Assembly: GCA_951406725.2 (NCBI GenBank)
Contig: OX597840.1
Coordinates: 39,122,001 to 39,186,000, forward strand
From: Octopus vulgaris
Lineage: Eukaryota
Length of the DNA: 64,000 nucleotides
Direction: 5' to 3'
Positions within the stretch are counted from its first letter, which is position 1. Each line of letters begins with the position of its first letter. Below, one piece after another: positions 1 through 64,000 of the stretch. The notes under the pieces were generated by a model. That model was not told the origin of the DNA. It ran no database searches and saw only the letters and a program-made list of their open reading frames with translations. The translations under genes were made by a program, and so were the position numbers.

Positions 1-144
1 GGACAATAGTAGTCCGAAAACACCACTCGATTGCAAACCCTTTCACTGTATATGTACATTTTAGCTCTTATTTCTAGCAATGTAGGCTTTTCTAACAACT
101 TAGTCACATATAGTGACAATATTTATATAGAGATTAACATAAGA

Positions 145-186
<42 letters not shown>

Positions 187-280
187 CTATAAGTATACGT
201 TTATATATATATATACATGTATAAGTATGCACATATATAAATAAATAACTAAATAAATATCTAAATATATATATAGATAC

Positions 281-321
<41 letters not shown>

Positions 322-532
322 GGTGTATAGCTAACTAGCCAGCTAACCCGCTAGTTACATCGATAGACAGTCAGATGGATAAAGAGATAGACGGATAGAT
401 TTGTAGGCCGATAGTCAGACAGACATACTGACAGACATAAAGTTAGACACTGAAAGACAAACATGTGCAACCTATTAGAATCAAACTTCTTACGTCAACA
501 GTAATACAAACACACACACGGACAAACACACA

Positions 533-588
<56 letters not shown>

Positions 589-846
589 CTTATATGTATG
601 TGTACATATAAATATATGAGAGTGTTTAGACATACATGTTAATATTTATACATGTATATATATATATGTATATATATGTATATATATTTATGTATTAGAT
701 ATTATTTTATATACATACATATATATATACACTTATATATATATATATATATTATATATTATATATATATATATATACGTGTATATATATATGTATGTAT
801 ATACATTAGATATTATATATATATATATATATACATATATATACAC

Positions 847-878
<32 letters not shown>

Positions 879-1730
879 GCATATATATTTAAAATGAAGT
901 TTACATCGAAATTATCAAGTAGGTTAGTTGAAGCTAAGCCCCAATGGGAACGTTGCCAACCAAGCATATCTCGCTGGTGTATTGTATTAGAGAATTAACG
1001 CCCCAGACTTTGCCAAACATTTCGATGACAGATTTGTATGAGATTTCTCCGTATTCAGAAGTAATGGATTTATCTATCTTCAATACACAGAAGTGTATTA
1101 TACAAGACAGATACGGCATGATAAGATTTACAAATGGTGGATAGTGAAAGTAGAATAACAAAAACTAAATAAAAAAATAATGGAAGTAGAATCAAATAAA
1201 CTTTCAAGTGCTGTGTCGATGTGTTTCGTAAAACAGCTCAAAGACATCGCGTCTACGTATCGAATTTAATTCCATGTGGGCGAACCATGCATTTGTTATT
1301 GTAGTCTTTGACGTAGTTGCTTCAGATGCTGTTTTCCGCCCTAGGTTAACCCCATTAAGAGGTCTTATCAAATGCGGAACAGTCGTAAGTACCTAATTCT
1401 GAGATTTAATAAGATATCTCATAGCTATGTAGTATTAGAGGATAAAGAATTTAAGATACCGTTTTTGTATTTGTTTTGTATGATTATCAGTGTGAAACAC
1501 GTCCGTTAGAATAAATTACGTTGTTGGTTGGGAGGGTCGTTATGCCAATTGTAACACACCAGCTGGTTCCATTTCTTTTCCACATGTCAAGTGATTAGCT
1601 ATTTTATCAAATTATTTATCGATTGCTCACATAATCTGTCGCTTGTGAAAGTGCAATAGTAGATATTCGTGACCATGTAATGACATGCCCTGACTCGTCC
1701 ATGTCTAATAAAAAGTTAAGGTACAACAGG

Positions 1731-1777
<47 letters not shown>

Positions 1778-1784
1778 ATATATA

Positions 1785-1970
1785 GGGAGAGTTTACGAAG
1801 ACAGGTGGTGTACAAAACAAACAGATGTATTAGTATAACGTTCAGGAATAGAAAAAGTCTTTTACGTTTCGAACCTACGCTCTTCTACAGAAAGGGACAC
1901 AGAAAAAACAAGGAGAGAAACAAAGAGAGAAAAAAATGCGTGTAGTGCCTAACGATCTATCATGGCGTCT
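1785..1970 (-). mobile_element. PLE-type terminal-repeat remnant (family A) carrying a variant HHR motif at ~1858-1894
   Basis: Abuts (TA)n; same sequence recurs at 33088-33263 and 40295-40515; minus strand reads CTTT-CTGTAGA-A-GAGCGTAGGTTC-GAAACGTA-AAAG. Confidence 0.6.
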
Positions 1971-2270
1971 CTCTGTCTCTCTCTATATATATAGATGCAG
2001 GTGTGGCTGTGATAAGTAAATGTTGGCTTATGAATACACGCAAGGTTTAATTTTTGATACATTTGCTGATACGACATGCGTTCACAAAGTATCCAACAGT
2101 TGATATTTTCCTCGCCAAAAATAATACCGCGTGAGCAAAACACTTTCTGTGACTCATGACGCAGGTGTCCTGCGCATGCCGCAAACTTCAGCAGCGTTAG
2201 ACAGCGTTAGATACCTACTACTACGCCTGCAATATATATATATATATATGTATGTATATATATATATATG

Positions 2271-2331
<61 letters not shown>

Positions 2332-2336
2332 TATAC

Positions 2337-2383
<47 letters not shown>

Positions 2384-2872
2384 CATACATATATATATAT
2401 ATATATAAATATGTATGTACGTGTGTGTGACTCTGTGTGTGTGTGTGTGTGTGTGTGTTAACATACACACACTGATACAGATATATGTATGCGTGTGTGA
2501 ATATATTTGTGGTGGAAAAGATAACATTTATGAATCTATAAAATTAGTTATTGATTTATACGGCATTACTAATAACGGACCAATTTTCCATTTTTTCTAA
2601 ATATAATCAATTATTTAGATAGTTATGCTAGAAGGCAATATATATTTTTAATTCTATCAATTCGTAGACATTACATTAAAAACAGGCTACATCCGGTAAT
2701 TTTATCTATTTTATTGTAAATAAAAATGTCATTGTATTATTTAAAACATAAAAACACGATCGATTATTTATATGTTTAATGATCTTAAAATATACATTTC
2801 CACTAACAGTTGTTGATAATTAATATAATCTAACATAATTTCTGGTTAAATGTCAAACATATATATTATATA

Positions 2873-3089
2873 GGCGCAATGGCCCAGTGGTTAGGGCAGC
2901 GGACTTGCGGTCGGAGGATCGCGGTTTCGATTCCCAGACCGGGCGTTGTGTGTGTTTATTGAGCGAAAACACCTAAAAGCTCCACGAGGCTCCGGCAGGG
3001 GATGGTGGTGATCCCTGCTGTACTCTTTCACCACTCTAAAAGGCGGTGCTCCAGCATGGCCGCAGTCAAAATGACTGAAACAAGTAAAA

Positions 3090-3105
<16 letters not shown>
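2873..3105 (+). mobile_element. tRNA-derived SINE, chimeric: Arg-like head and body joined to the 3' tail of the CORE-like family
   Basis: A box TGGCCCAGTGG and B box GGTTTCGATTCC; matches the 25264 SINE up to ~3035, then switches to AAGGCGGTGCTCCAGCATGGCCGCAGTCAAAATGACTGAAACAAGT plus poly(A). Confidence 0.8.
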
Positions 3106-3122
<17 letters not shown>

Positions 3123-3299
3123 GTGTGTATGTGTGTGTGTGTGTGTGTCTATATGTATGTGTGTGTGCGTGTTTGTGTTTAAAAACAACTCTTTGAAATT
3201 TATCTGCTGCTAATGATCTTTTACTTGTTTTAGAAATCAAACTGTTGCCGTGCTGGGCCGCGATCTTGTACAGTCTGGTCGACAGATCTACTCCAACAA

Positions 3300-3585
3300 A
3301 TGTTTGTTCCTTCTCCAGCCACACCTGGTTCATAAGGGCCGGTTTCCCGGTTTCCTTTGCGTATAGGTTCCCCACCTGGACGGGACGCCGGTCCGTCGCG
3401 GGTGAGCAGCAAGATGCAGGAGGAAAGAGTGACAGAAAGTTGTGGCGACAGAGTCAGCAGAAGTTCGCAATTACATTCTAGCGGAGCCGCGCGGAGCTTA
3501 CGTGTTTCACTCATAAACACACACATCGCCCGGTCTGAGATTTGAACCCGCGATCCCTCGACTGCGAGTCCGCTGCTCTGACCAC
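3300..3585 (-). mobile_element. tRNA-derived SINE (related head, different 3' part)
   Basis: Near-full-length match to 56237-56540; B-box-like GGTTCAAATCTC on the minus strand. Confidence 0.8.
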
Positions 3586-3656
3586 AAGGTGTTTTGGCTC
3601 ATATACACACCCATCGCCCGGTCTGAAACTCCCAAAATAACTATATATAAAGATAT

Positions 3657-3712
<56 letters not shown>

Positions 3713-4282
3713 ACACACAAACACACACATATATATATATGTCTGGGTTATAAGAAGTTTGCTTCTCAACCAGGTGCTTCCGCGTTCAGTACTTCTCTGA
3801 CGCACCCTAAGCAAGTGTCTTCTACTAAAGGCTTGATGGGACCAAAACCTAGTGAATGAATTTGGTAGACCGTCGTCTATGACGTTAAAATCCTGAAGAT
3901 GTTTTCAATATGTCGCTCTGTTTCTATTTACGCATATCTTACTGTTAAAGGGAGTAAGGTCAAAAAGTAAAAAAACTTTTTCATTTTCTCGAGCATCATA
4001 TTAATACACTTGCTAGTTGTTCATACACCTGTCTTCGTGTTGGCATTGGCTGTGCGGTAAGAAGCTTGGTTTCCAGTCACGTGGCATATTCGGCATGTGC
4101 CCTCTACTAAAGCGTTGTGAGTCATTTTCGTAGACAGAAACTGAAAGATGCCTTCACATATATATATATATATTTGCTTTAAGGAAATTTCATTCCCCAA
4201 TGACATTAGGCATTGAACCTGTGTTTCCTTCGATGTAACCGTCCCTCTACGAGGTTGACATGCATAAATAACTAAATACAAT

Positions 4283-4324
<42 letters not shown>

Positions 4325-4351
4325 GACAGATATATATACACACACACACAC

Positions 4352-4420
<69 letters not shown>

Positions 4421-4498
4421 TATGTTTGCATATCATGAAGCCAGTGATACCTGTGTATATTCAAAATCATTCTGTCAATACAAATATCCATTATTTAT

Positions 4499-4790
4499 AA
4501 AATCTAATTTATACCAATCTACTTCTAAGTACTGATAATGTCTTTCATTTAACTGTTACTAACAACACGACTGTAAACCTGCCTTATTAATATAGACTTC
4601 TGTAGACGTCTTAAAGATTTACATACAATCGGTTGTTGCGAGTGAAAATCTAATTTATACAAATGTATTTCTAAGTAGTAATAATTTCTTTCATTTGTCT
4701 GCTACTAACAACATCATTATAACCTGCTGTATTAATATAGCTGTAGAACGCTTACAGATTTGCGTAGAATCACTGGTAGCGAGTGAAAAA
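4499..4790. repeat. Diverged tandem duplication, ~146-bp unit x2
   Basis: AAAATCTAATTT(T)ATAC...GCGAGTGAAAA occurs twice with many substitutions. Confidence 0.75.
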
Positions 4791-5677
4791 TACACAACAT
4801 TGAGTGGAAATCGTATTGGAACGCATCAGGTTACAATTGGTATATGAAAGGATTAAATATAAGGAATATGCTAAATATTAACCTGTGCAGGTTAACTTTT
4901 CGCAAAACTAACATAAGCATTATTAAAACATGGCTTTTCACCACCCGTGCATGTTATTTAACTCGGCAAGTTGTCTTGAGAGATAAGCTAATGATTTGAT
5001 ATAATTTCATTTACTGTGATACATAAATCTAGTTCAGAAATGTTAGAAAATCCTTTCGAAAAAGGAGAAATTCACAGCGTGTTAGATTAGCAGATTTGAG
5101 CTTGCTGGATAGTTTTGAAAATATATCCTTTGGGATTATTTAAGGGATGGTAGCCCTTTTATATGATATATTTGTTTTATATTAAGAGTAGTAATTTTGA
5201 TTAAAATTTGCATCAACGAAGATAAACGTGATTATAACCAGCCAGTAATATAGCAGATTAAACTAAATAGTTTGATAATTACTATGGGTTAACATTAATA
5301 GGCAGCTGTCTCAATATAATTAACTCCGAATTATAGATCAAGGATTTCAACTTCACCAAAAGCCAACATATTCATGGTGTAATAAACTTCAGGAGATTTC
5401 GTCTCATCCGTAACAGGATTGATGAAATTAATTACGATTTTTCGGATTAGTAAAATGATATTAATTTCGAATATATATCATCGTGAGATTTAACATAGTA
5501 ATCTACCTTGTACAAAGCCGAAGGCGTTTTAAGGAAGATCTACAGTGCTTAAGATAAGGTAACGCTTCGACCAGTAATTAGTCAACAGAACAAACTATTA
5601 ACTGTCGGTGATTTTATCAATCAGTGGGAATGGGTTCGATTTCTAAGAATATTGTGCCTCATATTTTGCATACTAGC

Positions 5678-6143
5678 GTACCAGTTACGCACTGGGGTCG
5701 ATTTAATCGACTTAATCCGTTTGTCTGTCGTTGTTTGTCCTCTCTGTGTTTAGCCACTTGTGGGTAGTAAAGAAATAGGTATTTCGTCTGTCGTTACGTT
5801 CTGAGTTCAAATTCCGCCGAGGTCAACTTTTCCTTTCATCCTTTCGGGGTCGATTAAATAAGTACCAGTTACGCACTGGGGTCGATGTAATCGACTTAAT
5901 CCGTTTGTCTGTCGTTGTTTGTCCTCTCTGTGTTTAGCCACTTGTGGGTAGTAAAGAAATAGGTATTTCGTCTGCCGTTACGTTCTGAGTTCAAATTCCG
6001 CCGAGGTCGGCTTTGCCTTTCATCCTTTCGGGGTCGATTAAATAAGTACCAGTTACGCACAGGGGTTGATGTAATCGACTTAGTCCCTTTGTCTGCCCTT
6101 GTGTTTCCCCTCTATGTTTAGCCCCTTGTGGTCAATAAAGAAT
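5678..6143 (+). repeat. Tandem array (184-bp period, ~2.5 units) of a headless SINE body
   Basis: GTACCAGTTACGCAC at 5678, 5862 and 6046; the unit matches SINE copies at 23390-23570 and 55984-56220. Confidence 0.85.
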
Positions 6144-6754
6144 TAAACAGGCGGGAAATTATGGTTTTGCAACACGTGATAAACTCTTCTCATTGCCAGA
6201 GTGAAAGAAGGTGCAGAAAGTCTTCATTCTCTTAAATAATATCCGTCTCCTCTCTGCCCACTACCAAGGAGACTGGTATATCTTATATCACTTGAAGTTT
6301 TGCTGCAAGATAACTCGATGTGAACGTTCTTTCCGCAAATATATATATCCATGGATGCATTCGAACCACGACCACCGAATCACTTATTTCTATGATTTTT
6401 TTCATGTAATCAATGCATCGTTCTGGTCTGTTTTTTCTTTAAACGGTAATTTGTAATTTGCGTTGCGTATCTGTTTGCCCTTGGCTTATGTTCAACAATT
6501 CTCGACATATTCGTGATCAACAGAGACAACTAATATATGTAATAGAGCAAACTGCAATAAAGAGATTTTTTTTCTTCTATTTTATTTCTTTTAAATCTCG
6601 AAACAAACACCATTCGTTTTGTTGCGTATTTGAGTCTAGGTGTAATATCAGATTTATTTCACATGATTGCAATATTATCTCTGTACTTTGTTTCGTTTTT
6701 CTTTTTCCATTTCCATTTAAAGTTAACATATTGACTTGTTATATACGAAAATGC

Positions 6755-6791
<37 letters not shown>

Positions 6792-7015
6792 TTTTGTCGT
6801 TTATTTAGTATAATATTTTTTTCATAATCTATATTACATGAATGTGTGGCTGGGCTTGTTTCCGTATTACGGAAACTGAGATATTTTAAAAAGCAATTTA
6901 TCTCACGTTGACAGTAAATATGAAATAACAAACATTTTATATAAATAATGAGAAAAATTGACGGTTTGGTAAAATTTATTCCTAAACAACATATATATTC
7001 ACATGCATGTGTGCA

Positions 7016-7212
<197 letters not shown>

Positions 7213-7552
7213 ATGTCAATATGGAGTTAAGTAAGTGTGTGCTGTGGTTATAGCTTAATCAATGTTTTCATCTTCGTTTTCCTGTTAAGAAATTTCTTGA
7301 AAACAGAATAAATCAAAACGTTAATTTTTTTCAAGAATTTCATACACACCAATATACACGCGCGCACACATACTCACACATGTACATGCGTGTATGTTTG
7401 CAGACTAACATATGTTTGTCTGCGCGCGCGTTAGGTGAGTGCATGTATCCATATAAATACTGTAGTCTCTTCTTTGTCTTTCCAAGACTCTTCTAGTTGT
7501 CTACGTAAGCTTATGTCTAAAAAGTAATACTTTTGCCGTGTAACCTAGCTAG

Positions 7553-7638
7553 CTAGATAGATAGATAGAGAAAGAGAGTTAGTGAGTGAGAGATAGATAG
7601 ATAGATAGATACACAGATAGGTAGAAAGATAGATAGGT

Positions 7639-7704
<66 letters not shown>

Positions 7705-7705
7705 G

Positions 7706-7777
<72 letters not shown>

Positions 7778-7967
7778 CAGATAAGTTTCTTTATTGGCCA
7801 CACAGGGCTGCACACAGATGGGACAAGTTACAAGGTAGAGCTTTTCTTTTGGGGGATGAAGAGAACAAAAACAAAAGAAAAAAAAAATTGAATAAAATAA
7901 AAAGAATAAAAAGAAAAAAAAAAGAAAAGGAAAAGGAACAAAAGGAAAGAGAAATGAAAAAGAAGAC

Positions 7968-8050
<83 letters not shown>

Positions 8051-8058
8051 TAGCAGAC

Positions 8059-8121
<63 letters not shown>

Positions 8122-8122
8122 C
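7553..8122. repeat. Two (GATA)n tracts flanking a short unique/A-rich insert
   Basis: Direct inspection. Confidence 0.95.
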
Positions 8123-8265
8123 ATGCGCAACAGAAACTTCGTTCCACACTTTATATTCATTATTCATACAACATTCTTATTTTAAATGTACATGTCCATT
8201 GCTAAAATTGTAAATTGAGAAATTGGTGCATGGCGTAATTATCCATCTCCTACTCACATCTAGAT

Positions 8266-8336
<71 letters not shown>

Positions 8337-8586
8337 CTAAATCAACCAATGGTGAATCGAGAAATATATGACTGAAATTAACGCCGGTAATTAGCAATAA
8401 ATGACAACAAGAAATTTCTCTCTACAGCAATACCACAATCAATCTATCAACTATTTTTAGTTAATTAACTTTCTTTGACTTGATTAATTTGCCACTCTAA
8501 AGGTCACACTGTGACGGGGAGATATTAATTTAGCACCCTATTCTCAGGGGTTTCGGCATTAGGCAATTAAATTTTCTTTTTTCAAG

Positions 8587-8712
8587 GCCAGAGACATATT
8601 CATGGGAATTCTGCTCAGGTTTTCGGCGGATTTCTTAGAAAAGATGTGTGAAGTTCTGAAAGAGACGTTGCCAAGAGGAACTGGTGTGAATTGTGAATTA
8701 GAGTCAGTGGTT
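8587..8712 (+). other. Candidate internal exon (126 nt, open in phase 0)
   Basis: Acceptor TTTTCTTTTTTCAAG and donor GTT|GTAAGT; frame 0 gives ARDIFMGILLRFSADFLEKMCEVLKETLPRGTGVNCELESVV; no recognised homologue. Confidence 0.35.
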
Positions 8713-8722
8713 GTAAGTCTAC

Positions 8723-8800
<78 letters not shown>

Positions 8801-8845
8801 GCATAAATATATACATGCAAATAAATGAAGGTAAACTTATATATA

Positions 8846-8881
<36 letters not shown>

Positions 8882-8988
8882 GGTTTGGAGATGATGTACA
8901 GGTAGTTTATATTAGAACAAATATATATATATATTTAAACATATGAACATATACATAATTATATATACATACATGCATACACACACGC

Positions 8989-9052
<64 letters not shown>

Positions 9053-9140
9053 GCAAATAAACATACATGTGAAGATATTTATAAATATATATATAAATAT
9101 ATATGTACATGTATATATGTATATATATTTATATACATGA

Positions 9141-9227
<87 letters not shown>

Positions 9228-9959
9228 CGTATGTTATGATCATATTATGTCGGCATATATGCTGACGCACGAGTTTGGCACGATTGCTGTTAGTAGTGTC
9301 TTCTCAGCAAGGGTTTCCCTAACAAGAATAAAAGCTAATACATCTGCCTACGCAGATCCTCCAAAATTTGCGTTCTTCCGTTCGTTCTTCAATCTACGTA
9401 TTATTATCTTCCCACCCACATATGCACGTTAAGAGACATTAAGAGACATTCTTGCGTACATATGCGTCTCTGTTTAGAAGGGTCGCGTGAGTTTATATGC
9501 GTCCGCGTGCGTGTAGGTGTAGATATGTATGACCATCATCATTCAACGTCCGGCATAATGATGATGAATATGATAATGATGATGATGCTTATGATGATGA
9601 TGATGATGATGATGATGAAATTGTATACCACCACATAAAAACGGTGTGTGTGTGTGTATATATATATATATATGTACGTGTGTGCGTGTGTGAATGAGTG
9701 TGTGTGTATTCATATATGTGTGTGTGTATACATATAACTGTGTGTGTGTTTGTCTACGTGTGTGTGTATGTTTGTCTATTTGTGTGCGTGTTTGTCTATG
9801 TGTGTGTGTGTGTGAAAAGGTAATAGAAAATTATATGCATTTATGTACATGAACGTATGGCTGTACATATGTATGTATGTATGCATGTATGTATGTATGT
9901 ATATATGTATGTATGTATGTATGTACGTACACTTGTATGTATGTATGTATGTATGTATG

Positions 9960-9994
<35 letters not shown>

Positions 9995-10204
9995 AAGACC
10001 ATGCTTAAATACATTTAGTTTTATATGTTCGTTCAGGCGTCTCTATGTCATGAAATCGAACTTACACATAGAGCTATACCCGAAGATCATATTCTGTAAA
10101 TTATCAATTTGCATTGAATATACTGGCTCGGCTGCACGCATTCCAGAAGATTTCCACAGTCTATAACAACACACACACACATATATGTACATACGTACAT
10201 ATAT

Positions 10205-10276
<72 letters not shown>

Positions 10277-10653
10277 CAACGCATGTATGTGAGTTGGACA
10301 AAGATGCACGCTTATAAAAACCTACATATATTTACAACATTTCATACGGTGTATGCAACGAACGATATTCCATTGTATAAATGAACTAAATCTTCGTAAA
10401 TGGCAAATTTAAACATCATGGACCATATATTTCGGTGGAATTGTTCAGCCATGAATATCCGCATTCCATCAATGCTGATGACAAATGGCTGCTTCCCCGT
10501 TTTGAAAACTTGCAAATCTTTAATTATATGACAATGAGAAATCGGAACAGTAGCTATACGACTTTCATAACGATTCCGTTTCATTCGTTAATACTCACTT
10601 CAGACATCTCGTATCATAGGAGCCATATGTGCAACAGAATATACATATATACA

Positions 10654-10706
<53 letters not shown>

Positions 10707-10740
10707 GAAAGAATGGAGTTGAACGACGAATTAACAAAAT

Positions 10741-10837
10741 TCCTTTATTTTCGACATATTATTCGAAGGCTGCATATTCCTAATTTCGAAGGAATAAGGG
10801 GTGCATTATGCCGCCTTCTCATCAGGAAAAATAAGGA
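10741..10837 (-). ncRNA. Type I hammerhead ribozyme motif with long stems I and II, in a (TA)n-flanked remnant
   Basis: Minus strand: TCCTTATTTTTC-CTGATGA-GAAGGC...GCCTTC-GAAT-AATATGTC-GAAAATAAAGGA; GAAA altered to GAAT. Confidence 0.7.
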
Positions 10838-10866
10838 ACTTATGCCAATATCAAGATGCACAAATA

Positions 10867-10935
<69 letters not shown>

Positions 10936-10939
<4 letters not shown>

Positions 10940-11197
10940 TACATTAAAACACAAGAGAATACTACCCTTTAACAGGTAATTTTTACATGCTAGAAGAAGC
11001 AGCCAAAACGGCCAAAACCAAAATTTGATAGCAATTTTCGAAGGAAATGAAAAATAAAAACTTTTACCTTGTTATATTTTTTTTTGCGGTTATACCTAGA
11101 TTTCAAATTTCTTTAGCAAATAAGATTATCTGCTTGGCGAATTCTCATCAGTAACCAGCCTCAATGTGTGCAACAGAATACACTCACACACACACAT

Positions 11198-11229
<32 letters not shown>

Positions 11230-11330
11230 GTAAGTATGTGTGTATATTCTGTTGCACCTTTGGTTGCTTCTTCTAGCATGAAAAAATTACCTGTTAAAGG
11301 GTAGTATTCTCTTGTGTTTAATTGTACATT
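10936..11330. mobile_element. PLE-type terminal repeat (10936-11182) with an inverted partial copy (11243-11330)
   Basis: AAACACAAGAGAATACTACCCTTT...CATGCTAGAAGAAGCAGCCAAA recurs in reverse complement; contains the 11088 HHR; (TA)n on the left. Confidence 0.6.
11088..11156 (-). ncRNA. Type I hammerhead ribozyme motif with intact core
   Basis: Minus strand: GGTTA-CTGATGA-GAATTC..AGCAGATAA-TC-TTATTTGCT..GAAATTT-GAAA-TCTAG-GTA-TAACC; perfect 5-bp stem I, near-palindromic stem III, GUA cleavage triplet. Confidence 0.8.
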
Positions 11331-11426
11331 ATTTTAAAATAAGAATATATTTCTATTGACTATTTATGCACGCTATACCAATGGTGTTGATATTTCTAAC
11401 GAATAATCACTACCCTGTATATATAT

Positions 11427-11469
<43 letters not shown>

Positions 11470-11651
11470 GAGTGTATTTTTACCTTGTTAACAACACGGA
11501 AAAAATAAATAAATAGTTATCAGGGCAGCAAAAATCTCACAAGTAAAGGTGTTATAACTCCTTGTTTATAAAGGTGGAAACTTCGTGTTTACGTTGAATC
11601 TTTTGAATAATATGAACAAAAAAATGGAGTTAACGCAGATGTAATCAAATA

Positions 11652-11748
11652 TTTTTACTTTCAACACATGTTTCGAAACTTCCACTGATACTATTCAAAA
11701 GAATAAATGGTATAAACAATGCAATCTTCTCCTCAGGAAAGTGAAAAA
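11652..11748 (-). ncRNA. Type I hammerhead ribozyme motif with extended stem II
   Basis: Minus strand: TTTTCACTTTC-CTGAGGA-GAAGATTGC...GGAAGTTTC-GAAACATGT-GTT-GAAAGTAAAAA; stem I ACTTTC/GAAAGT. Confidence 0.75.
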
Positions 11749-11751
11749 AAC

Positions 11752-11786
<35 letters not shown>

Positions 11787-11920
11787 TTATATATGTATGT
11801 ATATGTGTATGTGTGCATATTTTAAAAGAAAAAAATACATAGCTTGATATTTCTCAGTAACAATGTTTTCAACGAGGTTTTGTATGTATGTATGTATGTA
11901 TGTATGTGTGTGTGTGTGAG

Positions 11921-11997
<77 letters not shown>

Positions 11998-12008
11998 GTA
12001 TGCATATA

Positions 12009-12059
<51 letters not shown>

Positions 12060-12734
12060 ACATGTATATTGATGTATTTATAAATTGATTTACACGGTCG
12101 TATTTGTTATCATGTATTGGTACATTGTACCATTAGGAATATTTGATTTGACATCTGCGTAATACAATTAGTGATATTGTGTAATAGGCTTCATAACTCC
12201 CAATTGAACCAGCAGTCAGGTGCAATGTGTGAGGAACTACCTGTCGATTGATCGACAGAATATCAACAGGTGAAATTGCTAATCTCAAGAGAACGTAAAG
12301 AATTGAAGGTGGGTGTGTCATCTAGCTGTCAATCAGAAGAAAATAATAGTGCAATATCTTGAGTATAAATGCATTTCGGAATACTGGGATGTATAAGATA
12401 TGATTAAACTAAGCAACCTCGACCGCAAAGCCAAGTAGAACCAGATGTTAGCCAAATATTGTAGATATTTGGCGCCGTACAAACATCTAACCCTGGCAAA
12501 ACATATTCAAACACGGTCGGCGACAGTATACGAGAGAAAGTCGTTTATTATGAATTATCAATTTAGAGCAGGTATTAGTTTTTTTTTATCATTCAATTAA
12601 TCGTGATGAGAGAAAAGATGGGCAAAGGATAAAGAAAAAAGAGGAAAAGAAATAAAGAAAGAAACAAGTTAAGCGATGCAGAGGGAAAGAAAATAGGGAG
12701 ATAAAAGAATAAATAGATTGGGAAGAAAATGGAA

Positions 12735-12955
12735 TTTGGTAGACGGAAACTGAACGAAGTCAATTGTATGTGTGTATGTTTGTGTCTTTCTCTCTGTGTT
12801 TGTCCTCCACAACCGCTTGACAACTGGTATTGGTTAGTTTCCGTCCTCATAAATTAGCGGTTCGTTAAAGGAGCTCGTACAAGGTTTAAAAAGAAAATAA
12901 GTGCTGGAGTAGATTAGTATGGTACCTCAGTCGAATGACTGAAACAAGTAATCGG
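12735..12955 (+). mobile_element. Degenerate CORE-like SINE fragment
   Basis: GAATTTGGTAGACGGAAACTGAA...GAATGACTGAAACAAGTAA resembles the copies at 31361 and 59043. Confidence 0.65.
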
Positions 12956-13217
12956 TAAACGAACACATACACACATAGAGACTATGTACCATAAATATCT
13001 GTATATTTATATGCATACTGTTATAGCAGCCGCGCAATATATGGCTCGAGGCGGTTTATCATTGCATAGGTATATGTAGAGTAGAATGACAGTAAAAACA
13101 ACCAAACAACTTGAATCGGTTTGAATCATGATATTTATAGATTTAAACATAATTAGTGACTTGTTACAATGGAATAGATCATAAGAAATGAGGAAACAAG
13201 AAAATGTTCAGATAGTG

Positions 13218-13292
13218 TTTTACAGCTGTTTCTAGAATAGTTGAAAATGAAAATAATCTATCCGTAAAAGCGGACTATTCCATCTTCAGAAA
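13218..13292 (-). ncRNA. Type I hammerhead ribozyme motif (PLE-like palindromic stem III)
   Basis: Minus strand: TTT-CTGAAGA-TGGAATAGT...ACTATTCTA-GAAACAGCTGTA-AAA; 9-bp stem II, ACAGCTGT palindrome, stem I only 3 bp. Confidence 0.7.
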
Positions 13293-13516
13293 GAAAAAAA
13301 ACAGTAGAAGCTCCGGAGAGGTATTTAGCCGTGATAAGTTCCATGGCTGAACACAGAGTTAGATCGATCAATAAAGATACAGATATGTATTACAAATATA
13401 GACACACGCGTCCACGGAAATGTGTGTGTGTGTGTGTACTCACATATGTATTTATGTATGTATATATGTATATATACAGAGGTATACATATGCATACGTA
13501 CATATATATATATATT

Positions 13517-13727
13517 CAAAATGTGACCGCGTGTTTACCGTTGGCGATTTTTTTCCTCTGTCTTCCCTTCTCTGGATCTTTCCTTCTCCTATGTTTCCGA
13601 CGAAGAGCTCCGCTCGAAGCGTTAGACCCTCATTCTTCCCTTCTTTCCTGAGCGTCTAATAATACTATATTCGTTCCACGTCCTCGCGTTGTTGTGTTTT
13701 TTTTGTGCTTTCTTGTTTGGATTCACT
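13517..13727 (+). mobile_element. PLE-type terminal-repeat remnant (family B) with minimal HHR motif at ~13593-13627
   Basis: Flanked by (TA)n; GTTT-CCGACGA-A-GAGC-TCC-GCTC-GAAGCGTT; copies at 25856, 36130 and 53641. Confidence 0.65.
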
Positions 13728-13737
13728 ATATATATAC

Positions 13738-13797
<60 letters not shown>

Positions 13798-14601
13798 TTA
13801 CGTGCTCTTGTCTACAGACGAGAGAAATCGATGTTGCTATTTCTCAGATATATACCTGAGTCGCAAGAGGAGAGAAGTTAGTTCCCCACACGATAAAGAT
13901 GAGAATCTAACGAGCCTATGAAATAATAAACAGTATATGTGTTAAAAAATCCTCATCACTTAAATGAATTATTTTCGTTTATCGCAAAGTAAAGCTATGT
14001 TATTTTCTTGTTATTGTTGTTGGTGCCCACCTTCCCAATTGATATTTCACTGAAAAATATTCACACCGAGTAGGTAGACTGTTAAATATCTTGCAGTATT
14101 TATACGTGTCTTTTTACGGTGAGAATTTCAGATAGTTCCTACACAGATCGATAAGACAAATAATGGTAATACAACATTATCGATTTCGTAGACTATAATC
14201 ATCTTCTACAAATCAGTGTTTTTACACGAATGTGAGAAACCAATATTATAGCAACTAGTATTATTGCTTGGCATATGAACTAAATTGAGAACGTCTACGT
14301 GATCACTCAAATAATCGTTATTATACTTTTTTTCTTCTTTATAGACCAGGCAGACGGGGAAGGTCAAAACTCTGGACAATTTTAAATGCCTCCGATTCTA
14401 TTGGAAGGAAGTGACAATTCGGTCTCAGTATTCATTCTGCAGACTGATTACATATACCAAATACCAAATACCAAATACTCACAACACGATGGAATGGTTA
14501 CACTCATCCAGAATCTGGTGGTTGTGTTAAATGGACCGCGGATTAATGTTACCTAGAATATGAAATCTTCTTAATGGGCGTTGGCACACAGCCTGTACTT
14601 G

Positions 14602-14835
<234 letters not shown>

Positions 14836-14917
14836 TCTCTATCGATCGATCTATCTGATCTATGCGTATGTATATGTATGTGTGTGTGTTTAAGTGTGAA
14901 CATATACATAAGTGTAC

Positions 14918-14979
<62 letters not shown>

Positions 14980-15220
14980 ATATGTATATATGTATGTATA
15001 CGAAAAGCACATTAATCAGCGTGACGCTTTTCATATGCGACGCTTGCGCACTCCAATATAAAACCGTAGCGAAGCAGGCCTTGCTGTCTACTCAGCAAGA
15101 TACATAGTGAATGATCTGGAGGCGCTGAAGCAAACGAAGCGCCCAACATGTTCCCTTTGCCAAAATGTTTGCAAGGCACCTGTAAGACTCAAAAGCACAG
15201 TCGTCTCCATAGAGGATTAG

Positions 15221-15327
<107 letters not shown>

Positions 15328-15490
15328 GCATATATATATATACATATATATATATGCATATATACGTATATATGTATTTATATATACACGTATGTATATA
15401 TATATATATACATGTATATATATATATATGCATGTATGTATGCATATATATATATATGTATGCATATATATATATATACATATGTATGTA

Positions 15491-15529
<39 letters not shown>

Positions 15530-16419
15530 ATATCTATATCTATATATATATATATATTTATATACAGTGAGAGAGAGAGTGAGACAGAGAGAGAGAGAAA
15601 GAGGAGACAGAGAAACTGTCCATTTCAAATTTCATGGCAAACTATCGAAGTTGCTATCGTGAAACCGATTTTCCTTAATCTAAAACTGAATGTGAAAGTA
15701 GGTTACGTAATTTGCCGTTGCCCAGTTATAAACTTGGAATACGGATCGGCAAAGAGAGCAGCAAAAACAATGGGTGTCATTGATAATTTTCTGCCAGGAT
15801 TCTATATATTTGTTTGACGATGGTTAATATCTGCCATTAAAATGAGGCATAATTGAAAATCAATCGGAGGTCGATAAAGGAAGGATTTTTGTGAGATTGG
15901 GAGAGTAGTAAAGGGAGTGAAAGGACAGAGAGAGAGAGGGAGAGAGAGGGAAGTGATAGGTTGAGACAGATAGGGTCGGAGTGAAACACGATTAACGGAG
16001 ATGAACGAGAAAAGGAAAGAAATATAAAGGGCTGAAGCGTAGGGAGAGAAGTATTAAATATGGGATAAAAAATACAAATATGGTAGGATAGAGCAGAGCA
16101 ATTATGGTGCCATAAAAAAAACGATTGAAACATAAAGACTGAAAGTAGGACACGCAGGGACACATGCACCCTCACCTACACACACGCACACACACATATA
16201 TATATATGTATATATGCATATATATAGATATGTACATATATATATAAATATAATATATATATATATATGTATATGCATATGAATATATATATATACATAT
16301 ATATATATATGTATATATATATACATATATAAGTATGTATGTATCTATTTATGTATGCATATATACATAGGTATACTATCTATTTGGAATTTACAAAAAA
16401 GCAAAACATAAGACGAATA

Positions 16420-16491
<72 letters not shown>

Positions 16492-16602
16492 TATATTTAT
16501 AGATAGATAATTATATATATATATATAAATACATTTATATATGCATGTATTTATATATATGTTTGTATATATATGTACACACATATATATCATATATATT
16601 TA

Positions 16603-16656
<54 letters not shown>

Positions 16657-17228
16657 CGCGTATTAACTGAAGGGTTTATGAATTTAGTATAAACAAAAGA
16701 ATGCAACAGAAAATGAGATTGTGTATTGGTGAAATTATCGATAATCTTATATATATGCAATATCGGTGTAATAAAGAAAAATTCTTATTAATATTTACTC
16801 ACTGATTCTAAATGGCAAAAAAAAAACAGACAACGACAAAGAATAAACAATTGCAGATGTCAGAAATTAATGATCGCTTTGATATGAATAATACATGACA
16901 AAAGAGTTTAAAAACGAGATCGTCATTAAACAGACGACAGACGCCATTTTGCAGTTATATATACGCACATATATATATAGATAGATATGTGTATAGATGT
17001 ATCTGGTGGTGGTGATAGTGGGCGGTGTTTTCTTTTAATGGTTTGTTTTTGTCTTATTGCATATGTTATCAAATTCTTTTTATAGCATTTAATAACCGAA
17101 TGTCGATTTAGGGTTTTCGTATATGTCGTAAACTTATTAAATACACAGACGTATTTGTGTGTAACTATAAATCTTCACCTATTCTAATACACAAACATAC
17201 ATACATACACACATGCAAATATACATAC

Positions 17229-17306
<78 letters not shown>

Positions 17307-17314
17307 GTATATAA

Positions 17315-17365
<51 letters not shown>

Positions 17366-17620
17366 CAGAGAAACATATATAGGGTCAACAAAAATGTACT
17401 CCATCCAGTAAGATATAAATATCATTTAATATATAGCATTAAAAACACTACTTATAGTTCCATGCTTTAAGAGACACTAAATTGGCAGATTTACAGGATA
17501 TGCCTTGTATATCCAGGCAATCTTTCATGCTCAATTCATAACAGTAGATGTAGATATACACCAGGACATTGGTCTATGAGAAAACATAAAAAAGTTGGGA
17601 AAAAATGCGATAAAACACAT

Positions 17621-17662
<42 letters not shown>

Positions 17663-17949
17663 ACACACAAAATTTATATATAATGTAAATATATATTTTC
17701 TTTAGTGACAGATGTAGTATTAATATGGACGTGTATGGTGTGTTAGATCGAATTATACTGCGGAAGATACCATGAGAGCAAACCTTATACTTGGTTTCCA
17801 TTGAAAATTAACGCTCCTTTATAACGCTCGCGGGGAAACAGTTCCGCACAATCTCCAGTGCATAAGCACCATGAGTCCACGTCATTTCGACCTTCCTTGA
17901 TCTCGTCGATGATGGGCACTCGACACATACATACATATATGTGTGACTG

Positions 17950-18165
17950 TATTATTCTGTGTTTTTTCCACTACCGATTGACAACAGACGTTGGTATGTT
18001 TACGTCCTCATTACTTAGCGGTTCCGCAAAATTGATCAATAGAATAAGTGTCAGGCTTAAAACAGTTGTACAGCGGGTGACTAGTTCAATTTAACATTCT
18101 TCAAGGCAGTGCTCCAGCCTGGCCGCGTTCTAAAATAGTGGAGGAAGAAAAAGGTAAAAGATAAG
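17950..18165 (+). mobile_element. Degenerate CORE-like SINE 3' half
   Basis: CTTAGCGGTTCCGCAAAA..ATAGAATAAGT..AAGGCAGTGCTCCAGC matches other copies. Confidence 0.6.
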
Positions 18166-18191
18166 CACATACACCAAAACAATAAAAACAA

Positions 18192-18456
18192 ATAGAATGG
18201 TTGTATACTGTCAACTTAACGTGACAGTAAGGGAATTACACCACCGTTGTTTAACCCTAGGAAGCATCGACGCTTCCTGTCGGCCTCGACACATTTCCTG
18301 TGTCCTTATATATTTGCGATGGGGAGATAAATAAATATATAAGGACAAAGGGAATGTGTCAAGGCCGACAGGAAGCGTCGATGCTTCCTCGGGTTAAACA
18401 GCGGTGGTGTAATTCCCTTACTGTCACGTTAAGTTGACAGTATAGAACCACTCTAT
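18192..18456. repeat. Fold-back inverted repeat, 124-bp arms, 17-nt loop
   Basis: 18192-18315 is the reverse complement of 18333-18456 with a few mismatches. Confidence 0.9.
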
Positions 18457-18615
18457 CGCTCCACCACCGTACATATCTCTATGAGATATTTAGAAATTTA
18501 ATATTTCTGAATAAAAAAAATGTATATAAATATTCGCCTATGCAACAAACTCCACACAACCAACGAACAGAAATTTCACTGAACGTAACCCTTTTTTTTT
18601 TGTCTGATCTTACTA

Positions 18616-18778
18616 TAAGAGGGGACGCTGAAAATTCCCTGACATTGAGTAAAAGAAAACACAAGGTGATCAGTTAATTATGACTTTATTCAACATATCC
18701 CCCACTCATATACTTCCACACTTTCGCAGCGGTCCCCCAGCTTTTGTAAGCCATGTAAAATAACTCGGAAAGATAGGA
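18616..18778 (-). mobile_element. Mariner-like transposon right end (transposase C-terminus and TIR)
   Basis: Minus strand reads, with frameshifts, GLQKLGDRC...GGYVE*, like the mariner ending GI..L..RW.KC...GDYVE*; TA plus AGAGGGGACGCTGAAAATTCC TIR-like end. Confidence 0.55.
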
Positions 18779-20619
18779 GCATTTGACAACAAAACGAATA
18801 TAGTGTTATGTATTCAACCGACAAAGCTGCATATCACTAAAGCTGTTCACAATGCAATCGAAAAATTGCATAAAACTTGAATACACGAGGAAAATATACC
18901 AACAATTTCAACATATTAGATTACAGAATGGTATGTTTTTATTGAATTAAGCCATTTGAAATTTTCGCTTTTACTTGTAGGTTTCCATTTTATTCCAATT
19001 AACACATTTATGTATAATTCCATTTCACATGAGTAATTTCACATGTTACTAATATTAGTCATCGGAAAAATATTTAGCATCATGTTCTAAGATGGATATA
19101 ACTGACTAACAGTCTCCCCTAAAATTGCTGGCCTTGTGCCAAAATTTGAAACCAAATTTATTAACATTAGATAAGGTGATGAGCTGGCAGAGATTATAGC
19201 ACACTAGACAGAAAGTGTTAGCGGTACTTTTATTTTTGCGTTCCGATTTCGAAACCAGCAGACTTTACTTGTCATTTTTGGGGGTTTGGCAAAATAAGGG
19301 CCTGTTGAGAACTAAGGTTGATGAAATTGATTCACTGCCCCTCTTCCTCAAAGCTGCTATCTTCGAGCCAAAGGTTTAATCCGATTTTAGATAAATCTAT
19401 TCTCACATCACCAGACTTACACATACCAAGAAAAGAAAAATATATTATCACTAGTGAGGATTCAAACCAGGATATTAATGAGGTACAGAGTACTCTTCTC
19501 TGTAACGGCTTCTGACAAATCTTTTCCGTCTATGTGGGTGCTTTACCCGAATTTCCAAAGCTGTTTTTCACGGCTATTACCTTGCGTTCGAAGTTACTTT
19601 CATTTCTAAAAATATAAGAAACATATTAATACATACAAGCATATGTAATGATAATAATAAGTGGATGTAAACACATGAACAAAATAAGAATAAACAAAAA
19701 CAACAACAAAAACAAATTACATGAACGTATATAAACAGAAGATACAAATATTACAGGCATCCCCCCACACACACACTAAATAAACATAGACGCACATAGA
19801 GATATAAGCATGCGCAAATGAAGACATACAATAGAAATACAAAATGACTGACGGTTAGTAAGGAGAGACACAGATAAGAAAGAAGAAAACAAAGGACCAC
19901 TGATGCGGTCACAGGAGTGTGACGAAAGAACTCTGTCCGAAATAAGATTAAGATTAATGTAAAAAATAAATAACACTGAAGCAAAGTAACACCAAATATA
20001 TAGTGCGTGTGTTTTTATTGGCTAAACTGGCAAAATGACCATTCCGAAATACAAAAATATTATTGAGTTCAAGTTCTGCGGATTGTTCTTTATTTCCAAC
20101 TGAACAAGGAAAGATTTAGTGACACAAATATTACTGATACTTGTTCAAATATATTTACCAACACAAGTCACATCGCATTTATCATACAGCATACTACCAA
20201 AACAATAAGTAACCACAAAACGAGAATACTGCGACAGCTGCCCGCAAGTAAAAGAGATCTGTGGGAGGATAAACAAGCTAAAATGGCCTCTCCAGGATAT
20301 AAAGTTATATATAACGTTAATAGTGTTACGAGAAACTGAATATACCAAATGTTTCAATGATAAATATGACATATAAAATGTCACTATAATTCAATTATAT
20401 TAATTCCAACACATGCGCCAAGTTGGAATGAAGAAAGAAATAAAACTAACAACATCATTAATATGTTTAACTGTCTAACACAACATAACATGTGTTAATG
20501 TCAGGTGAAATTGTTGTTATTTGCAGAGTATTTAGATATTTGTGTTTTGAATTTTTCTGTCGTGGAAGTTAATTTATAAACTTCTGCTGCATCATGGAAC
20601 AATTCAAGTTTTTCAAAGG

Positions 20620-20669
<50 letters not shown>

Positions 20670-20697
20670 GAATATATAAATATATATATATATGTAC

Positions 20698-20761
<64 letters not shown>

Positions 20762-20764
20762 GTA

Positions 20765-20806
<42 letters not shown>

Positions 20807-20849
20807 TATATATGTATGTATATATATCGATATGTGGATTGATAGATAA

Positions 20850-20889
<40 letters not shown>

Positions 20890-20993
20890 GTAGGTAAGTA
20901 TGTAGGTACTTATATACATACATACGTACAATTATACATACTTATATATACACACATGCATATACATATACAGACATACATACACACGCACGC

Positions 20994-21063
<70 letters not shown>

Positions 21064-21713
21064 GTAATTATGATGTATGGAAATATATGTGTAGTATGTA
21101 CATATATTATATGTATGTTATGTATTTATGTACGAATGTATATCATATGTATGATATGTATGTATATCATGTATGTATATATATATATTATATGTATGTA
21201 TGTATGTATCTATTTATCAATCTATCACGATTAGTTGTAGTTGATCATGTAAAAATAGCGCTGATATATACGAAAGAGAGAGTAGGTGTATTCTACAAAC
21301 ATACGAATATAAACGATTAAAGAATCGTTGAAGCGCAGGACTTTGTCTTGAAACAATAAATTATGGCTGCTGGCGTTACTCGGTACTCAAAGCCTTTTGG
21401 TAACTTATCGTGAAAATATGGGGCATGGTTTTGAGGACGTAGTTTAAGTCACCGTCGGTCTCGGTCCCGCGTTACGCATTATGACAGATGCACGCGGTTA
21501 TGTCGTGTTTTCCGCTTCAGGTACAGTGGTTTACATGACCATTGTCTATCTTACCCACTAGCAAAGTATGTTATAACATCTGGAGAAACATTAATACTCT
21601 CACAGAAGAGTTCAAACAGAGCGCAATTTGCCAATTTTACAACGATTAAGATATACGAAAAATGAGTCAGACAAAATGAACAGAGTATACGTTTCCTAGA
21701 AAATCGAGAGAAA

Positions 21714-21778
<65 letters not shown>

Positions 21779-21794
21779 GTTGTTGTTGTTGTTG

Positions 21795-21830
<36 letters not shown>

Positions 21831-21833
<3 letters not shown>

Positions 21834-21965
21834 TATGTTTGACTTTTGATTTACATTTGCACAAGCTGGCTCCAAGTCTCACCCAGAGACCTCAAGAGAC
21901 AACAAGTTGGAAGTTCACGTTGGTGTAATGCCTAGGGTGCCATATATTTGGTTTTGTACTTAGTG
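21831..21965 (-). mobile_element. Probable 3' end of a non-LTR (R4/Dong-like) element running into a (TAA)n tract
   Basis: Unique segment that ends directly in (TAA)n on the minus strand; family assignment is inference from the target. Confidence 0.35.
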
Positions 21966-22052
21966 TTGTACTAGTGAATACCTAAAACAAAACATACGAA
22001 AATTATGTTTGTTTTAAAACTTGCAATTACAATTCTTCTTCGTCTTCTCCTT

Positions 22053-22150
<98 letters not shown>

Positions 22151-22390
22151 CATTATTATTATTATTATTATCATCGTTATTATTTAAACGCAAACAATAT
22201 GAGAAATCCATATATGGACCCCTTGTATGCTAAAAATAGACGCCAAACCGTCTTACCACTAATTCTGCGTTCTCAACTTAGTAAAAGGCTTATATTTTTT
22301 CGATCTAGACAAACGAAATGAAATAAAAACAGCCCTTAATTCCATACCTCGTATGTTTTGAATTATGCTGGCTACTAGTTGAAATAGATA

Positions 22391-22786
22391 TCTTTATATA
22401 TAAAAGTCAAGTTGTCTGTCTGTCTCCTACGATTCAGATTCCTAACAACTCCCACATTTTGCGGTGCAGTTTAACCAAAAGCGGGTATCTTATAGTCGTG
22501 ATTCATATCGAGCCCTTCTGGGTATTAGCGCGCGTCTACGATGAGTCTACGATTTTAAAAATAATTTACCATCATGTTTTCCATTTTAATGCATTTTCTT
22601 CGCTATTATATAAGGGAAGTAACTCCCTAAAAATGTCTACGATGAGTCAACGATTTAAAAAAATTTACCATCATTTTTTTTCCATTTTTAAGGCATTTTT
22701 TTGCTATTCTTTGGCTATAACTCTCTAAAAATGCTTATATAGTTATTTCCCTTACAAACCCGAGCAACGCCGGGCGATACTGCTAG
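22391..22786 (+). mobile_element. Non-autonomous Helitron, complete (396 bp)
   Basis: A|TC 5' end, GC-rich subterminal hairpin CCCGAGCAACGCCGGG, CTAG|T 3' end, no TSD; second copy at 43816-44504. Confidence 0.9.
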
Positions 22787-23314
22787 TTATTTAATAAAAT
22801 TATTTAATAATATTAATTTCTACTCTTATTCCTTAATTTCATGTATCTTTGTTCTCTAGCCATTTGATTCGCTGCTGAATATCATTCAATTGCTGTTATT
22901 TTCTCGTTTAACGCAATAGTACGACGGTGTTAGAATCGAAATTTAAATACAAGGCATTGGAACATTCGTATCCTCTCACGGAGACTGTTTGTGACAAGTT
23001 CCATTGTTGCGTCCGCACGGATTTCACTGAGGAGACACACAGACCCTTATAGCATCGTTCACGTCGAATTAAGCCCTACGCTTATTTCTTATCATTTGTC
23101 TGACTCGTAAACATTTAACGTTCTACTAATTTAAGAACACAGAATGAGTGGTAAGACGGTTTGACCTCTATTTTTAGCATACAACAGATCCATATCGTGA
23201 TCTCCCATATTGTTTATGTTTGAATAAAATTCACGGTCCTCGGACATTTTTAAATATGCTGATCGCTTGTTGAAATTGATATTATTTAATAATATTATGT
23301 AATAATATTGATTT

Positions 23315-23354
<40 letters not shown>

Positions 23355-23389
23355 CACTACTACTACTATTATTATTATTATTATTATTA

Positions 23390-23570
23390 TTTCGTCTGCC
23401 AATACGTTCTGAGTTCAAATTCCGCCGAGGTTGACTTTGCCTTTCATCCTTTCGGGGGTCGATTAAATAAGTACCAGTTACACACTGGAGTCGATATATT
23501 CGACTTAATCCCTTTGTCTGTCCTCGTTTGTCCGCTCTATGATTAGCCTCCTATGCGTAATAAAGAAGAT
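23390..23570 (+). mobile_element. 5'-truncated SINE (CTTTCATCCTTTCGGGGTCGAT family)
   Basis: Matches the 5678 array unit and the 55984 SINE. Confidence 0.8.
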
Positions 23571-23591
23571 TTAAAATTATTATTATTATTA

Positions 23592-23592
23592 T

Positions 23593-23664
<72 letters not shown>

Positions 23665-23678
23665 CAGCAGCAGCAGCA

Positions 23679-23748
<70 letters not shown>

Positions 23749-23760
23749 CAGTAGTAGTAG
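23592..23760. repeat. (TAG)n microsatellite
   Basis: Direct inspection. Confidence 0.95.
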
Positions 23761-24175
23761 CGAGGCCGAATACAAACACAGATTCCAGATGACTTTCTTC
23801 TTATTGATAGAACAATAAGACCATTGTGTTGATTTATCTTATCACAAGATTTCAGATTTATTAAAGAAGCGGAGAATAGAAAAGCAAAACAAAAACAATT
23901 ATTCCTAAACAGAATACAACCATATGTAAATGTCAGAAAGAGTTTCAGATTCTTTAAAAAATAAATAGGTTTTGTTTTTTTTTGTTTTTGTTTTTTTTTT
24001 TTTAAAGACGAAACACCATGCGTTCTGAAGCAATTCTTGAAAGTGTTGCTACTTGTAAGCGTCTTCAAAATTCTCTCTCTCTCTCTCACTCTTTCTTTCT
24101 GTATCTCTACATAAGAATATATATATCATGTATATATATACACACACACAAAAACACACATATATATATATACAC

Positions 24176-24397
<222 letters not shown>

Positions 24398-24477
24398 GTA
24401 GGTAGGTATGTATGTAGAGAGATACATACATGCATACACGCATATATACGTACATACGCACGTAATACATACATACA

Positions 24478-24523
<46 letters not shown>

Positions 24524-25263
24524 CATTCATTTATTTGTATATGCTCCTGTATATAATCCAGTTCAATGACAGAAAGTTCTAATCGAATGAATCCATAGTT
24601 TTTTTTAAAACAGTGAGCTGTGAGATGTGAAACATGTTAGACGTCTCTTGTTTCAAGTCACAAACTTGTGACCGCATACGTGGTGGTTATCGCCAACTGA
24701 TTAATATTCAAGAGTGATAAGATTAATAAGGTACGGCCGATAACTGAATCGGAGATTTACCGTCACCTGCTGTGTGTGTAGAGCCGTATTTCAAACTACG
24801 TAATTGAAGAACAGGTTTAAGATTTATCACGATTTTAATTGGTCCATTATGAATGGCGTTAAAAACAATCATTTCCCCATATAACGGGTATATATATATA
24901 TATATATATATGGCATGCGTTTATTTCCTGTTTCTGTCGCGTAGGTAGAACGCTAATTACTTGTGTACAGGTGGAAATATTGTTGATCTGACACGAGAAG
25001 ACAAACTAAAGACATTCACTTCTGTGAATTAATTAATCACTGTTCTATCAATGTGGATCCATACAGTTGTAAGTAAAAGAACAGAGAATACATTAAAAGA
25101 AAGAATTTATGATGTGTGTTCAGTGCATTTGCGTCTCGCTTCACACCACTAAAGCAATATGAGAGTATGAATAAATCCTTTCAATGCCATCAACAGAGTT
25201 CTAAATCAAACACCCATTGGGAAAACACATGTTGTTATACACTTGATGTGTACATTAGAGGCA

Positions 25264-25656
25264 GTGGAGGCGCAATGGCCCAGTCGTTAGGGCAGCGGAC
25301 TCGCGGTTGTAGGATCGCGGTTTCGATTCCCAAACCGGACGTTGTGAGTGTTTATTGAGCGAAAACACCTAAAGCTCCATGAGGCTCCGGCAGGGGATGG
25401 TGGTGATCCCTGCTGTACTCTTTCACCACAACTTTCTCTCACTCTTACTTCCTGTTTCTGTTGTACCTGTATTTCAAAGGGCCGGCCTTGTCACTCTCTG
25501 TGTCACGCTGAATATCCCCGAGAACTACGTTAAGGGTACACGTGTCTGTGGATTGCTCAGCCACTTACACGTTAATTTCACGAGCCGGCTGTTCCGTTGA
25601 TTCGGATCAACCGGAACCCTCGTCGTCGTAACCGACGGAGTGCTTCAAAAAAAAAA
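25264..25656 (+). mobile_element. Full-length tRNA(Arg-like)-derived SINE with poly(A) and 12-bp TSD
   Basis: A and B boxes in the head; poly(A) tail; TSD ACATTAGAGGCA (25252-25263) / ACATTAGGGGCA (25657-25668). Confidence 0.9.
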
Positions 25657-25818
25657 ACATTAGGGGCAACAAGAAGAATTTCTCATAATATTGGGCAACA
25701 CTTTTGACAAGCATTTTTTGTGGCCTTAAGGGAACTCACACTTTCTAAACTAACATCATGTGAAATTCGACCTATACTCATGTACATACACACATAAGTA
25801 AGTATGTATTTGTGTGTG

Positions 25819-26153
<335 letters not shown>

Positions 26154-26596
26154 TATGTATATATATATGTACATATATATATATCTGATGGTTGATGATT
26201 GATTTAGGTATGTTTCTCCATTTTCTCATTTTGTATGTATATATATATATATTTATATATATATAAATATTACAAAAAGAAAATATAAAATACACGTGGA
26301 AATTTAAGGGTAAAATATGGAAAATGCACATTGCAAATAAAAAAGGCTTTTTATGACAGGTAACGAGAAATATATACATTTAGAATGACTGAGGTAGTAA
26401 TAAAAGTCATGAAAGTCATTATTATGAGATGATTATAAAGTCAGAAAACGAAGCATACCATGGTTTCCGCAAAAAGCTATTTATCACTTTGAAAACACCG
26501 GTTAATATATATATATATTTATATATATATGGGGGGGGGGGCGTTGTTTGTATGCATATATATAACCATATATATGTGTGCGAATGTATGTATGTA

Positions 26597-26644
<48 letters not shown>

Positions 26645-26690
26645 TATAGATATATATACATATATTTATATATATATATATATATACATA

Positions 26691-26811
<121 letters not shown>

Positions 26812-26872
26812 CAGTACGGAGCAAATACTTCACGAGAAAATCACGGGAAAATAATTATGTATGCATATAAAT

Positions 26873-26934
<62 letters not shown>

Positions 26935-26940
<6 letters not shown>

Positions 26941-27180
26941 CAAATTAATAAAACATATGTATATATACATACATATATGTACGAACCTACATCTATGTGT
27001 ATATATACACGCATATATGGGTAAAGGACACCAAAAAAGCACAATGAGAAACGAAAACATAAACACAAAACCAAGGAAATGGACATTTTTCTTAAACAAC
27101 GAAAAAATAGAGTACAAGGCATACAACACAAGGAACATTCCCCTTCTTCAGCCGCCTCCGTTTCATTTACTCCGCATTTT
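26935..27180. mobile_element. Single-arm relative of the 31824-32312 fold-back repeat
   Basis: Shares ACCTACATCTAT...AGAAACGAAAACATAAA...ATTCCCCT(T/A)CTTCAG with both arms. Confidence 0.55.
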
Positions 27181-27464
27181 TCCTTAATTTAGTTCAGCAT
27201 GTTCTGGTAATGAACAATTTTGGGGTGAGACATGTCTTTGCTATTTTGAGTGCGTGTGTTCGAGTGTGTCTGAATATCCTTACAATTATTTGTATAGTCA
27301 TGGAACTATTTACTCATGTAGCTAAGTAGCTAGATAACAATCTATCTAAATATATATATCTCATTCATCTAACAACGTATCTTCCCATCTACCACAAGAT
27401 ATGTATCCATATATTTATCTATCAATTTATCTAAATATCCACCTACCTACGCATCTATCTATCC

Positions 27465-27518
<54 letters not shown>

Positions 27519-27597
27519 ATATCTATTCATCTATCAACATATCTATTTTGGGGTCTGTCTATTTAACTATCTACGTACCTAACTGTTTATCTATTTG

Positions 27598-27718
27598 CTA
27601 AGATATGTATCGATCTGTCTCACTGCCAATCAATCTAGCCACCTTTTTCCATATCTCTCTAACCATCGACCAACTATCTATCTACCCATCAATCAATCAC
27701 TTTATCTATCTGCTTATG

Positions 27719-27759
<41 letters not shown>

Positions 27760-27938
27760 GTCTGTCTATCTATCCGTAAAACTATATATCTATCTATCCA
27801 TCTATCTATCTAAGATATTTATCGATCTGTCTATCTAACTACCAATCAATGTAGCCACCTATTTCCATATCTATCTAACCATCGACCATCTCTATATCTA
27901 CCCCTCAATCAATCACATTATCTCACTGCCCATGTATC
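27598..27938. repeat. Tandem duplication (~212-bp period) inside a degenerate (TATC)n field
   Basis: CTAAGATAT.TATCGATCTGTCT...TAGCCACC...AACCATCGACCA occurs twice. Confidence 0.75.
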
Positions 27939-27993
27939 TATATATCTATTTTTCTATCCATCCATATATCTATTTATCCATCTATATATCCCC

Positions 27994-28098
<105 letters not shown>

Positions 28099-28148
28099 CA
28101 TTCTATCTATCTATTTATTTATCTATCTATATTATCTATCTATATAAC

Positions 28149-28225
<77 letters not shown>

Positions 28226-43209: not shown

Positions 43210-43815
43210 ATATGTATAATTATACATATACGTAAATATATGTGTGACAGAGAAAGGGGGTGTACGCATGTGTGTTCGTGTTGATATATATATGTATATA
43301 AATTAATTCATTAAAAATTGTGTATGAGGTGAACGTTTTCTGGCGTTCAGGTGAAATCGTGTGTATGTGTGTGTCGAATGGTGAATGAGTTAATACTGAA
43401 ACTATGTGACGCTTACCTTGCTTACAACAGAGCATAGTCTACAAAGAGATAATATCACGAGTTTGCCCAGCGAAAACATGAGATCGTAGCCACAGGTGGA
43501 AACTTCAAAGACAGTTACGAACATCATAGAAAATCATTCCGAAACCTATCAAAGGGAAATGCGATGGGCACGTCGATATCTAGCAGGGACTTTAAAAACC
43601 TCATCTGTAAACATAAAATGTGAAATAAGAGAATGCACATCACGCATAAATAATAATGGAGTCTGCTCCCAATGCAGCTCTGAAAAACCCCCAATAATCA
43701 CGCGCCATATGTAAACTATGAGCCATAGAAACAATGGAAAATACCAAATGCATCCATATGCCAAATCACTTCATGCATCTCTCTACACATACACAACAGC
43801 ACTTATATACACTAA

Positions 43816-44504
43816 CTAGCAGTATCGCCCGCCGTTGCTCGTGTTTGTAAGGGAAATAACTATATAGGCATTTTTAGAGAGTTATAGCCAAAAAATATCA
43901 AAAAATGCATTAAAAATGGAAAACAAATTAGGGTAATTTATTTTTTAAATCGTTGACTCATCGTAGACATTTTTAGAGAGTTACTTCCCTTATATAATAG
44001 CGAAAAAAATGCATTAAAATGGAAAAAATGATGGTAATTTTTTTTTAAATCGTTGACTAATCGTAGACATTTTTAGAGTTACTTCCCTTATATAATAGCG
44101 AAAAAAATGCATTAAAATGGAAAAAATGATGGTAATTTTTTTTTAAATCGTTGACTAATCGTAGACATTTTTAGAGTTACTTCCCTTATATAATAGCGAA
44201 AAAATGCATTAAAATGGAAAAAATGATGGTAATTTTTTTTAAATCGTTGACTAATCGTAGACATTTTTAGAGAGTTACTTCCCTTATATAATAGCAAAAA
44301 AATGCATTAAAATAGAAAAAATGATGGCATTTTTTTTTTTAATCGTAGACTCATCGTAGACGCGCGCTAATACCCAGAAGGGCTCGATATGAATCACGAC
44401 TATAAGATACCCGGTTTTGGTTAAACTGCACCGCAAAATGTGGGAGTAGTTAGGAATCTAAATCGTAGGAGACAGACACACAACTTGACTTTTATATATA
44501 AAGA
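43816..44504 (-). mobile_element. Non-autonomous Helitron with an expanded internal ~88-bp tandem repeat
   Basis: Same termini as 22391 (TC...CTAG, A|T target); unit AATGCATTAAAATGGAAAAAATGATGG...CCCTTATATAATAGCG repeated ~4.5 times over 43901-44360. Confidence 0.9.
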
Positions 44505-44880
44505 TATATATATATATATCGTTTGTATGTGTGGGTGTGTATTTCTCTGCTTGTGTGGGTGTGTGTGTGGGTGTGTATATCGGTGTGTGTATGTATGTAT
44601 GAATGTATGTGTGTGTCTGTGTCGGTTATTAACAGTCGAACTTGATGTAGATATAATGATATAAACGATTGTGTGTGAATAAATGTTAGGTTTATCTTAA
44701 CATCTATTTTGAGTTTAAACGTTAAAACCAAATTATTTTACTTTCTCTAGAAATTCTTGAGACGTAAAACACTCACGCACATACACACACAAAGAGACAC
44801 ACACACACACACACACAAATATATATATATATTTATATGGCTGTATGTGAATCTCTCTCTCTCGCAACACACACACACGC

Positions 44881-44912
<32 letters not shown>

Positions 44913-44994
44913 GTATTATGTATCTACACGCACATACACACACACACATATATATGTACACATACATATATGCATATATATGTATATGTTTATG

Positions 44995-45180
44995 TGCTTG
45001 TATTTGTCCCCTCAATTGTTTGACAACGAATGTTGGTGTGTTCACTTTCCGTACCCTAGCGGTTCGACAAAAAGCGACCGATAGATTAAGTACTAGGCTT
45101 ACAAATAATAAGATCTGATGTCGATTTGCTCGACTAAAGGGGGTGCTCATGCATGGCCGCAGTCAAATGACTGAAAGAAA
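44995..45180 (+). mobile_element. CORE-like SINE 3' half
   Basis: TAGCGGTTCGACAAAAAGCGACCGATAGA...CATGGCCGCAGTCAAATGACTGAAA. Confidence 0.75.
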
Positions 45181-45377
45181 TTATATATATATATATATAT
45201 ATATATACATTACAAATATAAGCATTCAATTAATACAGACATGAAGTTGTTCATACACACAGGCGTTCTAAGAGGTAAAGAGAGAAAGGAAAAAAAATTC
45301 CCAGCTTTAAATACATTTGATGTACATTTAATATAAAACAGTTTCTAAGATAGACTCTCACACACGATACAATCGTT

Positions 45378-46058
45378 TCTTACATTATTTACATTATTCA
45401 CGCTTGACGGATATTTGTCCTCATCTTGTTTGTTGTTAACACTACGGTCGCCTATGTAGGTGACTGTATATCTTTTTCCGTTATTTAGTTGATATTTAAG
45501 AAATGAGCAATTATTTACATTATTAACATTATGTAGATGTCTCTATATTTTTTACTTATTTAGTTTTTCCTACGGTTGTAATGGATCCTCTCACGGACGA
45601 GGGCATATTCTGCCCTTCCGCTTCTATTCTAGCTTCATATGAATCCACTGGTGTCATTATATTTAAGCCAGGTGGTATTAGCTTTGAGTCTCTACATCTA
45701 CACAGGAAAGTTAGATGGTTTGAAAGACGAGCTAAGTTTCGATAGAGTTTCTCTATATGTCGCAATTGCAGTCTAATGTCGGCTCCGTACTGATGAGATA
45801 ATACAGTTCTATATTAAAGATTGATTGATTGATTGATTCTAGTTTCAGCTTATGAGCTGTGGCCATGCTGGGGCACCGCCATATGATGAATTATGTACAT
45901 TATTTACATTATTTACATTTGACGGATATTTGTCCTCATCTTGTTTGTTGCTAACACTACGGTTGCCTATGTAGATGACTGTATATAACGACAAACAAGA
46001 TGAGGACAAATATCCGTCAAATGTAAACAATATCTCGACTCTTAAATATAGAACTGTA
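45378..46058 (-). mobile_element. Penelope-like retroelement relic: ORF N-terminus (45556-45800) between direct and inverted terminal repeats
   Basis: HQYGADIRLQLRHIEKLYRNLARLSNHLTFLCRCRDSKLIPPGLNI resembles the PLE N-terminal NHL.FL.RC...LIP.GL motif; TTGACGGATATTTGTCCTCATCTTGTTTG direct at ~45405 and ~45919, inverted at ~45992. Confidence 0.75.
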
Positions 46059-46872
46059 CAATCGTTAGTTTGGAAATAGCTCTTACTTTATTTTACCGTT
46101 GATTTTACTCAAAATCAAAACAACTTTTTAATATAACATATCAATTTTTTAAACATACCATAATAAAAAAAAAAAGATTAAAAGCAAGATTAAATGTCGG
46201 TGGAATAACTGGAATAGGAGGAAAAAAAATCTTCAAAGAATTTTCAGTTTTCATGCAGAAAAAAATAGCAGAGAATGAGCCAACGCAAAATTTAAACCAA
46301 TAAATAGAAGCTTGATACCAGATCCAAGTTAGCAAATATGATTTTAGCATCAAAATCGAGTTTGAAGAATTTTCGGCTGATTTCGAGGCAAGAGTTTAAA
46401 GTGTTGAGTTCAGGTTTAACGTTAGAGATTAATAGGGCGGAATGCGTTAAGCTGTCACGTGCTTACTTGAAGGGAGAGGGAAGGAGAGAGAGAGGAAGAG
46501 AGAGTGGGGTGAACGACGTGAGGTAATATTTATCACGTGGTTGAAAAGCTAGTGGAAGTGGGGTGGTATAGGGAAAGAGGTAAACTGCTTAGTAGAGTGA
46601 TGTGTCGGGGGTGCGGTTAACGAAAGGCAAATAGGGAGAGAGTGACAGTGAGGGACAGAGGATGAGAGAGGGCAGTGCCGCTATTGCTAGTGAGAGGTTA
46701 AATGAAAGAGAAAGAGAGGATGATAACTAGAAGTGATGCTGTTCATGAGTTCCTGGTTGTTGTTGTTGTCTTCTTTCTTCTTCTTCCAATCAGGACTCAC
46801 GCCAATTAAAAGTATATATATGTGTGTGTATAAATATGTTTATACGTATATATACATATATGTATATATAAA

Positions 46873-46906
<34 letters not shown>

Positions 46907-47030
46907 TATATACGTATATACTTTTTATCTTATATTAAATTTTTAATACTTTTTGATAGTTATATATATTTAATAAATAAAAAAGGAAATAAATAAATAA
47001 TAAATAAATGATAAATAAATAAAAAATAAT

Positions 47031-47276
47031 AGTTATCGCCATACTAATATGGCATTCTTATAAAAATAAGAATAAAGCTGTCCGCTTATTAGCTCCATGA
47101 GGCCATCGCCTTAAGTTAGCTATTTGATACACAAACTGTATCCATATAACCTTCGAACAAGGGAGGTCAGTTGCTCCTCACTACTTGACCGGCAGCTACA
47201 GACTAATAATGGAGCTAATAAGCGGACAGCTTTATTCTTATTTTTATAAGAATGCCATATTAGTATGGCGATAACT
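47031..47276. repeat. Perfect 68-bp inverted repeat with 110-nt spacer
   Basis: 47031-47098 is the exact reverse complement of 47209-47276. Confidence 0.95.
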
Positions 47277-47528
47277 GTTATTTTCCGGAAACGCTGCCGT
47301 TGTTCTCTTTTAGAGAGACATAGTAATTTTAATATTTCTATAATAAATAAAAAATATATATATATGAAAATTTATAGATATGAATTAATAATTTTAAATT
47401 TTTAACTTTAAATTTAAATAATATATATTTTGAATTTTATATTTTATATATTTTGTATATTATATTAATAAATTTTATTTCTATGTTTTGGTTTATGTTT
47501 TTCACTGTTTGATTTGCCTAATAGTGGT

Positions 47529-47593
<65 letters not shown>

Positions 47594-47603
<10 letters not shown>

Positions 47604-47783
47604 TAAATTAGAGATAAAACCACTATTAGGCAAATCATACAATGAAAAACTTAAGCCAATACATAAGATTATTTAATTTATATTATTTAAATAATATAAA
47701 TTAAATAATCTTATGTATTGGCTTAAGTTTTTCATTGTATGATTTGCCTAATAGTTGTTTTATCTCTAATTTAATATAATATA
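47594..47783. repeat. ~190-bp loopless palindrome (centre 47688/47689)
   Basis: Arms reverse complementary with one visible mismatch; partial third copy at ~47500-47535. Confidence 0.9.
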
Positions 47784-47852
47784 ATACTTTACTATAAAAT
47801 TGGATTCAATCCTAAATCTGATTTTTCCCTGTAAGTTTGGATTTATTCCCTA

Positions 47853-47909
<57 letters not shown>

Positions 47910-47975
47910 TAAATGTTTGAGCGAGAGAAAAGCAGTAACAGTACGGAATAGTAAAATATATTTGTCAAATAAATA

Positions 47976-48212
47976 TGTCGATCCTATGGAGGATGATGTG
48001 AATGTTCTTTTAGCCCCAGGTAGACATGTCCTCCAGCTGGTCAACGACACACAGTCTGTGTCCCATTAGTGTTTGCGAGGGAGGTCATCACTGCCTTCTC
48101 TAGCGTTACGTGACACACACAGATCCGAGATTCTGAGTAGTTATCCGTCTATAGGGGATGTCTTTCTGGGACTAGAAACAACAGTGCTATCGTCCTCTAT
48201 AGGGTCGCAGCA
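47976..48212. mobile_element. MITE-like element with imperfect ~70-bp terminal inverted arms
   Basis: CGATCCTATGGAGGATGAT..TAGCCCCAGGTAGACAT vs reverse complement CGACCCTATAGAGGACGAT..TAGTCCCAGAAAGACAT. Confidence 0.55.
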
Positions 48213-48296
48213 TTTGGTTGGCATTATATTTTATGTATACATATGTATATACATACGTATGTATAGATATATTAATACATCTCTCTCTGTCACACA

Positions 48297-48362
<66 letters not shown>

Positions 48363-48547
48363 TGTGATTACAATCACAATAAGCAACAAGGATATCCAGA
48401 GGTAATGCAGTACGATCGTTTCATGCGACTCCATTTAATTGAACAATGCAAATATTACATCAGTTTTAAAATGTAGAGCAATTCAACTGAATCTAAATTT
48501 TACTGAACTTATATATATATATATGTGTGTGTGTCTGTGTATGTGTA

Positions 48548-48635
<88 letters not shown>

Positions 48636-49245
48636 TATAGATAGATAGATATATGTATGTACTTTTATGTATGCTTGCACCGCTTCTCCACCTGGGCTGG
48701 TATGACTACAGCCCCGTAACTTTGCTACTCGGCATTAAAAAACCGATAGAATAAGTACCAAGCATAAACACACACCAGTACTGGTGCTGACATTCAGTAC
48801 GACCACAATAAATATACCTTCGTGGTGGTGCTCCAGCGTGGCCGTAGTTCAATGGCTGACACAAATCATAAATAATAGCCAAAGGTAGAGAAATATGTTC
48901 ACTAATAACTTTATATTAATTATTCGTATGACGCCTAGCGGACGTGTTTGTCACTTTTCCATCGTTCTCAATCTATTTCCTGTTATCGATGAGTCACAGC
49001 TTCATTTCGTACATGTGTCACGTAAATCGATATAATCAATTGATGTCGAGTATTTTCGTCATTTTTGATTTTCTTTTTTCGCGAACAGCCTGAAAGTAGT
49101 GTGTGATAAGTGGAGAAAATTCACACAGTGATAATATCCGCCAAATACATGTATACAATAAGTACATACTATAGAATCTATTTATGTGTTTCTGTACGAG
49201 AACGAAGATATATTTATACATACATGCACAATATATACATATCAT

Positions 49246-49500
49246 ATCCATCATCATTATCGTTTAAAGTCCGTTTTCCTTGCTGGCATGGGTTTGACGG
49301 TTTGACAGGCGCAGGACAGGAGGAGAGCTGTCCAGGTTCCATAGGAGAGCTGTGTTCCGTGGCATGGATTTTACGGCTCGATGCCCTTCCGAACGCCAAC
49401 CATTTAACAGAGTGCGCTGGGTGCTTTTCAAGTGCCACCAGCAAAGATGTGTATATGGGCAACGACACAATTGCATTCTGCGTGGCACTGACACCTCTAA
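49246..49500 (-). mobile_element. Retroposon 3' portion ending in a (GAT)n tail (RTE-related/SINE-like)
   Basis: Minus strand ends GGACTTTAAACGATAATGATGATG; internal TTACGGCTCGATGCCCTTCC..CGCCAACC motif; family is inference. Confidence 0.5.
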
Positions 49501-52461
49501 AACCTATGCCTGTATGTAAGGATGAACGTCTCAAATAGAGCAAACAGCACGACTCCCGATCCCTTGTCATTCACAGGCATATATATATAGAGAGAGAGAG
49601 AGGGGGAGGGGGGACTCTTAAAGTAAAAACGACCAAACTAAATAAACACATCGTACCGAAAGCAACTCTCGAAGCAAGTCATTTAAAAAGAGAATTTAGC
49701 TGCAGATCACGTCATTTTATAATTAGTGCAGTAATGCACTTTTTAATCATCAGTGCAAGCTTAATTCAAGATTTATAACCAATGAACAAAATCAACATAC
49801 CAGACGAACAACCAATGTATCCAACGTAGCATATAGAAATGTTCACCCTTTATACATTTATGTAAATGACGTGTTTTTTCGAATTGCATTTTTGTAACAA
49901 CGTGCTTATTCGGAATAAAGATACAGTATTGAATATAGTCCGGCTAAATTTACAATTTAAACATCCGATAAGATCTTTATAAGAATTTATCAAATAGTTA
50001 GCGTCAAAAACATCATAAGAAGTTTTTAAATGACTTACTTATTTATTTTTGTAGTTTTGACTTTAAGAATCCCTCCGTGCATGTGGCATTTATGTATTGT
50101 AATGCCCTCTGTATAATATAAATAAATATATTTAAGTGAAAAAATTGGTGTTGAAAATTAGAGGGTTTTGGGGAATGTGGAATCACGTCTTATCCACTAT
50201 TGTTCTCAGGTCTACTCCGACCCAAATTTGTAGCCCTGTCAGGGACACAGCTATAAGCAAAATAACATGAAATTATCTGAACCAGGGTGATCAGATCGAA
50301 AATTACCAGCAGCCACGATTCACCAATTCATCTAGCGAACAATTGATAACATTTTAGTTAAAAATCCGGGAGCAAATATTTCAGCTAGAGAAAGCCCAAT
50401 ACGATCTTAGTTTGTGCAAGTAACCCGATTCGGACCACAGAGGCTCTGTATGGTTTCAGAAATATTGTTCACGTTTTGCATACTCTAAAGTGATAGAAGT
50501 ATTTCTGTCTGGTAACGTGACAGTTATTTCATGCGAGAAGTTGATGAATTCGCTCAGAACTTTACACTTGCTATTTAGTTCGTTTTTATCTTGGCACGGT
50601 TGCAATGTGAGCCTAAAATCAGAAAAATAATCTCAAGGAAATACACTTTTCCATTTATATAACATTAACCCTTTCAATATACGCATGTATGCATGTATTT
50701 ATGTATATGTGTATGTATGTGTGAATAAATACGTGTGTGTAAGTGTTTATCTGTGAGTATACATATGTGTGCGCGTATGTATTTCTGTGCGTGTATATAT
50801 ATATATATATATATGTATGTATTTATTTGTATATGTAATATATCTATGAAAATGCATGTCTATAATGGTGTGTGTGTGCGTGTGTGTACGTGTGCATGTG
50901 TGTGTGTGTGTGCATGCGCGACAAGATATAAACGTACAGGTAAATTGATAAACTGATAAATGAATCGACTTCCTAAAATCACTTTGACCAGTGAAATCGA
51001 AGAATTCCTATACGGCATCACCAACCCAGAAGAGGACATTTTTATAAAACATTGATATTTGTACGTGGAAGTACATCATCAATTCCACTTTATCCAAACA
51101 TTTCGAAAACTTATAATGGAAAATGCTTTCGTGATTTTGCATTTGCTAAAAATAAGAAAGAAGCAAAAACAGGAACAGGGAAGGAATAATTCCCTTGAGA
51201 AGAAAACGCATTCACATAAGGTGAAGCTTTGAAAGCTTTCGTGAACTCTTTTAATATTTTACTTGTGTCATTCATTTCTTTGCTGGTATTCTGGAATACT
51301 GTCTTCTAAAAGGTATATTCAGCAAATTCTTGTCCACACAACCATTCTCTAATAACGAATATTTTCTATAATATCATACACAGCCCTGAAAAAATATTTT
51401 ATGAAGTATCATATCGAACCTGTTTCTGTCAAGTCTCTCTCTCTCTCTCTCTGCCGTCTCTGTACTTGACCGCTGTGGAACAGAATCTAATATGAAAATG
51501 GTTCAAGTCATACATTGTACGGGATAAATTTTGTATAAGTTGGAAACCGCACGAGCAATCGCAAAATTCACCGACACATATTGCGACGCTAAAGAGTGGT
51601 TGCATCCGATCACTTTTCGACCCAAAATGTTAAGTTATTTCCAAACATCGAACACACTTTGATGAATTGCAACTACGACCGTCGACGAGAAGCTCAACTT
51701 TTAAACATCGGTTGAAATGTAGCAGAAACCCCAAACACGGATTTCCTCGACAGTAATAGAAATGATTGTATCTAAGTCTGCAGCAGATAATATTTTCAGA
51801 GGTTTTATCCTGCTCATAAAAATGGTTCAGATAACTACTGAAAAATAGGAAAACAATCTAATCCGCCTTCTCTCGTTTACGTAAATGAATAATGGATAAG
51901 CGTTAGTCATGATATTCAAAAATACAAATTTTATCGGAGACTTTGGAGAAATGTACAAACATTTAGATTCGATCATAAAATGCCACTTACTAACAAGTGA
52001 ATCAATACTCGATGGTCAAGTTCCGGATAGTTCGTTCTTGGATATCATCTCAGTTGATGGTATGTTCATTTCCCTTAGAAACGCTTCCAAACAATCGACG
52101 CATTGATATTAGCATCGCCATCCGTCACGCTTGCAATGCGGATCCTCTCACGAGAACAACAACGCGTAAATGCCGTGTATACTCAGAGATGATATTCATT
52201 CGGAGTTTTGGTTTGTTTTTACACTTCCTGCGTTATGTGATCACTCTTAACTGGAATACGGAATGTCCTCGTCCAAAACAGTGGAGAGATGCAGTTTTTT
52301 GTGGTTACTCGCAGTGTAAATTCCCGGGTATTAGCTTGATAGACATTTCCACACATATATTCAGAACATGCAGCTATGGATATTCCAATAGGTACATTAT
52401 AGACAGGTACCACCAAGCTGCTTCTTTTGGGGGCCGAAGCTGCTCAAACGAAGATTCCATA

Positions 52462-52648
52462 TTGAGATGAAATCATGGATAATAATAGGAATTAAAACCG
52501 TGTTTCGTGGTCGGCTACCACAACAGCTCCTTTATAGGATCCAGTTAGCTCAAGACAAAAGCTAACTGGATCCTATAAGCTAACTGTTCTGGTAGCAGAC
52601 CACGAAACACGGTTGAAATTCTTGCTATTATCCATGATTTCATCTCAA
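52462..52648. repeat. 187-nt hairpin with perfect 19-bp inner stem and 9-nt loop
   Basis: TTATAGGATCCAGTTAGCT/AGCTAACTGGATCCTATAA plus two outer paired blocks. Confidence 0.9.
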
Positions 52649-53560
52649 GATGAAATACAAAAACAAATTAATTTTGTATCTATTGATGGCAGTTATTAAG
52701 GTCAGAAATGACTTCCAACTGAATTCAGCCTCTGAATAGATACAAGGTAGGGGATATGAAGGCATTACATCAATAAAGGGTTAATTTTACGGTGAGAATT
52801 GGGATAGTAATTTGCTCAGGGCTCTGGCAGGGTTCTGTTCTATCTTCCAGGACCTTCAGACAGTCATAACTAGGATCGCGGTGAGCAACATGAAAGATTT
52901 TCAGGGTACCACGCTTTGCACGAAATTTCTTTCCCACTAACCACGATTATGAACGACTTCTCAAAGATCGCTGACAATTAATACGTGTGCAATCAATCTT
53001 CGAACACCCTATAAATGCGTAACTACATTGCATGACAATCAAAACGGTCAAGAAAAGAAATTTTAAAGCAAAAACGAACTAAGATAAATTATTCAAATGG
53101 ATTATTGACAAATATTTGGAAGACAATATTCTCCGCATAAATTTTTATTCGCTTACAAAAGAATGTAAACAAACAATTATCAGTGAAGTTCAGCGATTAT
53201 CAATGAGAATTAAAAATATTTCTGAATGAATTATAATACGAAGAAAAAAATCCATCTGAATTTTTAGGACAAGAGATAACTGTAAATATTGAGGCAATGC
53301 AAGTGTGAGTTGCGGGTTCGAGTTTCTGTCCAGTAGACAGGGGGGAACGTAGGGAATTTAGAAATGGTATCTTGCCCAAGGACGTAAATAAGTTTTCTTA
53401 ATATATCTTGTCAGCAAATCACGGCATTTAAATATTCCTAATATTTAACTTTAGAATTATTTCATGGTTTAATAGATATTTTCACAAAAAATGGTTCTGA
53501 CGTCTTGCTAACAAATTATATATATATATATATGTGTGAGTGTGTGTCTGTGTATGTGTG

Positions 53561-53639
<79 letters not shown>

Positions 53640-53640
53640 T

Positions 53641-53831
53641 CAAAATGTGGCGATTTTTTTCCTCCGTCTTCCCTTCTCTGAATCTTTCCTTTTCCTATGT
53701 TTCTGACGAAGACCTCCGCTCGAAACGTTAATCTCTCCTTCTTTCCTTCTCTCCTTAGCGTCCAATAATACTATATTTGTTCCACGTCCTCACGTTGCTG
53801 TGTTTCCTCTTTGTGTTTTCATGTTTGGATC

Positions 53832-53835
<4 letters not shown>
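53641..53835 (+). mobile_element. PLE-type remnant family B with HHR at ~53699-53733 (canonical CUGACGA)
   Basis: GTTT-CTGACGA-A-GACCTCCGCTC-GAAACGTT-AATC; (TA)n on both sides. Confidence 0.7.
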
Positions 53836-53900
<65 letters not shown>

Positions 53901-54189
53901 TATATATATACGTGAAATAAACATTTGAGATGCTTTGCTCCACACAGGAACCAGGAGCAAGTCAGAGAGGTTTTCAAGTTCTTCTATATCCATTGCAGTG
54001 CCAGAAACATTTCTGCATCGTTCGCCGGTGTCTGGGGATCATAAATATTTCGCCCCTTAATCTCTACGCTTCACCTGTGTGGAGCAGCAAGGACTGCGCT
54101 AGCCTTCGTCTACGGAATCATTCCATTTACGGTTTCTTATCAACCACAACCATTCTTAGCTGGCTTCATCTGTCCTGCCTATTTCCACG

Positions 54190-54480
54190 ATATTTTTTTT
54201 CATTGAAAGTCGTAGCAGTCGACATCAATAGGAAATAGTACTGCAAGCCATCTATTGACAAAGGCCTTGTTGTCTAAGTCCTGCTATTTCGATTTCTAAA
54301 TGCTGCAATCATAATTACGTGACACGTGTACACGATTGCTTTAGCGCGAGTTTCCGACTGATGTATAGTCGTGGGTATTCTTACAATTGCAGATCTTCAT
54401 ACCGGGGACTGCAGTGTGATGCACAAACACTCAGATCTGAGGTCACTGCATTTTATAGCAGAAGAAGCTGTAAGCTTATG
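54190..54480 (-). pseudogene. Possible degenerate CR1/L2-group LINE ORF2 C-terminus
   Basis: Minus-strand remnants resembling Y..CSS.L and W..L..LFP.DVD; heavily disrupted. Confidence 0.25.
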
Positions 54481-54565
54481 AAGATAATTGCGTGATTTCC
54501 TGTTCCTTTGTCATTTATTTAAGTTTATATTAAGGTCTGCATCCAGCAACACTTCAGCCTAAGGG

Positions 54566-54612
<47 letters not shown>

Positions 54613-54738
54613 TAGATATATATGTATATATATATATAAAAGACTTGTTTTATTTATATTCTTGAGCGCCATACTAATACAATTGTTTGTTTATATTCCA
54701 CCTGCCTTCGTCTTTTGTTTATTTTCATAAAGCTTCCC

Positions 54739-54789
<51 letters not shown>

Positions 54790-54834
54790 GTGGATAAATC
54801 AGTGTATTGGCTTTTGAATAACCCTCTTTAGCCC

Positions 54835-54897
<63 letters not shown>

Positions 54898-54965
54898 TAT
54901 ACATCTCTTTGACGCATACTGTATACATACGTGCTTGCATACATCCATACATGTATATATGCATG

Positions 54966-55091
<126 letters not shown>

Positions 55092-55141
55092 TGATGGATG
55101 GATAGATAGATAGATATGTAGATAGATAGATAGATAGACAA

Positions 55142-55172
<31 letters not shown>

Positions 55173-55983
55173 TAATACATATATATAAGATTTAGTCATG
55201 TGTAAGACTTTATATATATAAGTGAACGCGTGTACATGTTTCTGTTTGTCTGTGGTGTGTAGGACACACTTATTGCACATATGTTTATGAATCAAACTAA
55301 AAACAATTAGACATGCTGAGCGACTCCAGAATGGATAAAGAAATGTATTTGAAGGAGACGAATATTAAATAACTAACAAAGCAAATAATGAAACCAGTGA
55401 TATTTTCTTCCGTTTCATAGAAGTTAAAAGCATCGTACGGTAGCAATCACCACCAGGTACAAACTGGCAGGACTGAGAATCTCAGGTATCGAGATTTCTC
55501 AGAAACTCATTATATTCCTAAGCTTATGAGAATTTGATTCATATACCTGTGTGTATGTTTGTTTGCGTGCGCATGTGTGAATGAGTGTAATGAATAATGT
55601 CCATTATTGCGTTAAGTTCAGGCGCTAATTTGAATAGAAGAGAATAAAGACGGACATGTTGAATAACGATTTAAGACAGATTACAAATTTGCAAAAAAAA
55701 AAATGACTATTAGTAATATGGCTGCTCGACTACATTATCATGTATATTAACAATGAACATATTTAATAGTATTCCAGTAAAAGTGCACGGAACTCGAGCC
55801 AAAGTATTTCACATTATTACATATCAGCATGTGACCTCCGGATAATATTATTGAAAACGTCTATTTGACATTCTGATTATTATTATTTTGTTGTCTGAAT
55901 CCTAGGTTTTTCTTTTTCTCAACATAGCTCATACTACTACTAGCGCTGCTAGAAATATTAGTACGTCTACTACAGGTACTATT

Positions 55984-56220
55984 ACTCCTATTTCTTTACT
56001 ATCCACAAGTGGCTAAACACAGAGAGGACAAACAAGGACAGAAAAAAGGATTAAGTCGATTATATCGACACCAGTGCGTAACTGGTACTTAATTTATCGA
56101 CTCCGATTGGGTGAAAGGTAAAGTCGACCTTGGCGGAATTTTAAACTCAGAACGTAACGGCAGACGAAATACGCCTACGCATTTCGCCCGGCGTGCTAAC
56201 GTTACTGCCAGCTCGCCGCC
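55984..56220 (-). mobile_element. Full-length SINE (GGCGGCGAGCTGGCAG head; CTTTCATCC-family body)
   Basis: Head GGCGGCGAGCTGGCAGTAACGTTAGCACGCCGGGCG, B-box-like GAGTTTAAAATTCC; body matches the 5678 array. Confidence 0.85.
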
Positions 56221-56236
56221 TATTACACCTGCTATT

Positions 56237-56540
56237 TGTTTGTTCCTTGTCGAGCCACGCCTGGCTACTAAGGGCCGGTTTCCTGGTTTCCTTGGCGTAT
56301 AGGTTTCCCACTTGTACGGGACGCCGGTCCGTCGCAGGTGAGCTGCAAGATACAGGAGGAAAGAGTGAGACAAATTTGTGGCGAAAGAGTCAGCAGAAGT
56401 TTCGCCATTACTTTCTTCCGGAGCCGCGTGCAGTTTAGGTATTTCGCTCATAAACACACACATCGCCCGGTCTGAGATTCCAACACACGATCGCTCGACC
56501 GCGGTTCCGCTGCTCTAACCACTAGGCCATGTGCCTCCAC
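56237..56540 (-). mobile_element. Full-length tRNA-derived SINE with 12-bp TSD
   Basis: TSD ACACCTGCTATT (56225-56236) / ACACCTTCTATT (56541-56552); matches 3300-3585. Confidence 0.9.

Positions 56541-64000: not shown

Follow-up and report, generated by a model that had tools for sequence, protein, structure and literature searches.

A uridine at core position 6 in the minimal hammerhead motif of an Octopus vulgaris Penelope-like element

The A6U change described here is real and genome-wide. It was fixed long ago in the core of the minimal hammerhead of a Penelope-like element (PLE), intact young copies of which carry it. Three U6-core hammerheads were read directly in the window, a 64-kb stretch of Octopus vulgaris DNA, all three with U at position 6. 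As judged from its conservation, the U6 motif of this EN+ element is probably not a relic but still under selection for weak self-cleavage as a dimer, a reading to which we give a probability of about 55%.

The three motifs lie where the first-pass annotation had placed them and read as written there, including the replacement of A6 by U in every copy; two are on the minus strand and one is on the plus strand (Table 1). The copy with C3 at 1890 has the core CUGUAGA, the triplet GUA and one G.U pair in stem II, the one with C3 at 33139 has the core CUGUGGA, GAGAC and the triplet GUU, and the one with C3 at 40412 combines the core CUGUAGA with the triplet GUG. The repeats holding them measure 170 to 480 nt each and have their 3' end against (TA)n; all three are 3' ends of an EN+ Penelope-like element, left by 5' truncation. 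When the window was scanned with a descriptor allowing any base at positions 6 and 7, only the three U6 motifs were returned. The earlier statement that only three copies are visible was thus right for such a scan and incomplete otherwise, an old U6 copy near 3942 and a tail-only copy at 54637 being present too. No hammerhead was found among the best 150 of the 367 matches of an Rfam scan of the window, nearly all of them microsatellite look-alikes of miRNA models, and the output of repeat finders was dominated by microsatellites. The window also holds further interspersed repeat families (100 to 300 nt) unrelated to the U6 family by BLAST, among them those at 5678-6145, 22384-22786, 43816-44511, 31363-31743, 42712-43139 and 59043-59403.

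Table 1. Hammerhead motifs and the element copies assigned to them in the window.
Feature	Position	Strand	Remarks
Minimal type I hammerhead, U6	1859..1894	-	C3 1890, U6 1887, H17 1863; A7/GUA subfamily
5'-truncated 3' end (pLTR) of Penelope-like element	1786..1967 (ends approximate)	-	3' end adjoins (TA)n
Minimal hammerhead, U6	33135..33170	+	C3 33139; G7/GUU subfamily; private A14G
5'-truncated element 3' end	33090..33262 (ends approximate)	+	Flanked by two (TA)n runs
Minimal hammerhead, U6	40381..40416	-	C3 40412; private G17
Longer 5'-truncated copy	40296..40772 (ends approximate)	-	~360 nt of 3' UTR upstream of motif, plus tail
Old decayed copy, same family	3915..4030 (ends approximate)	+	Core still U6, C3 near 3942
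Tail-only copy	54637..54738	+	5' start coincides with predicted cut site
Sister-lineage hammerhead	25954..25988	-	A6 kept, U4C (C4 at 25984), stem I GUUU/AAAC
Sister-lineage element around the 25984 motif	~25858-26053	-	Contains the U4C hammerhead
Decayed sister-lineage hammerhead	36195..36230	+	Sister copy at 36199

Compared with the canonical core (C3 U4 G5 A6 N7 G8 A9 / G12 A13 A14), the U6 family deviates at position 6 alone. It shows the features of a minimal type I PLE hammerhead, namely, stems I and II, the extra base 9.1, the G10.1-C11.1 pair and the palindromic 15.1-16.1, and a NUH triplet (GUA or GUU) is present in the majority of every subfamily. The first-pass annotation had described the core as CUGURGA plus an extra A and had called both departures non-canonical. 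This holds for U6 and not for the extra A, since an extra A between 9 and 10.1 and a 15.2/16.2 palindrome are conserved in Penelope minimal hammerheads (PMC4209133). With the extra A and the ACGU palindrome standard for that group, U6 is the sole unusual core letter. A register shift restoring A6 in CUGUAGAA was rejected by inspection of the sequence, since it breaks the C3-G8 pair and fails for other N7 states.

To tabulate position 6, the 2.8-Gb genome was searched on both strands with a pattern in which N7 and the 4-nt loop were left free. U6 gave 9,521 plus 9,407 exact matches, 18,928 genome-wide, compared with 356 for A6 and 584 for C or G; no match was obtained anywhere in the genome with a reversed control pattern, so that the motif cannot be attributed to chance. 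An A6 consensus was therefore not borne out, U6 accounting for 95.3% of the 19,868 exact-pattern copies. A core-free sample, in which a profile of the tail alone was run on 864 kb of unselected DNA, yielded 25 matches, 22 of them with the motif (19 U6 and 3 A6). H17 was present in 21 of these 22 copies. The non-NUH triplet GUG, correctly noted before in the window copy at 40381, and GAGAC were each found in 1 of the 22, in both cases the window's own copy, and are thus private decay. A descriptor search restricted to CUGANGA would overlook the hammerhead families that are most abundant in this lineage (~28,000 exact-pattern copies, U6 or C4).

The conservation of the motif was studied across nine layers of 4 to 39 copies each, defined by flank letters and ordered by inference from a flank tree; A6-pattern matches were excluded from the majorities, and 24 of the 174 copies in one sample were left unassigned. 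None of 34 motif columns changed across the nine layers, several of which had been sampled with patterns that preset some core letters; the sample drawn free of the core comprised 22 copies. In the flanks, 44 of 106 columns varied, with 68 changes in total (Fisher p=2.5e-5 versus the motif), flank variation being partly built into the subfamily definitions. G5, G8, A9, G12, A13, A14 and the C3-G8 pair were kept in all layers. By contrast, N7 changed five times (U,U,C,G,G,A,C,U,U), and H17 changed three times, between A and U only and never to G in a subfamily majority. These two variable columns are exactly those that the hammerhead consensus leaves free, a coincidence expected by chance once in 630. 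When the frame was compared with that of the young element, 46 of 154 four-fold sites differed in one middle-layer copy and 37 of 83 in two oldest-layer copies; after a rough decay correction, the neutral expectation would be ~10 and ~18 changes, respectively, in 34 columns.

The stems and core were thus more conserved than the flanks, and the hammerhead fold looks selected. On the alternative that the first-pass annotation had left undecided, a variant ribozyme or mobility without cleavage, this conservation favours a selected fold over a relic. Part of it may serve another function, because loop II (GUAG) is no less fixed than the core, and no change was seen in 54 of the 82 tail columns either.

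The repeat proved to be the end of an autonomous Penelope-like element, which was absent from the first-pass annotation. In longer copies, a low-complexity 3' UTR lies upstream of the motif, preceded by a frame ending in a GIY-YIG domain. A single frame of 965 codons, from the first methionine to the end of the EN domain, contains the RT and the C-terminal GIY-YIG. The RVT_1 match was above the cut-off (E=1.1e-7); that to GIY-YIG was weak and below it (E=0.0054), and the GIY-YIG motif itself was read directly. It is preceded by CSRPRCRTC, a CxxxxCxxC linker that conforms to the CX2-5CxxC linker of Neptune/Nematis. A Pfam search with a 359-aa fragment gave no match. The element protein has 294 homologues at E<=1e-30, the best being 53 to 59% identical. 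When the genome was searched with the protein, 113 of 24,065 candidates were scored, of which 111 were stop-free and dozens had equal scores.

Eleven long copies were fetched, and all 11 had an open frame of 1,024 to 1,214 codons over RT and EN. Two motifs ~4.5 kb apart were found in nine of them, and every motif read CUGUUGA with GUU. In the full-length copy L125, the two pLTRs were 99.8% identical, and the copies closest to it, L131 and L135, matched it at 99.3% and 99.8%, respectively; these identities suggest recent activity of the element. The youngest copies therefore carry U6, including both pLTRs of near-identical full-length copies. Among 30 loci found by the protein alone, the anchor used revealed a downstream motif in 22, always U6, and none in 8.

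The structural features were those of PLEs: pLTRs arising from partial tandems, a fixed 3' end, variable 5' truncation and inverted partners. The pLTR/body junction was present in 161 young copies, and L135-L136, with three junctions, are tandem source copies. At the unit junction of L125 (oriented 4310-4322), the element's 3' end continues into internal TA-rich sequence of the same kind as the (TA)n target, where target-primed reverse transcription is likely to be primed. In a young variant, the 3' tail contains a short duplication; this variant was seen at nine loci (L137, L146, L147, L152, L156, L157, L246, L262 and L267). At G000:C12 ~6.05-6.10 Mb, one insertion is present four times at ~15-kb spacing (L299-L302), corresponding to a segmental tandem duplication.

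The genome also holds a sister lineage with a U4C core (CCGACGA), a 3-nt loop II and stem I GUUU/AAAC, of which there are 9,310 exact-pattern copies; canonical-core sister copies number 4,756, some of which may be CpG decay of C4. In stem I, a compensatory change from C-G to G-C separates this lineage from the U6 family (3 of 11 rows; 8 pairs compared). No coding part of the C4 lineage was found in the 35 loci tested, save one neighbouring U6-family frame. As outgroups, 80 loci of related proteins in metagenome contigs were scanned with a descriptor allowing one change at position 4 or 6. Fifteen loci gave 18 motifs, some of which may belong to neighbouring elements; A6 was present in all 18, C4 in 2 and C17 in 15, and the extra A and the 15.2/16.2 palindrome were each present in 16. 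The A6 of all outgroup motifs, together with the canonical core in the sister lineage, indicates that A6 is ancestral. Single motifs at L341 and L334, near related PLE proteins in the metagenome contigs, also have C4 cores. A further hammerhead-like motif is repeated at L096:3302, L032:1832, L182:4679 and L174:5223 (minus); its core reads UUGAAAA, with U3 and A8 covarying.

The proposal that the change predates the visible amplification was supported. With positions 6 and 7 left free, the first 100 listed of the 745 oldest-layer copies comprised 77 U6, 14 C6, 8 A6 and 1 G6. Five CUGAUGA copies had suggested that this layer was an ancestral A6 subfamily; this was a sampling artefact, as the search with free positions 6 and 7 gave a U6 majority. 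An A6-revertant subfamily (CUGAGGA) was similarly rejected, since A6 was present in one of the first 100 copies listed among the 989 of the G7 layer. On a weak 48-row flank tree, the A6 and C6 copies of the oldest layer were unclustered (8 changes for 8 A6 rows and 12 for 14 C6 rows), and their excess may reflect either decay or old source diversity. In this layer (L446-L492), the C6 copies read CUGCUGA, the core assayed as A6C in PMC7151607.

The 5' start of the tail-only copy, at the predicted cut site, had suggested a cleavage footprint, which was not supported by genome-wide counts of 5' ends. In the young subfamily, 26 copies began at the cut site; the counts for two control sites were 11 and 33, and the comparisons gave p=0.02 for one control and 0.43 for the other. 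In the A7 subfamily, 7 began at the cut site versus 12 at the control, and among those 7, four came from one duplicated block and one was not a truncation. The sister lineage, used as a positive control, gave 34 versus 31 overall and 7 versus 8 for the canonical-type tail, the tail types being told by eye from the listed matches. Since the canonical-core sister shows no pile-up either, the 5'-end proxy is blind to cleavage here. As far as the genome-wide controls show, the tail-only copy is a truncation at TA microhomology. Among 30 junction-bearing copies, 25 extended 43 to 1,397 nt upstream of the cut site, through the motif, 2 ended <=26 nt downstream of it, and 3 were tail-duplication variants. 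Among the public sequencing runs listed as containing the element, none was on record as RNA.

Folding with a model that ignores tertiary energy predicted that U6 lets U4-G5-U6(-U7) pair with A14-G16.2, thus hiding the palindrome. The predicted probability of the G5-C15.2 pair in natural copies was 0.89 for U6U7 (n=19), 0.68 for U6A7 (n=13), 0.34 for U6C7 (n=8) and 0.15 for U6G7 (n=12), and it was 0.00 to 0.14 for eight natural A6 copies. Tandem arrays were also found, in which units of 450 to 492 nt, derived by four different deletions, each consist of the hammerhead, the tail and the start of the 5' UTR, with one U6 motif and a normal 3' end. The longest contains five motifs at 492-nt spacing plus an inverted 5' fragment (L273; G000:C8 ~18.600-18.603 Mb), and the L274, L261 and L278 arrays contain two motifs each. 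Such arrays fit the copying of small circles and would also fit unequal exchange or template jumps.

Under the preferred reading, two motifs would pair through their ACGU palindromes and so complete stem III, a mode of pairing described for these ribozymes. By distorting the uridine turn, U6 would slow cleavage; it is also predicted to pair with A15.1, and the monomer would then mask the palindrome more or less strongly depending on N7. Most transcripts would escape cleavage and be copied across the motif; a minority would be cut and possibly circularised. U6-family copies are inserted next to (TA)n. Position 6 is not all-or-none, given that a natural A6C hammerhead cleaves slowly (kobs below 0.1 per min; PMC3088659) and is largely rescued by Mn2+ (PMC7151607). 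A bolder extension, which we regard as tentative and would not bet on, is that the two sister lineages independently fixed core-weakening changes and out-amplified the canonical sister (~19,000 exact-pattern copies for A6U and ~9,300 for U4C, versus ~4,800), PLEs being selected for a damped ribozyme. If so, the U6-A15.1 pairing would act as a conformational brake on the dimerisation palindrome, retuned by repeated N7 changes.

It is also conceivable, although we hold it to be rather unlikely, that the motif no longer cuts and that its fold or palindrome is kept for a non-catalytic job, the element moving without self-cleavage. RNA dimerisation, RT binding, template jumping or an overlapping promoter or processing signal might each be such a job within this account. 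Mutagenesis of a type III hammerhead gave low activity for every single or double change in the CUGA turn other than a C-G swap, with no rescue in any case (PMC9901934). Even when their core is intact, minimal PLE hammerheads cleave slowly (PMC4209133); U6 may thus leave nothing useful. The firmly fixed loop II and the tolerance of a second core change in the 9,310 U4C copies of the sister lineage point the same way, and the tandem sources could give longer-than-unit templates without circles. Insertions do lack a cut-site footprint, but so does the canonical-core sister (7 versus 8 copies). Moreover, a non-catalytic role sits poorly with the restriction of the free columns to N7 and H17, with the absence of G at H17 from any subfamily majority and with the constancy of the catalytic G8 and G12. 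As further background, U4C is reportedly weak in vitro and yet sufficient for a viroid (PMC3088659), and Naiad PLEs have been reported to spread without canonical hammerheads (PMC8557442).

Compensation of U6 by loop II or flank contacts, by Mn2+ or by the element's own protein, with activity in the cell close to that of A6 relatives, appears improbable. The rescue of A6C by Mn2+ would agree with it, as would the failure of any reversion to sweep a layer (the single A6 among the G7-layer copies listed), and the repeated N7 changes could be fine tuning. However, no second-site change in the motif accompanies U6, the predicted U6-A15.1 self-pairing would oppose the active fold, and no double mutant rescued the turn in PMC9901934. 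That the motif is a dead relic carried in the pLTR, its conservation only apparent and due to sampling and short time, is very improbable and already largely refuted: part of the sampling did use core-fixing patterns, and old-copy alignments are noisy (terminal branches ~0.14), but core-free samples and samples with the 3' half free gave the same majority letters, and over this period many changes accumulated in the flanks and at four-fold sites.

The U6 family represents a natural experiment: a core change expected from mutagenesis to cripple cleavage is present in autonomous copies that are intact and nearly identical, yet every other hammerhead position has been conserved over long evolution. 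A comparison of U6, A6 and catalytically dead versions would separate a need for slow cleavage from a need for the fold alone. The cellular role of PLE hammerheads is described as unknown in reviews (PMC7761336, PMC8557442). According to its title, the study of Lünse, Weinberg and Breaker (2017; cited in PMC7761336 and PMC6765202) reports that small PLE-associated hammerhead variants cleave as dimers. No natural A6U was found in the searchable literature, although U6 motifs may be listed in Lünse 2017, in Arkhipova 2017 or in the supplements of PMC4209133, PMC3088659 and PMC8557442.

Among known systems, the U6 family corresponds to the minimal type I hammerheads of metazoan PLEs (Cervera and de la Pena 2014, PMC4209133). 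It shares with them the location in the pLTR on the sense strand, the 4-bp stem I, the extra nucleotide between 9 and 10.1, G10.1-C11.1, the palindromic 15.2/16.2, the lack of stem III and the predominance of solitary, truncated copies. The core variants noted from that work are U3-A8 and the D. virilis bulge, neither being U6, and it describes high motif variability within genomes, whereas the U6 family is frozen along one lineage save for N7 and H17. Similarly, the A6C motif of phage Bcep176 (Perreault 2011, PMC3088659; Naghdi 2020, PMC7151607) has a natural pyrimidine at position 6 and low but real cleavage that improves in Mn2+. That case, however, concerns C rather than U in a single phage intergenic motif, and the U6 motif is of the minimal dimer type, with ~19,000 retroelement copies.

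The element itself resembles the Neptune/Nematis-type EN+ PLEs (Craig et al. 2021, PMC8557442) in its RT, CX2-5CxxC linker and C-terminal GIY-YIG, as well as in its pLTRs from partial tandems, inverted 5'-truncated partners and microsatellite targets, a likeness based on linker and layout. Unlike the U6 family, those PLEs are described with canonical hammerheads. Finally, the arrays recall the non-LTR retrozymes (PMC7229834; bioRxiv 10.64898/2026.07.22.740005), with which the derived 450- to 492-nt arrays share one type I hammerhead per unit. The U6 arrays differ in being rare one-off deletion products, known here from genomic DNA, and in carrying the minimal U6 motif.

Follow-up and report, generated by a model that had tools for sequence, protein, structure and literature searches.

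Type I hammerhead motifs in a (TA)n-rich octopus locus, probable stubs of Penelope-like terminal repeats

Hammerhead motifs and the units that carry them

The window, meaning the whole 64-kb stretch of Octopus vulgaris DNA that was analysed, is AT-rich (G+C 0.22-0.37) and crowded with microsatellites, with 166 tandem-repeat rows and not one tRNA gene. We take its dispersed repeats to resemble octopus SINEs. A near-perfect inverted repeat of MITE-like aspect, with arms of roughly 115 bp, lies at 18200-18450, and two tandem arrays are built of units that are also dispersed in the window, one at 5678-6145 (184-bp unit, 2.5 copies), the other at 43865-44361 (98-bp unit, 4.7 copies). The features of main concern here are three type I hammerhead motifs, H1 to H3, which lie close together:

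11652-11747, minus strand: H1 type I hammerhead, with CUGAGGA, a 55-nt stem II, GAAA, an 8-nt self-complementary stem III and GUU
11087-11157, minus strand: H2 type I hammerhead, with CUGAUGA, a 40-nt stem II, GAAA, an 8-nt stem III and GUA
10739-10839, minus strand: H3 type I hammerhead, with CUGAUGA, a 54-nt stem II, GAAU, GUC and an extended stem I

A type I hammerhead descriptor was run over both strands of the 64-kb window under strict rules and under rules relaxed at A15.1, with 100 block-wise dinucleotide shuffles of the window as the null model. H1 and H2 are strict matches, and H3 matches under the relaxed rules only; since the shuffles yield on average 0.0 strict and 0.02 relaxed matches, the three motifs stand above chance. 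The descriptor recovers the minus-strand trio reported in the first-pass annotation at the same positions, and at a frequency that dinucleotide-shuffled sequence does not equal. Judged by their sequence, all three are genuine type I hammerheads, each with a predicted cleavage site. Hammerheads are missing from the 64 Rfam matches at E<=10 in 10280-11760, and from the 150 of 367 rows listed for the whole window, for which the long stem II may be responsible.

H1 and H2 have the complete set of CUGANGA and GAAA core, A15.1-U16.1 and NUH triplet; H3 fails it through U15.1, having lost A15.1 and left 15.2 unpaired, and its fold z is -3.7. Position C3 is at 11736 in H1, 11151 in H2 and 10825 in H3, and cleavage is predicted after GUU at 11663/11662, after GUA at 11093/11092 and after GUC at 10753/10752, respectively. 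Each motif has three stems with stem I open; contiguous pairs number 6, 6 and 5 in stem I and 4, 5 and 6 in stem II of H1, H2 and H3, and stem III pairs only as a palindrome. The pair at 10.1-11.1 is G-C in H1 and H3, and G-U in the H2 copy. The stem III sequence is ACAUGUGU for H1 and AUCUAGGU for H2, each self-complementary at 8 of 8 positions with G-U allowed, whereas UAAUAUGU of H3 is self-complementary at only 4 of 8. The near-palindromic stem III first ascribed to all three motifs thus holds in full for H1 and H2, and for H3 at half of the positions.

The motifs sit in separate units, and a fourth unit adjoins them:

11463-11752, minus strand: H1 unit, a 290-bp stub of a high-copy family, covered in 4 of 4 sequencing runs
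11429-11462, no strand: (TA)n run bounding the H1 unit on its 3' side, from the repeat listing
11259-11356, plus strand: inverted, 5'-truncated second copy of the H2-family 3' end (repeat 11259-11328 and its extension)
11168-11257, no strand: junction palindrome of the head-to-head pair, self-complementary at 68 of 90 positions, ungapped
10937-11180, minus strand: H2 unit, 244 bp
10864-10936, no strand: (TA)n run separating the H2 unit from the H3 unit, from the repeat listing
10704-10864, minus strand: H3 unit of 161 bp, whose end, 49 nt beyond the cut, abuts a (TA)n run
10280-10640, minus strand: fourth unit, with a 17-nt 5' terminus in common with the H2 unit

The H1 unit stops 16 nt upstream of C3 and extends 200 nt beyond the cut to its (TA)n run. 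Each of the three hammerhead units ends at such a run, in keeping with the (TA)n boundaries noted at first. About 20 nt at 12138-12160 (plus strand) resemble, by eye, the 3' flank of H1 on the opposite strand (11627-11651). The fourth unit contains a CUGA..GAAAC..GUU remnant near 10603-10570 (fold z +0.6), which fails three hammerhead descriptors and is possibly a decayed hammerhead; for its 80- and 84-codon frames, on opposite strands, no homologue was found.

The H2 unit is one half of a head-to-head pair. Its last 70 bp (10938-11007) recur inverted at 11259-11328 with 94% identity, and the inverted arm extends one-sidedly beyond 11328 by about 28 bp, a possible PLE 'tail'. Between the two copies, the junction palindrome consists of a (CA)n(TA)n(TG)n hairpin with a 13-14-bp terminus flanking each side, and its 90 bp are predicted to fold into helices of 16, 7 and 18 bp. 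For Penelope-like retroelements (PLEs), published descriptions include head-to-head inverted pLTRs with a junction palindrome and a tail of 31 bp on one side (PMC3846280; PMC8557442), and the inversion and palindrome around H2 match this PLE signature.

In a Pfam search, the six frames of 9990-12770 gave 0 families, hence neither RT nor GIY-YIG, and the 150 longest of the 222 unmasked open frames of the window gave none above the cut-off; the linked RT or GIY-YIG frames that the first-pass annotation proposed to look for are absent from that interval and from those 150 frames. Two putative GIY-YIG remnants picked out by eye, at 17360-17600 and 20067-20336, were dropped, as no Pfam family matches them; at 17360-17600 (plus strand), ETYIGST follows a (TA)n run, which we take to resemble the second half of the GIY-YIG motif. 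Exact-pattern scans of metagenome contigs, viral contigs and prokaryote genomes produced no match, and a search of public runs listed no RNA data set with the locus and no run with half of the query words.

Lineages, families and dispersed stubs

The three hammerheads had been called unrelated, with no flanking sequence in common, and this proved too strong. H1 and H3 align at 25 of 36 columns of the 3' flank beyond stem I and at 34 of 57 columns of stem II, in each case with 0 of 2000 shuffles as high, and BLAST gives 73% over 60 nt. H2 alone is unrelated, its similarity to H1 or H3 being at chance level (253-1107 of 2000 shuffles as high). Between H1 and H3, 2 of 11 core-proximal pairs differ on both sides, a count that comes from two rows only and, with 130 of 500 shuffles as high, is not significant alone; a third pair changes on both sides if H1 takes its family-majority letter. 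On this sequence evidence, H1 and H3 are best read as sister families rather than as a recent local duplicate. Instead of the three independent families first proposed, there would be two lineages, one with H1 and H3 as distant relatives outside the core, and one with H2. A 13-nt stretch common to the H1 and H2 units (11478-11490 and 11062-11074) was set aside, being absent from the loose-end consensus of the H1 family.

Contigs of four public runs (X21, X1, X2 and X15) were aligned to 10937-11752 at 80% likeness, giving 1490, 204, 160 and 50 contig records across the four. The alignment takes in the H1 and H2 units, with H3 and the fourth unit lying outside. It skips repeats, leaves microsatellites uncovered and has no listed piece spanning the stretch, and is therefore uninformative on units travelling together. 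That X2 and X15 consist of RNA is a guess, and coverage in these two runs cannot be taken as a sign of expression. Both families are multi-copy in 4 of 4 runs, as had been expected of them. Summed contig depth over 11497-11748 in X21 is 18,000-75,000 (6-21 for single listed contigs), a figure distinct from copy number, and the H1 family is plainly abundant.

The window copies deviate from their family majorities towards weaker ribozymes. At 11663, 96-99% of H1 depth in 4 of 4 runs has C17, hence GUC, where the window copy has GUU; at 11679, about 100% of depth in each of the four runs carries a letter that gives stem II back an A-U pair. C15.2 makes up 70-76% of H2-family depth in three runs and yields a perfect palindrome, the window copy having U15.2, and a change at 11135 (64-100% of depth) gains one stem II pair. 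With the majority letters, GUC, C15.2-G16.2 and two pairs of stem II are regained, so the window copies of H1 and H2 have drifted. GUC and GUA are reported as the fastest cleavage triplets, with GUU cleavable (PMC3138052), and changes at 15.1/16.1 are reported to lower hammerhead activity at least tenfold (PMC3088659).

Covariation points to a dimer. In the H2 family, 11097 and 11098 change jointly, turning CUAG into CAUG with the palindrome kept; this accounts for 21-25% of depth in X21, X1 and X2 (10-11, 3 and 1 contigs) and appears in one X15 contig. These bases cannot pair in the monomer loop and do pair in the dimer, which makes the double change dimer covariation. It bears out the dimer-type palindromic stem III first proposed and, together with the majority letters that restore pairs, the stem covariation looked for among genomic copies. 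As a counter-example, one deep X15 contig turns G10.1-C11.1 of H1 into G-U; stem variants were judged from the 40 rows listed, with 18 more beyond them.

Most copies of the H2 family break off about 15 nt 3' of the cut, at an (AT)n run in the vicinity of 11077. Depth in X21 is 24,744 over 11049-11076 against 1,283 over 11077-11104, and (AT)n loose ends occur in 5 contigs. The listed contig pieces 4-6, 19 and 27-30 bridge 11077, and ribozyme-bearing copies are the minority. This stop fits either 5' ends set by the ribozyme or microhomology with the target. Past 11356, where the extension of the inverted arm ends, depth falls from 1860 to 179 in X21, from 39 to 7.5 in X1, from 131 to 79 in X2 and from 66 to 61 in X15, a step evident in two of the four runs (the PLE tail, which is optional, has 30-40 bp).

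A broader descriptor allowing up to 2 defects also admits loop-less minimal hammerheads, which lie outside the reach of the strict and relaxed rules. It finds 7 motifs in the window against a shuffle mean of 0.075 (40 shuffles), namely H1-H3 and four minimal hammerheads elsewhere, two of these on the plus strand. The four are loop-less, with a 4-nt stem III and a bulged base like that described in PMC4209133. They are members of two dispersed families that together comprise 8 stubs, with 95.7% of 70 cells paired:

13516-13726 (plus), 25857-26052 (minus), 53637-53834 (plus) and 36133-36230 (plus): minimal-hammerhead family 1, stubs of about 200 bp
1785-1970 (minus), 40298-40515 (minus), 33089-33262 (plus) and 54637-54740 (plus): minimal-hammerhead family 2

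Family 1 has a bulged A, a 4-bp stem II and an ACGU stem III; each of its stubs ends at (TA)n, and 3 of the 4 match the descriptor with 1-2 defects. Family 2 resembles it in the 3' part, and the outer pair of stem I covaries between the two (G-C/C-G). The stub at 54637-54740 follows a (TA)n run, and its start coincides exactly with the cleavage site predicted for the hammerhead of its family, a single case that may represent either a ribozyme-set 5' end or TA microhomology.

The window thus holds 11 stubs, 6 minus and 5 plus. All 11 have (TA)n at their 3' end, compared with 8.6% of background positions lying within 15 nt of such a run, the ends of the H1-H3 units having been read partly off the (TA)n runs themselves. 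This is in line with the original suggestion that insertions pile into (TA)n targets. The shared orientation of H1-H3, to which significance had also been given, is weak evidence, because the eight further stubs lie on both strands; three on one strand has p=0.25.

Origin of the cluster

The units are best read, with a probability of roughly 0.72, as decayed, 5'-truncated PLE terminal-repeat stubs (pLTR and tail) of two lineages, piled into adjacent (TA)n runs. Their donors would be endonuclease-bearing PLEs or non-autonomous derivatives of these, the PLE enzyme being our inference. Because no RT or endonuclease frame is linked to the units, their membership is argued from structure, and the dimer-type stem III, the inverted copy and the (TA)n flanks fit the PLE/retrozyme class to which they were first assigned. 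According to this model, a PLE RT-endonuclease would nick a (TA)n tract and, 50-200 nt downstream of the hammerhead, prime reverse transcription, which would halt soon afterwards and leave a stub of 160-290 bp. At H2, the insertion would additionally have folded back, giving the head-to-head inverted copy. We propose that stubs pile up because each insertion leaves fresh (TA)n flanks and because PLEs favour sites beside earlier copies, the order of the insertion events being a matter of reconstruction. The 3' ends of the H1-H3 units, 49-200 nt past the cut, fit the initiation distance of the anole PLE, for which RT initiation about 90 nt past the cut and nicking of AT-rich DNA, including its own pLTR, are reported (PMC11167929). 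Against the PLE reading, a 40-55-nt stem II and an 8-nt stem III are unlike the published metazoan PLE minimal hammerheads.

In a close alternative, if an unlikely one, only the donor differs: non-LTR retrozyme families would be transcribed from tandem arrays elsewhere and cut by their hammerheads into 170-400-nt monomers, which would be circularised and re-inserted into (TA)n by PLE enzymes as solo monomers. The unit sizes of 161-290 bp are near that 170-400-nt range (PMC7229834), the H1 family retains the whole ribozyme at high depth, and no coding frame is linked. Retrozymes are, moreover, said to derive from pLTRs, and monomer derivatives related to pLTRs to spread over chromosomes (Li et al., 2026, preprint 10.64898/2026.07.22.740005). 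What tells against retrozymes is that no unit is tandemly repeated at the locus, that 0 of 9 listed contig joints closes an end-to-start loop, and that H2 sits in a head-to-head inversion of the kind left by PLE insertion.

It is very unlikely that PLE-derived stubs simply met by chance, free of any targeting, in a stub- and (TA)n-rich genome. Three tracts drawn at random from the window's 78 (TA)n tracts lie within 1.1 kb of each other with p=0.0027, but this statistic is weakened by the minimal hammerheads that the broader descriptor adds: with 7, 10 or 11 stubs, any triple within 1.1 kb has p=0.08, 0.22 or 0.29, and a same-strand triple p=0.02, 0.07 or 0.09. With at least 11 hammerhead-family stubs in 64 kb, a 2-kb bin richer in (TA)n tracts (7) than any other in the window, and a window chosen from a very large scan, a chance meeting gains some ground. 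Against it stand the remaining oddity that the clustered three are exactly the long-stem-II motifs of the window, two of them related, and the fourth unit with its H2 terminus next to them. At p of about 0.003 if (TA)n tracts were chosen at random, long-stem-II clustering needs either cross-family targeting or selection of a rare window. PLEs reportedly tend to insert into or beside earlier copies (PMC6765202), and this habit or window selection can each account for it.

A single composite would have a read-through RNA cut at H1, H2 and H3 into chimeric pieces of 570 and 340 nt that are co-mobilised, or the intact core of H1 cutting the GUC of H3 in a hetero-double hammerhead, so that the array processes RNA; in its favour are the position of all three motifs on one strand within 1.1 kb and the p=0.0027 for three random picks. 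A double hammerhead requires cross-pairing in stems I and III, and between the H1 core and the GUC strand of H3, 6 pairs in stem III and 4 in stem I are possible. In a modelled 1049-nt read-through RNA, however, the H1/H3 hybrid lies +25 kcal/mol above the free ensemble and the full double form +30, on which account the H1/H3 hetero-dimer is disfavoured, and monomer-competent folds take up ensemble shares of 2e-11, 2e-5 and 0.018; these energies come from an equilibrium model that ignores co-transcriptional folding and proteins. H2 has no stem I or III cross-pairing to H1 or H3, ribozyme-bin depth differs about 20- to 200-fold between H1 and H2 in one run, and the same-strand triple rises to p=0.02-0.09 with 7-11 stubs per window. 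Each copy, furthermore, carries lost or weakened core positions. A composite is accordingly hard to credit, and the first-pass proposal of a working array, able to cut minus-strand transcripts into defined pieces, finds no footing in copies weaker than their family majority, an H3 without A15.1, an unpairable H2 and so costly a hybrid. The cluster is probably not a working ribozyme array. No host gene, minus-strand transcript or RNA circle turned up over the locus, which speaks neither for nor against them. PLE hammerheads are reported to be weak in vitro, dimers included (PMC4209133), and that of the anole to require its protein (PMC11167929). On the preferred reading, that of PLE stubs, the parent element's ribozyme would cut tandem precursor RNA as a homodimer through the palindromic stem III, and the window stubs, being solo, partnerless and neutrally decaying, would probably cut little or nothing.

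Contigs that run past the 5' end of H1 (11749-11751; 2-3 per run, in runs X1 and X2) carry a segment complementary to the GAAAC..GUC strand of H1, which on the plus strand presents a GAAAC-UC-GUC half core and then AAUAAA. The duplex has -10.8 kcal/mol, with 40 of 5000 shuffles as good for a segment that was chosen by eye. It is quite unlikely that H1/H3 and H2 form a distinct class of animal retroelement hammerheads marked by the 40-55-nt stem II, with a full-length H1 bearing this upstream anti-core segment. If so, the segment might either serve the element as its own off switch or make up one half of a further hammerhead on the opposite strand, of the kind found in viroid-like circular RNAs, and such elements may also home to one another's flanks across families. 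As PLE stubs, the units add new PLE-type hammerhead families from the octopus genome; their natural covariation speaks for dimer folding, and they show clearly how stubs accumulate in microsatellites, which is useful for repeat annotation and unsurprising. They would carry greater weight if the long stem II or the anti-core segment regulated cleavage, or if cross-family homing were shown genome-wide; regulation would matter since the role of hammerheads in PLEs is described as still open (PMC8557442).

Comparison with known systems

A stem II of 40-55 nt is unusual, and may be published already. A literature search for octopus hammerhead families listed no paper on them, and the supplements of PMC4209133 and PMC8557442 may list such motifs. 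The nearest counterparts are the pLTR hammerheads of metazoan PLEs, in Drosophila, rotifers, shrimp and mosquito (Cervera and De la Pena, 2014, PMC4209133). These are type I as well, include variants whose small palindromic helix III suits a dimer, and are mostly solo and dispersed, from truncated elements, with several consensus families per genome; they also share G10.1-C11.1 with H1 and H3. Unlike the minimal hammerheads of that account, H1-H3 have a hairpin of 40-55 nt in place of a 6-8-bp stem II, an 8-nt stem III and no bulged base before stem II, and no PLE coding frame is linked to them at the locus. The metazoan minimal form is characterised by that bulge, a stem II of 7-8 bp and a missing loop III.

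Non-LTR retrozymes (Cervera and De la Pena, 2020, PMC7229834; Li et al., 2026), as far as those accounts go, are likewise non-coding units of a few hundred bases with low G+C, a type I hammerhead and a probable dependence on PLEs; unlike them, the octopus units form no tandem of like units at the locus and are known from contigs, which carry no information on strand, RNA ends or circles. Neptune-type PLEs (Craig et al., 2021, PMC8557442) are defined as a clade by their RT and CX2-5CxxC linker, so that the comparison with the octopus units is one of hammerhead, flanks and copy structure. Both have a canonical hammerhead, (TA)n flanks that hide target duplications and an inverted 5'-truncated copy; Neptune-type elements have a one-sided tail, to which the extension of about 28 bp at H2 may correspond. 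Naiads, in the same source, share the (TA)n bias and are described as being without canonical hammerheads, unlike H1 and H2 with their full cores and stems. The Poseidon element (Anolis carolinensis; Frangieh et al., 2024, PMC11167929) has an ORF that begins within the ribozyme, and its protein has been assayed, whereas the octopus locus has no recognisable frame. Like the octopus units, Poseidon inserts into AT-rich targets with 3' ends shortly downstream of its hammerhead, and its ribozyme is weak on its own.
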